A stretch of 64,000 bases of DNA from Gemmatimonadales bacterium (GCA_025927545.1 JAICLE010000006.1:11040-75039), one strand, 5' to 3'; positions 1 to 64,000 are shown, numbered from the stretch's first letter. A program made the numbers and translations. The notes: generated from the letters alone by a model not told the origin.

Positions 1-1
1 G

Positions 2-583
2 CACCCGGCCGACCGTTCGCTCCCGGTGGACCTGGTCCGGATCGACGCCATCTACAATCCGGTCCGGCGCGCCAACTTTGCCGTCGCCGAGACCCGCGTC
101 GGGCAGCGCACCGACTACGACCGGCTGACGGTCCAGGTCGAGACCAACGGCACCATCAGCCCCGAGGACGCCATCGCCTACGCGGCGGCGCTCGCGCAGG
201 TCCACTTCCAGTACTTCGTGGACTTCGGCAAGGTGCCAACCATGCGCGATCCAGGGTCGGCGGGGGGCGCCGCCGACGGCGCCAATCTGCGCCAGCGGCT
301 CTCCCGGCCCATCGACGATTTCGGCCTGTCGGTGCGGTCGCTCAACTCGCTCAAGAACTCGAACATCCGGACCCTCAAGGACCTCGTCGAGTTCTCCGAG
401 GACGATCTGCTCAAGGTCAAGAATGTGGGCGAGAAGGCGCTGAGCGAGATCGCCGAACTCCTCGGCAAGGAAGACCTCAACTTCGGCATGGAGTTCGAGG
501 AGACCGACGGCGAACTGCGCGTGCTCCGGCCCGGTGTGCCGCCGATGGCCCACCCGCCGGCCGGCAGCGGCGAGGCGCTCTGA
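2..583 (+). CDS. rpoA: DNA-directed RNA polymerase alpha subunit, C-terminal part (5' end outside window)
   Basis: The frame is open from base 2. The translation carries the alpha C-terminal domain ([23 protein letters not shown]...[16 protein letters not shown]). Its stop overlaps the rplQ start (TGATG), as in the conserved rpoA-rplQ arrangement. Confidence 0.9.
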
Positions 584-939
584 TGCGTCACCGCGCCAAG
601 GGACGGCAGCTCTCGCGCACGTCGAGTCACCGCCGGGCCCTGCTCAACAACATGGCCACCAGCCTGTTCGAGCATGGCCGTGTGGTCACCACCGAGGCCA
701 AGGCCAAGGAGCTGCGCCCGTTCGCCGAGAAGCTGATCACGCTCGCCCGCCGCGGCGACCTGCACGCGCGCCGGCTGGTGCAGCGGAAGATCAAGGACCG
801 CGAGACGCTCTCGCGCCTGTTCAGCGAGATCGGCCCACGGTTCGCCGCGCGGCCCGGCGGCTACACCCGCATCCTGAAGCTGGGCCACCGCGAGGGCGAC
901 GGCGCCGATGTCGCCCGCATCGAGCTGCTCTCCGAGTGA
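583..939 (+). CDS. rplQ: 50S ribosomal protein L17
   Basis: 118 aa beginning [28 protein letters not shown]...[17 protein letters not shown], a typical L17 sequence, directly after rpoA. Confidence 0.95.
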
Positions 940-965
940 CGGGGGCCCGGGCGGCCGGAAACGAC

Positions 966-991
966 AAAGGGGACCCAAGGGTCCCCTTTTT
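966..991. terminator. Bidirectional intrinsic terminator between convergent rplQ and rpmB
   Basis: AAA-GGGGACCC-AA-GGGTCCCC-TTTTT. The arms are perfectly complementary, with an A-run upstream and a T-run downstream, so it reads as hairpin plus U-tract on both strands. Confidence 0.6.
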
Positions 992-1022
992 CTTGGCCGG
1001 CGCACAACACCTCGGCGGGGCG

Positions 1023-1235
1023 TCAGGCACCGGCGGCCGTGGTCCTCGGAGCCTTCGCGACGCGGTTACTCTTCAGGCATTGCGTGCACACCCGGACGCG
1101 CCTCGGCGCGCCTTCGACCAGCACCCGGACGGTTTGCAGGTTGGGGTACCAGCGGCGCTTCGTGCGGTTGTTGGCGTGACTCACGTTGTTGCCGGTGACC
1201 GGCCCCTTGCCGCACACGGTGCACAGCCGTGCCAT
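1023..1235 (-). CDS. rpmB: 50S ribosomal protein L28
   Basis: 70 aa: [34 protein letters not shown]..., the L28 signature. An AAGGTGGA Shine-Dalgarno lies just upstream of the ATG on the minus strand. Confidence 0.9.
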
Positions 1236-1355
1236 AGTTCCACCTTCGGTGAGACGGACGGCCGGACGAGCGGCCGGTCTGACGTGAAAGTTCGAGTAGT
1301 CGCCGGCAATCCCGCTCGCCGGAAGCCCGTAAACCTAATCTCCCACGGCCGATGA

Positions 1356-6556
<5,201 letters not shown>

Positions 6557-6569
<13 letters not shown>

Positions 6570-7525
6570 GCGCGCGCGACCCCGCCTTTTCGCGGGCGCT
6601 CCGGCAGCGGGTGCGGGGCGAGGTACGGGAAGGGGAGCCGCTCGCGCGATATTCCACTTACCGCATCGGCGGTCCGGCGACCGTCGTCCTGCCGGCCACC
6701 GCCGAAGATGTGAGTGTGGCGATCAGTGCCGCGCACGAGGCCGGGATCCCGTGGTTCGCCCTGGGCCTTGGCTCCAACGTCCTCCTCCCGGACGCCGGGC
6801 TCGACGCGCTGGTGATCCGGCTGGGGAAGGGGCTCGACGCGCTCCGGCAGGACGGCCACTGCTGGACCCTGGGTGCGGGGCTTCCGGCACCGCTCGCCGC
6901 GCGCCGGACGGCGGGAGCGGGCTTCGCAGGCCTGCACGTGTTCGTCGGCGTGCCGGGCTCCGTCGGCGGCGGCGTCTACATGAACGCCGGCTGCCACGGC
7001 GGCGACTGGTCGGCAGTGGTCGAGCGCATAACCGTCGTCGACGCCACGGGCCGGGACCGTGTGCTCGGCCGGGCCGAGGTCCCGTTCACGTACCGGCGGA
7101 GCGGGCTGGACGGGAACGTCGTGCTCGAGACGGTCGTACGCCTCCGTCCCGCGGCGCAGGCCGAGCTCGACGAGCAGATCGCCGAAATGTTCGAGTGGCG
7201 GCAGCGCGGCACGCCGTTCAACCAGCCGTGCTGCGGCAGCGTCTTCAGGAACCCGTCCGGGCCGAGCTGGGAGCGGACCGACGGGCCGCGGACCGCCGGA
7301 CAACTGGTCGAGGCGGCCGGGCTCAAGGGCACTCGCGTCGGCGCCGCCGAGGTGTCGCCGGTGCACGCCAACTACATCGTGAACACCGGCGGAGCGACCG
7401 CCGCGGACGTGCGCGGGCTGATCGAGCTCGTCCAGCGGCAGGTGGAGGCTCGCGCCGGCGTGCGGCTCGAGCCCGAGGTGAAGCTGATCGGCGCGCGAGG
7501 GGAGTATCTCGGTGGGGAGTCCTGA
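6557..7525 (+). CDS. murB: UDP-N-acetylenolpyruvoylglucosamine reductase
   Basis: [25 protein letters not shown]...[15 protein letters not shown]...[15 protein letters not shown] match the FAD-binding MurB pattern. The start is uncertain (GTG 6557 or ATG 6524) and overlaps the carB 3' end. Confidence 0.85.
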
Positions 7526-7533
7526 GTCACGGG

Positions 7534-7621
7534 GTCGTGAGCCGTGAGTGTACGGCCCGGGAGCCTGGCGACCAGCTCACGACCCATGCCACGCGACTCA
7601 CGACTCACGACTAACCACGAC
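7534..7621. repeat. Inverted array of short repeats: 2x CGTGAG, then 3x CTCACG(AC) plus CCACGAC, in the murB / acetyltransferase intergenic region
   Basis: GTCGTGAGCCGTGAG (7534..7548) is complementary in 14 of 15 positions to CTCACGACTCACGAC (7597..7611). A further CTCACGAC sits at 7576..7583. GACTCAC is repeated in tandem at 7595..7608. Confidence 0.6.
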
Positions 7622-7622
7622 C

Positions 7623-8216
7623 ATGCCTGACTACTTCGCCCACGAATCCTGCTACATCGACGACGGCGCCACCATTGGCGCTGGGACGAAGATCTGGCAT
7701 TTCTGCCACATCATGCCCGGGGCCGTGATCGGCGAGCGCTGCAACCTGGGGCAGAACGTCGTGGTGATGAACGGTACCCGGCTCGGCGACAACGTGAAGG
7801 TGCAGAACAACGTCTCCATCTACGAAGGCGTCACCCTCGAGAACGACGTCTTCTGCGGCCCGAGCTGCGTGTTCACCAACGTCACCAATCCCCGGAGCCA
7901 CGTCCCGCGCCGGTCGGAATACCGGCCCACGCTCGTCCGCCACGGCGCTTCGATCGGGGCCAATGCCACCATCATCTGCGGCGCCACCCTGGGCGAGTTC
8001 TGCTTCATCGGAGCCGGTGCGGTGGTCCGCGGCGTGGTGCCGGCCTTCGCCGTGATGGTCGGCGTGCCGGCGCGGCGGGTGGGGTGGATGTGTCAATGCG
8101 GTGTCCGTCTCCAGTTGTCCGTGGACGGCAGCGGCGTGTGTGACGCCTGCGGGGCCCGGTACCAGGAGGATGGAGTGCTCCTCCGCCAGATTGACCCACC
8201 CGTCCGCGGCGGCTAA
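7623..8216 (+). CDS. Left-handed beta-helix (hexapeptide) N-acetyltransferase, WbpD/WlbB-like
   Basis: [48 protein letters not shown]... shows hexapeptide repeats typical of UDP-2-acetamido-3-amino-2,3-dideoxy-glucuronate N-acetyltransferases. It lies next to a DegT-type aminotransferase. Confidence 0.8.
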
Positions 8217-8273
8217 GTTGCACGGCTGCCGTGGGTTCCGCCTTGAACGCTGGCTTTCACATGGACCGCTCCG

Positions 8274-9389
8274 GTGAACGTACCACTGCTCGACCTGGTG
8301 GCGCAGTATCGTAGTGTCGAGGGCGAGGTGCTCGCGGCCGTCATGCGCGTGATCGAGCGCCAGGCCTTCATCATGGGTGCCGAGGTGACGGAGCTCGAGG
8401 CCGCCGTGGCCCGGCTCTCGCACGCGGCCCACGCGATCGCCTGCGCGAGCGGCACCGACGCCCTGCTTCTCGCGCTCCGGGCGCTCGATCTCAAGCCGGG
8501 CGACGAGATCATCACCACCCCGTTCACCTTCTTCGCCACCGCCGGCGCCATCCACAACGCCGGCGGGACGCCGGTATTCGTGGACATCGAGGCCGATACC
8601 TTCAACCTCGACCCGGCGGCGGTGGCGGCAGCCGTCACTCCCCGGACGCGCGCGATCATCGCGGTCCACCTCTTCGGCCAGATGGCCGCCATGGAGGCGC
8701 TGGTGCCGATCGCCGAGCGGCACGGCATCGCCCTCATCGAGGATGCCGCGCAGGCGATCGGTGCGCGGCGCAAGGTGGACGGCGCGTGGCGCGTCGCCGG
8801 CGAGCTCGGCACCGTGGGCACGCTGTCCTTCTTCCCCAGCAAGAACCTGGGGGCCTTCGGCGACGGCGGGATGATGGTGACGCAGGACGCGTCGCTCGCC
8901 GGGCGGCTCGGGCGCCTGCGCCTGCACGGCGGCAGCCGGCAGTACTACCATGACGAAGTCGGGTTCAACAGCCGGCTCGATACGCTGCAGGCCGCGGTGC
9001 TGCTGGCCAAGCTGCCCCATCTGGCCGGCTGGAGCGCGGCCCGCGCCCGTCATGCGGCCCGCTACACGGAGGCGTTCGTCGCCCATCCCGCGGTGTGCCC
9101 GCCGCGCACCGACCCGGCCAACGAGCACATCTACAACCAGTACACGATCCGCGTGCCCCGGCGGGACGAGCTGCAGGCCCACCTGCGCGCGAAGGGCATC
9201 GGGAGCTCAATCTATTATCCGCTGCCGCTGCACCTGCAGCCCTGCTTTGCCCATCTCGGCTACGCCGCCGGCAGCTTTCCGGTGAGCGAGACGGCATCGG
9301 CCCAGGTCATCTCGCTGCCCGTGTTTCCCGAGCTGACCGAGCCACAGCAGCAAACCGTGATCGACGCCGTACTGGAGTTCTACCCATGA
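8274..9389 (+). CDS. DegT/DnrJ/EryC1/StrS-family PLP-dependent sugar aminotransferase (WbpE-like)
   Basis: VPLLDLVAQYRSVEGEVLAAVMRVIERQAFIMGAEVTELE...SFFPSKNLGAFGDGGMM (the PLP-lysine region). GTG start. Confidence 0.85.
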   Translation: MNVPLLDLVAQYRSVEGEVLAAVMRVIERQAFIMGAEVTELEAAVARLSHAAHAIACASGTDALLLALRALDLKPGDEIITTPFTFFATAGAIHNAGGTPVFVDIEADTFNLDPAAVAAAVTPRTRAIIAVHLFGQMAAMEALVPIAERHGIALIEDAAQAIGARRKVDGAWRVAGELGTVGTLSFFPSKNLGAFGDGGMMVTQDASLAGRLGRLRLHGGSRQYYHDEVGFNSRLDTLQAAVLLAKLPHLAGWSAARARHAARYTEAFVAHPAVCPPRTDPANEHIYNQYTIRVPRRDELQAHLRAKGIGSSIYYPLPLHLQPCFAHLGYAAGSFPVSETASAQVISLPVFPELTEPQQQTVIDAVLEFYP

Positions 9390-10672
9390 GCATCGCCCAG
9401 GACCTGATCGCCAGGGCCGAACGGCGCGAGGCGCTGTTCGGCATCGTGGGGCTCGGCTACGTCGGCCTTCCGCTGGCCGTCGAGCTGGCGAACGCCGGCT
9501 ACCGCGTGCTCGGATTCGACGTGCAGCAGAAGGTGGTGGACGGCATCAACGCGGGCCGGTCGCACGTCAAGGACGTGACCAACGCCCAGCTTCAGGCCGC
9601 GGTGGGTGCCGGGCGGCTCAGCGCCACCACGGACACGGCCCGGCTGGCCGAGCCGGACGCGGTGTCCATCTGCGTGCCGACGCCGCTCTCCAAGTTCAAG
9701 GACCCGGACGTCAGCTACATCGTGGCCGCGACCGAGGCCGTGAAGCGGGCGCTCCGGCGCGGCCAGGCCATCATCCTCGAGAGCACCACCTACCCGGGGA
9801 CCACGCGCGAGATCCTGCTGCCCGCGCTGGAGAGCACGGGGCTCACGGTGGGGGAGGATTTCTTCCTGGCCTTCAGCCCCGAGCGCGTGGATCCGGGCAA
9901 TCCCCGGTACGGCACCCGCAACACGCCGAAGGTCGTGGGTGGCATCACCGCCGACTGCCGCCGCGTGGCGATGGCGCTGTACGAGCCGGCCATCGACACG
10001 CTCGTGCCGGTCTCGACCACGGATGCCGCCGAGCTGGTGAAGCTGCTCGAGAACACGTTCCGCAGCGTCAATATCGGGCTGGTCAACGAGATGGCCATCG
10101 TGTGCGACAAGCTCGGCGTGGACGTCTGGGAGGTCATCGAGGCCGCGGCAACCAAGCCGTTCGGCTTCATGAAGTTCTTGCCGGGTCCCGGGCTCGGCGG
10201 CCACTGCATTCCGATCGACCCGCATTATCTCGCCTGGAAGATGCGCGGACTCAACTACAAGACCCGCTTCATCGACCTGGCGGGCGAGCTCAACACGGAG
10301 ATGCCGCTGTTCTGGGTCCGGAAGGTGGCCGAGGCGTTGAACGGGCAGGGCAAGGCGGTCCGGGGCGCCTCGGTGCTGGTGCTGGGCATCGCCTACAAGC
10401 GCGACATCGACGACATCCGGGAAAGCCCGGCGCTGGACATCATCCGCCTGCTGGAGGGCCAGGGGGCCCGGGTGAGCTACTTCGACCCGCATGTGGCGGC
10501 CTTTTCCGAGGACGGGCGCGAGTTCCGCTCCGTGCCGCTCACGCCCGAAGCCGTCGCGGCCGCCGACTGCGTCATGATCGTCACCGATCACACGGCGGTG
10601 GACTACCGGATGATCCAGCGGAACGCACAACTGGTGGTCGATACCCGTAACGCCCTGCCCAAGGAAGCCTGA
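9386..10672 (+). CDS. UDP-N-acetyl-D-glucosamine (or -mannosamine) 6-dehydrogenase, WbpA/TviB-like
   Basis: ATG 9386 overlaps the upstream stop (ATGA). FGIVGLGYVGLPLAVELANAGYRVLGFD is the NAD fold, and GPGLGGHCIPIDP contains the catalytic Cys motif of nucleotide-sugar dehydrogenases. Confidence 0.85.
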   Translation: MSIAQDLIARAERREALFGIVGLGYVGLPLAVELANAGYRVLGFDVQQKVVDGINAGRSHVKDVTNAQLQAAVGAGRLSATTDTARLAEPDAVSICVPTPLSKFKDPDVSYIVAATEAVKRALRRGQAIILESTTYPGTTREILLPALESTGLTVGEDFFLAFSPERVDPGNPRYGTRNTPKVVGGITADCRRVAMALYEPAIDTLVPVSTTDAAELVKLLENTFRSVNIGLVNEMAIVCDKLGVDVWEVIEAAATKPFGFMKFLPGPGLGGHCIPIDPHYLAWKMRGLNYKTRFIDLAGELNTEMPLFWVRKVAEALNGQGKAVRGASVLVLGIAYKRDIDDIRESPALDIIRLLEGQGARVSYFDPHVAAFSEDGREFRSVPLTPEAVAAADCVMIVTDHTAVDYRMIQRNAQLVVDTRNALPKEA

Positions 10673-10673
10673 C

Positions 10674-11984
10674 ATGCACGTGGCGGTGATCGGAAGCGGC
10701 TACGTCGGCCTGGTGGCCGGCGCCTGCCTGGCGGAGACCGGCAACGACGTGATCTGCGTCGACAAGGACGCGGAGAAGATCGGACGTCTGCAGCAGAACG
10801 AGATCCCGATCTACGAGCCGGGCCTCGAGCCCATGGTGCGCCGGAATCAGGAGGAGGGGCGGCTCACGTTCACCACCGATCTGCCGGCCGCGGTGCGGGC
10901 CGCCCGGGTCGTGTTCATCGCCGTCGGCACCCCGCCGGGCGAGGACGGCTCGGCCGATCTGCAGCACGTGCTCGCCGTGGCGCGGGAGATCGGCCGCAAC
11001 ATGAATGACTCCAAGGTGGTCGTCACCAAGTCCACGGTGCCGGTCGGCACGGCGGAAAAGGTACGCGCGGCGGTCGGGTCCGAGACGCAGCAACCGTTCG
11101 CCGTCTGCTCCAACCCGGAGTTCCTCAAGGAAGGCGCCGCCATCGAGGACTTCATGAAGCCCGACCGCGTCGTGATCGGGGTGGACGACGAGGAGGCCAG
11201 GGCGGTAATGGGCGAGCTCTACGCCCCCTTCACCCGGCAGGGCGGCAATCGCGTCCTCTTCATGGATATCGCCTCGGCCGAGGTCACCAAGTACGCGGCC
11301 AACGCGATGCTCGCCACCCGCATCTCGTTCATGAACCAGATGGCGCGCTTCTGCGAACTGGTCGGGGCCGATGTGAACAACGTGCGGCTCGGCATCGGCT
11401 CCGATCAGCGGATCGGGCGCGCCTTCCTCTATCCCGGCCCGGGCTACGGCGGCTCCTGCTTTCCCAAGGACGTGAAGGCGATCATCCACACCGCCGATGC
11501 CCTCGGGCTCTCGCTCGACGTGCTCAAGGCGGTCGAAGACGTCAACGAGGCCCAGAAGCGGGTGGTGCTGCACAAGACGCTCAAGTACCTGGGCAAGGAC
11601 CTGAGCGGGAAGAGCGTGGGAATCTGGGGGCTCGCATTCAAGGCGGAGACCGACGACATGCGGGAGAGCCCGACGATCCCGCTGATCGACGGCCTGCTCG
11701 AGACCGGAGCCCGGGTGCAGACCCACGACCCCAAGGCCACCGACTCGGCTCGCGCCATTTTCGGCGACCGCGTCATGTACTGCGCCGACCCGTACAGCGC
11801 GGCCCATGGCGCCGACGCGCTGCTGGTCATGACCGAATGGCTGGTCTACCGGAATCCGGACTTCGAGCGCGTGCGGAAGCTGCTGCGCCGGCCGCTCCTG
11901 ATCGACGGGCGCAACCTCTACGATCCCGACCGCATGACCGCGCTTGGCTTCGAGTACCATGGCATCGGGCGGTCGCGTCGGTGA
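10674..11984 (+). CDS. ugd: UDP-glucose 6-dehydrogenase
   Basis: MHVAVIGSGYVGLVAGACLAETGNDVICVD...NPEFLKEGAAIEDF...GYGGSCFPKDV are classical Ugd motifs. Confidence 0.9.
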   Translation: MHVAVIGSGYVGLVAGACLAETGNDVICVDKDAEKIGRLQQNEIPIYEPGLEPMVRRNQEEGRLTFTTDLPAAVRAARVVFIAVGTPPGEDGSADLQHVLAVAREIGRNMNDSKVVVTKSTVPVGTAEKVRAAVGSETQQPFAVCSNPEFLKEGAAIEDFMKPDRVVIGVDDEEARAVMGELYAPFTRQGGNRVLFMDIASAEVTKYAANAMLATRISFMNQMARFCELVGADVNNVRLGIGSDQRIGRAFLYPGPGYGGSCFPKDVKAIIHTADALGLSLDVLKAVEDVNEAQKRVVLHKTLKYLGKDLSGKSVGIWGLAFKAETDDMRESPTIPLIDGLLETGARVQTHDPKATDSARAIFGDRVMYCADPYSAAHGADALLVMTEWLVYRNPDFERVRKLLRRPLLIDGRNLYDPDRMTALGFEYHGIGRSRR

Positions 11985-12949
11985 CCCGTGTCCTCGTCAC
12001 CGGCGCGGCGGGGTTCATCGGGTCCCATCTGGTCGAAGCACTCGTGCGCCGGGGCGACGAGGTGGTCGGGATCGACAACTTCGATCCGTTCTACTCCCGG
12101 GCCATGAAGGAGCGGAACCTCCGGACGGCGGCAGCCTTCCCGGGGTTCACGTTCCACGAACAGGACATGCGCGACGTGGACGCGCTCCGCGCCTGCCTCA
12201 CCCCGGACACGGTGATCGTGCACCTGGCGGCGCGGGCGGGGGTCCGTCCGTCGCTCGCCGATCCGGTCGGCTATGCCGAGATGAACGTCGCGGGTACCGC
12301 CGCGGTGCTCGAGGCGGCGCGGCGGGCCGGCGTGTCACGGATCGCGCTCGGGTCGTCATCGTCGGTATACGGCGACAGCACCCCGGTGCCGTTTCGGGAA
12401 GACGCAGCGGCCATCGAGCCGGTGTCGCCCTACGCGGCCACCAAGCGCGCGGCCGAGTTGCTGCTGCGGGCGGTGGCTCCGGTCTACGGCTTCCGGAGCG
12501 CCGCGCTCCGGTTCTTCACCGTCTACGGTCCGCGGCAGCGGCCGGACCTGGCCATCCATGCGTTCGCGCGGCGCCTGGTGGCCGGGGAGGTGATCACGCT
12601 CTTCGGCGACGGCACCCAGGCGCGCGACTACACCTACTGTGACGATATCGTCGCCGGCGTGACCGCGGCCATCGACTGGACCTCGACCGCGCCGGTCGGC
12701 ATGGAACCGTTCAACCTGGGCGGCAACCGCGTCGTCGCCACCGGCACCATGCTCGACGAGATCGCCGCGGCGCTTGGAATCGTGCCGCGGGTGGAGTGGG
12801 CGCCGATGCAGCCGGGCGACGTGCAGCGCACCGCGGCCGACCTCACCAAGTCGGGAGCGGTGCTCGGGTACGCGCCCCGCACGCCGTTCCCCGAGGGGAT
12901 CCGGCGCTTCGTCGCCTGGTTCCAGGAGGCCCATGGCCGGACAGACTGA
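11981..12949 (+). CDS. NAD-dependent epimerase, UDP-glucuronate 4-epimerase-like
   Basis: GTG 11981 overlaps the ugd stop (GTGA). VLVTGAAGFIGSHLVEAL and SPYAATKRAAELL (YxxxK) identify an extended SDR. The specific function is inferred from its position after ugd. Confidence 0.7.
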   Translation: MTRVLVTGAAGFIGSHLVEALVRRGDEVVGIDNFDPFYSRAMKERNLRTAAAFPGFTFHEQDMRDVDALRACLTPDTVIVHLAARAGVRPSLADPVGYAEMNVAGTAAVLEAARRAGVSRIALGSSSSVYGDSTPVPFREDAAAIEPVSPYAATKRAAELLLRAVAPVYGFRSAALRFFTVYGPRQRPDLAIHAFARRLVAGEVITLFGDGTQARDYTYCDDIVAGVTAAIDWTSTAPVGMEPFNLGGNRVVATGTMLDEIAAALGIVPRVEWAPMQPGDVQRTAADLTKSGAVLGYAPRTPFPEGIRRFVAWFQEAHGRTD

Positions 12950-13640
12950 GCGGCTCCTGGCCCGCGCGCGCGACCGGTTCACGGTGCAGGATTACTACGG
13001 GGCGATCTACCTCCTGGAGGAGATCGTCGCCACCGGACGTGCGTTCGCGGACGTGCACCATCTCATCGGCGTGTCGCTCTCGCTGCTCGGCCGCCCCGAG
13101 GAGGCACTGGTCCAGTTTGCCCGCGCGCTCGAGCTCAACCCACGCTACCTCGAGGCGCTGATTCACCAGGGGCTGATACTGAGCGAGTTGGGCCGCTCCC
13201 ACGAGGCCGAGGAGGCATTCCGCCGGGCCGCCGAGAGCGTGGCGCCGCCCAGTGAGGGACTGCCGGCGCCGGTGGTCGGTCGGCTGGCCAACCAGCACGC
13301 CGAGCTGGCGGACGCCTACGCCGAAGCGGGGGCGCTGGGCCGGGCCATCGAGCAGTACGAGCGCGCCCTCGAGCTCGGCCCGGGCTTCCATGACCTGCGC
13401 TACCGGATGGCGCGGGTGATGCTCGAGGCCGGCCGCCCGCTCGAGGCCCGGGAGGCGCTGGAAGCGGTGCTGCTCGCCCGGCCCAACTTCGTGGATGCCG
13501 AAGCGGCGCTGGGTCTCGCCCACTTCCTTTCCGGTGATGGCGTCGGTGCCCGCGACGTCTGGCGCGCATGCCTCGCCCGCCGGCCGGAGAACGCGCGGGT
13601 CGAGGCCTACCTGGCGATGCTGGGACGCACCGGCGGGTGA
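12933..13640 (+). CDS. TPR-repeat protein
   Basis: ATG 12933 lies inside the epimerase 3' end. Repeated A/L/Y/G/P helical pairs are present (YYGAIYLLEEIV, ALVQFARALELNPRYLEALIHQG, LGRAIEQYERALELGPGF). Confidence 0.7.
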   Translation: MAGQTERLLARARDRFTVQDYYGAIYLLEEIVATGRAFADVHHLIGVSLSLLGRPEEALVQFARALELNPRYLEALIHQGLILSELGRSHEAEEAFRRAAESVAPPSEGLPAPVVGRLANQHAELADAYAEAGALGRAIEQYERALELGPGFHDLRYRMARVMLEAGRPLEAREALEAVLLARPNFVDAEAALGLAHFLSGDGVGARDVWRACLARRPENARVEAYLAMLGRTGG

Positions 13641-14554
13641 GCTGGAGCGGCGCACGGGGCGGGCTCGCGATTGTGCTGCTGGCTGTGGCCGCCTGCGGTG
13701 GTGTGCGCGACCACGAGCGGCTGGGCGATGAGGCATACGGTCAGGAGGACTGGTCCGCGGCCCTGAGCCAGTACCGGCTGGTGTCCGGAGACCACGCGGG
13801 CATATCGGCCAAGACCGGCGCCGCAGCACTACATGCCGGCGAGCTGCGCCAGGCGGCCGAGGCGTATTCGCGGCTTGCCGGACAGGATCCCACCCGGGCC
13901 GGTGAGGCCGCGGAAGGACTGGAGAACGTGGCCCGCGCGGCGGAGCGGGAGGGGAACGCGGACGTGCTCCGGGACGTCCTTGCCGGCCTCGCCGCGGTGG
14001 CGCCCGAGCGCCCCACCGGCCGGTATGCGCTCCTGCTGCTTGCCCAGCCCGGCATGGACTCGGCCGAGGCGGCGGCCGTGTTGCCGCAGGCCCTCGCGGC
14101 CGCTCCCACGTCAGGGTCGGTCGATTCGCTGCTCACCGTGTATGGCCGTGCCCTGGAGGCAACGACCGGGTGCGGACAGGCACTGCTCCAATACCGGGCG
14201 GTGCTCCGCCGCAGCCGCGACAGCAGCGTGCGTGCACCGGCCGGGCGCGGCGTTGCCGACTGCGCCTACGCGCTGGGTGTCCGGGCCGATTCCGCCGGGC
14301 AGCCGGAGAGCGCGGCGCTCTGGTTCGCCGAGTCGGCCCGGGTGGATTCGGCCAGCGCGACGGGCCGGCGCGCCCTCCTCAGGTATGGGGCGGAACGGCT
14401 CACGCAGGGGGACACCCTGGCCGCTGCCCTCGCCTTTCAGACGGTAGTCTCGGGCGGGACCGCCGATTCGATGGGGCAGGCGGCGGCGGCCCGCCTCGGG
14501 ACACTGGGAACGTCATCATCCGCGGGCGATACGGTCCGCACGGGAGTGCAATGA
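13637..14554 (+). CDS. Hypothetical lipoprotein, Ala-rich helical (TPR-like)
   Basis: GTG 13637 overlaps the upstream stop (GTGA). A lipobox-type signal is present (LAIVLLAVAACGG). I recognised no conserved enzymatic motif. Confidence 0.5.
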   Translation: MSWSGARGGLAIVLLAVAACGGVRDHERLGDEAYGQEDWSAALSQYRLVSGDHAGISAKTGAAALHAGELRQAAEAYSRLAGQDPTRAGEAAEGLENVARAAEREGNADVLRDVLAGLAAVAPERPTGRYALLLLAQPGMDSAEAAAVLPQALAAAPTSGSVDSLLTVYGRALEATTGCGQALLQYRAVLRRSRDSSVRAPAGRGVADCAYALGVRADSAGQPESAALWFAESARVDSASATGRRALLRYGAERLTQGDTLAAALAFQTVVSGGTADSMGQAAAARLGTLGTSSSAGDTVRTGVQ

Positions 14555-15336
14555 TCCATCGAAGTGCCTGGCTGCTTCTGCTGGCGGGAGCGGGCGCGTG
14601 CGGCGGCGCGAGGGCGCCGGCGCGGGCCGCCCCGACCCCCGTCTCCGCCGTGTCGGAGACGGCGAGCCGCGGCGCCATCGACTCGCTTTGGACCCAGTCG
14701 ATGCACGCGGTGCGCCGAGGCAAGTGGGGTGACGCCGCCAAGAACCTCCAGCGGGTGCTGCTCGAGCTTCCCCCCGGAGATCCCCGGAGCGCTCAGGCAC
14801 ACCTGTTCCTGGGAGAGGCGCAGCTGGCGCTGGGAAGCAATCTGGAAGCCGCGCGCGAGTTTCGCAAAGTATCCGACGATACGCCGAACGACCCCCTCGC
14901 GCCCGAGGCGCTCCTCCGGGCCGGCGACGCTTACGCCGATCTGTGGCGGAAGCCCGAGCTCGACCCGTCGTACGGCCAGACCGCGCTCGCGACGTACCAG
15001 GAGCTCCTCAACCGGTATCCCGGAGGCACACCCGCCAAGCGGGCGCAGGAGCGGATCGAGGCGTTGCAGGAGCGGTTCGCCTACAAGGAGTATCGGTCGG
15101 CGCTCTACTACATGCGGCTCAAGGCCTACGACTCGGCGATCCTGTACCTCAAGGACCTGGTCGCGACCTATCCCCGAAGCAAGGTGGCGCCGGACGCGCT
15201 AATCCGGCTGGTGCAGGCCTACCGCACCCTCGGCTACAAGGAGGATGTGGCGGAGACCTGCGGGTACATCCGGCGGTTTCATTCGGGCGCGCCGGGAGCG
15301 GGGAAGGCCTGCCCGGCCGAGCCGGCGGCGTCGTGA
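14551..15336 (+). CDS. bamD: Outer membrane protein assembly factor BamD (YfiO-like TPR lipoprotein)
   Basis: ATG 14551 overlaps the upstream stop (ATGA). Signal plus lipobox (LLLLAGAGACGG) and a BamD-like pattern (AQAHLFLGEAQLALGSNLEAAREF...YKEYRSALYYMRLKAYDSAILYLKDLVATYPRS). Confidence 0.8.
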   Translation: MIHRSAWLLLLAGAGACGGARAPARAAPTPVSAVSETASRGAIDSLWTQSMHAVRRGKWGDAAKNLQRVLLELPPGDPRSAQAHLFLGEAQLALGSNLEAAREFRKVSDDTPNDPLAPEALLRAGDAYADLWRKPELDPSYGQTALATYQELLNRYPGGTPAKRAQERIEALQERFAYKEYRSALYYMRLKAYDSAILYLKDLVATYPRSKVAPDALIRLVQAYRTLGYKEDVAETCGYIRRFHSGAPGAGKACPAEPAAS

Positions 15337-15374
15337 GGCGCGGGGATCACAGATCCCGCGCCGGGTAGCGCCCG

Positions 15375-15970
15375 ATGCCGGCCACCTCCTCCTCCACTCG
15401 CGCCATCGGGCTCTTCGGCGGCTCGTTCGACCCGATCCATCACGGCCACCTGATCGCGGGCCAGGCGGCGGCCGAACGGCTGGGGCTGGACGAGCTGCGC
15501 TATATGCCGGCTCGCGAGCAGCCGTTCAAGCGCGGGCTTCACGCCGCGCCCGCCGCCGACCGGGCCGCCATGCTCGAGCTGGCCGTGGCGGGCGCGCCGA
15601 AGCTCGCCGTGGAGCCGATCGAGCTGGGCCGTCCGGGGCCGTCCTACACGGCCGAAACGCTCCGGGCGTTACGCGTGCGCGAGCCGGGGGCCGCCTTCAC
15701 CCTGCTGCTGGGGTCCGATGCCGCCCTGGAACTCGAGGCCTGGCATGATGCCGCTGCGCTGCCGGGGCTGGCGAGGATCGTCGTGTTCGCCCGGGCCGGG
15801 ATCCCGGTGCCCCCGTCGTCCCTGATTTCGGCCGGCGTCGAGGTCCCCGCCGTGGAGATCTCGGCGACGGATATCCGTGAACGGGTCCGGGCGGGCCGCT
15901 CGATCCGCTACTGGGTGCCCGATCGGGTGGCGGAGTATGTGGCCCGGCACCGCTTATATTTGGACGGAGC

Positions 15971-15974
<4 letters not shown>
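15375..15974 (+). CDS. nadD: Nicotinate-nucleotide adenylyltransferase
   Basis: [16 protein letters not shown] (the (H/T)xGH motif) and the [11 protein letters not shown]-terminal motif. Confidence 0.9.
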
Positions 15975-19138
<3,164 letters not shown>

Positions 19139-19501
19139 AGTCCGCGCCCTGACCCGCGTCGTCCGACGGCGCGCCCTGTTCGAGCCAGCTCCGGAACATT
19201 CCCGACGCCTGCGCCAGCCGCCACTCGCCGAGGACGTCGAGCGCCATGGCCCTGATCGGCCCGCTCGGAACGGACTCCGCCGCAACGCATTGCTCTACCA
19301 GCCAGCCCTCGTAGTCCTCCGGTTCGGGATCATCCCGCACGGTCTCTTCCAGCAGGCGCCGCTTGACCGCCATTCCGATGGCGTCGGGCGTGGTATTGCG
19401 CTTGCGCCGCCGCCGGCGCCCCTCGGATGCGTCGAGCGCCGCCAGGAGCCGACGGCAGATCTCGGCCGGCCGGCCGGGGACCGGCGGAGGAGTCGGCGCG
19501 G

Positions 19502-20410
19502 TCACGTCGGGATGTCCAGCACGGCGCCCGGGACCGGCCGGGCGCCGCGGGCCACCACCCGTATCTCGAGCGGGGTGACGCGCTCCGCCGGCCGGTGGTA
19601 TCCCCGATCCAGCGCGACGAGATCGAGCTCGACCGTCTCCAGATCCCGGAGCAGCAGCTCGAACGGCCGGATCGGCAGAAGGGTGGCCATCGACTTGACG
19701 TATCCCCGGCAACTGGCGCAGGTCTCGACCTTCAGCACGTCGCCTCCATCCTCCGGCACCAGCGAGCCCAGCCGCTCGTGCTCCCGCTCCCCGCAATAAA
19801 GGCAGCGCAGCCACTCCGCCTCCCACGCCCCGCCACAGCGGCCACACCGCGCCCAGCGGCTCCGGTCGAGGCCGCGGTGCTCCACCAGCACCGGTCCACC
19901 GGCACAGATCGGGCAGAGGCCGTGCGGCCAGTGGGCGGGCGCACTCGCTTCGAGTTGGCGGCGGCAGGCGTGCAGCGATGGAAGGGCCGCCAGCTCGGCC
20001 ACGGGACCGAGCGCCGCCGGCTCGACGCCGGCCGCGAGCGCGAGCGCCTCGATGCCGGCGCGATCCTGCCGTACCGCGGCCTGCAGCAGCGCGATGGCCT
20101 CGGCGCGCGACGGCCGATACTTGCGGAGCGATGCCAACGACGCGAGGCGATGCACCAGCCGCTGCAGCCGGGCCGCGTCAACCACCAGCTCCCGGCCGTG
20201 CAGCAGCGGCGCGCCGGCCGAGGGGCCGGGCTCCAGATCAGCGAATGGCGAGCGCGCGGCGTCCTCATCCAGCGCGTCTTCCACTTCCGCCAGCAGCCGC
20301 AGCCACGCCTGCCATTCGGGCCGCTGCCGCTCGAGCTCGTCTAGTCGTGAGATGGAGTCGCTCCGAAGACCGCGGGTGGTCCCGTGCAGTCGACCGGCTC
20401 GGTGACGCAC
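19502..20410 (-). CDS. fdhE: Formate dehydrogenase accessory protein FdhE
   Basis: Paired CxxC motifs are present (CPICAGGP, CGRCGG, CLYCGE, CASCRGYVK), as in FdhE, and the gene sits in an FDH operon. The start is uncertain: GTG 20410 is the first plausible start that keeps the N-terminal helix, and it overlaps the small lipoprotein gene. Confidence 0.75.
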   Translation of the reverse strand: MRHRAGRLHGTTRGLRSDSISRLDELERQRPEWQAWLRLLAEVEDALDEDAARSPFADLEPGPSAGAPLLHGRELVVDAARLQRLVHRLASLASLRKYRPSRAEAIALLQAAVRQDRAGIEALALAAGVEPAALGPVAELAALPSLHACRRQLEASAPAHWPHGLCPICAGGPVLVEHRGLDRSRWARCGRCGGAWEAEWLRCLYCGEREHERLGSLVPEDGGDVLKVETCASCRGYVKSMATLLPIRPFELLLRDLETVELDLVALDRGYHRPAERVTPLEIRVVARGARPVPGAVLDIPT

Positions 20411-20580
20411 GGCGTCTTGTAATAGGGTCGAGCGCCGCCATGCATCTCGACCGTCGGGGTGCGATTTCCCACATCGGCACCCGGACCGCCACCGCGGGTG
20501 CGGCTCGCCTCCGGGCTCGCGCAGGCGGCCGCGCCGATCAGCGGGAGCAGGAGGATCGCTGCGCATGCGCGTCGGCTCAC
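20341..20580 (-). CDS. Small (79 aa) Cys-containing lipoprotein, not listed as its own ORF in the track
   Basis: GTG 20580 overlaps the NrfD-like stop (GTGA). VSRRACAAILLLPLIGAAAC is a signal peptide with lipobox. The mature part carries YYKTPCVTEPVDC. Third positions are G/C-rich. The gene is the tail of track ORF 20341..21474. Confidence 0.45.
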   Translation of the reverse strand: MSRRACAAILLLPLIGAAACASPEASRTRGGGPGADVGNRTPTVEMHGGARPYYKTPCVTEPVDCTGPPAVFGATPSHD

Positions 20581-21512
20581 CGGCCCGTCACTCCCGAGCC
20601 CAGCACATGGATCTGGTTGGACGAGAGCAGCACCACCACGCGGAGCAGAAAGCCCCCGAGCAGGACAAGGGCGGCGCTCCGGACGAGATGCCGGGGCGCC
20701 CGCACCTTGTGCCCCCGCTCCATCAGGAGCGGCACCACGATGCCGATCCCGACCACGCCGACCAGCAGAAGCACGCCCCACCAGTTGAGGAATGCCCGGG
20801 CGACGGACCCCAGCGTGATGAGAAAGGCGATCAGCACCAGCAGCTCCAGCACCAGCACCCGGCGATCGAACCAGCCGAGCCAGTCCAGCGATGCCGGGTG
20901 GCCCGCTCTCCGCCAGGCCGCGAGCAGGATCAGCGTCGCCGCGCCGGTCGAGGCGGCGGACACCAGGAACAGGAGCCCGAGCAGCGTCGAGTCGGCCCAG
21001 ATGGGCCGGTTGGTGACCGCGAGGAGCACCCCCGTATATCCGGCCAGGAAAAAGCCGAAGAGGCTGCCGAGCACCGCGATGGTAGCGGCCGCCCCGCGCC
21101 CGCGGAGCGCCCGAACCGGCGCCGACTGCAGCCACTTCACGTCCGGCCGGTCCTCGCTCAGCGCAGTGAGCGCCGCCAGAAAGGCGAAGAGCCCGAAGAG
21201 CAGCAGCCCCCACGACCCAACCGACATCGGCACCCACGCCTTGAACATCGGCCGGCCGGTGTTGGACTCGATCAGCATGTGCCAGAACCGCAGCGGCCGG
21301 TCGAGATCGATCGTGAGCAGGAACCCGCTCAGGATCACCCCCACGAACGCGCTGTAGTAGCCGAGTCGCACGAGCGGCCGGTCCACCGGGCGACCGAAGA
21401 GGTGCAGCAGCGCCGACAGGAAGAACGCGCCGCCGGCGATCCCGCCGATGAAGAAGTACAAAATGATCCACCACGCCCAGTGCGGCGAGCCGGTGAAGAA
21501 GGTGTCAGACAT
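20577..21512 (-). CDS. NrfD/PsrC-family integral membrane subunit (quinone-interacting anchor of the formate dehydrogenase)
   Basis: MSDTFFTGSPHWAWWIILYFFIGGIAGGAFF... followed by about 8 hydrophobic spans, the typical NrfD-family N-terminus. ATG 21512 overlaps the FeS-subunit stop (ATGTCTGA). Confidence 0.85.
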   Translation of the reverse strand: MSDTFFTGSPHWAWWIILYFFIGGIAGGAFFLSALLHLFGRPVDRPLVRLGYYSAFVGVILSGFLLTIDLDRPLRFWHMLIESNTGRPMFKAWVPMSVGSWGLLLFGLFAFLAALTALSEDRPDVKWLQSAPVRALRGRGAAATIAVLGSLFGFFLAGYTGVLLAVTNRPIWADSTLLGLLFLVSAASTGAATLILLAAWRRAGHPASLDWLGWFDRRVLVLELLVLIAFLITLGSVARAFLNWWGVLLLVGVVGIGIVVPLLMERGHKVRAPRHLVRSAALVLLGGFLLRVVVLLSSNQIHVLGSGVTGR

Positions 21513-22314
21513 CGGCGTCCTCCCGCGGCTCGGCACGGTCGTCCATCAGCCGCTTCCTCAGTCCGACGAGCCCGAGCAGCGCGATCACCACGGCACCCGC
21601 GGTCGAGAGGAGCGCGCTGGGGAGCAGGTTGCGGGTGGGCATCCGGGGCGATCGGGGGAGGCCGTACGTCTCCGGCTCGTCCACCAGGAGATAGAACGAG
21701 TTGAGCCCGCCCAGGAACTTCTGGTCCGCCCCGTACAGCCGGGCCCGGCGCTCCCCGAGCTGGTGGAGCTGGCGCACCCGTGTCTCGGCCTGCTGCTTGA
21801 GCTCGCGGATGGTGCCGAACCGGATCGAATCGGTGGGGCACGCCTGGGAGCAGGCGGGCTCCATCCCGACCTGGAGCCGGTCGTAACACAGCGTGCACTT
21901 CTGGGCGGTATCGGACGCGGGGTTGATGTCGATGACGCCGAAGGGGCAGGCCGCGATGCACAGCCGGCAGCCGTTGCAGGCGTCCGACTGAATGACCACC
22001 GTGTCGAACTCGGTCCGGATGATGGCACCCGTCGGGCAGACCTCCAGGCAGGGCGCGCGCACGCAGTGCTTGCACACGTCGCTCATCATGAGCCAGCGGC
22101 CGTCGTTCCGGTCCTCGCTGAACTGCTCGACGAACTTGACGTGCCGCCAGTGGATGCCGTCCAGCCGCTGGGTGTTGTCGTAGCTGTCGCCGCTCATCTC
22201 GTGCCGGCCGCCGCCGGTCGCGGGGAGCTGGTTCCACTCCTTGCACGCGACCTCGCACGCCTTGCATCCGATGCAGACGGTGGTGTCCGTGTAGAACCCC
22301 ATGGGCTCGGGCAT
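21505..22314 (-). CDS. fdnH: Formate dehydrogenase iron-sulfur (beta) subunit, 4x[4Fe-4S] ferredoxin type
   Basis: MPEPMGFYTDTTVCIGCKACEVACKEWN..., CKHCVRAPCLEVCPTGA, CNGCRLCIAACPFG and CTLCYDRL...CSQACPT are present, plus a C-terminal TM helix. ATG 22314 overlaps the alpha-subunit stop (ATGA). Confidence 0.9.
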   Translation of the reverse strand: MPEPMGFYTDTTVCIGCKACEVACKEWNQLPATGGGRHEMSGDSYDNTQRLDGIHWRHVKFVEQFSEDRNDGRWLMMSDVCKHCVRAPCLEVCPTGAIIRTEFDTVVIQSDACNGCRLCIAACPFGVIDINPASDTAQKCTLCYDRLQVGMEPACSQACPTDSIRFGTIRELKQQAETRVRQLHQLGERRARLYGADQKFLGGLNSFYLLVDEPETYGLPRSPRMPTRNLLPSALLSTAGAVVIALLGLVGLRKRLMDDRAEPREDADV

Positions 22315-25300
22315 CAGGCCTTCTCCACGTTGCACACGAACGCCTTGCCCTCGTGGATGCTCACGTTGGGATCGCCGACCATGGCGGTCAGCGTGTTGGT
22401 GACGTCGCCGGTGACGACGCCCTCCCAGCCCCAGTGCCACGGCATGCCGACCTGGTGGACGATCTTGCCGCCGAGCCGGAACGGCCGCATGCGGCGGGTC
22501 ACCAGCGCCTTGGCCCGGATGTGCGCCCTCGGCGAGCTGATCCGCACCCAATCGGTGTTGCGGATGCCCTTCTCGGCCGCGAGCTCGGGCGACAGCTCGA
22601 TGAACAGCTCCGGCATCAGCTCCGCGAGCCAGGGGTTCCACCGGCTCATCACGCCGGAGAGATAGTGCTCCGTCAGCCGGTAGGTGGTGATCACGTAGGG
22701 GAAGCGCGGATCGCCCACGCTCGCGAGCGGATTGCCATCGTGCTTCCAGTACTTGAGCACCGGGCTGCTCTGCTGGCGGTACAGCGCATTCCGCACCGGC
22801 GACTCGGCGGGCTCGTAATGGGTGGGGAACGGGCCGTCGAGCAGGCCCGAGGAGTTGAACAGCCAGCCGGTCCCGTCGGGGATCATGATGAACGGCTGCC
22901 GGCCCGAGAAGGCGTCGAGGCCGATGCCCTTGGGGTTACCTGGGGCTGAGGGCGCCTTGGTGAGGGAGAAGTCGGGGACGTCGTAGCCGGTCCACTGCTT
23001 CCCATCCCACCACACCCACTTCTTCCGCTCGCTCCACGGCCGGCCCTGGGGATCGGCCGAGGCTCGGTTGTACAGCACTCTCCGGTTGGCCGGCCAGGCC
23101 CAGCCCCAGTTGAGCTCGGCGCCGGGCACGCCGGGCGGATCGGGCTCGCGCCGCGCGGCGAGATTGCGGTCCGCCGCGGGGTAGACGCCGCAGTAGATCC
23201 ACGACGCGCAGGTGGTGGATCCGTCATCCTTCAGCTCGTCGAACCCGGCGAGATGGCGGGTCGGATCGCCCGTGTAGTAGCCGTTGATCTCCCGCAGCAC
23301 CTTCTTCAGGTCGGGCTCGCCCGGAATGCTCTCCTTCGAGGGGTCATCGGGGTCGAAGTCCCACGTCAGTTTCTTGAAGCCTTCGTCGCGGGGCAGGGCG
23401 CTGTCGGCGTAGAGTCGCTTCAGCCGGAGGGCCAACTGGTGCGTGAACCAGGGATCGGAGCGGCACTGGCCCGGCGGGTCGGCGGCCTTGAAGTGCCACT
23501 GCAGCATCCGCTGGGTGTTGGTGAAGCTCCCGTCGATCTCGGCAACCTGGGCCGAGGGGAAGAAGAACACCTCGGTCTTGATGTCCTCCGGCTTCACGTC
23601 TCCGGACTCGACCTCGGGCGCCCGGTTCCAGAACGTGGCGGTCTCGATCAGGAAATTGTCCTTGACCACCAGCCACTCGAGCTGCCGCATTCCCTTGCGC
23701 TCGAGCCCCGCGTTGAGCGAGGTGGCGGGATTCTGACCGATGCAGAGCATCCCTTTGACCCGTCCGTCCGCCATCGCCACGAACATCGGCATGTGCGAGT
23801 GGTCGCCCGAGATCTTGGGGTGCCAATCGTAGCCGAACTGGTTCTCCGGCGTGGCCGCGCTCCCGTACATCGACTTGAAGTAGGAAACCAGGAACTTGGG
23901 CATGTTGGCCCAGTAGCTGGTGGCGGTCCCCTCAGTGGCCAGGTACTCGCGCAGGCTCTGGTGGGCCTTGAGCGCGGACGGGGCCGGCATGTAGCCGTGA
24001 ATGCTGTGGTAGAGCGTCGGCACGTCGGTCGAGCCCTGAATCGAGGCGTGGCCCCGGAGTGCCATGATCCCGCCGCCGGGTCGGCCGATGTTGCCGAGCA
24101 GGAGTTGCAGCAGCGCGCAGCACCCGATCACTTGAGGCCCGTTGGTGTGCTGAGTCCAGGCGACCGCGTAGGCAAAGGACGTGGTGCGGTCCCGTCCCGA
24201 GTTCTCCAGGATCGTCTCGGCGACCTTGGTGAACGTGGCTTGAGGACAGCCCGTCACCTGCTCCACCATCTCGGGGGTGTAGCGGCTGAAGTGCCTCTTC
24301 AGGAGCTGGAACACGCAGCGAGGGTTGCGCAGCGTGTCGTCGCGAAGGGGGACGGGCTTCCTGAGCGAGCGGATCACCTCATCCAGGGGCTCGTCCGGGC
24401 GCACCGGCCGCTGCGCGGTGCTCCGGCCGGGGGCCGCGTTCTCCTCGCCGCCTCGGGGCTGACCCTGCTCCTCGCCGTGCCGGGCGTATTGCCAGGAGTC
24501 GGTCTGGTATGCGCCCAGGAACCCGTCGTACGGCCACTCGGGCGCGCCGCCCGAGTACTTCATGAGGCCGGAGAACACCCCGTCGAGTTCCTCGGTGCCC
24601 TTGAAGTCCTCCCGAATGATGACGGCGGCGTTGGTATAGTTGAGCAGGTACTCCCGGAAGAACGAATTGGTGTTCCACCGTTCGTTGTTGATGACGTAGT
24701 TGATCAGACCGCCGAGGAAGCCGATGTCGCCGCCGGCGCGGATGGGCGCATAGATGTCGCACATCGCGCTGGTGCGGGTAAAGCGGGGGTCAACGTGGAT
24801 GAGCTTGGCCCCGTGCTCCACCTTGGCCCTCATGGGCCAGCGGAAGGCCACCGGATGGCACTCCGCCATGTTGGAGCCTTCGAACACGATGCAGTCCGAC
24901 TGCTCCATGTTGCGCGGATAGGTGGTCGCCGCGCCGCGACCGAGTCGGGTCCCCAGACCGGGGACGCTGGAGGAGTGTCATATTCGGGCCTGGTTCTCGA
25001 TGCCGACGATGCCGAGCCCCCGCAGCAGCTTCTGCTGCAGATGATTCCACTCATTGTCGAGCGTAGCGCCACCCACGGCCAGGATGGCGGTGGTCTGGTT
25101 CGCCAGCCTGCCGTTCTCCAGCCGCTCGACGAAGGTCTCGTCCCGGGTCTTCTTGACCAGCTCGGCCACCCGATCCATTGCCCAGTCCAGCTCGACCTCG
25201 TCCCACTTAGTGGCGCCCGGCTTCCGGTGCAGCACCTTGGTGGCGCGGTTGGGATTCTTGTGGAGCTGGTAGATGGCCGCGCCCTTGGGGCAGAGCGTCC

Positions 25301-25556
25301 CCTGGTTGTGGGGACTGCGGAGATCACCCTCGATGTTCACGATCTCGTTGCCCACCGTATGGACGATCGTGGCGCAGCCGACGGCGCAGTAGGGACAGAC
25401 GCTCGGCGTGGCCTTGGCGTCCTTGATCCGGAGCTGCTGGGCGCGGGCGGTCGCGGGTGTGAGGCTGGCGCCCAGACCCGCCAGCGACCCGAGCGCCGTA
25501 CCCGGCCCGAGGCCGGCGGCAGTAACCCGGAGGAATTCACGGCGGGAAAGCGGCAT
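22314..25556 (-). CDS. fdnG: Formate dehydrogenase catalytic (alpha) subunit, Tat-exported molybdopterin enzyme with selenocysteine (UGA at 24978..24980)
   Basis: Track ORFs 24978..25556 and 22314..24908 are in the same frame, separated only by one TGA. Together they read ...GIENQARI-U-HSSSVPGLGTRLGRGAATTYPRNMEQSD..., matching the FdnG/FdhF Sec site. The N-terminus has a twin-arginine signal (SRREFLRV) and the CPYCAVGC FeS motif. Confidence 0.9.
24941..24977 (-). promoter_or_regulatory. Bacterial SECIS element (selenocysteine insertion hairpin) immediately 3' of the UGA
   Basis: The mRNA reads UGA CAC UCC UCC AGC GUC CCC GGU CUG GGG ACC. GUCCCC / GGGGAC forms a 6-bp stem with apical loop GGUCU. 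The GGUCUG occupies the same position (+22..+27 from the U of UGA) as in the E. coli fdhF SECIS. Confidence 0.65.
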
Positions 25557-25670
25557 GCGGACCTCGACTGCGCGCTGATGCCATGGTGCTGATGCCCTGG
25601 GAGTGACCGAACTGCCTTTCTAAATGAGACGCCGCTTGACCTGCCGCTGTGATCCAGCACACTTCACGAC

Positions 25671-26267
25671 ATGTCGGCACCCGTGAAGGTGATCGCGAAG
25701 CCGGTGGACGGCAGCCGGTGCACGCTCGTCCTGAGCCGCCCGGTCCGCCTGTCCGGCGTACGCCGCTACACCTCGGGTGACGACACGAGCGATGCCCCTG
25801 TGGCCAAAGCGCTCCTGGGCGCCCCGGGCGTCACGGAAGTCGTGGTAGCCGGGGACGAGCTGACCATCACCAAGAGCGCGTCGGCCCCCCCTTGGAGCGA
25901 TCTGGTCGCGCAGCTCCGTTACGCGGTCCGCGCGGCGATGGAGCAGCCGGACCCGGTAGCGGCGGCGGCGCCGGCCGGACTGCCGGACGACGACGCGGTG
26001 TACCAGGTGGCGGACCACGTGTGCCGCACTGAGATCAACCACTGGGTGGCCCAGCACGGCGGCAAGGTCGAGGTGGTGGACGTACAGGATGGGATGGTCG
26101 TGCTGCGCATGAGCGGTGGATGCCAGGGCTGCGGGATGGCGCGCGTCACCCTGAGCCAGGGGGTCGAGGCCGCGCTGCGTCGGGCGATCCCGGGGCTCCG
26201 AGGCGTCCGGGACGTGACCGATCACGGGGCAGGCAGCCGGCCGTACTTCCGCCCGGCCGGAGCCTAG
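25671..26267 (+). CDS. NifU/Nfu-type Fe-S cluster assembly/delivery protein
   Basis: The C-terminal NifU domain has the CxxC motif (MSGGCQGCGMARVTL). The N-terminal part resembles the Nfu N-domain. The gene is divergent from the FDH operon. Confidence 0.75.
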   Translation: MSAPVKVIAKPVDGSRCTLVLSRPVRLSGVRRYTSGDDTSDAPVAKALLGAPGVTEVVVAGDELTITKSASAPPWSDLVAQLRYAVRAAMEQPDPVAAAAPAGLPDDDAVYQVADHVCRTEINHWVAQHGGKVEVVDVQDGMVVLRMSGGCQGCGMARVTLSQGVEAALRRAIPGLRGVRDVTDHGAGSRPYFRPAGA

Positions 26268-26277
26268 GGGCCGGGCG

Positions 26278-26700
26278 TTAGCGACAGTTCGGGACTTTCC
26301 CGGGGACGCCGGTCCCCACGACCAACGCCTCGATGCAGTGAGGAGCGCCGGTGGACTCCACCACCGTCACGCTGGCGGCCCCGGTGATGCCCTGAGCCTC
26401 GGCGATGATCTGCACGTGCCCCGCCTTGATACCCAACACCAGGCCACCCGAGGCAACGCTCGCGATCGCCGGATCCGAGCTCCGCCAGGTCAGGTCCGAC
26501 GGCATCCCGCTCGTGCCGTCGGCCTCTTTCACGGCGGCGGTGAGTCGGAGGGATGCCCCGCGCGCGAGCGCCGCGACGCTGGGCGCGACGGTGACGACTC
26601 CGGGGTCCGCGGGGGACGAGGAGCCGGTGGGGGTCGACGAACAGGCCGCGAGCAGGCTGCCGAGGGAAACGACCGTCGAGAGCGTCAGCATGGTGCGCAT
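26278..26700 (-). CDS. Lipoprotein with bacterial Ig-like (Big_2) domain
   Basis: MRTMLTLSTVVSLGSLLAACSS has a lipobox. LTWRSSDPAIASVASGGLVLGIKAGHVQIIAEA is a typical Big_2 pattern. ATG 26700 is chosen because it immediately precedes the signal peptide. Confidence 0.65.
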   Translation of the reverse strand: MRTMLTLSTVVSLGSLLAACSSTPTGSSSPADPGVVTVAPSVAALARGASLRLTAAVKEADGTSGMPSDLTWRSSDPAIASVASGGLVLGIKAGHVQIIAEAQGITGAASVTVVESTGAPHCIEALVVGTGVPGKVPNCR

Positions 26701-26831
26701 GGTGACCTCGCCTCTGAGGGGCGCTCCGTCCGGCCCCGCCCGCGCCGCCGAGAGCTTGCCCCCGCCGAACCACCGACCCACACTAAGAGGCGACGCTCAG
26801 CGCACCATCACGCTCCGCTCACTCGAGGCTC

Positions 26832-28391
26832 ATGCTCAGGCTCGATGTATTCGGCGGGCTGACCCTCCTCGACCGCGATGGCCACCATGTGGCGCCCCAG
26901 CGGCGCCGGCTGGCGCTGCTGGCCCTGCTGGCCACGGCCGGCGACCGGGGCACGAGTCGCGACAAGCTCATTGGCTATCTCTGGCCCGAGAGCGCCGCCG
27001 AGAACGCGCGACACGCCCTCGAGCAGCTCCTCTATTCGCTCCGACGCCAGGTTCCCGGCGGCCTCATCCTGGGTACTGATCCCCTGCGGCTCGACCCCGA
27101 CAAGGTGAGCAGTGATCTCGCCGACTTCGGGAGCCGGACGGCGCAAGGTGACCTGGCGGGAGCAGTGGCGCTGTACCGGGGGCCGTTTCTGGACGGATTC
27201 TATCTGTCCGACGCCCCGGAGTTCGAGCGCTGGACGGAGCGCGAACGCGCTCGGCTCGCGGGGGAGTACGCGCGGGCGCTGCGCACGCTCGCGGAGCAGG
27301 CCAGGTCGGATGGGAAGCACACGGCGGAGGTCGACTACCGGCGGCAGCTCGCCGCGGCGGACCCCCTGGGCGAGAAGGCGGCCACGGAGCTGGTCCGCGG
27401 GCTGGCGGAAAGCGGGGATTGGGTCGGGGCCTCACGCGCAGCGAGAGAGTACCAGAGCCGGGTGCGCGGAGAGTTGCCCGGTGTCCCGGTCCGCGACCTG
27501 GAGGCGCTCCTCGAGCGGCTGCGCGAGGAGCGCCGGCCGGACGAGGCGGGCGGGAGCGCCGGACGGTACGTCGTCGAGCGGGAGCTGGGCCGGGGTTCGG
27601 CGGCGATCGTCTATCTGGCGCGCGATCGGCGGTACGACCGGTCGGTCGCCCTCAAGGTCCTGCGGCCGGAGCTCGCGACCGCAACCGACGCGCGGCGGTT
27701 CCGGCTCGAGATCAGCATTCTTGCCCGGTTGTACCATCCGCACATCTTGCAGCTCTACGACTCCGGTGTCATGCCGCCGGGCCCCGGTCCCGCCGGCCTG
27801 TTCTACGTCATGCCGTACGTGCGCGGCGAGTCGTTGCGGCAACGGCTAGGAAGGGAGGTTCAGCTCCCGATCGAGGATGCCGTCGCCATTGCGCGCACCG
27901 TCGCCGATGCGCTGGCCTATGCGCACGCGCAGGGGGTGATCCACCGGGACGTCCGGCCCAAGAACATCCTGCTCGAGGCCGGGCACGCCCTCGTGGCCGA
28001 CTTCGGCATCGCGGCCGTGCTCGAGGCGGCGGGTGGCGAGCGGCTCTCCGCCGCCGGCATCGTGCTCGGAGTGCCGGAGTACTCCAGCCCGGAGCAGGGG
28101 GCCGGGGGCTCGGCCCTCGACGGCCGCACGGACATCTACAGCCTGGGCTGCGTGCTGTACGAGATGCTGACCGCTGATCCGCCGTTCACGGGTGCGACAC
28201 GCGCCGCCGTATTCGCCCGGCACCGCTCCGACCCCCCGTCGCCGCTCCGCACGGTCCGGCCCGATGTCCCGCCCGGTGTCGAACGGGCGGTGCTGCGTGC
28301 CCTCGCGAAGCGGCCGGAAGAGCGATTCCTCACGGCCGCGGAGTTTGCGGCGGCGCTCGGGCGCGACTTCCGTCCCACCCGCATGATTTGA
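26832..28391 (+). CDS. Fusion protein: N-terminal SARP-type winged-helix + BTAD domain, C-terminal Hanks-type Ser/Thr protein kinase
   Basis: N-terminus: MLRLDVFGGLTLLDRDGHHV...RRRLALLALLA...RDKLIGYLWPE...LYRGPFLDGF...EFERWTERERARL (AfsR/DnrI-like). C-terminus: GRGSAAIVY, VALKVL, HRDVRPKNILL, ADFGIA, SPEQ. No TM segment is visible. Confidence 0.8.
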   Translation: MLRLDVFGGLTLLDRDGHHVAPQRRRLALLALLATAGDRGTSRDKLIGYLWPESAAENARHALEQLLYSLRRQVPGGLILGTDPLRLDPDKVSSDLADFGSRTAQGDLAGAVALYRGPFLDGFYLSDAPEFERWTERERARLAGEYARALRTLAEQARSDGKHTAEVDYRRQLAAADPLGEKAATELVRGLAESGDWVGASRAAREYQSRVRGELPGVPVRDLEALLERLREERRPDEAGGSAGRYVVERELGRGSAAIVYLARDRRYDRSVALKVLRPELATATDARRFRLEISILARLYHPHILQLYDSGVMPPGPGPAGLFYVMPYVRGESLRQRLGREVQLPIEDAVAIARTVADALAYAHAQGVIHRDVRPKNILLEAGHALVADFGIAAVLEAAGGERLSAAGIVLGVPEYSSPEQGAGGSALDGRTDIYSLGCVLYEMLTADPPFTGATRAAVFARHRSDPPSPLRTVRPDVPPGVERAVLRALAKRPEERFLTAAEFAAALGRDFRPTRMI

Positions 28392-29113
28392 CTCCCGATG
28401 CTGGCGCCCCCCGACCCTACATTGCCGGCGTGTCCACCTCCGTCGCCCGTCTCCCCACAGCGGATCGCCCCCGCGAGCGCCTCTGGTCGCTCGGAGCCGG
28501 TGCGCTCACCACCGCGGAGCTGCTGGCCGTGCTCCTCGGGACAGGGCGGGGCGGCCAGAGTGTGCTGGACGTGGCCGCTCGCCTGCTCGAGGTCAGCGAC
28601 GGATCGCTCCGCCGGCTGGCACAGCGCCCGCGGGCCGAACTGCTCAGGGCAGCCGGCGTGGGTCCCACCAAAGCGGCGCGCCTGCTCGCCGCGTTCGAGC
28701 TCGGCTCCCGAACCGCACGGGAGGAGCGCCCGACGCTGCCGCGCATCCGGGAGCCGGAAGACGTTGTCCACCTCTTCGACAACCGGCTCCGTGACCTGCA
28801 GGTCGAGGAGTTCCACCTCCTGGCGCTGGACAGCCAGAGCCAGGTGCTGCGCGAGGTGCTGGTCACCCGAGGGCTGCTCAACAGCTCGCTCGTACACCCC
28901 CGCGAGGTGTTCCGCGCCGCCATCGCCGAGGCGGCGGCCGGCATCATCGTGGTGCACAACCATCCGTCCGGTGATCCGACGCCCAGTGCCGAGGACCGGG
29001 CGGTCACCCAGCAACTGGCGGCAGCCGGCCGGCTCCTGGATCTGCCGCTGTACGACCACGTGATCATTGCCGGCGATCGGTTCCTGAGCTTCGCCACGGC
29101 CGGTCTGCTGTAG
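28388..29113 (+). CDS. radC: RadC-family (UPF0758) JAB-domain protein
   Basis: ADRPRERLWSLGAGALTTAELLAVLLGTG... (HhH N-domain) and HNHPSGDPTPSAEDRAVT (JAMM motif). The TTG 28388 start overlaps the kinase stop; GTG 28430 is an alternative. Confidence 0.85.
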   Translation: MTPDAGAPRPYIAGVSTSVARLPTADRPRERLWSLGAGALTTAELLAVLLGTGRGGQSVLDVAARLLEVSDGSLRRLAQRPRAELLRAAGVGPTKAARLLAAFELGSRTAREERPTLPRIREPEDVVHLFDNRLRDLQVEEFHLLALDSQSQVLREVLVTRGLLNSSLVHPREVFRAAIAEAAAGIIVVHNHPSGDPTPSAEDRAVTQQLAAAGRLLDLPLYDHVIIAGDRFLSFATAGLL

Positions 29114-29129
29114 CCGCGCAGGGAGGCAG

Positions 29130-31541
29130 TCACCCGCCGCTCACCACCTCCACCCGGAAGTCCCGCCCTTCCCACCGTTCCGCCGCCGTCCAGTGGAAGG
29201 TGAAGTCCACCCGGCCGCCGGCGGCCAGATCGGCGGTCGGCAGATCGGCGATGTGGACCCCGAGCCCCGTATCGCGCGTGGGCTGGTCACGCACCCGTCG
29301 CCAGCCGTCGATGCCCCAGTGGACCTCGGCCGGCGCGAGCGTCTCCAGGCGGAGCGTCTTCCCCGCCGCCATCGTCCGGATCGGCTCGCTGAAGCGCCAG
29401 GCCGCGTATGGTGTGGCCGTGCCCTCCTCGACGTAGCGCTGGTAGGTCTGCGCCGGCATGTCGAACACCCGCCCGTCGTGGAGCGAGCGCCGCAGCTTCA
29501 CGTATTCGGCGTGGGCCCAGACGAGCGGCATCGCGGAGCCGGTCGGGTGCCCCCGCCAGAGCTCATGATCCGGCAGGTCCGCCGCATCCCAGATCTGCTC
29601 GGGAAGCAGGCCGCTCACATTGGCAAACCGCTCGAGTGCGTCGAGCAGACGCTCCGCCGCATCCCGTCTGCCGGCGGCCAGCTCGAAATGTCCCCGTTCA
29701 CCGGTGAGCAACGGCCAGAGCCGGCCGATGCCGCTGCCGTCGAACGCCGACCCGTCGGCGTGCTCGCCGTAGCTGTCGCCGTTGTAGCGGTGCCAGGCAG
29801 GGCCGCCGGGCACGTCCTCCTTGAGGAGCGCGTCGATCACGGTGACGGTGTCGGCGATGCGCGGGTCGGCCGCGGAGCGGAGGCCGAACCGCACCAGCGC
29901 CAGCGCGTCCGGGCTCACCACCCGGGCATAGGGCATGGTGCGGCCGCCGAGCGGCCGGCGCTTGATCGCCACGAAGCCTTCGGCCGGCGAGGCCGCATCC
30001 GAGCTGTCGGCCGGCGCGATGCGTACGTAGTAGCCCCGCACGTGCAGCCGGCGACAGAGCTCGTCTCCGCTCACGTACGTCCAACGCTCGATGCTCGAGT
30101 TCCACAGGTCCGCCGTCTCCCGCAGATACGCCGCCACGGCCGGCTCCCCGCTCTCTTCCGCCAGTTCGGCCGCGATCAGGAGGGCCGCGACTTCCACGGC
30201 CAGCGTGGACGGCGCGTAGCCCGCCTGCTCCTCCCATCGGTCCTGCGGCGTGACGGGCCCGTTCCGGACCAGGTACCCCGCCGCGCGCCGAACCATCGGC
30301 CAGAAGCGCTCGAGCTCCCCTTCGGCCAGTCCCTTCTCGCGCCGGGTGAGCTCCACGAGAAGGATCGGCAGCCCGGTCTCGTCCATCTGGATGCCGTCCC
30401 AGTACGGCGTCCCGGCGTGCCACATGTTCTGCGGCCAGTGGCCGTCGGGCTCCTGGGTCACCTGCAGATAATCGAGCACCCGCACCGCGTCGTCCGCCGC
30501 CCCGGCGGCGAGGAGCCCGCCCGCTGATTCGACGAGGTCGCGAGGCCAGATGAGGTGGTAGCCGCCGAGGTCGTCGTCGCCCTTGGCCTGGCCCCACGGA
30601 ATGGAAAGGCTGGCCACGATCGCGCCGGCAAACGCCTTGGCTTCGTGGCAGCGAATCACCGCCGCGCTCCCGCGAAACAGGTCGCGCCGCCGCGGGGCCA
30701 GAGCGTCGAGCGGGAGCAGCCCGGATTGCCAGTCTTCCCAGTCGGCGAGATATCGGGCGGCTGCCGACTCGAAGCCGTCGAACAGCGTGGCCAGCGCCCG
30801 GCTCCCGGCCTCCGCCGGCGAGTCGCCGAACCCCAGTGCCAGATCGAACTCGGCTGCGGCGCCGGCCATGCTGATCTCTCCGGTGAGCGCGACATTGCCG
30901 TTTTCGGCGCGGGTGTAGCTGGTCTCGAGTGAACCCTGGCGCATGAGCTGCTGCCACCCATCGGACGCGCCGACGAATCCGGCCGAGCGCGCCCGCCACG
31001 GTGCCGAGCAGGCCAGGGCCAGTGCCAGGCCGTTCCGCTCGGCGAACAGCATCGGCCGCCCCTTGTACTCGCCGAGCCAGGCGGTGTTGCCGTTCCCCGC
31101 GTTGCCCAGGTGGGGCGCCAGCACGACGAAGACGCGATAGTCCTGAGTGGTGCCGAGGAGGGGGACAAAGCGGGTGTGCTGGAGAACGGTATCGCGACGC
31201 GGATCGGCCACTACCTCCTTTTCGATCCGGTAGCGGCCCCGATCGCACGTATTTACCAGGCGATAGAGCGGGACTCCCGGGGCCGCGGCGGAAACCGCAT
31301 GGGTGGTGTGGCGCTTTTCCTCGGAGACGAACTGCGCTCCGGCGGTAATGACCAGCCCCATGTCGCGGATGCAGGCCTGGTCGTTCCGGGGATAGTACAC
31401 CTCGTTGAGAATACCGTGGCTCACCGTAAACCATACGCGGCTGGCCCGGCCGAGCGCGGTGCCGACGCCGGTCTTCGCGCTCGATGTCCAGCGTGGAGCA
31501 ATCCCCGGCCAGCCGGGGGCATACGGCACCACTTCGGTCAC
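29130..31541 (-). CDS. Glycoside hydrolase family 15 glucoamylase / glucodextranase-like
   Basis: 803 aa: MTEVVPYAPGWPGIAPRWTSSAKTGVGTA...VWFTVSHGILNEVYYP (beta-sandwich N-domain) and an (alpha/alpha)6 catalytic part (LIWPRDL, WEEQAGYAPSTLA). GTG start with GAGGAG 6 nt upstream. Confidence 0.85.
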   Translation of the reverse strand: MTEVVPYAPGWPGIAPRWTSSAKTGVGTALGRASRVWFTVSHGILNEVYYPRNDQACIRDMGLVITAGAQFVSEEKRHTTHAVSAAAPGVPLYRLVNTCDRGRYRIEKEVVADPRRDTVLQHTRFVPLLGTTQDYRVFVVLAPHLGNAGNGNTAWLGEYKGRPMLFAERNGLALALACSAPWRARSAGFVGASDGWQQLMRQGSLETSYTRAENGNVALTGEISMAGAAAEFDLALGFGDSPAEAGSRALATLFDGFESAAARYLADWEDWQSGLLPLDALAPRRRDLFRGSAAVIRCHEAKAFAGAIVASLSIPWGQAKGDDDLGGYHLIWPRDLVESAGGLLAAGAADDAVRVLDYLQVTQEPDGHWPQNMWHAGTPYWDGIQMDETGLPILLVELTRREKGLAEGELERFWPMVRRAAGYLVRNGPVTPQDRWEEQAGYAPSTLAVEVAALLIAAELAEESGEPAVAAYLRETADLWNSSIERWTYVSGDELCRRLHVRGYYVRIAPADSSDAASPAEGFVAIKRRPLGGRTMPYARVVSPDALALVRFGLRSAADPRIADTVTVIDALLKEDVPGGPAWHRYNGDSYGEHADGSAFDGSGIGRLWPLLTGERGHFELAAGRRDAAERLLDALERFANVSGLLPEQIWDAADLPDHELWRGHPTGSAMPLVWAHAEYVKLRRSLHDGRVFDMPAQTYQRYVEEGTATPYAAWRFSEPIRTMAAGKTLRLETLAPAEVHWGIDGWRRVRDQPTRDTGLGVHIADLPTADLAAGGRVDFTFHWTAAERWEGRDFRVEVVSGG

Positions 31542-31582
31542 GTGAGGCTCCTCAACCCATTATACATCCACCACGGGGCGGT

Positions 31583-31596
31583 GGTGAACGTTCACC
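31583..31596. promoter_or_regulatory. Perfect 14-bp palindrome GGTGAACGTTCACC, candidate operator between the GH15 gene and glk
   Basis: The sequence is exactly self-complementary. It lies in the 71-nt divergent intergenic region, 17 nt upstream of the glk ATG and just downstream of an AT-rich TTATACAT box. Confidence 0.45.
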
Positions 31597-31612
31597 TGCG
31601 GAGGCCGGAACC

Positions 31613-32650
31613 ATGCTGCTCGCCGGCGACATCGGCGGAACGAAGACGGACCTCGCGATCATCTCTCCCGAGCGTGGACCGCGGGCCCCGCTGCTGCGCG
31701 CGGAATTCCCGAGCGCCGGCTTCCCGAGCCTCCCGGCGCTCGTGCGTGCGTTCCTGGCCACCACCGCGTACGAAGTGGACCGCGCCTGCTTCGACGTGGC
31801 TGGCCCGGTGCTCGAGGGCCGCTCGACGGTCACCAATCTGTCGTGGGTACTCGACGAGGGCGAGTTGGCGCGTGAGCTGGGCCTGGAGTCGGTTCATCTG
31901 CTCAACGATCTCCACGCCATCGCGATCGCCGTACCCACGCTCGGGGCGGATGAGCTGCACACGCTGAATCCCGGCAGGCCGGCAGGGGAAGGCGTCATCG
32001 CCGTGGTGGCGCCGGGCACTGGTCTGGGGGAGGCGTTTCTCGTGTGGGACGGCGTGAGCTACAGGGCCTGCCCGTCGGAGGGTGGCCACGCGGGCTTCGC
32101 GCCCGCGTCGGAGCTGGAGGCGGATCTGTTGAAGCATCTGATGAAGCGGTTTGGCCACGTGAGCCGGGAACGGGTATGCTCCGGCCTCGGCATCCCGAAC
32201 CTCTACGGGTTTCTTCGCGATCAGGGGCACGCGACCGAATCCGCGGAGCTGGCCGCCGCGCTCGCTGCGGCATCGGACCCCACGCCGCTCATCGGCGAAG
32301 CCGCGCTCCGGCGCTCCCCGCCCGACCCGCTCAGCCGCGCCGCGCTCGAGCTTTTCATCGCCATCCTCGCCACGGAAGCGGGCAACTTCGCGCTGGAGGT
32401 GCTGGCCACGGGCGGGGTCTATCTCGCCGGCGGAATCCCCGCCCACATCCTGCCCGCGCTGGTGGAGGGGGGCTTCATGCGGCAGTTCGTGCGGAAGGGG
32501 CGGCTGACCGATCTGTTGACCCAGATCCCGGTACACGTCGTCCTGGCGCGCGCGGCACTCATCGGGTCGGCCATTCGCGGGCTCGAGCTCGCGGCGGCGG
32601 AAACGGCGACGGTCCAAGGGAGGGGAGCGGCGCGATGCAGCTTGGCATGA
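31613..32650 (+). CDS. glk: Glucokinase
   Basis: MLLAGDIGGTKTDLAI... (the ATP-binding DIGGT motif), ...LLNDLHAIA..., GTGLGEAFL. GGAGG lies 9 nt upstream of ATG 31613. Confidence 0.85.
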   Translation: MLLAGDIGGTKTDLAIISPERGPRAPLLRAEFPSAGFPSLPALVRAFLATTAYEVDRACFDVAGPVLEGRSTVTNLSWVLDEGELARELGLESVHLLNDLHAIAIAVPTLGADELHTLNPGRPAGEGVIAVVAPGTGLGEAFLVWDGVSYRACPSEGGHAGFAPASELEADLLKHLMKRFGHVSRERVCSGLGIPNLYGFLRDQGHATESAELAAALAAASDPTPLIGEAALRRSPPDPLSRAALELFIAILATEAGNFALEVLATGGVYLAGGIPAHILPALVEGGFMRQFVRKGRLTDLLTQIPVHVVLARAALIGSAIRGLELAAAETATVQGRGAARCSLA

Positions 32651-33651
32651 TCGGCCTGGGACGGATGGGATCCAATATGGTTCGCCGGCTGATGCGCGCC
32701 GGTCACGAATGTGTGGTCTTCGACGTCCATCCCGAGGCGGTGCGTGCGCTTGGGGACGAGGGCGCCGTCGGAACGTCCTCGCTGGCCGCGTTCGTAGCGG
32801 CCCTCACTGCGCCCCGCGCCATCTGGCTCATGGTCCCCGCGGCGGTGGTGGACCGCGAGCTGGCGGCGCTCGCGCCCCTCCTGCGCCCGGAGGACATCGT
32901 CGTGGATGGCGGCAACTCGCACTACCATGACGATCTCCGGCGGGCGGAACAGCTCCGGCTCGGGGGCGTCCACTATCTGGACGTGGGGACCAGCGGTGGC
33001 GTGTGGGGACTGGAGCGTGGCTACTGCCTGATGATCGGCGGGGACGCGACGGCGGTGCGTCGGCTCGACCCGATCTTCGCGGCCCTCGCGCCGGGAACTG
33101 GTGCCGTGACCGACACGCCGGGCCGCCCCTCGGACGGGGGCACGGCCGGTCGCGGCTATCTCCACTGCGGCCCGTCGGGCGCCGGCCACTTCGTGAAGAT
33201 GGTGCACAACGGCATCGAGTACGGCATCATGGCGGCCTACGCCGAGGGGCTCAACATCCTGCACCATGCCGATGCCGGCACGCATACGCGGGAGACCGAC
33301 GCCGAAACGACGCCGCTCCGGCATCCGGAGCACTACCAGTACTCGCTCGATCTCGCCGGTATCACCGAAGTGTGGCGCCACGGCAGCGTCATCGCGTCGT
33401 GGCTGCTGGACCTGACCGCCCGCGCCCTCGGCGAGTCGCCGGACCTGGCGAGCTTCGCGGGACGGGTGTCGGACTCGGGGGAGGGGCGCTGGACCGTGTC
33501 CGCCGCTCTGGACCAGGCGGTGCCCGTGCCGGTGCTGAGCGCCGCGCTCTATCAGCGGTTCAGCTCGCGCGGCGAGGCGGACTTCGCCGACCGCCTGCTG
33601 TCGGCGCTCCGCTATCAGTTCGGCGGGCATGTGGAGAAAGCCCCGGGTTAG
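32635..33651 (+). CDS. gnd: 6-phosphogluconate dehydrogenase (decarboxylating), short form
   Basis: MQLGMIGLGRMGSNMVRRL..., DGGNSHYHDD, GTSGGVWGLERGYCLMIGG, GAGHFVKMVHNGIEYG. The start overlaps the glk 3' end by 16 nt. Confidence 0.85.
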   Translation: MQLGMIGLGRMGSNMVRRLMRAGHECVVFDVHPEAVRALGDEGAVGTSSLAAFVAALTAPRAIWLMVPAAVVDRELAALAPLLRPEDIVVDGGNSHYHDDLRRAEQLRLGGVHYLDVGTSGGVWGLERGYCLMIGGDATAVRRLDPIFAALAPGTGAVTDTPGRPSDGGTAGRGYLHCGPSGAGHFVKMVHNGIEYGIMAAYAEGLNILHHADAGTHTRETDAETTPLRHPEHYQYSLDLAGITEVWRHGSVIASWLLDLTARALGESPDLASFAGRVSDSGEGRWTVSAALDQAVPVPVLSAALYQRFSSRGEADFADRLLSALRYQFGGHVEKAPG

Positions 33652-33660
33652 GAGAGCGAT

Positions 33661-35046
33661 ATGGGCGAGCAGTCCGACGCGCTGGTGCTGTTCGGCGTCA
33701 CGGGTGACCTGGCATTCAAGCAGGTCTTTCCGGCGCTCCAGGCACTGATCCGCCGCGGCCAGTTGAGTGTTCCCATCGTGGGGGTGGCGCGCTCCGGCTG
33801 GACGCTGGAGCAGTTGCGGGATCGCGCCCGGCAGAGCCTCGAGGCGCATGGCGGAGTCGATGCCGCCGCCTTTGCCAGGATGTCGGAACTGTTCCGGTAC
33901 GTGGACGGCGATTACCGCGATCCCGCGACTTACGTCCGCTTGCGTGAGGCGCTCGGGACCGCCGCCCGTCCCCTGCATTACCTGGCGATCCCGCCCAGCC
34001 TCTTCGCGGTCGTCGCCGAGGGCCTGGCCTCGTCGGGCTGCACCCCGGGCGCCCGGGTCGTGGTCGAGAAGCCGTTCGGCCGCGACCTCGCCTCCGCGCG
34101 CGAGCTGAACACCACCCTCCATCGGTTCTTTCGCGAAGCGGACATCTTCCGGATCGACCACTACCTCGGCAAGGAGCCGGTCCAGAACCTCCTCTACTAC
34201 CGCTTCGCCAACTCCTTCCTCGAGCCGGTCTGGAACCGCAACTACATCCGCCAGATCCAGATCACCATGGCCGAGAGCTTCGGCGTCCGGGGCCGCGGGA
34301 AATTCTACGAGGAGGCCGGTGCCATCCGCGACGTGGTGCAGAATCATCTGCTGCAGGTAGTAAGCCTGCTCGCGATGGAACCGCCGTCGGGAAGCGACAC
34401 CGAGGCCGTCCGCGATGCCAAGGGGCAGGCCTTTCGCGTCATACGGCCGCTCCAGCCCGCCGACGTCGTGCGCGGCCAGTTCGCCGGGTACCGGAACGAG
34501 CCCGGCGTGGCGCCCGACTCGGAGGTCGAGACCTTCGCCGCCGTCCGGCTGCAGCTCGATTCCTGGCGCTGGGCGGGGGTGCCGTTCTTCATCCGCGCCG
34601 GGAAATGTCTGCCGGTGACGGCCACGGAAGTGTTCGTGGAGCTCAAGCGGCCGCCGCAGGCGCTGTTCGCCGATGCCGCGACCAGCCCGGCCAACTGCTT
34701 CCGCTTCCGGCTGAGTCCCCACGTGGTGCTCTCGCTCGCCGCGCGTGCCAAGCTGCCCGGCGAGGCAATGGTGGGCGAGGACGTCGAGCTCGTATCCTGC
34801 CACGAGCGGGCCGACGAGATGGCCCCCTACGAGCGGCTGCTCCGCGACGCCATGCGCGGGGACCAGATGCTCTTTGCGCGGGAGGACGCGGTGGAGCGAG
34901 CGTGGCGGGTGGTGGACCCGGTCCTCGGCAGCGGGACCACCCCGCTCGAGACGTACGCGGCGGGGAGTTGGGGCCCGACGGAGGCCGACTGCCTCACCGC
35001 GGCCACCGGCGGCTGGCACCAGCCGGCCGAGGAGAGCGGCTGCTGA
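33661..35046 (+). CDS. zwf: Glucose-6-phosphate 1-dehydrogenase
   Basis: LVLFGVTGDLAFKQVFPAL, RIDHYLGKE, NYIRQIQITMAE and RDVVQNHLLQ are Zwf signature motifs. Confidence 0.9.
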   Translation: MGEQSDALVLFGVTGDLAFKQVFPALQALIRRGQLSVPIVGVARSGWTLEQLRDRARQSLEAHGGVDAAAFARMSELFRYVDGDYRDPATYVRLREALGTAARPLHYLAIPPSLFAVVAEGLASSGCTPGARVVVEKPFGRDLASARELNTTLHRFFREADIFRIDHYLGKEPVQNLLYYRFANSFLEPVWNRNYIRQIQITMAESFGVRGRGKFYEEAGAIRDVVQNHLLQVVSLLAMEPPSGSDTEAVRDAKGQAFRVIRPLQPADVVRGQFAGYRNEPGVAPDSEVETFAAVRLQLDSWRWAGVPFFIRAGKCLPVTATEVFVELKRPPQALFADAATSPANCFRFRLSPHVVLSLAARAKLPGEAMVGEDVELVSCHERADEMAPYERLLRDAMRGDQMLFAREDAVERAWRVVDPVLGSGTTPLETYAAGSWGPTEADCLTAATGGWHQPAEESGC

Positions 35047-35714
35047 TGGCGGTGCGCCCGGTGGTGGGGTACCTGTTCGACGTGGACAACACGCTGCTCG
35101 ACAACGACGCGGCCCAGGCCGACTATCGGGCCCATCTCGCGCGCGAGTCCGGCCCCGAGGCGGCCGAGCGATACTGGGCGATTTTCCTGGAACGCCGGCG
35201 GGAGGTGGGCTATGCCGACTACCTCGGCGCGCTGCAGCGCTACCGGCTCGAGCGGCTGCACGATCCGCGGCTGCTGCTCATGTCGTCGTTCCTGCTCGAC
35301 TACCCGTTCGCGGACCGCCTCTACCCCGGCGCGATGGACGTGCTCGGGCTGTACGGACGCCGCGGCATCACCATCGTCTTCTCCGATGGCGACGTGGTGT
35401 TCCAGCCGCGTAAGGTCGAGCGCGCCGGCATCCGGCGCGCGGTGGAGGATCGGGTGCTGATCTGCGTACACAAGGAGCAGGAGCTGGCCGATGTCGAACG
35501 CTTCTACCCGGCCGACCGTTACGTGCTGATCGATGACAAGCTTCGCATTCTCACGGCGGTGAAGCGGGCCTGGGGCTCGCGGGTCACCACTGTATTCGCC
35601 CGGCAGGGGCACTATGCGCACGATCCCGAGCTGCTGGCCGCGTATCCGCCGGCCGACGTGAGCATCGAGCGCATCGGCGACCTGCTGGATCTCGACGTTG
35701 GGAGGACCGTATGA
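35046..35714 (+). CDS. HAD-superfamily hydrolase
   Basis: The ATG shares one base with the zwf stop (TGATG). The DxDxT nucleophile motif (FDVDNTLLDND) and later SDGD / IDDK motifs are present. Substrate unknown. Confidence 0.7.
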   Translation: MAVRPVVGYLFDVDNTLLDNDAAQADYRAHLARESGPEAAERYWAIFLERRREVGYADYLGALQRYRLERLHDPRLLLMSSFLLDYPFADRLYPGAMDVLGLYGRRGITIVFSDGDVVFQPRKVERAGIRRAVEDRVLICVHKEQELADVERFYPADRYVLIDDKLRILTAVKRAWGSRVTTVFARQGHYAHDPELLAAYPPADVSIERIGDLLDLDVGRTV

Positions 35715-36796
35715 ACGCCACACGGCGGCTTCACGACCTGGGCCAGAGTCTCTGGCTCGACAACATCACTCGCGGCATGCTGGCCGGCGGCACGCTGCGG
35801 CGCTACCGGGACGAGCTGTCCATCACCGGGCTCACCTCCAATCCCACCATCTTCGACCACGCGATCGCGAACTCCACCTCGTACGACGACGCCATTCGCC
35901 GGAAAGCCAGGGAGGGGAAATCCGGCGAGCGGCTCTTCATCGAGCTGGCGCTCGAGGATCTGACCCAGGCGGCCGAGCTCTTCCGGCCGGTGCACCAGCA
36001 GACCGGCGGCGTGGACGGCTGGGTCTCGCTCGAGGTGTCGCCACTCCTGGCTTACGACACGGCCAGCACGCTGGCGGAAGCCCGCGCGCTGGCGGAGCGA
36101 GCGGCCCGGCCCAACATCTTCATCAAGATCCCGGGGACGACCGAGGGCGTGCCGGCCATCGAGGAAGCGATCGCGGCCGGCGTCCCGATCAACGTGACCC
36201 TGCTGTTCTCTCCCGAGCAGTATCGGGCAGCCGCGGAAGCGTACTTCCGTGGCATCGAGCGCCGGCTCGCGGCGGGACTCGATCCGCGGGTCCGCTCGGT
36301 GGCCTCGCTGTTCGTGAGCCGGTGGGACCGGGCCGTCGCCGGCCGGGTCCCGGCGCCGCTCCAGAACCGGCTCGGCATCGCGATCGCCCGGCAGACCTAT
36401 CGAGTGTATCGCGAGCTGCTGGCGTCCTCCCGGTGGAGTGGCCTGGCCGCGCGAGGCGCCTTGCCGCAGCGGCTGCTCTGGGCCAGCACCGGCACCAAGG
36501 ACCCGAAGGCGCCGGACGTGCTGTACCTCGAAGCGCTCGCCGCGCCCGACACGATCATCACCATCCCGGACGCGACGCTCCTCGCCTTCGCCGATCACGG
36601 CAAGGTGGGCGACGTGCTCCCGGCCGACGGCGGCGACGCCGATGCGGTCGTGGCGTCGTTCGGCCAGGCCGGCGTGGATGTCGCCGCCCTGGGAGAAACG
36701 CTCCAACGGGACGGCGCGTCCGCCTTCGTCGCGTCGTGGAAGGACCTGATGGACCGGATCGCGACCAAGGCCGAGGCGCTGCGGAGGACGGCATGA
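35711..36796 (+). CDS. tal: Transaldolase
   Basis: LHDLGQSLWLDNITR, ITGLTSNPTIF, VSLEVSP, IFIKIPGT (Schiff-base Lys region), INVTLLFS. Confidence 0.9.
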   Translation: MNATRRLHDLGQSLWLDNITRGMLAGGTLRRYRDELSITGLTSNPTIFDHAIANSTSYDDAIRRKAREGKSGERLFIELALEDLTQAAELFRPVHQQTGGVDGWVSLEVSPLLAYDTASTLAEARALAERAARPNIFIKIPGTTEGVPAIEEAIAAGVPINVTLLFSPEQYRAAAEAYFRGIERRLAAGLDPRVRSVASLFVSRWDRAVAGRVPAPLQNRLGIAIARQTYRVYRELLASSRWSGLAARGALPQRLLWASTGTKDPKAPDVLYLEALAAPDTIITIPDATLLAFADHGKVGDVLPADGGDADAVVASFGQAGVDVAALGETLQRDGASAFVASWKDLMDRIATKAEALRRTA

Positions 36797-38880
36797 CGGC
36801 GCCGACGCTCGACCAGCTCTGCGTCGACACCATCCGGACGCTCACGATCGACGCCGTCCAGCAGGCACAGTCCGGACACCCCGGCACGCCCATGGGGATG
36901 GCGCCGGCGGCCTACGCGCTCTGGCAGCGCATGCTCCGTTACGACCCCGAGGACCCGCACTGGCCCAACCGCGACCGCTTCGTGCTCTCCGCGGGCCACG
37001 CCTCGATGCTCCTCTACAGCCTGATCTATCTGACCGGCGTCCGCGCGGCGGACCCGTCCTATGAGCCGGCCGACCGGCCGGCAGTCACGCTGGACGACAT
37101 CAAGCGCTTCCGCCAGGCGGGCAGCCGCTGCCCGGGCCACCCGGAATACGGCTGGACGACCGGCGTCGAGGCCACCACCGGCCCGCTCGGCCAAGGCGTC
37201 GCCATGAGTGTCGGAATGGCGATCGCCGGGCGCTGGCTCGCCGCCACCTACAACCGGCCCGGTCTCGAGCTGTTCGACTACGACGTCTACGTGCTCTGCA
37301 GCGACGGCGACATGATGGAGGGATTGGGCAGCGAGGCCGCATCGCTCGCCGGACACTTCCGGCTCGGCCGGCTCTGCTGGATTTACGACAACAACGGGAT
37401 CAGCATCGAAGGGCCGACCTCGCTCACCTTCACTGAGGACGTGGGCGCCCGGTTCCTTGCCTATGGATGGAACGTGCTCCGGGTGCCGGACGCGAACGAC
37501 CTGGACCGGCTCACTCAGGCCTACGAGACGTTCCGTGCTACGCACGACCGGCCGACGCTCATCATCGTGGACAGCCACATCGGCTACGGCGCCCCCCACC
37601 GGCAGGACACGCGCGAGGCTCACGGCGAGCCGCTCGGCGCGGAGGAGACGCGGCTGGCGAAGGAGTTCTACGGCTGGAATCCCGACGCCCGCTTCGTCGT
37701 GCCCGACGCCGTTCCCGCCCACTTCCGCACCAACCTGAACCGGCGCGGCGCCGACCTGCGGGCGGCGTGGGAGGCGCGCCTGGGCACGTACCGCGAGCGG
37801 TATCCCGACCTTGCCGCCCAGCTCGACCGGATCCGAACAGGTACGCTGCCGCCCGGCTGGGACCGCGACCTGCCCGTCTTCCCGCCCGACCCGAAGGGGA
37901 TCGCGAGCCGCGATGCGTCGGGCAAGACGCTCAATGTCATCGCGCGCCGGGTGCCCTGGCTCCTGGGCGGCGCGGCCGATCTCTGGCCATCCACCAAGAC
38001 GCGGCTGACCTTCGAGGGTGCCGGCGAGCTCGAGCCGGTCGCGGACGGCGGTGATGCCGGCGGCCGGAATATGCACTTCGGCGTGCGGGAACACGCGATG
38101 TGCGCCATCGCGAACGGGCTGGCGCTCGGCGGCCTGCGGGCGTACGGCTCGAGCTTCCTCATCTTCACCGATTATTGCCGCCCGGCCATCCGGCTGAGCG
38201 CGCTGATGGAGCTTCCCGTTCTCTACGTGTGGACCCACGACTCCATCAGCCTCGGCGAGGACGGTCCTACCCACCAGCCGGTCGAGCACCTGGCCTCGCT
38301 CCGCGCCATGCCGGGCATGATCGTGATCCGCCCGGCCGATGCGAACGAGGTCGTGGAAGCCTACCGGGTCATCATGGCGCAGTCCGAGCACCCGGTCTCC
38401 CTCGTGCTGTCGCGTCAGGCATTGCCGACACTGGACCGGTCGCAGTACGCGGCGGCCGGCGGGCTCGCGCGGGGAGCATACGTCCTGGCCGATGCGCCCG
38501 ACGGGGAGCCGGACGTGCTCCTGCTGGCGACCGGCAGTGAGGTGTCCCTCTGCGTGACGGCCCACGAGCGTCTGCTGGCCGAGGGGATCAAGGCGCGGGT
38601 CGTGAGCATGCCGTCCTGGGAGCTCTTCGAGGCCCAGCCCGAGTCGTATCGCGAAAAGGTGCTGCCGCCCGAAGTCCTCGCGCGCGTGGCCGTCGAGGAG
38701 GCGTCGCCCTTCGGCTGGGCGCGCTACACCGGCATGACCGGCACGGTGCTCGGCATGCGCACCTTCGGCCTCTCGGCCCCGGGGAAGGTGGTGGCCGAGC
38801 ACTTCGGCTTCACCGCCGATCACGTCGTCGAGGCCGCGCGGGAGCAGGTGGCCCGGCACCGGCGGCCGTCGCACGTGTGA
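36793..38880 (+). CDS. tkt: Transketolase
   Basis: ATG 36793 overlaps the tal stop (ATGA). IRTLTIDAVQQAQSGHPGTPMGMAP, DRFVLSAGHASMLLYS, SDGDMMEG, THDSISLGEDGPTHQPVE. The upstream part of track ORF 35698..38880 is read-through. Confidence 0.95.
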   Translation: MTAPTLDQLCVDTIRTLTIDAVQQAQSGHPGTPMGMAPAAYALWQRMLRYDPEDPHWPNRDRFVLSAGHASMLLYSLIYLTGVRAADPSYEPADRPAVTLDDIKRFRQAGSRCPGHPEYGWTTGVEATTGPLGQGVAMSVGMAIAGRWLAATYNRPGLELFDYDVYVLCSDGDMMEGLGSEAASLAGHFRLGRLCWIYDNNGISIEGPTSLTFTEDVGARFLAYGWNVLRVPDANDLDRLTQAYETFRATHDRPTLIIVDSHIGYGAPHRQDTREAHGEPLGAEETRLAKEFYGWNPDARFVVPDAVPAHFRTNLNRRGADLRAAWEARLGTYRERYPDLAAQLDRIRTGTLPPGWDRDLPVFPPDPKGIASRDASGKTLNVIARRVPWLLGGAADLWPSTKTRLTFEGAGELEPVADGGDAGGRNMHFGVREHAMCAIANGLALGGLRAYGSSFLIFTDYCRPAIRLSALMELPVLYVWTHDSISLGEDGPTHQPVEHLASLRAMPGMIVIRPADANEVVEAYRVIMAQSEHPVSLVLSRQALPTLDRSQYAAAGGLARGAYVLADAPDGEPDVLLLATGSEVSLCVTAHERLLAEGIKARVVSMPSWELFEAQPESYREKVLPPEVLARVAVEEASPFGWARYTGMTGTVLGMRTFGLSAPGKVVAEHFGFTADHVVEAAREQVARHRRPSHV

Positions 38881-39620
38881 TGAGCGAGCCGCGGCTGCGG
38901 GTCTTTCCGGATCCGGCTGCGCTGGCGCTTGCGGCTGCCGAGCGCATCGCCGTGGCCGCCCTCGAGGCGATCAGGGCTCGCGGCCGGTTCCGCCTGGTCC
39001 TCGCCGGGGGCGAAACGCCCCGGCGAACGTACGAAGTGCTCGCCGGCGCGGCGTTCGCCGGCCGGGTGGACTGGCCGCGCGTCGAGTTCTTCTGGGGCGA
39101 CGAACGCTGCGTTCCGCCCAACGACGCCCGGAGCAACTACCGGATGGCGCGGGAAGCACTGCTCGACCGGATCCCGGTCACTCCGGACAACGTCCATCGA
39201 ATTCACGGCGAGGACGCACCGGCACGAGCTGCGCTGGCCTACGAACGGCAGCTCGCGAGCGTGGTACCTGACCTGGTGCTGCTGGGTCTGGGCCAGGACG
39301 GACACACCGCGTCCCTTTTTCCCGGACACGCGGCCGTGCGGGAACGGGTGCGGACCGTGTTGGCGGAGTACGTGCGTGAAGTGAGCGCCTGGCGGGTGAC
39401 CATGACGCCTCCGATGCTCAATGCGGGCCGCGCCGTTCTGTTTCTCGCCTCCGGCCCCGGCAAGGCCGGTGCGTTGCGCCTGGCGCTGGAGGGTTCGCTG
39501 CCGCCGGCGCTGCTCCCCGTCAAGGCGGTCCGGCCGGCCTCGGGCTGTCTCGACTGGATGGTGGACCTCGCGGCGGCATCCGGCCTGGCCCGCGTAACCA
39601 GCGTGTCCACAGAGACATAG
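38877..39620 (+). CDS. pgl: 6-phosphogluconolactonase
   Basis: LVLAGGETPRRTYEVL, FWGDERCVPPND, LLGLGQDGHTASLFP. The start (GTG 38877 or ATG 38880) overlaps the tkt stop. Confidence 0.85.
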   Translation: MMSEPRLRVFPDPAALALAAAERIAVAALEAIRARGRFRLVLAGGETPRRTYEVLAGAAFAGRVDWPRVEFFWGDERCVPPNDARSNYRMAREALLDRIPVTPDNVHRIHGEDAPARAALAYERQLASVVPDLVLLGLGQDGHTASLFPGHAAVRERVRTVLAEYVREVSAWRVTMTPPMLNAGRAVLFLASGPGKAGALRLALEGSLPPALLPVKAVRPASGCLDWMVDLAAASGLARVTSVSTET

Positions 39621-39633
39621 TTCCTTCCCACGA

Positions 39634-39656
39634 GGGCGCCGGCCGCCGCGGCGCCC
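39634..39656 (+). terminator. GC-rich hairpin downstream of pgl (possible terminator, no U-tract)
   Basis: GGGCGCCG-ggccgcc-CGGCGCCC, an 8-bp perfect stem 14 nt after the pgl stop. Confidence 0.3.
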
Positions 39657-39690
39657 GGGCGCCGACGCCGGACTTGTTGACGATCGCCCA

Positions 39691-41871
39691 TTGCTCCCCC
39701 ATCCTCATATTGTGACGGGAACCTTGCCTGACCTGGCCCCGGACCTCCGGGCGGTGCTCGAGCGCCACGCGGACCGTCTCGATCTCGACCTGATCGAGCG
39801 GGCGCTCCGCTTCAGTGCGTCCGCCCACCGCGGCCAGAAGCGGATGTCGGGCGAGGACTTCGTGTCCCACAGCATCGCGGTGGCGCTCATCCTCGCCGAG
39901 CAGCTTCTCGACAGCACCACCATTGCCGCGGCGCTCCTCCATGACGTGGTGGAGGATTCCGAGGTCCGGACGGAGGATATCGCCCGCGAGTTCGGGAGCG
40001 AGATCGCCGGCATCGTGGACGGGCTCACCAAGATCTCCAGCCTGACCTTCCGCTCGTCGGCCGAGGAGCAGGTCGAGAACTATCGCAAGCTCCTGCTGTC
40101 GATCGCGAAGGACGCCCGCGTCATCATCATCAAGCTGGGCGACCGGCTCCACAACATGCGGACGCTCGAGCACCTGCCGCCCGAGCGCCGGAGCCGGATC
40201 GCGCTCGAGACCCGGGAGATCTACGCGCCTCTGGCGCACCGGTTCGGCATGGCCGGCATGAAGGCCGAGCTGGAAGACCTGTCGTTCAAGTTCCTGGAGC
40301 CGGAGGAGTACCGCGAGCTGGTGAACCAGGTGGCCAGCAAGCGCGCGGTCCGTGAGCAGACCATCCTCAAGCTCCGCACGCCGCTGGAGTACGAGCTCAA
40401 GCGGGCGGGGATCGAGTGGTACGAGGTCACCGGCCGGCCGAAGCACCTCTGGTCCATCTTCCAGAAGATGCGGAAGCGGAACAAGGGGTTCGACGAGATC
40501 TACGACCTCATGGCCATCCGCGTGACCGTGCGGACGGTGCCGGACTGCTATCACGTCCTCGGCATCATCCACCACAACTGGACGCCGATCCAGGAGCGAA
40601 TCAAGGACTACATCGCCTCGCCCAAGTCGAACGCGTACCAGTCGCTGCACACGACCATCTTCGGCCCGGGCGGCCAGCTCTTCGAGGTGCAGATCCGGAC
40701 CCAGGAGATGCACCGGACGGCCGAGTTCGGCATCGCGGCCCACTGGCTGTACAAGCGCGACGGCAAGCCCGACGAGCTCGACCAGCATCTCGGCTGGTTC
40801 CGCCAACTCCTCGATCTGCAACAGGACACGCATAGCCCCGAGGAGTTCCTCGAGTTCCTCAAGATCGACCTGTACCAGGACGAGATCTTCGTCTTCACGC
40901 CGCAGGGCGACGTGAAGCGGCTGCCGAAGGGCTCGACGGCGATCGATTTCGCGTTCCACGTGCACACCGAGGTGGGCCTCAAGTGCCAGGGCGCCAAGAT
41001 CAACGGACGCATCGCGCCGCTTCACCGGGAGCTCAAGAGCGGCGACACCATCGAAATCCTCACGGCGGCCGTGCCCAAGCCCAGCCGGGACTGGCTGAGC
41101 CATGTCCGCACCGCCCGGGCCCGGCACAAGATCAAGCAGTGGGTCAACCACGAGGAGGAAACCGTCAGCCTGACGCTCGGCCGCGAGATTCTCGCGCGCG
41201 AGGTGCGCCGGCGGCGGCTGGAGACTCCCGACGACACGCGGCTGACGCGGGCGGCGCAGACACTCTCGCTGGCGGACGGACGCGGGCTTGAGATCGCGGT
41301 CGGCCGCGGCGATGTCAACATCGGCCAGGTGATCAAGGCGCTCTATCCCGACCGGGCCACCGACGAGATCCAGGAGCCCAAGCCGACGGTGTTCGGCCGG
41401 GTCATCGACCGGATCCGCCTGGGTCGGGGCATCAAGATCCAGGGAGTGGACGGCCTGATGGTGCGCTACGCCCAGTGCTGCCAGCCCGTGCCGGGCGACT
41501 CGGTCGTGGGCTACGTGACGCAGGGCCGCGGCATTTCGATCCACCGGGCCGACTGCCCCAACCTGCTCACCCTCGCCGCCGACGAGCGGCGGGTGGACAT
41601 CGACTGGCAGGAAACGGCTGGCGAGGCCTTCGCGGTCCGGCTCGCGGTGAGCGGCGAAGACCGACGCGGGCTGTACGCCGACATCATGGAGGCGGTGAGC
41701 CAGACCGGCACCAACATCCGCGGCGCCGATCTCCACACCAAGGACGGCTCGGTGTTCGGCACCATCTTCGTCGAGGTGGACAACCTGCCGCATCTCGGCA
41801 AGGTGATGAAGGCCGTGCGGAAGGTGAAAGGGGTAACGGAGATCGAGCGCAGAGAGGCTCCCACCCCATGA
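39691..41871 (+). CDS. rel: Bifunctional (p)ppGpp synthetase/hydrolase (RelA/SpoT homologue)
   Basis: HD hydrolase domain (HRGQKR...HSIAV...LLHDVVEDS), synthetase domain (YQSLHTTI, FEVQIRTQEMH), TGS (IFVFTPQGDV) and ACT C-terminus. The start is uncertain (TTG 39691 or GTG 39712). Confidence 0.9.
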   Translation: MLPHPHIVTGTLPDLAPDLRAVLERHADRLDLDLIERALRFSASAHRGQKRMSGEDFVSHSIAVALILAEQLLDSTTIAAALLHDVVEDSEVRTEDIAREFGSEIAGIVDGLTKISSLTFRSSAEEQVENYRKLLLSIAKDARVIIIKLGDRLHNMRTLEHLPPERRSRIALETREIYAPLAHRFGMAGMKAELEDLSFKFLEPEEYRELVNQVASKRAVREQTILKLRTPLEYELKRAGIEWYEVTGRPKHLWSIFQKMRKRNKGFDEIYDLMAIRVTVRTVPDCYHVLGIIHHNWTPIQERIKDYIASPKSNAYQSLHTTIFGPGGQLFEVQIRTQEMHRTAEFGIAAHWLYKRDGKPDELDQHLGWFRQLLDLQQDTHSPEEFLEFLKIDLYQDEIFVFTPQGDVKRLPKGSTAIDFAFHVHTEVGLKCQGAKINGRIAPLHRELKSGDTIEILTAAVPKPSRDWLSHVRTARARHKIKQWVNHEEETVSLTLGREILAREVRRRRLETPDDTRLTRAAQTLSLADGRGLEIAVGRGDVNIGQVIKALYPDRATDEIQEPKPTVFGRVIDRIRLGRGIKIQGVDGLMVRYAQCCQPVPGDSVVGYVTQGRGISIHRADCPNLLTLAADERRVDIDWQETAGEAFAVRLAVSGEDRRGLYADIMEAVSQTGTNIRGADLHTKDGSVFGTIFVEVDNLPHLGKVMKAVRKVKGVTEIERREAPTP

Positions 41872-41889
41872 CTCAATTCGGAGGATTTC

Positions 41890-42135
41890 ATGCCTGACCC
41901 CAAGGAACCCGACTTTTCGGACGTCGAATCAGGAAGCTCGTCCACGGCCCCGCCACCCGCGCCGTCAGGCGGGCAGACCTACACGGTCGCCAAGGGCGAC
42001 AGCCTGTCGAAGATCGCCAAGCGCTTCTACGGGAACGCGGGCGACTGGAAGAAGATCTACGAAGCCAACAAGGACGTCATCAAGAATCCCGACCTCATCT
42101 ATCCCGGCCAGACGTTCCGGATTCCGGACGCATGA
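41890..42135 (+). CDS. Small LysM-domain protein (no signal peptide visible)
   Basis: YTVAKGDSLSKIAKRFYGNAGDWKKIYEANKDVIKNPDLIYPGQTFRIP is a canonical LysM. GGAGG lies upstream of the ATG. Confidence 0.75.
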   Translation: MPDPKEPDFSDVESGSSSTAPPPAPSGGQTYTVAKGDSLSKIAKRFYGNAGDWKKIYEANKDVIKNPDLIYPGQTFRIPDA

Positions 42136-42626
42136 GCCGGCGCGAGGAGACGCAGCCCATGGACGTGTATCGCCGCACCCTGTGCACGCTCGCCCTCGGC
42201 TTCGCGGTCGCCGCGGCGCCGGCGTGCAAGAAGAAAACGGACACCGCCGCGGCGGCGCCCGATACCAGCATGACCGCACCCGCGCCGGCGGCAACGCCCT
42301 TCGCGGTGCAGGGGGTCGAAGTCGGAAAGCAGCTGGGCGCCGACAAGAAGGTCACGAGCCCCGGCACATCCTTCGCTCCGAAAGACACGATCTACGCCTC
42401 CGTGGCTACCGAGGGCTCGGCGCCGAGCAAGACGATCGTGGCGCGGTGGACCTTCGGCTCGGGCAAACTGGTAAAGGCGGACTCCCAGACGATCGCGCCC
42501 ACCGGGCCCGCGAACACGGAGTTCCACATCACGAAGCCGAGCGGATGGCCCGTCGGCAAGTACAAGGTCGAGATCAGCGTCGACGGCAGCCCGGCGGGGA
42601 GCAAGGAGTTCGAGGTGAAGAAATAG
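42132..42626 (+). CDS. Lipoprotein, paralogue A of a two-member family in this window
   Basis: ATG 42132 overlaps the LysM stop (ATGA). Lipobox LGFAVAAAPAC. The C-terminal ~105 aa align with the product of 43095..43574. Confidence 0.6.
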   Translation: MSRREETQPMDVYRRTLCTLALGFAVAAAPACKKKTDTAAAAPDTSMTAPAPAATPFAVQGVEVGKQLGADKKVTSPGTSFAPKDTIYASVATEGSAPSKTIVARWTFGSGKLVKADSQTIAPTGPANTEFHITKPSGWPVGKYKVEISVDGSPAGSKEFEVKK

Positions 42627-42641
42627 CGCGTCCGGCGCACC

Positions 42642-43055
42642 GTGCCGAGCTACTGGATTCTCAAGACCGACGCCGACACCTACGATTTCGACCGGCTCGC
42701 ACGCGAGCGCCGCGCCGTCTGGGATGGCATCACCAACGCGCTGGCGCTCAAGCACATCCGCGCGATGTCCCGGGGCGACCACGCGCTGATCTACCACTCC
42801 GGCGACGAGAAGGCGCTCGTCGGCCTGGCGCGGGTCGTGTCGAACGCGTATCCCGATCCGGGAGGCAATCCCAGGCTCGCCGTCGTGGACATCGAAGCGG
42901 GGAAGCGGCTCGCCCGCCCCGTGACCCTCGCCGCCATCAAGGCCGATCCCGCCTTCGCCGACTTGGCCCTGGTGCGCATGTCGCGCCTGAGCGTCGTGCC
43001 GGTCCCGCCCGCGCAGTGGAAGCGATTGCTGGCGATGGCTGGCGAGCGCCGGTGA
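42642..43055 (+). CDS. EVE (PUA-like) domain protein
   Basis: PSYWILKTDADTYDFDRL...WDGITNALALKHIRAMSRGDHALIYHSGDEKALVGLARVVS... is the typical stand-alone EVE/Thy28-like pattern. Confidence 0.8.
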   Translation: MPSYWILKTDADTYDFDRLARERRAVWDGITNALALKHIRAMSRGDHALIYHSGDEKALVGLARVVSNAYPDPGGNPRLAVVDIEAGKRLARPVTLAAIKADPAFADLALVRMSRLSVVPVPPAQWKRLLAMAGERR

Positions 43056-43094
43056 CGCGCGAACGACCCACACCAAACTGAGGGAGTGAAATTC

Positions 43095-43574
43095 ATGGGA
43101 GCTGCACGGATGTTCCTGCCGGTCGCGCTCGCGGCCACGGTGCTCGCGGGCTGCGGGGGCGGGAAGCGCAACGGAACGGAGACCGCGGCCGTCGACACCG
43201 CCGCCCGAGCCGCCGACTCCGCTGCCCGGGCCGCGACCACGGGTCCCCAGCGCGTCGCCAACGTCATGATCGGGAAGCGGCTCGGTGCGGAGAACCGGAT
43301 CGCCGAGCCCACATTCCAGTTCGTGCCGGAGGACACGGTCTACGTGTCGGCGGAGGTTCAGGGAGCGCCGGCGCAGGGCACCCTCACCGCCCGGTGGCTG
43401 GCGCAGAACGGCAAGACGCTGGATTCGACCGCGCAGCCGCTCACCGCCGGCGCCACCCGCCACAAGGAGTTCCACCTCGCCCAGCCCGCGGGATGGAAGC
43501 CCGGCACCTATCTGGTCACGCTCTACCTCAACGGCGACTCGGTCGACGCGAAGACCTTCGCGGTCCGGAAGTAG
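43095..43574 (+). CDS. Lipoprotein, paralogue B
   Basis: ATG 43095 is preceded by GAGGGAG at good spacing. Lipobox LAATVLAGCGG. It shares GKxLGA, FxPxDTxYxS, ARW, EFH and GWxPGxY motifs with 42132..42626. Confidence 0.6.
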   Translation: MGAARMFLPVALAATVLAGCGGGKRNGTETAAVDTAARAADSAARAATTGPQRVANVMIGKRLGAENRIAEPTFQFVPEDTVYVSAEVQGAPAQGTLTARWLAQNGKTLDSTAQPLTAGATRHKEFHLAQPAGWKPGTYLVTLYLNGDSVDAKTFAVRK

Positions 43575-44335
43575 AGCGTGGTCGCGCCGGCCGCGATCAG
43601 GCCCGCGAGCAGGAGGGCCGTGGCCATCACGTTGATCTGCGGAGGAAATGCGGCCCGCCGCGCGCCGTAGACATAAAGCGGGTACGTCACTTCGCTGCCG
43701 GCGTTGAACAGCGTGATGATGAAGTCGTCGAGCGACAGGACAAAGGCGAGCAGCGCCGCCGCCACGACCCCCGGTGCGATGAGCGGGAGGGTGACGCTGC
43801 GGAACACCCTGAGGGGCGAGGCGCCCAGATCCATGGCCGCTTCCTCCAGCGTCCAGTCGAATCCCCGGAGCCGCGCCCGGACCGTCAACGCCACGTAGCT
43901 GATCGAGAACATGACGTGGGCGACCACGATGGTGGCAAATCCGGTCCGGACACCCAGGTCGAGGAAGAGCGAGAGCAGGGACGAACCGAGCACCACCTCG
44001 GGCGTGGTGAGCGGAAGAACGAGGAGCAGGGAGACGGCGGCGCTCCCCCGAAAGCGGTATCGGGTGAGCGCGAGGGCGATGAAGGTCCCGAGCACCGTGG
44101 CCACGGCGGTCGAGAGCGCCGCTACCCGCAGGCTCAGCCGCATGGCGTCGACCAGCGCCGGATGAGCGAACGGGTGCCGCCATGCCTCCAGCGAGAACGA
44201 CTTCCAGACGAAATTGAACTTCCCCGCCGGCTGGTTGAAGCTGTAGGCCACAATCACGACGATCGGCAGGAACAGGTACCCCAGCACCAGCCAGGCCCAG
44301 GCGCCGAGCAGCCATCGCCGGAGCCGCTCCGTCAT
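43523..44335 (-). CDS. potC: ABC transporter permease, spermidine/putrescine PotC-like
   Basis: MTERLRRWLLGAWAWLVLGYLFLPIVVIV..., the EAA loop (LEEAAMDLGASPLRVFRSVTLP) and 6 hydrophobic spans. ATG 44335 overlaps the potB stop (ATGA). The upstream part of track ORF 43523..45031 is read-through. Confidence 0.85.
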   Translation of the reverse strand: MTERLRRWLLGAWAWLVLGYLFLPIVVIVAYSFNQPAGKFNFVWKSFSLEAWRHPFAHPALVDAMRLSLRVAALSTAVATVLGTFIALALTRYRFRGSAAVSLLLVLPLTTPEVVLGSSLLSLFLDLGVRTGFATIVVAHVMFSISYVALTVRARLRGFDWTLEEAAMDLGASPLRVFRSVTLPLIAPGVVAAALLAFVLSLDDFIITLFNAGSEVTYPLYVYGARRAAFPPQINVMATALLLAGLIAAGATTLYFRTAKVFASTESPLR

Positions 44336-45189
44336 GCGAGCTCCTCGGTTCCGAGCAGCCGCGCGTAGGCAAGCACCACCACCGTGATGAGCGCCATCAG
44401 GACGAACGAGAGTGCCGCGGCGAGCGGGTAGTCCCGCACGTCGAGAAACTGGTTCTGGATCACCGTGCCCAGCATCTGCTGGTTCGGGCTGCCCAGCAAC
44501 TGGGCATTGATGAAGTCCCCGGCCGCGGGAATGAAGGTGAGGAGGCTTCCCGCGAACACCCCGGGAAGCGAGAGCGGAAGCACCACCCGGCGAAACGCGG
44601 CGCCGGGCGTCGCGTAGAGGTCTTCCGCGGCCTCGACCAGTCGGCGGTCGAGCTTCTCCAGGCTCGCATACACCGGCAGGACCATGAAGGGCAGGAAGGT
44701 ATAGGTGAGCCCGCCCACGACGGCGATCGAGGTATCGAGCAGTCGCCCGTGCGCGCCCAGCAGGTGCAGCCGCTGCAGCAGCCAGACCGCGGGTCCGCCG
44801 TCGCCCAGAATCGTCTTCCAGGCGAAGGTGCGGACGAGGAAGGTGACGAAGAACGGCAGGATCACGAGCCCGAGGAACGGATACCTGAGCCGGCCGGCGC
44901 GAAAGGCGATGAAGTAGGCCAGCGGGTAGCCCAGCACCAGCGCCAGCAGCGTGGCCGCCAGCGCATAGCGGAAAGAGCGGAGGAAGTGCGGCCCGTAGCG
45001 GCCCAGCGCCAACCCGTACGTCTCGTACCACGCGCCGCCCTGGCCCACCGAGGTGCTCGCCAGGATCACGAGGGGCGCGACGAAGAAGGCGAGCAGCCAG
45101 AGAATGCCCGGCGCGACCAGCAGGTACGGCGCCAGGCGGCTCCGGCGGTGCGAGTCGCTCCCGCCCATGTCGCTACGCTCCGATCGCAT
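44332..45189 (-). CDS. potB: ABC transporter permease, PotB-like
   Basis: APYLLVAPGILWLLAFFVAPL and the EAA loop (VEAAEDLYATPGAAFRRVVLP). ATG 45168 is an alternative start. Confidence 0.85.
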   Translation of the reverse strand: MRSERSDMGGSDSHRRSRLAPYLLVAPGILWLLAFFVAPLVILASTSVGQGGAWYETYGLALGRYGPHFLRSFRYALAATLLALVLGYPLAYFIAFRAGRLRYPFLGLVILPFFVTFLVRTFAWKTILGDGGPAVWLLQRLHLLGAHGRLLDTSIAVVGGLTYTFLPFMVLPVYASLEKLDRRLVEAAEDLYATPGAAFRRVVLPLSLPGVFAGSLLTFIPAAGDFINAQLLGSPNQQMLGTVIQNQFLDVRDYPLAAALSFVLMALITVVVLAYARLLGTEELA

Positions 45190-46300
45190 CCTGGAAGATG
45201 CGGTTGTAGTCCGTGGCCTCGGCGTCGCTCAACGTGCGGAACACGTGCAGCCGCGCCCGGAGCTCCGCGGGGGGATTCACCAGCGGGCTGCTGGCCAGCT
45301 CCGGCGCGATCCTGGCCAGCTCCGCTGCCGCGCCCTTGACCGGCGAGAGATAGGGCGCGCCCGCCACGATCCGGGCCGAGTGCCTGGGATCGTACACGTA
45401 ATCCATCCAGGCCATCGCGAGGTCCTGCCGGTCGGAGCTCTTCGGAATCATCATGTTGTCGGAATAGAGGATCGCACCCTCGGCGGGAGCGAGCCAGCGG
45501 AGGCCCGGGTTGTCCGCGGCCAGGCCCTGGATGTCGCCCGACCAGGCGAGCGCCGCCGCGATGTTGCCCGCGGCCAGGTCCTCGGCGTAATCGTTGCCCG
45601 TGAATTTGCGGATCTGCCCGCGCTCGCGCGCCTGTTTGACCCGGGCGGCGGCAGCCTCGACGTCGGCGCGGGTGCACCGGGCGGGATCCCGCCCCATCCC
45701 CAGCATCACCAGTCCGAGCGTGTCGCGCATCTCGGTCAGCATCGTGACCTGCCCCTTGAGCCGCGGATCGAAGAGATCCTCCACGCCCGTGAGCTCGCGG
45801 CCGGTCTTCTCCGGGTTGTAGCCGATGCCGGTCATCCCGGACAGCCACGGCACGCTGTACCGCCGCCCCGGATCGAAGTCCACCTGCGTCAGATCGTCCA
45901 GCAGGTTCGTCTTGTGGGGAAACTTCCCCGGGATGAGCGGCGCCACGTAGCCGAGCTCGATGAGCCGCCCCGCGGTCCAGTCGGTCAGGATGATGATGTC
46001 GCGATCGATGCTCTGGCCGCGCCTCAGCGGCTCGCTGATCCGGGCGAAGAATTCCGCGTTGTCGTTGATGTCTTCGGTGTACTCGGTCCGGATCCCCGTG
46101 GCGCGCTCGAAGTCGGCGACCGTGCGGCCGTCGATGTACAGCGGCCAGTTCGAGATCCGGAGCGTGCGGCCGCCGGCGCCGCGGCCGCAGGCCGAGGTGA
46201 GGCCGCTCCCCAGCGCCATCCCGCCGGCGGCCAGCGCCGAGCGGAGAAGAAAGCGCCGGCGGCTGATCGAGTCGCCCGCGCGGGGCTCCGCGTCGCTCAC
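45173..46300 (-). CDS. potD: Periplasmic polyamine-type substrate-binding protein with twin-arginine motif and lipobox
   Basis: GTG 46300 overlaps the potA stop (GTGA). [26 protein letters not shown]. The body resembles the PotD/PotF SBP family ([11 protein letters not shown]..., YSVPW, GYN). Confidence 0.75.
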
Positions 46301-47439
46301 CGCACGGTAGCTGGGAGCACGCTGCGCCCGGCCGCCGGAAGCACACGGGGGGCATCGGCATCCCAGCTCACCCAGAGCGCGAGGCCCGGTCGGAAAGCCG
46401 GGAGGCATGGTCCGGCGGCGGCGTGCGCGACGATTACCGTCCCGTCGGCCGCCCGGAGCGTGTGGCGTACCACGGGCCCCCGGAACACCGACTGCTCCAG
46501 CGTGACCGGCAGTGACTCGCCGTCCGGCGGCGCCGACTCGGCGAGGCGCAGGCGCTCGGGCCGGAGCATCACGCTGACCGTCGAGCCGGCCGCGGCTGCT
46601 CCGCTGCCGGCGGGCACCGTCACGCGTTGGCCGCCGGCAAGCTCGACCGTGACCGCGGTGCCGTCCACGTCCCGCACCACCGCCGGCAGCAGGTTGGCGG
46701 CCCCGATGAAGCCGGCGACGAAGCCGGTGGCGGGCGCGTCGTAAATCTCCCTCGGCGAGCCGATCTGTTCGATGCGGCCCTCACTCATGATCGCGATGCG
46801 GTCGGACATGGTGAGCGCCTCCTCCTGGTCGTGGGTCACGTAGATGAACGTGATCCCCACCTCGCGCTGGATACGCTTGAGCTCGAGCTGCATCGCCTGG
46901 CGGAGCGCGAGATCGAGCGCGCCGAGCGGCTCGTCCAGCAGCAGCGCGCTCGGGCGGTTCGCCAGCGCCCGCGCGAGCGCCACGCGCTGCTGCTGTCCGC
47001 CGGAGAGCTGCGCCGGCTTCCGGTTCGCGAACGCGTCGAGCCGGACGACTGCCAGGAGCTCTGCCACCCGGCGGGCCGTCGCGGCGGCGTCCAGTTTCCG
47101 GCTCCGCGGTCCGAAGGCCACGTTGTCGCGGACGGTCAGGTGGGGGAAGAGTGCGTAGTGCTGGAAGACGGTGTTCACCTGCCGGCGGTACGGCGGCACT
47201 CCGGCGACGTCGTGGCCGTCGAGCAGAATCCGGCCGGCCGTCGGCTGCTCGAAGCCGGCGATCATGCGGAGCGTGGTGGTCTTGCCGCACCCGGACGGAC
47301 CCAGCAGGGAGAAGAACTCGCCGCGCGCGACGGCAAAGTGGGCGTCCTCCACCGCGCTGGCTCGGCCGAAGCGCTTGACCACGTGCTCGAGTGCGATGAC
47401 CGGGTCACGCGAGGCGGCCTGGGCGGAGGAGATGCGCAT
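46297..47439 (-). CDS. potA: ABC transporter ATP-binding protein, PotA-like
   Basis: Walker A ([11 protein letters not shown]), Q-loop, the [15 protein letters not shown] signature, Walker B (LLLDEPL) and a C-terminal TOBE-like domain. Confidence 0.9.
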
Positions 47440-47515
47440 GCCGCCTCAATGTGCATGCGGCTCGGGGAGTTGACAACCACGCCTGCCGGGCGCAACCTGA
47501 GGCCCACCCCTCCGG

Positions 47516-48916
47516 ATGGGACGCGTTGCCATGACCCACACCATCGCCGGCGGCCGGCCGGCGGGCGATCGGCTGCTCGGCCGGGCGCGCGAGATCGCGC
47601 AGGCGGAAATGGCGCGGCTGCTCGCGCGTACGCCGGCCTCGGCCCGGCTTTTCGAGCGCGCCGCCCGGACGCTTCCGTTCGGCGTGGTCTCGTCGTTCCA
47701 GAAGATGCAGCCGTACCCGATCTACGTGCGCCACGGCCGCGGCAGCCGCATCTGGGACCAGGATGGCGGCGAGTACCTGGATTTCCATTGCGGGTTCGGC
47801 GCCATGATGGCCGGCCATGCGCACCCTCGGATCGTGGAGGCGATCCGGGAGGCTGCCACCGGCGGCACCCACTTCGCCGTGACGACCGAGGCCGCGGTCG
47901 AGTTCGCCGAGGAGATCTGCCGGCGCTTCAGCCTGGACATGCTCCGCTTCACCAACTCGGGGACAGAAGCCACCATGGACGCCATCCGCGTGGCGCGCGC
48001 GGCCACGGGGCGGGATGTGGTCTGCAAGATCGAAGGCTCCTACCATGGGCACCATGACAGCGTGATGTTCTCGATCGTCCCCAACGCCGATCTCATGGGC
48101 GGCCGCGACCGGCCCGGCACCGCGCCGGTCTCGCGAGGCATGGTGAAGGACGCCGCGAAGTACATCGAGGTCGTGCCGTTCAACGCCGCGGGCCACCTCG
48201 AGCGCGTGTTCCAGGAGCGGGGTGGCGAGATCGCCTGTCTCATCCTCGAGCCGGCCATGATGAACGTCGGGATCATCCTCCCCCGGCCGGGGTATCTGCA
48301 GAGCGTGCGCGAGCTCTGCACCCGGTTCGGCGTCGTCCTCATCTTCGATGAGGTGAAGACCGGCTTCACCATCGCGCCGGGCGGAGCCACCGAGCGGTTC
48401 GGTGTGCGGCCGGACCTCGTCTGCCTGGCCAAGGCGATGGCGGGCGGTCTTCCGGCGGCGGCGTTCGGCGGCCGGGAAGATCTCATGCGGCTGATCGAGC
48501 GCGGCGTGTCGCAGATGGGCACCTACAACGGCAATCCGCTCGTCTCGCGGGTCGGGCTGGTACAGCTCCGCGAGGTGCTCACCGCCGACGCCTACCGGCA
48601 TCTCGCGCGTCTGGGCGCGCGGCTCGCGAGCGGCTGCCAGACTGCCATCGACCGTGCCGGCATTCCGGCTCACACCGTCGACCTCGGCGCAAAGGGTTGC
48701 GTCTCCTACCGTCCGGCCCCTATGCGGGACTACCGCGACTTCCTCGACACCAGGCCCGAGCTGTTCGCCGCCTCGTACCCCTGGCTCCTCAACCGCGGCA
48801 TCTTCATGACCCCGGGCGACGAGGAGCAGTGGACCCTGTCGGTGCAGCACTCGGAACCGGACGTGGACCGGTATGTGGAGGTCTTCGGGGAGTTCTGCGC
48901 GGCGCTCGGCGGCTGA
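47516..48916 (+). CDS. Class-III (glutamate-1-semialdehyde aminomutase-like) PLP aminotransferase
   Basis: [57 protein letters not shown] (the PLP Lys). Divergent from the pot operon. Substrate unknown. Confidence 0.8.
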
Positions 48917-49031
48917 GGAAAGGACGAAAGGGCGGAAAGCCGGCCACGCAGTGTTCCATTCCTTCCTCCTACCATCCTTCCGTCTTTCCATCCCGCTCCC
49001 GAACAAACCCCGGCACCACTATATTCCCGCG

Positions 49032-51071
49032 ATGAACCGCTTCGAGGTCATTGCCCCGTACGCCCCCGCCGGCGACCAGCCGAAGGCCATCGCCGAGCTC
49101 ACGGCCGGGCTTCAGCGCGGGGACAAGTACCAGACCCTGCTCGGCGTCACCGGCTCGGGGAAGACCATGACCCTGGCCCATACGATCGCGAACTACGGCA
49201 AGCCCACACTGGTGCTCTCGCACAACAAGACGCTGGCGGCGCAGCTCTACGGGGAGCTCCGGCAGTTTCTGCCGAAGAACGCGGTCGAGTACTTCGTCTC
49301 CTACTACGACTACTACCAGCCCGAGGCGTACGTCCCCTCGACCGATGTCTACATCGAGAAGGACGCCTCGATCAACCAGGACATCGAGAGCCTCCGCCTC
49401 CGCGCCACCTCCAGCCTGATGGAGCGCGAGGACGTGGTCATCGTGGCCACCGTGAGCGCCATCTACGGGTTGGGCGACCCGGTCGAGTACCGCAAGCTCA
49501 TGGTGACCGTGCGCCGTGGCGAGCAGCGCGGGCGGGACGCCATCCTGAGCGAGCTGGTCCGGATCCAGTACGCCCGCAACGACGTGGCCTTCGAGCAGGG
49601 CACCTTCCGCGTGCGCGGCGACTCGATCGAGATCTTCCCGGCCTATGCGGAGCAGGCCATCCGGATCGAGCTGTGGGGCGACGAGGTCGAGCGGATCAGC
49701 AAGATCAATCCCCTCACCGGCGATCCCATCGCGCAGCTCGAGCAATGTGCCATCTATCCGGCCAAGCACTTCGTCACCGAGCGCCCGAAAATCGAGCGCG
49801 CCGTCTCCCTCATCCGCGCGGAGCTGGCCGAGCGGCTGACGGAGCTCAAGGGCGCGGGAAAGCTGCTCGAGGCGCAGCGGCTCGAGTCGCGCACCAACTT
49901 CGACGTGGAGATGCTGCTCGAGGTGGGCACCTGCGCCGGCATCGAGAACTACTCGCGGCACCTGAGCGGCCGCCGCGCGGGCGAGCGGCCGGCCTGCCTG
50001 TTCGACTACTTTCCGCCCGATTTCCTGGTCGTGGTGGACGAGTCGCACGTGACGCTGCCGCAGATCGGCGGGATGTTCAACGGCGATCGCGCGCGCAAGC
50101 TCACCCTGGTCGACTATGGCTTCCGCCTGCCGTCCGCGCTGGACAACCGGCCCCTCGAGTTCAACGAGTTCATGACGCTCGTGCCGCAGATGATCAGCCT
50201 CTCGGCCACGCCGGGCGCGTTCGAGCTGGAGCTCTCCGGGGGCGTCGTGGTCGAACAGATCATCCGGCCCACCGGGCTGGTCGACCCCGAAGTGGACATC
50301 CGTCCCGTGCGCGGCCAGGTGGACGACCTGCTGAACGAGATCCGGCTGCGCGAGGCGCGCCACGAGCGCGTGCTCGTCACCACGCTCACCAAGCGGATGT
50401 CCGAGGATCTCACCGACTACCTCCAGCAGGCCGGCGTGCGGGTGCGCTACCTCCATTCCGACATCGATGCGATCGAGCGGATGGAGATCCTCCGCGGTCT
50501 CCGGCTGGGTGACTTCGACGTGCTCGTCGGGATCAACCTGCTGCGTGAGGGGCTCGATCTGCCCGAGGTGTCGCTCGTCGCCATCCTCGACGCCGATCAG
50601 GAGGGGTTCCTGCGAAGCGACCGGTCGCTGGTCCAGACCATCGGCCGCGCGGCGCGGCACGTGAACGGCCGTGCCATCATGTACGCCGACCGGATCACCG
50701 GCTCGATGCAGCGCGCGCTCGACGAGATGACCCGCCGCCGCGAGATCCAGGAGCGCTACAACCTCGATCACGGGATCACGCCGCGGTCGATCGTGAAGTC
50801 CATGGAGGAGGTGCGGCTCTCGACCCACGTGGCCGACGCGCGCACCGAGCGCCCGGAGCCCAGGCTCGCGGTGCAGGACAAGGTGGACCTGCGCGACCCG
50901 GCCCGGCGGGCGGCGCTCGTCCAGGCGCTGGAGCGGCAGATGCGCGAGGCCGCCGCCAACCTCGAGTTCGAGCTCGCGGCCATGCTGCGTGACCAGCTCA
51001 ACGAGCTCAAGGCCATGGCGGCGCCCGACGTGCGGCGCGGCCCCGCGCCGCGGCTGCGCCGCCACGCTTGA
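49032..51071 (+). CDS. uvrB: Excinuclease ABC subunit B
   Basis: [40 protein letters not shown], helicase motifs and the C-terminal UVR domain ([17 protein letters not shown]). ATG 49032 gives the canonical N-terminus. Confidence 0.97.
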
Positions 51072-51478
51072 TCCGCGAGCTGACGCTGGACGAGCTCACG
51101 GCAGAGGGCGAGACGCTGGGCCGCTCGCTGCCCCCCGGTACGCTGCTCGCCTTCGACGGCGAGCTGGGTGCCGGCAAGACGACCTTCATCCAGGCGATTG
51201 CCCGCGGCCTCGGGGTGGCCGGGCCCGCGACCAGTCCCACCTATGCGCTGGTCCATCGCTATCGCGGGCGGCGCGGCCCGGTGTTTCATCTGGACTGCTA
51301 CCGCCTGCGCTCCCCCGACGAGGCCGCCGACCTGGACTGGGAGGGACTGCTGGCCGAGGGAGACGCGATCTTGGTGGAGTGGCCCGAGCGGGCAGGCGCC
51401 TGGCTGCCGCCGCCGGCCCGGCGGTTCCGGCTGCATCACGTGGCCGACCCCGAGCGGCGCGGGCTCGAGGCCCGATGA
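51068..51478 (+). CDS. tsaE: tRNA t6A37 biosynthesis ATPase TsaE
   Basis: [23 protein letters not shown]...[10 protein letters not shown]...HLDCYRL. The TTG start overlaps the uvrB stop. Confidence 0.85.
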
Positions 51479-52194
51479 TGCGTCTCGCCATCGAGACGGC
51501 CACGGACCGCGCGTCCGTCGCGCTCGGGAGCTCCGCCGGGGACACGGTAGAGCGGGAGCTGCCGGGCGCGCGGCGCCACGCGGCCGGGCTCCTGCCGATG
51601 ATCGAGGCGCTGCTGCGCGAGGCCGGCGTCACGCTCGATGCCGTCACCGGCCTCGTGCTGAGCGACGGGCCCGGGAGCTTCACCGGCCTCCGCGTCGGCG
51701 CCGCCGTGGCCAAGGCGCTGGTGCAGGCACGCGGCCTCCCGTTGTGGACGGCGCCGTCGCTCCTGGTGCGGGCTGCCGGAGTCGCCCGCGAGGGCCGGAC
51801 GGTGCTCGCGGTGACGGACGCCCTCCGGGGTGAGGTCTACGCGGCCGCGTACCGCTTCGAGGCCGACCGCATCCATCAGTCGCTGGCTCCGTCGGTCTAC
51901 CATGCCGAGCGGTTGGTGGCCGGACCCCGCGCCCCTGATCTGCTCGTGGGTCAGGTGTCCGACTCGGCCGCGGCGATGCTCGAGGCGTGGGCCGGCGTCC
52001 GGATCATCGGTCCGCCTGACGGCGCGCCGCATGCGCGCATCCTGCTGGATCTGGTGCACCGGCCGGGCGGCGCCGTGCGGGTCGAGGCCGTGCAGGATTG
52101 GGAGCCGAACTACGGTCGGCCCGCCGAGGCGCAGGCTCGCTGGGAGACGGCGCATGGACGCCCGCTACCGGATTCGATCGGCAGTTCCGGCTGA
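51475..52194 (+). CDS. tsaB: tRNA t6A37 biosynthesis protein TsaB (YeaZ-like)
   Basis: ATG 51475 overlaps the tsaE stop (ATGA). [16 protein letters not shown]...VLSDGPGSFTGLRVGAAVAKAL. Confidence 0.8.
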   Translation: MMRLAIETATDRASVALGSSAGDTVERELPGARRHAAGLLPMIEALLREAGVTLDAVTGLVLSDGPGSFTGLRVGAAVAKALVQARGLPLWTAPSLLVRAAGVAREGRTVLAVTDALRGEVYAAAYRFEADRIHQSLAPSVYHAERLVAGPRAPDLLVGQVSDSAAAMLEAWAGVRIIGPPDGAPHARILLDLVHRPGGAVRVEAVQDWEPNYGRPAEAQARWETAHGRPLPDSIGSSG

Positions 52195-52612
52195 CGCCGC
52201 GGCGCTCGTGGCCATCGAGCGTCGCGCCTTCAGCGACCCGTGGAGCGAGGCGAGCTTCCGCGAGGCGCTCGCCTCGTCGTGGAGCTTCGGTCTGGTGGTC
52301 GAGACGGGGCGGGGACTCGCCGGATACCTCATTGCCCGCGAGCTGGCGGGTTCGGGCGAAGTGCTCAACCTGGCGGTCGCGCCCGAGTTCCGCCGCCGCG
52401 GCATCGGCGGCGCCTTGCTCGAGGCGGGGGTGGCCGCGCTTCGCCGGCGCCGCGTGGACGAGGTCTTCCTCGAGGTGCGCGAATCGAACATCTCGGCGCA
52501 GGCCCTCTACGTGGGGCACGGCTTCCGTCCGGTGGGCCAGCGGGCGGCGTATTACCGGAATCCCCGCGAGGACGCGCTGGTCCTGCGGCTCGAGTTGAAA
52601 CAGCGTGCGTGA
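52154..52612 (+). CDS. rimI: Ribosomal-protein-alanine N-acetyltransferase (GNAT)
   Basis: GNAT motif A (LAVAPEFRRRGIGGALLE), FLEVRESNISAQALYVGHGF, and the conserved tsaE-tsaB-rimI context. It overlaps the tsaB 3' end. Confidence 0.8.
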   Translation: MDARYRIRSAVPADAAALVAIERRAFSDPWSEASFREALASSWSFGLVVETGRGLAGYLIARELAGSGEVLNLAVAPEFRRRGIGGALLEAGVAALRRRRVDEVFLEVRESNISAQALYVGHGFRPVGQRAAYYRNPREDALVLRLELKQRA

Positions 52613-52638
52613 TTCCGCTGCGCTGAGCGTAACTTTGG

Positions 52639-52667
52639 TTGACGGAAGAACTTGCGGGGCCTACATT
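52639..52667 (+). promoter_or_regulatory. Sigma70-like promoter candidate for ssb (TTGACG-N17-TACATT)
   Basis: TTGACG at 52639..52644, an exactly 17-nt spacer, then TACATT at 52662..52667. This lies about 50 nt upstream of the ssb start, which has its own GGAGG. Confidence 0.45.
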
Positions 52668-52716
52668 TTACCCGGGTCCACATCCGTGGCCCCACGCCAG
52701 AACCCTGGAGGTGCAA

Positions 52717-53193
52717 GTGAGCCGGAGTCTGAACAAAGCCATCCTGATCGGGAACCTCGGTGCGGATCCTGAGGTCCGCAGCACCTCGAACGGCTCCCGC
52801 GTGGCGACCCTCTCGGTCGCGACCAGTCGGCAGTGGAAAAACCAGAGCGGTGAGAAGCAGGAAAAGACGGAGTGGCACCGCGTGGTGCTCTGGAACAACA
52901 AGGGCTCGACGCTCGCGGACGTCGCCGAGAAGTACTGCAAGAAGGGCGATAAGGTCTATGTCGAGGGAAGCATCGAGTACCGCTCGTGGCAGGACCGCGA
53001 GGGACAGACGCGCTACACCACCGAGATCACCGCGCGGGAGCTGATCCTGCTGTCGGGCCGGAGCGAGGGTTCCGACGCTCCGATGTCCGCCCCGAGCAAG
53101 GTCGGTGCCGCCTCCGCCGCCCCCAAGGGCAAGGAGTCGTTCGAGGATTTCCCCGAAGCGCTCGACGCGGAGGACGACGACCTGCCGTTCTGA
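52717..53193 (+). CDS. ssb: Single-stranded DNA-binding protein
   Basis: LNKAILIGNLGADPEVR...TEWHRVVLW... (OB fold), a Gly/Ser/Ala-rich linker and the acidic tip DDDLPF. Start is GTG 52717 or GTG 52711. Confidence 0.9.
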   Translation: MSRSLNKAILIGNLGADPEVRSTSNGSRVATLSVATSRQWKNQSGEKQEKTEWHRVVLWNNKGSTLADVAEKYCKKGDKVYVEGSIEYRSWQDREGQTRYTTEITARELILLSGRSEGSDAPMSAPSKVGAASAAPKGKESFEDFPEALDAEDDDLPF

Positions 53194-53212
53194 TCCCCCC
53201 CGGCCAGGCGGC

Positions 53213-53248
53213 GGAGCCGGTGGGATCCGCGGATCCCACCGGCTCCTT
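53213..53248 (+). terminator. 34-bp perfect palindrome downstream of ssb (hairpin terminator candidate)
   Basis: GGAGCCGGTGGGATCCG / CGGATCCCACCGGCTCC at 53213..53246, followed by TT. It starts 20 nt after the ssb stop. Confidence 0.6.
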
Positions 53249-53449
53249 GCGTGAGGGGCGGCGCTTCGCCAGAGCCCGCCGGCCGTGACCGGCCGCGTTG
53301 CCACCAGCTAACCGTTGGACGTGCAGCGCGTTAGCCAAGCGGCCCGGCTCCGGTTTCCGCTGGCGTTGAACTTGCCTTTGCTGCCTCTGAAGCGCTCCCG
53401 GTTCGCCGTGCCAGCTCCATCCTCGACCCCACGTCGTTGGGAGATCCCG

Positions 53450-54622
53450 ATGCCCCGTACGTTCCACTGGAAGTGGGTGGGCCTGCTCGCCGTGACCCTC
53501 GCCCCCGGTCGCGTATCGGCGCAGGCGGTCACGCCGGAGACCCACACCGTCCGCGAGGGCGATACGCTGTGGGATCTCGCCCGGCATTACCGCGGCGATC
53601 CGTTCCTCTGGCCCGACATCTACCGCATGAACACCAGCGTCGTGGAAGATCCGCACTGGATCTACCCGGGCGAAGTCCTTCACCTGGCCGGGGCCGACAG
53701 CGTTCCATCCGTCCCGACGACCGACACCCCCGCGCCGCCGGTTGCCGACGTCGGGAGCGCCGATTCCGCCGTGACCGCCGATGCGGGGCAGGAGGCGCCG
53801 CAGCAGTCGCTCGCCCAGCTCACCGCCGTCTCGGCCAACCAGCCGGGCCAGGAGGAGCCGAGCCTCTTCGGCACGCCTCGATCCCACATGATGGAGGAGA
53901 CGCTCAAGGCGTATACCCATCAGCCGTACCGGGCGCTCCGGCGCAGCGAGTTCTACTCCTCGGGCTTCCTGACTGAACGGCAGGACCTGCCGTTCGGCAA
54001 GGTGCTCGGTCCGGTCATCCCGGAGCAGATCAGCTCCAGCAGCGTCAACGCCACGGCGCTGCCGCTGTCGATCATCGCGATCGAAGCGCCGCGCGGCGCG
54101 GCCTACCAGATCGGCGACACGCTCCTGCTCCTCAACCTCGGACCCGAGCTCGCGTCCTACGGCGATGTCGTCGTGCCGACCGGACTCGCACGCGTCATCG
54201 ACACGGTGCAGGGCCGCTACGTCGCCAACCTCGTGGCCATGTACGGGCCCATCCGGAACGGCCAGCGTGTCCTGCCGGCCGAAAAGTTCACGCCCTCGGG
54301 CGAGGCCCACGCGGTGCCGGTCACCGACGGGGTGCACGCCACCTTCCTCGGCGGGACCGGGCGGCAGGACCTCAAGGCGCCCCAGATGGTGGTGTTCCTC
54401 GACAAGGGCCGCCGCGATGGTGTGTCCGCGGGCGACCTGTTCGAGATCCGCCGCCGCGCCGAGCGGCTGCCCGACGGCCGACAGCTCATCAACGACGTCA
54501 TGGCCACGCTGCAGGTGGTGCACGTGCGCGAGCGCACCGCGACTGCCCGTCTGATCAATGTCCTCTCGCCCGACATTGCGCCCGGTACCGAGGCGCTTCA
54601 GATCGCCAAGCTTCCGTCCTGA
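53450..54622 (+). CDS. Secreted LysM-domain protein with uncharacterised C-terminal region
   Basis: ATG 53450 with GGGAGA upstream. Signal peptide WKWVGLLAVTLAPGRVSAQA. LysM (HTVREGDTLWDLARHYRGDPFLWPDIYRMN...IYPGEVLHL). The remaining ~300 aa are unassigned. Confidence 0.7.
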   Translation: MPRTFHWKWVGLLAVTLAPGRVSAQAVTPETHTVREGDTLWDLARHYRGDPFLWPDIYRMNTSVVEDPHWIYPGEVLHLAGADSVPSVPTTDTPAPPVADVGSADSAVTADAGQEAPQQSLAQLTAVSANQPGQEEPSLFGTPRSHMMEETLKAYTHQPYRALRRSEFYSSGFLTERQDLPFGKVLGPVIPEQISSSSVNATALPLSIIAIEAPRGAAYQIGDTLLLLNLGPELASYGDVVVPTGLARVIDTVQGRYVANLVAMYGPIRNGQRVLPAEKFTPSGEAHAVPVTDGVHATFLGGTGRQDLKAPQMVVFLDKGRRDGVSAGDLFEIRRRAERLPDGRQLINDVMATLQVVHVRERTATARLINVLSPDIAPGTEALQIAKLPS

Positions 54623-54641
54623 CCTCCGGAAGCGGGGTGGT

Positions 54642-54676
54642 GGCACGGCGTCGGGGGGGCTCCCCGGCGCCGTGTC
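54642..54676 (+). terminator. Strong hairpin after the LysM gene (15-bp stem, no U-tract)
   Basis: GGCACGGCGTCGGGG-gggct-CCCCGGCGCCGTGTC. There are 13 Watson-Crick pairs plus 2 G-U pairs. It starts 20 nt after the stop codon. Confidence 0.45.
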
Positions 54677-54775
54677 GCATTCCCGGTTCCTTCCCCGCCG
54701 CACGTATCTATATTGTGTCGGCGGTTCCTGTCGTTCGACATCCCCCGGTGGAGAGACCATGGCGAGACGCGGCGC

Positions 54776-55726
54776 ATGAGCGGGCGGGTATTGGTGACTG
54801 GCGGCGCCGGGTTCATCGGCTCCCACGTGGCGGAAGCGTTTCTGAAGGATGGATGGGACGTGGTCGTGCTCGACGATCTGTCGCGCGGCCACGAGCAGAA
54901 CATTCCCCAGGGAGCGCGATTCGTCTGTGCCGACATCCGCTCGGCCGAAGCCCGCCGCCTTGTCGCCACCGGGAAATTCGACGCCCTCAACCATCACGCC
55001 GCCCAGATCGACGTGCGCTTCTCGGTGGAGTCCCCCTCGGTTGACGCGGGAATCAACGTCGTCGGCCTGGTGAACCTGCTCGAGGGCGCGGGCGAAGGCG
55101 GCGTGAAGCGCGTGGTGTTCGCGAGCAGCGGCGGCGTGGTGTACGGCGATCCCGAGGTCATTCCGACTCCGGAGACCGCGCCCAAGCTGCCGGTTTCCCC
55201 CTATGGCGTGAGCAAGCTGGCGGGCGAGTACTATCTCCGTGCCATCGGCGCGCTCCGCGGGTTCGAGGGCGTGGCCATGCGCTATGCCAACGTCTTCGGT
55301 CCGCGGCAGGATCCGAAGTCGGAGGCGGGTGTGGTGTCGATCTTCGTCTCGCGGCTGCTGGAGGGACGGAAGCTCACCGTGTTCGGCGACGGCCGGCAGA
55401 CGCGCGACTACGTCTTCGTGAAGGACGTCGCCCGGGCCAACGTCCTGGCCACCACCGCCCGCCTTCCCGCCTCGGCCGACTTCAACGCCCCGGCCTTCAA
55501 CATCGCCACGTCCATCGAGCGTAACGTCCGGGAGCTCGCGGAATCGGTGGGGCAGGTCATGGGGCAGCAGCCGGAGCTCGAGTTCGCGCCGCCCCGGCCG
55601 GGCGAGCTGTTCCGGAGCGCGCTCGACACGAGCAAGGCGAAGGCGGTGCTGGGCTGGGCGCCGGAATGGACGTTCGACGACGGGCTCCGCCAACTGGTCG
55701 ACTGGTTCCGGAAGGAGGCCCGGTGA
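54776..55726 (+). CDS. NAD-dependent sugar epimerase (UDP-glucose 4-epimerase-like SDR)
   Basis: MSGRVLVTGGAGFIGSHVAEAF..., SPYGVSKLAGEYY (YxxxK), RYANVFGPRQDP. Confidence 0.8.
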   Translation: MSGRVLVTGGAGFIGSHVAEAFLKDGWDVVVLDDLSRGHEQNIPQGARFVCADIRSAEARRLVATGKFDALNHHAAQIDVRFSVESPSVDAGINVVGLVNLLEGAGEGGVKRVVFASSGGVVYGDPEVIPTPETAPKLPVSPYGVSKLAGEYYLRAIGALRGFEGVAMRYANVFGPRQDPKSEAGVVSIFVSRLLEGRKLTVFGDGRQTRDYVFVKDVARANVLATTARLPASADFNAPAFNIATSIERNVRELAESVGQVMGQQPELEFAPPRPGELFRSALDTSKAKAVLGWAPEWTFDDGLRQLVDWFRKEAR

Positions 55727-56436
55727 CGCTGCAGACCGCTGGGGCGGTGCCACGCGGGGCAGTCGAGCTGGTCCTGACCGCGAGCACCGAAACGAAGATC
55801 GTCCTGGGCATCACCGCGCTCTTCTCACTGGTCTCCTGGTTCATCATCGTGCTGAAGTGGTGGCAGTTCCGGAAGCTGAACCGGCAGGCGGACCGGTTCT
55901 TCGCCGAGATGGAGCGCACGACGCGGCTGCAGGACGCCTACCACGCCGTCATGAAGCAGCCGCCGTCGCCCTACAACCGGCTCTTCCGCGAAGCCATCAC
56001 CTTCTATTCCGAGCTGCGCCCGGGCGCGCTGCGAGAGGAGCGGGGCGCCGACCGCAGCTCTCTCACCACCACCCAGCTCGAGGCGCTCAAGATGGTCCTC
56101 GGGAAGGAAGTGGCCGCCGAGCGCGACCTGCTGGGCCACTACATCCCCTGGCTCGCCACGATCGGCTCCGTGAGCCCGCTGCTCGGGCTGCTGGGCACCA
56201 CGCTCGGCATCATCAACGCCTTCACCGGCATCGCGACCAAGGGCTCGGGCAACCTGGCGGCCGTCGCGCCCGGTGTCGCCGAGGCGCTGGTGGCGACGTT
56301 CGGCGGCCTGGCGGCGGCCATTCCGGCGGTCATCGCGTACAACCTGTACGTGAACCGGGTCCGGCTCTTTGCCGGTGAGCTCGAGGGGTTTGCCAACGAG
56401 TTGATCGGTACGATGGCCCGGGAGGGGCTGCTCTAG
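55723..56436 (+). CDS. tolQ: Tol-Pal system protein TolQ (MotA/TolQ/ExbB proton channel)
   Basis: GTG 55723 overlaps the epimerase stop (GTGA). Three TM spans. LATIGSVSPLLGLLGTTLGIINAF...AVAPGVAEALVATFGGLAAAIPAVIAYN. Confidence 0.85.
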   Translation: MTLQTAGAVPRGAVELVLTASTETKIVLGITALFSLVSWFIIVLKWWQFRKLNRQADRFFAEMERTTRLQDAYHAVMKQPPSPYNRLFREAITFYSELRPGALREERGADRSSLTTTQLEALKMVLGKEVAAERDLLGHYIPWLATIGSVSPLLGLLGTTLGIINAFTGIATKGSGNLAAVAPGVAEALVATFGGLAAAIPAVIAYNLYVNRVRLFAGELEGFANELIGTMAREGLL

Positions 56437-56868
56437 GTGTCTGCCGGATTGGGCGGGGGGCTGGGTAGCCAGCGGGGTGAGTTGCCGCTCATGGCCGACG
56501 TCAACGTCACCTCGCTGGTGGACGTGATGCTGGTGCTCCTGATCATCTTCATGATCACGGCACCGATGATGCAGGGCGGCGTCGACGTCGAGCTGCCGCG
56601 CGCCGAAGCGCGGCCGCTCTCCCCGAAGGAGGGGATGGTGGTCACCGTCAACCGCGACGGCCGCATCTTCGTCGACCAGACGCCGGTTTCCTACAATGAT
56701 TTTCGGGTGACTTTCCGCTCCCTCGTGACGACACGGAAGCCCACCGGAGTGTACCTCCAGGCGGACACGCGCGTGCCCTACGGGCAGGTGGTCCGGGTCC
56801 TGGCGATCATCCGCGGCGCCGGCATCCAGAATGTGGGCCTCGTGGCGGCGGAGGAAGAGACGCGGTGA
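56437..56868 (+). CDS. tolR: Tol-Pal system protein TolR (ExbD/TolR family)
   Basis: ADVNVTSLVDVMLVLLIIFMITAP (with the conserved Asp in the TM) and the periplasmic ExbD fold motif (YLQADTRVPYGQVVRVL). Confidence 0.85.
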   Translation: MSAGLGGGLGSQRGELPLMADVNVTSLVDVMLVLLIIFMITAPMMQGGVDVELPRAEARPLSPKEGMVVTVNRDGRIFVDQTPVSYNDFRVTFRSLVTTRKPTGVYLQADTRVPYGQVVRVLAIIRGAGIQNVGLVAAEEETR

Positions 56869-57563
56869 TCGTTCGCGCCGACCGTGGCCGCCCGCCGGGC
56901 ACCACGGTAGGACTGATCGGGACCGTTCTGGTGCATGCCGCGGCCGCGGCGTTCGCGTTCACCCAGGCGAGCCCGGTCAAGGCCGGGCCGCCGTCCTACG
57001 CCGTCGAGCTCGTGGCCGCGCCGGCTCCGGCGCCGAAGCAGCGGCTCGCACGTGAGGCGGTCCCGACGCCGCCGCCGCAGGAGAAGCCGGCACCGGTCAA
57101 GCCGCTGCCCAAGCCCAAGCCGCCGAAGACGCCGCCGGCCCCGGAGCCCAAGCCGCCACCGACCGAGACCGAGCGTGAGCCCCCGCCCAAGACCGCGGCT
57201 CCGGTCACGCCGGTCCCGGGCGAGACGCCGAGTACGGGGACCGATGTCGCCACGATCAAGACGCCGGGACTGCAGTTCCCCTTTCCGGAGTATCTGCGGA
57301 ACATCGTGACCCAGGTGTACCGCAGTTGGGACCGCGACGCGGCCGGCCAGAACAGCTTCGCCGAGATCAGCTTCCTCATTCTCCGGGACGGTTCAGTGCG
57401 CGACATTCGTTTCGTCACCCGCTCGGGCAGCTTCAGCTTCGACCTCGGCGCCCAGGGCGCCATCGAGGCGGCGGGAAACGCCCGCGCGTTCGGCCCGCTT
57501 CCCGATGGCTGGGATGCCGACGTCCTGCCCGTCAGCTTCTACTTCAAGCCGATCTCGCGATGA
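56865..57563 (+). CDS. TolA/TonB-like protein (N-terminal anchor, Pro/Lys-rich spacer, TonB_C-type domain)
   Basis: GTG 56865 overlaps the tolR stop. TM helix (LIGTVLVHAAAAAFAF), PKPKPPKTPPAPEPKPPP spacer and a C-terminal domain (EISFLILRDGSVRDIRFVTRSGSFSFDLGAQGAI). Position in the tol cluster supports the call. Confidence 0.7.
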   Translation: MIVRADRGRPPGTTVGLIGTVLVHAAAAAFAFTQASPVKAGPPSYAVELVAAPAPAPKQRLAREAVPTPPPQEKPAPVKPLPKPKPPKTPPAPEPKPPPTETEREPPPKTAAPVTPVPGETPSTGTDVATIKTPGLQFPFPEYLRNIVTQVYRSWDRDAAGQNSFAEISFLILRDGSVRDIRFVTRSGSFSFDLGAQGAIEAAGNARAFGPLPDGWDADVLPVSFYFKPISR

Positions 57564-58894
57564 TCAGACTGCTCGCCTGCGTGACCGCGCTGGCCGTGCT
57601 GGCGCCACTCGCTCCGGTCCGTTCCACCCGCGCCGCCGCTCAGGACACCAGCCAGGTCAAGGAAGGCGTCCGGGTCGGGGTGGAATACCAGCCAGGTGTG
57701 CGGCCGGGCCTGGTGGTGCTCCCGGGCGCCGGGCTGGATTCCGTCCGCGCCATCATCCGCCGCGACCTCGACTATAGCGACCGTTTCGAGATGATCACGG
57801 TGGCCGACGCGCCGTCCGGCGCCGGCAGCTCGGGCGTACCGGGGGGCGCCGTCAACTACGGCATCTATCGGGCGCTCGGTGCGTCGTTCGGCGTCGAGCT
57901 GCTGGAAGCGCCGGGCGGGGTGACGGTGCGCCTCCACGACGTCGGTGCCTCGCAGGTGCGGAACCAGCAGGCATTCAGCCTGCCGCCCGTCACGGACCCG
58001 GGCTTCCGGCTCGCGGTGCACCGGGTGGGCGACGAGGTGGCGCGCTGGGCCACGGGGACGGAGGGCATCGCCGCGAGCCGGCTGCTTTTCGTCGCCGGCG
58101 GGCGCGTCTACCGGGTGGATAGCGACGGAGAGGACATCGTGCCGCTCACGCCGGCCGGGCAGACCTCGCTCTCACCCACGTGGTCGCCGGACGGACAGCG
58201 CTTCGCCTTCACGCTGCTGGGAGCGGGGCGCGGGGGCGTGATGCTGCAGGGCATCGCCGGCGGTGCCGTGCAGCAGGCGCCCGGCACGGCGGCCGGACTC
58301 AACATCACCCCCGCATTCTCGCCGGACGGGCGCCTGCTGGCCTACGCGCACTCCGACGAGAGCGGCACCGACGTCTATCTCGCGAACATCGCCGATCGTT
58401 GCTGCGCGCAGCGCTTGACCGTAGGGCGCTTCGCGGACAACTTATCTCCAACGTTTTCACCAGATGGCCGCCGCATCGCGTTCGTCTCCACCCGTGCGGG
58501 GCCGCCCCAGATCTACGTCATGGCCGCCGATGGGACCGATCAGGAACTGCTCGCACCGTTCGATTACGGTGCGACGGGCAGCTCCAACGCGCCCGAGTGG
58601 TCGCCCGATGGGGCCAATGTCGTTTTCCATCGTGAAGTGTCCGGCAGTCCGCAGCTCTTCGTCGTCAGCGTGGCGGGGAGGCGGGTTCGGCAGCTTACGT
58701 CGTCCGGCCGCAACGAGGACCCGACCTGGGCGCCCGACGGCCGGCACGTCACCTTCGTGTCCGACCGGAGCGGCCGCCGGCAGCTCTGGGTCATCGATCT
58801 GGAAACCGGTCGCGTGCGCCAGCTCGATACGCCGGGCGCGGCGCGGCTGCCTGCTTGGTCCCGCCGCCTGAGTCGGACCGCCGTCGCCCCCTAA
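57560..58894 (+). CDS. tolB: Tol-Pal system beta-propeller protein TolB
   Basis: ATG 57560 overlaps the upstream stop (ATGA). A signal peptide is present. Repeated PxWSPDG / PxFSPDG blades (SPTWSPDGQRFAF, TPAFSPDGRLLAY, SPTFSPDGRRIAF, APEWSPDGANVVF, DPTWAPDGRHVTF). Confidence 0.85.
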   Translation: MIRLLACVTALAVLAPLAPVRSTRAAAQDTSQVKEGVRVGVEYQPGVRPGLVVLPGAGLDSVRAIIRRDLDYSDRFEMITVADAPSGAGSSGVPGGAVNYGIYRALGASFGVELLEAPGGVTVRLHDVGASQVRNQQAFSLPPVTDPGFRLAVHRVGDEVARWATGTEGIAASRLLFVAGGRVYRVDSDGEDIVPLTPAGQTSLSPTWSPDGQRFAFTLLGAGRGGVMLQGIAGGAVQQAPGTAAGLNITPAFSPDGRLLAYAHSDESGTDVYLANIADRCCAQRLTVGRFADNLSPTFSPDGRRIAFVSTRAGPPQIYVMAADGTDQELLAPFDYGATGSSNAPEWSPDGANVVFHREVSGSPQLFVVSVAGRRVRQLTSSGRNEDPTWAPDGRHVTFVSDRSGRRQLWVIDLETGRVRQLDTPGAARLPAWSRRLSRTAVAP

Positions 58895-58907
58895 CCTCGA
58901 ACTCGGA

Positions 58908-59489
58908 GTGATGATGCGCGCTAATTCCCTGATGCTGCTCCTGGCCTCCGCCGCGCTCGCCGCCGGGTGCGGCGGAAAGCCCGCGCCGGAGGAGCCGGCG
59001 CCCCAGCCGACCCCCGCAGCGGCTCCGGCCCCGGCGCCCGCCCCGGCCGACGATAGCGCCGAGCGCGACCGGTTGGATCGGGAGCGACTGGCGCGCGAGG
59101 CGGAGGAGCGCGCCAAGGCGGTGGCGGCGGACCTGGCCATGATGATCAACTTCGATTACGACCAGGCCACCGTGCGCCAGACCGATCAGGCCACGCTCGA
59201 CCGGAAGGCCGCCGTCCTGGCCGCCAACCCGAACGTCAAGCTCCAGATCAGCGGGCATGCCGACGAGCGGGGCTCGGACGAGTACAATCTGGCGCTCGGC
59301 AACCGCCGCGCCGCCGCGGCCAAGCGCTACCTCGAGAACAAGGGCATCGACGGCTCGCGTCTGGACGTGGTGTCCTATGGCGAGGAGCGGCCGCTCAACC
59401 CCGGCCACGACGAGGCCGCCTACGCCCAGAACCGCCGGGACGAGTTCCAGGTGACGGCGGGCGGCGATAACCTCGTCGCGCCGCAGTGA
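58908..59489 (+). CDS. pal: Peptidoglycan-associated lipoprotein (OmpA-family)
   Basis: Lipobox LAAGCGG. OmpA_C motifs (INFDYDQATV, ISGHADERGSDEYNLALGNRRAAAAKRYL, NRRDEF). The true start is probably ATG 58911 or 58914. Confidence 0.85.
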   Translation: MMMRANSLMLLLASAALAAGCGGKPAPEEPAPQPTPAAAPAPAPAPADDSAERDRLDRERLAREAEERAKAVAADLAMMINFDYDQATVRQTDQATLDRKAAVLAANPNVKLQISGHADERGSDEYNLALGNRRAAAAKRYLENKGIDGSRLDVVSYGEERPLNPGHDEAAYAQNRRDEFQVTAGGDNLVAPQ

Positions 59490-60295
59490 GCTCCCGGCCG
59501 CGGCGCCTGTGCGCCCGGCTCGCCGCGGGCTTCGTTGCCGTGGCGAGCCTGGGGGCCTGCGTCAGCAAGAGCGACGTGCAGATGGTGCAGGGCGAGGTGG
59601 CCCTGCTCCGGGCCGAGACGCTGCGGCGTGACTCCACCCGGGCGGCGCAACTTGGCGAAGTGATCCAGCTTCAGCAGCGTATCATGGATTCGCTCGCCGT
59701 GAGCCGCCGGACCGTGGGGCAGCTCAAGGGCGACATTGCCTCCGATCTTTACAACATCCAGCAGCAGCTGGTGCAGTTGCAGGAGCTCACCGGGCAGAGC
59801 CAGCAACGGCTGAGCGAGCTCCACACCCAGCTCGAGGCCCGCGGGGCGCAGATCGAGGCGTCGCCCAGCGGCGCGCCGCCCGCGCCGGGCGACAGCGCGC
59901 AGCCCGAGTCCGGCGGATCGGCCTCGGCCGACCAGATGTACGAGGCGTCGCTGGCGCAGCTTCGCCGCGGCAGCACCGCAACCGCACGGCTGGGCCTGCG
60001 CGAGATGCTCCGCACCTACCCCACGAGCCCGCGCGCTCCGGACGCGCTCTATTTCATCGGCCAGAGCTTCGCGGCGGAGAACCCGGACTCGGCCGCGGCC
60101 TACTACACGCAGGTGGTGGAGAAGTACTCGTCGTCCCCCCGGGCCGGCTCGGCCCTCTACAACCTGGGACTCCTTGCCGAGCGCCGGAAGGACACGGCCA
60201 AGGCGCGGGAGGCCTACCAGCGCGTGGTGCAGCAGTACCCGCAATCCGACGAGGCCGCGCTGGCTCGCGATCGACTGAAGGCGCTCGGGCGCTAA
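59486..60295 (+). CDS. cpoB: Tol-Pal system protein CpoB/YbgF (coiled-coil + TPR)
   Basis: GTG 59486 overlaps the pal stop. Signal plus lipobox-like ASLGAC. An N-terminal coiled coil rich in Q/L is followed by a TPR region (YEASLAQLRRGS...YPTSPRAPDALYFIGQSF...YPQSDEAALA). Confidence 0.75.
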   Translation: MSSRPRRLCARLAAGFVAVASLGACVSKSDVQMVQGEVALLRAETLRRDSTRAAQLGEVIQLQQRIMDSLAVSRRTVGQLKGDIASDLYNIQQQLVQLQELTGQSQQRLSELHTQLEARGAQIEASPSGAPPAPGDSAQPESGGSASADQMYEASLAQLRRGSTATARLGLREMLRTYPTSPRAPDALYFIGQSFAAENPDSAAAYYTQVVEKYSSSPRAGSALYNLGLLAERRKDTAKAREAYQRVVQQYPQSDEAALARDRLKALGR

Positions 60296-60315
60296 GCCCC
60301 GGGCGCCGCCGCCCC

Positions 60316-63300
60316 ATGACCGGCCCTGCCGGGGAGATGCCCTTCCTCGATCATCTCGAGGAGCTGCGCTGGCGCATTCTCCGCTCGCTCGGGGCCATCG
60401 TGGTGGGCTTCGGCCTGGGCCTCTGGCTGGTCCAGCACTTCCAGCTCGTCAATCTGCTCAAGCAGCCGATCGCGCCCTACCTCACCGGTGCCGGTGGGAA
60501 GCTGGTCGTGACCAGCCCCACCGATCCGGTCATGATCGTCTTCAAGCTCGGCTTCGGCGTCGGGCTGGTTCTCGCGTCCCCCATCATCCTGTGGCAGCTC
60601 TGGGCGTTCCTGGCGCCCGCGCTGTACGCGCGCGAGAAGCGGGCGCTGGTGCCGGCGCTGTTCGTCGGCCTGGTGCTGTTCCTCACCGGGGCGGTGCTGG
60701 CCTACCTCTTCGTCGTGCCCCAGGCGCTCCGGGTGCTGTTCAGCTTCCAGACCGAGGCGATCCAGCCGTTCATCACCTACGACGCCTACTTCGACTTCGT
60801 CCTGCAGGTGGTGCTGGCGCTGGGTCTCTCGTTCGAGCTCCCGCTCGTGATCATCCTGCTCGCATGGCTGGACGTAATCGGGCCCCCGGAGCTGGCGCGC
60901 TTCCGGCGCTTCGCGGTGGTGGGCGCATTCATCGCGGGCGCGGTGCTCTCCCCCGGCACCGATCTCGTGTCGATGATCATGATGACCATCCCGCTCCTCC
61001 TCCTGTACGAGGTGGGGTACGCGGGGAGCGTCGTCATCAGCCGGCGGCGCCGGAAGGCCGCCGCGCTGGCCGGGCTGGTGCTGCTGGCCCTGGGGCTCGG
61101 CGCCACCCCCGGCGCGGCCCAGGTTCCCGTGCAGCGGCCGCGCCCGCCGGTGCAGGCGGTCCGTCGCGACTCGCTGGGAGACACCACCCGGACGCGGCCG
61201 GGCCAGGCACTCGATAGTGCCACCGCGGGCCGGCTCGGGATCCCGACCGCTCCCAGCCGGAGCTTCGGCCCCGAGGACTCCGTGCTCAAGGCATTGAAGG
61301 AGCGGCCGGGCTACCAGTCCACGCGCTATCGCGCCGACTCGGCCACCGTCTTCATCGAGGGGCAGCGGGTGCTGCTCGAGGGCGAGGCCCTGACCGAGCG
61401 GCAGGGGGCGCTGCTCGAGGCCGACACCATCCGCTACCAACAGGAAAGCTGTCTGCTCGACGCGAGCGGGAGCCCGCGGCTCTTCGATCGGGGCCAGGTG
61501 CTCGTCGGGGAGGGGATCCGCTACGACACGTGCCGCCGCCGCGGCGTGGTGAGCGACGCGCTGACCAACTTCACCGAGGGGTCCACGGTCTGGTTCCTCC
61601 GCGGCAGCGTGGCGCAGGACTCGAGCTCGAGCCGCATCTACGCCGGCTCGAGCGAGATCACCAGCTGCGACCTTCCGACGCCGCACTACCACTTCAGTGC
61701 CCGCCAGGTGAAGTGGGTCTCCAAGAACGTGATGGTGGCGCGCCCGGTGGTGCTCTACGTGCGCGACGTCCCGATCCTCTGGCTGCCGTTCATCTTTCAG
61801 GATGTCCGCCCGGGCCGGCGCTCGGGCATCCTGGTGCCCCAGTTCGGCCTCAACGACTTGGTCCGGCCGACGCGAACCTACAACCGCCAGGTCACCAACA
61901 TCGGCTACTACTGGGCGCCGAACGATTACGTCGACCTCACCGGCCGGCTCGATTGGTTCGCCAACCGGTATGTGCAGTACGGCGTGAGCGGCCAGTACCG
62001 CTGGCTCAACCGGTTCATGGATGGTGCCGTCGGATTGAACGAGCAGCGCCAGGTCGGTGGCGGCTCCGGGCTCACGTTCCGCTGGGACCACCGCCAGCAG
62101 TTCAACCTCTCCACCAGCCTCAATTTCAACGTCAACTACGCCAGCAACACCGCGGTCATCCAGGGGAATGCCATCGATCCGCTGCAGAACACGCAGCAGA
62201 TCACCAGCTCGCTCAACTACTCCAAGCGATTCTCCTGGGCCACGCTGACGCTGGGCGGCAACCGGCGGCAGAGCCTGACCGACGGCAGCGTGCAGCAACT
62301 CCTGCCGGCCGTGACGCTCTCGCCGGTGCCGATCGCGCTGGGGTCGAACATCACCTGGTCACCGGGACTGAGCTACACCAACAACACGACCTCGAGCCCG
62401 TCCGCCGACACCCTGTTCCGGGTCCTCCCCGGCGGGCTCCTGGACACCCTCGCGCTCGACGGCAGCACGCGGGTGACCGCGCTGAGCCTGGACACACCGC
62501 TCCGCCTCGGCGGCTTCAACTGGCAGAACTCGGTGCAGATCAACGACCAGAGTTCGAAGGCCCCGCGGCAGACCACCTTCCTGGCCGACAACCCGGCGAC
62601 GCCGGATCCGACCGACAGCATACAGGTGCGCCGCACCTCGCTCGGCGATTTCGAAAGCTCGATCGACTGGGACACCGGCATCAATCTGCCCGTGCTGTTC
62701 CGCGGCTCCTGGAAGCTGCAGCCGGTGGTCGGCGTGGGGAACTCCACGTCGGGGCCATTCGCCATCCGGAACCGGAATACCAACGGGAGCTTCGTCCGGC
62801 AGGGCAAGCGGCTGAGCTTCGGGGCCACCGCGGCGCCGACGCTGTTCGCGTTCTTTCCCGGCATCGGGCCGCTGAGCCGCATCCGGCACAGCTTTTCACC
62901 CACCATCGTCTGGAACTACCAGCCGGCGGCGAACGTGCCCGAGGAGTACGCCCGCGCCGCCGCCCAGCCGGGACAGCCGATCGTGCTGCGGAGCGACGCA
63001 ACCCAGCGCGTGAGCATTTCGCTGGCGCAGAGCTTCGAGGGGAAGCTCCAGCCGCGCGGCCCCGACACGACCGGGGCCGAAGCGCGGAAGATCCGGCTGC
63101 TCAGCCTCACGACCAGCAGCCTCAGCTACGACTTCGAGCAGGCCAAGAAGCCGGGGTTCACCGGCTGGGTCACGCCCACGATCACCAACTCGATCCTGAG
63201 CGACCTGCTCCCCGGATTCAATCTCAGCCTTACGCACGACCTCTGGCGCGGCACGGTCGGTTCCGACACGGCCAAGTTCAGCCCGTTCCTGCAGAACGTG

Positions 63301-63828
63301 AGCGCGAGCTTCGCCATCTCGGGCGGGCTCTTCCGTTCGATCGGATCCATCTTCGGAATCGGCGGCAAGTCCGGCACCGAGACGCGCGGAGGCCCGGAGG
63401 CGCCCAGCTCCTACCTCGCCGAGTCGGGCCGGCGCACGCGGCCGGGCTCGTTCTTCACCAGCACCCAGGCGCCGCTGCAGCGGCCCGGCCGGAACTTCAC
63501 GGCCAACTTCAACTATCAGCTCACGCGCACCCGCCCGGTGAGCGGGGTGACCGGGCTGCCCACGCCCGGTAGCCGGCAGAGCCTCGGGTTCAGCACCAAC
63601 TTCTCACCCACGCCGTTCTGGTCGCTGTCGTGGTCTTCGCAGTACAACATCACCGACGGAAAGTTCGAGTCACAGGTGGTGCGGCTCGAGCGCGAGCTGC
63701 ACGAGTGGCGTGCGGGATTCAACTTCGTGCAGAACCCGAATGGGAACTTCGCGTTTTATTTTTCCATCTACCTGACGGATCTGCCCGACCTGAAGTTCGA
63801 CTACGATCAGACCACCATCGAGCGATAG
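60316..63828 (+). CDS. Single ORF encoding TatC (aa 1 to ~243) fused through a signal-peptide-like hydrophobic span to an LptD-like outer-membrane protein (aa ~270-1170)
   Basis: No stop codon in 1170 codons. TatC part: MPFLDHLEELRWRILRS..., six TM spans, LSPGTD. Junction: ISRRRRKAAALAGLVLLALGLGATPGAAQ. C-terminal part: OstA-like region, RRSGILVPQFG, YYWAPNDYVDLTG and a long beta-strand-like Y/F/N/S-rich sequence, as in LptD. Confidence 0.8.
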   Translation: MTGPAGEMPFLDHLEELRWRILRSLGAIVVGFGLGLWLVQHFQLVNLLKQPIAPYLTGAGGKLVVTSPTDPVMIVFKLGFGVGLVLASPIILWQLWAFLAPALYAREKRALVPALFVGLVLFLTGAVLAYLFVVPQALRVLFSFQTEAIQPFITYDAYFDFVLQVVLALGLSFELPLVIILLAWLDVIGPPELARFRRFAVVGAFIAGAVLSPGTDLVSMIMMTIPLLLLYEVGYAGSVVISRRRRKAAALAGLVLLALGLGATPGAAQVPVQRPRPPVQAVRRDSLGDTTRTRPGQALDSATAGRLGIPTAPSRSFGPEDSVLKALKERPGYQSTRYRADSATVFIEGQRVLLEGEALTERQGALLEADTIRYQQESCLLDASGSPRLFDRGQVLVGEGIRYDTCRRRGVVSDALTNFTEGSTVWFLRGSVAQDSSSSRIYAGSSEITSCDLPTPHYHFSARQVKWVSKNVMVARPVVLYVRDVPILWLPFIFQDVRPGRRSGILVPQFGLNDLVRPTRTYNRQVTNIGYYWAPNDYVDLTGRLDWFANRYVQYGVSGQYRWLNRFMDGAVGLNEQRQVGGGSGLTFRWDHRQQFNLSTSLNFNVNYASNTAVIQGNAIDPLQNTQQITSSLNYSKRFSWATLTLGGNRRQSLTDGSVQQLLPAVTLSPVPIALGSNITWSPGLSYTNNTTSSPSADTLFRVLPGGLLDTLALDGSTRVTALSLDTPLRLGGFNWQNSVQINDQSSKAPRQTTFLADNPATPDPTDSIQVRRTSLGDFESSIDWDTGINLPVLFRGSWKLQPVVGVGNSTSGPFAIRNRNTNGSFVRQGKRLSFGATAAPTLFAFFPGIGPLSRIRHSFSPTIVWNYQPAANVPEEYARAAAQPGQPIVLRSDATQRVSISLAQSFEGKLQPRGPDTTGAEARKIRLLSLTTSSLSYDFEQAKKPGFTGWVTPTITNSILSDLLPGFNLSLTHDLWRGTVGSDTAKFSPFLQNVSASFAISGGLFRSIGSIFGIGGKSGTETRGGPEAPSSYLAESGRRTRPGSFFTSTQAPLQRPGRNFTANFNYQLTRTRPVSGVTGLPTPGSRQSLGFSTNFSPTPFWSLSWSSQYNITDGKFESQVVRLERELHEWRAGFNFVQNPNGNFAFYFSIYLTDLPDLKFDYDQTTIER

Positions 63829-63913
63829 CGCGCGGGGCAGTCGGACCGTCCCGCTGTGAGCAGACTGGCACGCGACCTGCTGCATGCCCCGCAACCCCCA
63901 TTGGAGACCATCT

Positions 63914-64000
63914 ATGCGTGCCCGGCCGATTCCCCTGCTGCTGCTTGCCGCCGCCGCGTGCTCGTCCAATGACCGGAGTGGGCCGGGCGTGCCGCCGGAC
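63914..64000 (+). CDS. 5' end of a putative lipoprotein gene (continues beyond window)
   Basis: ATG 63914 is preceded by GGAGA. MRARPIPLLLLAAAACSSN is a signal peptide with lipobox. Only 29 codons are visible. Confidence 0.35.
   Translation, partial: MRARPIPLLLLAAAACSSNDRSGPGVPPD

What the first reader, a model, noticed from the sequence alone, without database searches (positions are those of the whole stretch)
60316..63828. TatC fused in one reading frame to a ~900-residue LptD-like outer-membrane protein
Seen in the sequence:
- 60316..63828 is one uninterrupted 1170-codon ORF.
- Residues 1 to ~243 are a complete TatC: the MPFLDHLEELRWRIL start, six hydrophobic spans, and LSPGTD before the last span.
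- Where TatC normally stops, the frame continues with RRRRK followed by AAALAGLVLLALGLGATPGAAQ (nt ~61036..61122). That is a basic patch plus a hydrophobic span ending in small residues, which looks like a Sec signal peptide or a seventh TM helix.
- About 900 residues with LptD hallmarks follow: an OstA-like N-terminal part, then RRSGILVPQFG and YYWAPNDYVDLTG (compare E. coli LptD RRSGFLIP and YYWNIAPNMDAT), then a long beta-rich region.
- The only canonical in-frame start near the junction is GTG 61012, inside the last TatC helix. The Val codons just before RRRRK are GTC.

Established knowledge: the TatC C-terminus is cytoplasmic, so one extra span would place the LptD-like part in the periplasm.

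Inference, three alternatives:
- A genuine fusion, possibly processed by signal peptidase after ..PGAA.
- An in-frame nested lptD-like gene initiated internally.
- A lost stop codon or an assembly error.

I am not aware of a described TatC-LptD architecture. The ORF directly follows tolQ-tolR-tolA-tolB-pal-cpoB, forming one contiguous envelope-biogenesis block.
Basis: partly seen in the sequence, partly recalled or inferred. Interest (0 to 1): 0.75.

Follow-up and report, generated by a model that had tools for sequence, protein, structure and literature searches.

The report
TatC fused to an LptD precursor
In many uncultured Gemmatimonadota the gene for an inner-membrane protein-export subunit (TatC) has merged in frame with the next gene, the outer-membrane lipopolysaccharide inserter LptD, keeping LptD's signal peptide at the joint, so one polypeptide is most likely cut by signal peptidase into two ordinary proteins; the fusion is real, recurrent and apparently undescribed, but probably modest in mechanism.

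Summary
The 1170-codon ORF (60316..63828, +) is real. Residues 1-247 are a complete TatC (Pfam 2e-60, above the NCBIfam equivalog cutoff). Residues 269-1170 are an LptD-type protein (Pfam LptD_2 5e-36; the 15 best PDB fold matches of the AlphaFold model are all LptD).

It is not an assembly error. All 120 listed protein clusters are full length with both domains, and 76 of 80 species-level genomes carry the same fusion in frame, some on multi-Mb long-read contigs. Fused forms reach 37% identity and also occur in Longimicrobiales.

Seven of eight stand-alone lptD loci examined have a separate tatC abutting lptD (gap of 0-6 nt or a 4-nt overlap); L068 has none. G. aurantiaca T-27 TatC is 254 aa. 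A rough tree and differing junction scars suggest several independent fusions.

The joint reads TM6, Arg patch, 16-residue hydrophobic span, A-x-A|Q. Across 77 sequences -1 is A/G/S in all, -3 is A/L/V/G, -2 is free and +1 is always Gln. This aligns with the signal-peptide cleavage site of stand-alone LptD.

Best explanation: a Sec-inserted seven-span precursor cut by signal peptidase I after A268, giving TatC plus one helix and mature LptD. Cleavage is inferred. No conserved internal start exists. New variant of a known kind.

The parts
60316..63828 (+). Whole fused ORF, 1170 codons plus a TAG stop. It encodes the TatC-LptD precursor.
   Evidence: Identical or near-identical full-length proteins are P0001-P0120.
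60316..61056 (+). TatC module, residues 1-247: six predicted membrane helices and the native juxtamembrane Arg patch. The Pfam domain covers residues 12-226 (nt 60349..60993).
   Evidence: Pfam PF00902 E 1.9e-60 and TIGR00945 at 204 bits (cutoff 132.7). Full-length alignment to Aquifex and E. coli TatC; reading that alignment, window E16/E107 match E. coli E15/E103. Foldseek target TM 0.73-0.77 to 4b4a and 9dzz.
60964..61038 (+). TatC TM6 and its end (residues 217-241, LVSMIMMTIPLLLLYEVGYAGSVVI).
   Evidence: Alignment to the last helix of 4b4a and 9dzz. Kyte-Doolittle peak at 217-231.
61012..61014 (+). GTG (V233), the only in-frame candidate internal start near the junction. Judged not to be a conserved start.
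   Evidence: GTG in 42 of 57 loci that have Val here, against 56% GTG for Val overall. The residue is Ile, Leu, Thr or Ala in 20 of 77. No SD-like motif upstream.
61042..61056 (+). RRRRK basic patch (residues 243-247). It is the cytoplasmic C-tail of TatC and doubles as the n-region of the internal signal peptide.
   Evidence: Median net charge +5 across 77 sequences. Aligns with TRKKKE of Aquifex TatC and RRRKR of split TatC.
61057..61104 (+). Hydrophobic span AAALAGLVLLALGLGA (residues 248-263): the h-region of the internal signal peptide, or seventh membrane span.
   Evidence: Kyte-Doolittle 2.32. Median h-region 17 residues. Aligns with the h-region of stand-alone LptD signal peptides.
61105..61122 (+). 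c-region TPGAA and +1 Gln. Predicted signal peptidase I cleavage between A268 and Q269 (nt 61119|61120).
   Evidence: Across 77 sequences: -1 is A 74, G 2, S 1; -3 is A 51, L 16, V 6, G 4; -2 is free (2.84 bits); +1 is Q in 77 of 77. The same A-x-A|Q occurs in stand-alone orthologs.
61120..61305 (+). Low-complexity Pro/Arg/Ala-rich N-terminal linker of the mature LptD-like protein (residues 269-330).
   Evidence: pLDDT below 50 for residues 250-297. Composition. A similar linker is present in stand-alone orthologs.
61321..61803 (+). Predicted LptA/OstA-like beta-jellyroll domain (residues 336-496). It holds the protein's only three Cys (379, 406, 451).
   Evidence: Profile matches to the LptD N-terminal domain and to LptA/LptH. 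Precomputed PF03968 hit on fused homologs P0137 and P0289. All-beta in the model, and Foldseek alignments span full-length LptD. Cys positions.
61888..63816 (+). Predicted LptD-type outer-membrane beta-barrel (residues 525-1167). The best Pfam LptD_2 stretch is residues 474-669.
   Evidence: Pfam PF19838 at 124.8 bits (cutoff 22.5). Foldseek E down to 8.4e-27 to LptD structures 8h1s, 9kn3, 4q35, 7omm and 5iv9, target TM 0.48-0.61.
55666..60295 (+). Upstream envelope block: tolQ (55666..56436), tolR (56437..56868), tolA-like (56865..57563), tolB (probable ATG 57560..58894), pal (58908..59489) and cpoB-like (59486..60295).
   Evidence: Pfam MotA_ExbB, ExbD, TonB_2, PD40, OmpA and TPR_6/YfiO. The same order occurs in fused and split relatives.
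63915..64000 (+). Start of a conserved lipoprotein gene (MRARPIPLLLLAAAAC...), cut by the window end.
   Evidence: Sequence. Orthologs with an invariant lipobox Cys follow lptD in L084, L082, L081 and L068. No Pfam match.

Best explanation
This is a genuine, inherited, in-frame fusion of two neighbouring housekeeping genes, tatC and lptD. In the rest of the phylum the two genes are separate but nearly always abut.

How the fusion was built (inferred from comparing fused and split loci): it removed TatC's short hydrophilic tail, its stop codon and the n-region of LptD's signal peptide. TatC's own cytoplasmic Arg patch after TM6 now serves as the n-region of LptD's retained signal peptide.

Proposed mechanism (inferred, not shown):
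1. The ribosome translates one 1170-residue precursor.
2. The six TatC helices insert co-translationally, with the N- and C-termini in the cytoplasm (established TatC topology).
3. The seventh hydrophobic span (residues 248-263) inserts N-in/C-out and starts Sec/SecA-driven export of the roughly 900 residues that follow.
4. Signal peptidase I cuts after A-x-A (A268|Q269).
5. The products are a TatC carrying one extra C-terminal helix, which stays in the inner membrane, and a normal mature LptD with N-terminal Gln. The LptD then goes to BAM and the outer membrane.

Shown: the fusion, its recurrence, the domain identities, the conserved cleavage motif, and its homology to a true N-terminal signal peptide.

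Inferred: the cleavage itself, and any advantage of fusion such as 1:1 synthesis or co-translational delivery of a large outer-membrane protein.
For: The fusion is real and old:
- All 120 listed protein clusters (71-100% identity) are 1138-1181 aa and carry both Pfam domains.
- 76 of 80 species-level genomes have both parts in one stop-free frame. Three exceptions are cut by contig ends.
- The fusion sits on a 2.0-Mb long-read contig with conserved synteny.
- Fused representatives reach 37-39% identity and occur in Longimicrobiales.
- Junction length varies from 34 to 44 residues in 10 length classes, yet is always in frame.

The domains are what they appear to be:
- TatC and LptD_2 family matches.
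- Profile against PDB: TatC 1e-67, LptD 2e-13, plus LptA.
- AlphaFold model at pLDDT 78. Its top 15 Foldseek hits are full-length LptD, and TatC structures match at target TM 0.73-0.77.

The hydrophobic span is LptD's signal peptide:
- Stand-alone orthologs start with n-h-AxA|Q, and this aligns with the junction.

The cleavage site looks selected:
- -1 is A/G/S in 77 of 77 (0.27 bits).
- -3 is A/L/V/G in 77 of 77.
- -2 is free (2.84 bits).
- +1 is Gln in 77 of 77.
- The motif is also kept in separately placed fused lineages.

Origin from a tightly abutting pair:
- Seven of eight stand-alone lptD loci have tatC directly upstream, with a gap of 0-6 nt or a 4-nt overlap.
- G. aurantiaca T-27 has a single TatC of 254 aa (PMC3827258 supplement).

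Precedent, from my own knowledge: the Bradyrhizobium FbcH cytochrome b-c1 precursor is split at an internal signal peptide (Thony-Meyer et al. 1991 PNAS 88:5001). The reference is listed in PMC6976685, but I could not read the paper itself.
Against: - No experimental evidence for cleavage is available: no proteomics, N-terminomics or western blot.
- No dedicated predictor such as SignalP or DeepTMHMM could be run. The signal-peptide call rests on the n/h/c anatomy, the -3/-1 rule and homology.
- AlphaFold draws TM6 and the seventh span as one continuous helix (217-259) with low confidence after residue 250. It gives no support for, or against, a TM6-TM7 hairpin.
- The short loop between TM6 and the h-region (about 15 residues) could in principle hinder access of signal peptidase.
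- Conservation of A-x-A|Q could partly reflect recent ancestry within clades. However, it also holds across lineages at 35-50% identity.
Confidence: 0.8

Rival explanations
1. Nested gene. The LptD-like protein is made mainly or additionally from an internal start, such as GTG 61012 (V233), as an ordinary precursor with an N-terminal signal peptide. The full-length fusion would then be a minor or irrelevant product.
For: - GTG at V233 precedes a sequence that would make an acceptable signal peptide (VGYAGSVVISRRRRK plus the h-region).
- GTG is mildly over-represented at that Val: 42 of 57, against 56% GTG for Val in these ORFs.
- SD-like motifs are rare even at real starts here (3 of 74), so their absence proves nothing.
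Against: - The position is not a start codon in 35 of 77 sequences. It is Ile, Leu, Thr or Ala in 20, and GTC or GTA in 15.
- No other in-frame start is conserved in position.
- L058 and L071 have no ATG, GTG or TTG at all between TM6 and the h-region.
- With no stop after TatC, every ribosome that starts at tatC must read through into LptD. The fusion polypeptide is therefore made regardless.
- The frame is maintained through 10 junction-length classes.
Confidence: 0.1
2. Uncleaved fusion. The seventh span is a permanent anchor and the protein stays in one piece. Either the Pro/Arg-rich linker of about 60 residues spans the periplasm between inner-membrane TatC and the outer-membrane barrel, or the LptD-like part works at the inner membrane.
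For: - A 60-70-residue disordered linker follows the span. Fully extended, it could cross a periplasm.
- LptD's N-terminus is periplasmic, so the arrangement is topologically allowed.
- No experiment shows cleavage.
Against: - The same linker exists in stand-alone orthologs, so it is not an adaptation to tethering.
- The -3/-1/+1 pattern typical of signal peptidase I is held at near-zero entropy in all fused lineages, while neighbouring positions drift. Nothing would maintain it without cleavage.
- Fused and split forms alternate among close relatives, which implies the products are functionally equivalent.
Confidence: 0.07
3. Artefact or decay: an assembly or sequencing error, or a recently lost stop codon producing a non-functional read-through.
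For: - Most sequences come from metagenome-assembled genomes.
- Some long-read loci carry frameshifts (L002, L010, L035).
Against: - The same in-frame junction occurs in 76 species-level genomes and hundreds of clusters from independent short- and long-read assemblies, down to 37% identity.
- The observed frameshifts lie elsewhere in the gene, never at the junction.
- Both halves keep full-length family matches and conserved residues.
Confidence: 0.01

Closest known systems
Split tatC-lptD gene pair of other Gemmatimonadota (loci L081, L082, L085-L089; G. aurantiaca T-27 TatC of 254 aa)
   Same: - Orthologous genes in the same order and the same tolQRAB-pal-cpoB context.
- The same downstream lipoprotein gene in L081 and L082; tatA downstream was seen only in L082.
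- LptD carries the same A-x-A|Q cleavage motif.
   Different: - In these lineages TatC ends with a 15-25-residue hydrophilic tail and a stop codon.
- lptD has its own start, with a gap of 0-6 nt or a 4-nt overlap, and its own short n-region.
- In the window all of that is deleted and the two frames are joined.
Bradyrhizobium japonicum FbcH cytochrome b-c1 polyprotein (Thony-Meyer, James & Hennecke 1991, PNAS 88:5001). Cited from my own knowledge; the reference is listed in PMC6976685 but the paper was not readable here.
   Same: - A polytopic inner-membrane protein is fused upstream of an exported protein.
- An internal signal peptide is cut to give two separate mature proteins from one gene.
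   Different: - The two FbcH products are subunits of one complex and stay in or at the inner membrane.
- Here the products belong to two unrelated machines (Tat export and LPS insertion), and the second ends up in the outer membrane.
- Cleavage is demonstrated for FbcH and only inferred here.
Proteobacterial LptD (for example PDB 4q35, 5iv9, 8h1s, 7omm, 9kn3)
   Same: - Predicted N-terminal beta-jellyroll plus a very large C-terminal beta-barrel.
- RRSG and YYW motifs.
- Foldseek E down to 8e-27 over about 900 columns; profile E 2e-13.
   Different: - Only 8-12% sequence identity in the structural alignments.
- Matches Pfam LptD_2 (PF19838), not the proteobacterial equivalog models (24 bits against a cutoff of 944).
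- About 900 mature residues, with a long disordered N-terminal linker.
- All three Cys lie in the N-terminal domain, so an E. coli-type interdomain disulfide is not possible (the E. coli disulfide is from my own knowledge).
- No LptE partner has been identified.
Canonical six-helix TatC (Aquifex aeolicus 4b4a/4hts; E. coli 9dzz)
   Same: - Full-length alignment at 35-38% identity in the structural alignments.
- The Glu residues recalled as signal-binding are conserved.
- A basic C-terminal tail.
   Different: After the predicted cleavage, this TatC would keep a seventh membrane helix with a periplasmic C-terminus. I do not know of this for any characterised TatC.

Membership tests
TatC (twin-arginine translocase subunit C) | Full-length match to the family models above the curated cutoffs | tested here: met
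   Pfam PF00902 at 204.7 bits (cutoff 25.1), covering profile positions 1-208 of 208. NCBIfam TIGR00945 equivalog at 204.2 bits (cutoff 132.7).
TatC (twin-arginine translocase subunit C) | Six membrane helices with the TatC fold | tested here: met
   Six hydrophobic peaks in residues 25-231. Helices in the AlphaFold model. Foldseek target TM 0.73-0.77 to 4b4a, 4hts and 9dzz. This rests on prediction, not experiment.
TatC (twin-arginine translocase subunit C) | Conserved Glu residues of the twin-arginine signal-binding site (E. coli E15 and E103; their role is from my own knowledge) | tested here: met
   Reading the alignment to E. coli TatC (9dzz_A) places window E16 and E107 opposite E15 and E103.
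TatC (twin-arginine translocase subunit C) | A TatA/B partner encoded in the genome | tested here: inconclusive
   The window ends 172 nt after the ORF. In the syntenic fused locus L084 a TatA_B_E gene lies about 6 kb downstream, and likewise in split locus L082.
LptD (LPS-assembly outer-membrane protein) | Match to an LptD family model above cutoff | tested here: met
   Pfam LptD_2 PF19838 at 124.8 bits (cutoff 22.5). The proteobacterial NCBIfam equivalogs are far below cutoff (24 against 944 and 19 against 683), so this is the divergent LptD_2 branch. NCBI names stand-alone orthologs 'putative LPS assembly protein LptD'.
LptD (LPS-assembly outer-membrane protein) | N-terminal OstA/LptA-like beta-jellyroll followed by a very large C-terminal beta-barrel | tested here: met
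   The profile matches the LptD N-terminal domain and LptA/LptH. PF03968 is recorded on fused homologs P0137 and P0289. The top 15 Foldseek hits of the model are full-length LptD over about 900 columns. The strand number (26 in known LptD, from my own knowledge) was not counted.
LptD (LPS-assembly outer-membrane protein) | Plug lipoprotein partner (LptE) and the rest of the Lpt pathway in the genome | not tested
   Whole genomes could not be scanned. A conserved lipoprotein gene of unknown family directly follows lptD. It is only a candidate partner.
LptD (LPS-assembly outer-membrane protein) | LPS insertion activity | not testable with these tools
   Function is inferred from family and fold only.
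Signal peptidase I substrate (Sec-type cleavable signal peptide), here internal | Positively charged n-region, hydrophobic h-region of about 10-20 residues, c-region with small or neutral residues at -3 and -1 | tested here: met
   Median net charge +5 and median h-region 17 residues. -1 is A 74, G 2, S 1; -3 is A 51, L 16, V 6, G 4; no charged residue or Pro at either position, in 77 of 77.
Signal peptidase I substrate (Sec-type cleavable signal peptide), here internal | Homology to a true N-terminal signal peptide | tested here: met
   The span and its A-x-A|Q align with the N-terminal signal peptides of stand-alone orthologs: L068, P0128, P0130, P0138 and P0171.
Signal peptidase I substrate (Sec-type cleavable signal peptide), here internal | Actual cleavage in the cell | not testable with these tools
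   No proteomic data and no dedicated predictor were available.

The most novel reading that the evidence does not exclude
The fusion is not neutral but selected, and that is why it arose several times. Three non-exclusive readings remain open:
- Riding behind TatC, the LptD precursor is brought to the Sec translocon co-translationally (SRP-type targeting by the TatC helices) instead of post-translationally. This would be a new delivery route for a very large, aggregation-prone outer-membrane protein.
- The seventh helix left on TatC changes how the Tat receptor complex is built.
- A fraction of the protein stays uncut and ties the inner and outer membranes together at the Tol-Pal locus product sites.
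Probability: 0.15. Interest if true: 0.8.

Novelty: new variant of a known kind. Interest (0 to 1): 0.55.

Why it matters
- **A natural experiment in membrane-protein biogenesis.** An essential outer-membrane beta-barrel precursor is synthesised as the C-terminal extension of a polytopic inner-membrane protein. Its signal peptide is internal, after six membrane spans. If cleavage is confirmed, it is a second clear bacterial case of the FbcH type, 'one gene, two membrane proteins via an internal signal peptide', and the first I know of that joins two different envelope machines.
- **Comparative power.** Closely related lineages carry split or fused versions in the same context, and the fusion seems to have arisen repeatedly. 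The system can therefore be used to ask whether co-translational delivery or fixed 1:1 synthesis of TatC and LptD gives an advantage.
- **Annotation.** Public annotation names these 1170-residue proteins only 'TatC'. Surveys of Gemmatimonadota would then miss LptD, and pathway reconstructions could wrongly report the LPS export pathway as incomplete.

Tried and rejected
1. **Assembly error or lost stop:** rejected on recurrence.
2. **Shine-Dalgarno analysis as a test of internal initiation:** uninformative. SD-like motifs are rare even at real starts (3 of 74).
3. **General +1 Gln 'Q-rule' in these genomes,** which would have strengthened the signal-peptidase reading:
   - My crude regex scan gave Gln at +1 in 10% against a 4.4% background (n=78). 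It was contaminated by cytoplasmic proteins, so it is inconclusive and not used.
   - The Q-rule paper (PMC5837995) did not sample Gemmatimonadetes.
4. **Retrieving the FbcH paper:** DOI and PMC51795 are not held. Only its reference was confirmed. Full-text searches for fbcH were unproductive.
5. **Rfam scan of the window:** no RNA family.
6. **Pfam on the downstream lipoprotein:** no match.
7. **AlphaFold as evidence for a TM6-TM7 hairpin:** the model draws one continuous helix with low confidence after residue 250, so it says nothing either way.
8. **A second tatC or lptD in the same genomes:** not testable.
9. **Literature search for a prior description** of a TatC-LptD fusion: nothing found.

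Full report
**1. Observation**

The ORF 60316..63828 (+) is uninterrupted for 1170 codons and ends in TAG.
- MPFLDHL at residues 8-14 and LSPGTD at 211-216.
- RRRRK at 243-247, then AAALAGLVLLALGLGA at 248-263 and TPGAA|Q at 264-269.
- RRSGILVPQFG at 501-511 and YYWAPNDYVDLTG at 531-543.

GTG 61012 (V233) is the only in-frame ATG/GTG/TTG between TatC's last helix and the hydrophobic span, and the two Val codons before RRRRK are GTC. The window is 69.9% G+C, so long ORFs alone mean little. Here, though, the whole length has homology support.

**2. Identity of the two halves**

TatC part:
- Pfam TatC matches residues 12-226 over the entire profile (E 1.9e-60). The NCBIfam tatC equivalog scores 204 bits against a cutoff of 132.7.
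- It aligns end to end with Aquifex and E. coli TatC. Reading that alignment, E. coli E15 and E103 correspond to window E16 and E107. I recall those two residues as the twin-arginine signal-binding glutamates.

LptD part:
- Pfam LptD_2 (PF19838) matches with E 4.8e-36. The proteobacterial LptD equivalogs match only weakly.
- A profile of 89 homologs finds TatC structures at 1e-67, Neisseria LptD at 2e-13, and LptA/LptH for the N-terminal domain.

AlphaFold model of the full protein (mean pLDDT 78.4):
- TatC helices at 10-211.
- One long helix at 217-259.
- A low-confidence stretch at 250-297.
- An all-beta domain at 336-496.
- A very large beta-sheet region at 525-1167.

In Foldseek against the PDB, the 15 best matches are full-length LptD (E down to 8.4e-27, about 900 aligned columns, target TM 0.48-0.61). 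They are followed by TatC structures at target TM 0.73-0.77. The protein has three Cys, all in the N-terminal domain, so an E. coli-type interdomain disulfide cannot form.

**3. The fusion is real and widespread**

- A search of 5.8 billion proteins gave 1445 hits. All 120 listed (71-100% identity; NCBI, JGI, ENA and Logan sources) are 1138-1181 aa with both Pfam domains. Where named, they are called 'twin-arginine translocase subunit TatC [Gemmatimonadales bacterium]'.
- In one-genome-per-species contigs, the junction segment matched 339 places. Of the 80 kept, 76 have TatC and the LptD part in one stop-free frame. Three are cut by contig ends.
- Three long-read loci have frameshifts elsewhere in the gene, none at the junction.
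- On a 2.0-Mb contig the fused gene sits in the order tolQ-tolR-tolA-tolB-pal-cpoB, fused gene, lipoprotein, further genes, tatA.
- An exhaustive search of 50%-identity representatives found fused proteins down to 37% identity (P0136, P0137). A second homolog search found them also in Longimicrobiales (P0290).

**4. Split relatives**

- Eight stand-alone lptD loci were examined. In seven, a separate tatC of 249-269 codons lies directly upstream:
  - 1-nt gap (L081), 2-nt gap (L085), direct abutment (L086), 6-nt gap (L088).
  - 4-nt overlap (L082, L087, L089).
- In the eighth, L068, cpoB is followed directly by lptD with no tatC.
- The cultured type species G. aurantiaca T-27 has a single TatC of 254 aa (PMC3827258: table, supplement). 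This may explain why the architecture has gone unnoticed.
- In split forms TatC ends ...RRRKR plus a 15-25-residue hydrophilic tail. LptD then begins with a short n-region, an h-region and A-x-A|Q.
- In fused forms the tail, the stop and LptD's n-region are missing. TatC's Arg patch abuts the h-region directly.

**5. Repeated origin**

- On a neighbour-joining tree of the LptD part (125 sequences), fused and stand-alone forms interleave. Fitch parsimony needs at least 9 changes, with an unfused root.
- The tree is rough, but two independent observations agree with it:
  - P0137's LptD part is 44-48% identical to stand-alone proteins and only 35-39% identical to other fused ones.
  - The junction scars differ. 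P0290 keeps an AAAEAAAEAG tail like that of split TatC, and P0368 keeps a tail and what looks like LptD's old N-terminus.

**6. The junction is a signal peptide under selection**

Across the window plus 76 loci:

| Feature | Value |
|---|---|
| Net charge between TM6 and the h-region | median +5 |
| h-region length | median 17 residues |
| Position -1 | A 74, G 2, S 1 (0.27 bits) |
| Position -3 | A 51, L 16, V 6, G 4 |
| Position -2 | free (2.84 bits) |
| Position +1 | Gln in 77 of 77 |

- This is the classical -3/-1 pattern for signal peptidase I.
- The motif aligns with the cleavage region of the N-terminal signal peptides of stand-alone orthologs. It is retained in the distant fused lineages.
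- Junction length ranges from 34 to 44 residues in ten length classes without ever breaking frame. This shows selection for read-through.

**7. Internal initiation**

- The Val equivalent to V233 is GTG in 42 of 57 cases, against 56% GTG for Val overall. It is replaced by Ile, Leu, Thr or Ala in 20 of 77.
- No other start is conserved in position. L058 and L071 have no start codon in the interval.
- SD-like motifs are rare even at true starts, so they are not informative.
- A separate internal product cannot be excluded in individual species, but it is not a conserved feature.

**8. Mechanism**

TatC has its N- and C-termini in the cytoplasm (established knowledge, consistent with the solved structures matched here). 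The Arg patch therefore stays inside, and the seventh span inserts N-in/C-out. The A-x-A motif then faces the periplasm, where signal peptidase I acts.

I infer cleavage after A268. It would give TatC with an extra C-terminal helix (268 residues) and a 902-residue mature LptD starting with Gln. The closest precedent I know is the Bradyrhizobium FbcH cytochrome b-c1 precursor (reference confirmed; paper not readable).

Confidence:
- That the fusion is genuine: about 0.97.
- That it is cleaved as proposed: about 0.8.

**9. Novelty**

Three full-text searches found no description of a TatC-LptD fusion, and none of the listed Gemmatimonadota genomics papers mentions LptD. Both protein families and the processing principle are known. 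The combination, its recurrence and the seven-span TatC product are new. I rate it a new variant of a known kind, of moderate interest.

Noticed in passing
window 63915..64000; L084 13638..14492; L082 10981..11817; L081 5498..6646; L068 8791..9933: A lipoprotein gene (window: MRARPIPLLLLAAAAC...) with an invariant lipobox Cys directly follows lptD in both fused and split lineages. It has no Pfam match; the gene at the same position in L085 and L086 shows only a faint Fn3_SaeA_3rd hit. It could be an LptE-like partner of this divergent LptD.
   Followed up: partly
L068 5782..8661 (JBDTTF010000011.1): This is the one Gemmatimonadota genome found where cpoB is followed directly by a stand-alone lptD with its own signal peptide and no tatC at the locus. 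Where its tatC lies is unknown.
   Followed up: partly
L044 (JBLMWC010000166.1): This contig is labelled 'Bacillota bacterium' but carries a fused tatC-lptD that is 59-73% identical to the window's. It is probably mis-binned or mislabelled.
   Followed up: no
L085 4683..5204; L086 4656..5171; L087 4713..5210; L088 3712..4221: In the Longimicrobiales-like lineages an nrdR gene sits just upstream of tatC (between cpoB and tatC in L085, L087 and L088). The Gemmatimonadales loci lack it.
   Followed up: no
L084 19778..20032; L082 15220..15468: tatA lies about 4-6 kb downstream of the tatC-lptD unit, after a TPR protein, a polyprenyl synthase and DUF4321. A SurA-like PPIase is on the opposite strand in L084. 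The Tat genes are thus near each other but interrupted by envelope genes.
   Followed up: no
window 57560..57650 (TolB start); L068 3018..; L082 4506..: TolB signal peptides also end in A-x-A|Q (RAAA|QDTS, PLAA|QDST, PAAA|QDQ). This hints at a Bacteroidetes-like preference for Gln at +1 in this phylum. My crude scan was inconclusive (10% against a 4.4% background).
   Followed up: partly
L002, L010 (TatC part); L035 (LptD part): Frameshifts split the fused gene in three long-read (MFD) assemblies. None is at the junction, so they are probably sequencing errors.
   Followed up: no
window gene starts 55666..60337 and 74 related loci: Shine-Dalgarno-like motifs are rare upstream of gene starts (3 of 74 at the conserved MPFLDHL Met of tatC). 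Neighbouring genes often overlap by 4 nt, for example tolA/tolB and pal/cpoB.
   Followed up: partly
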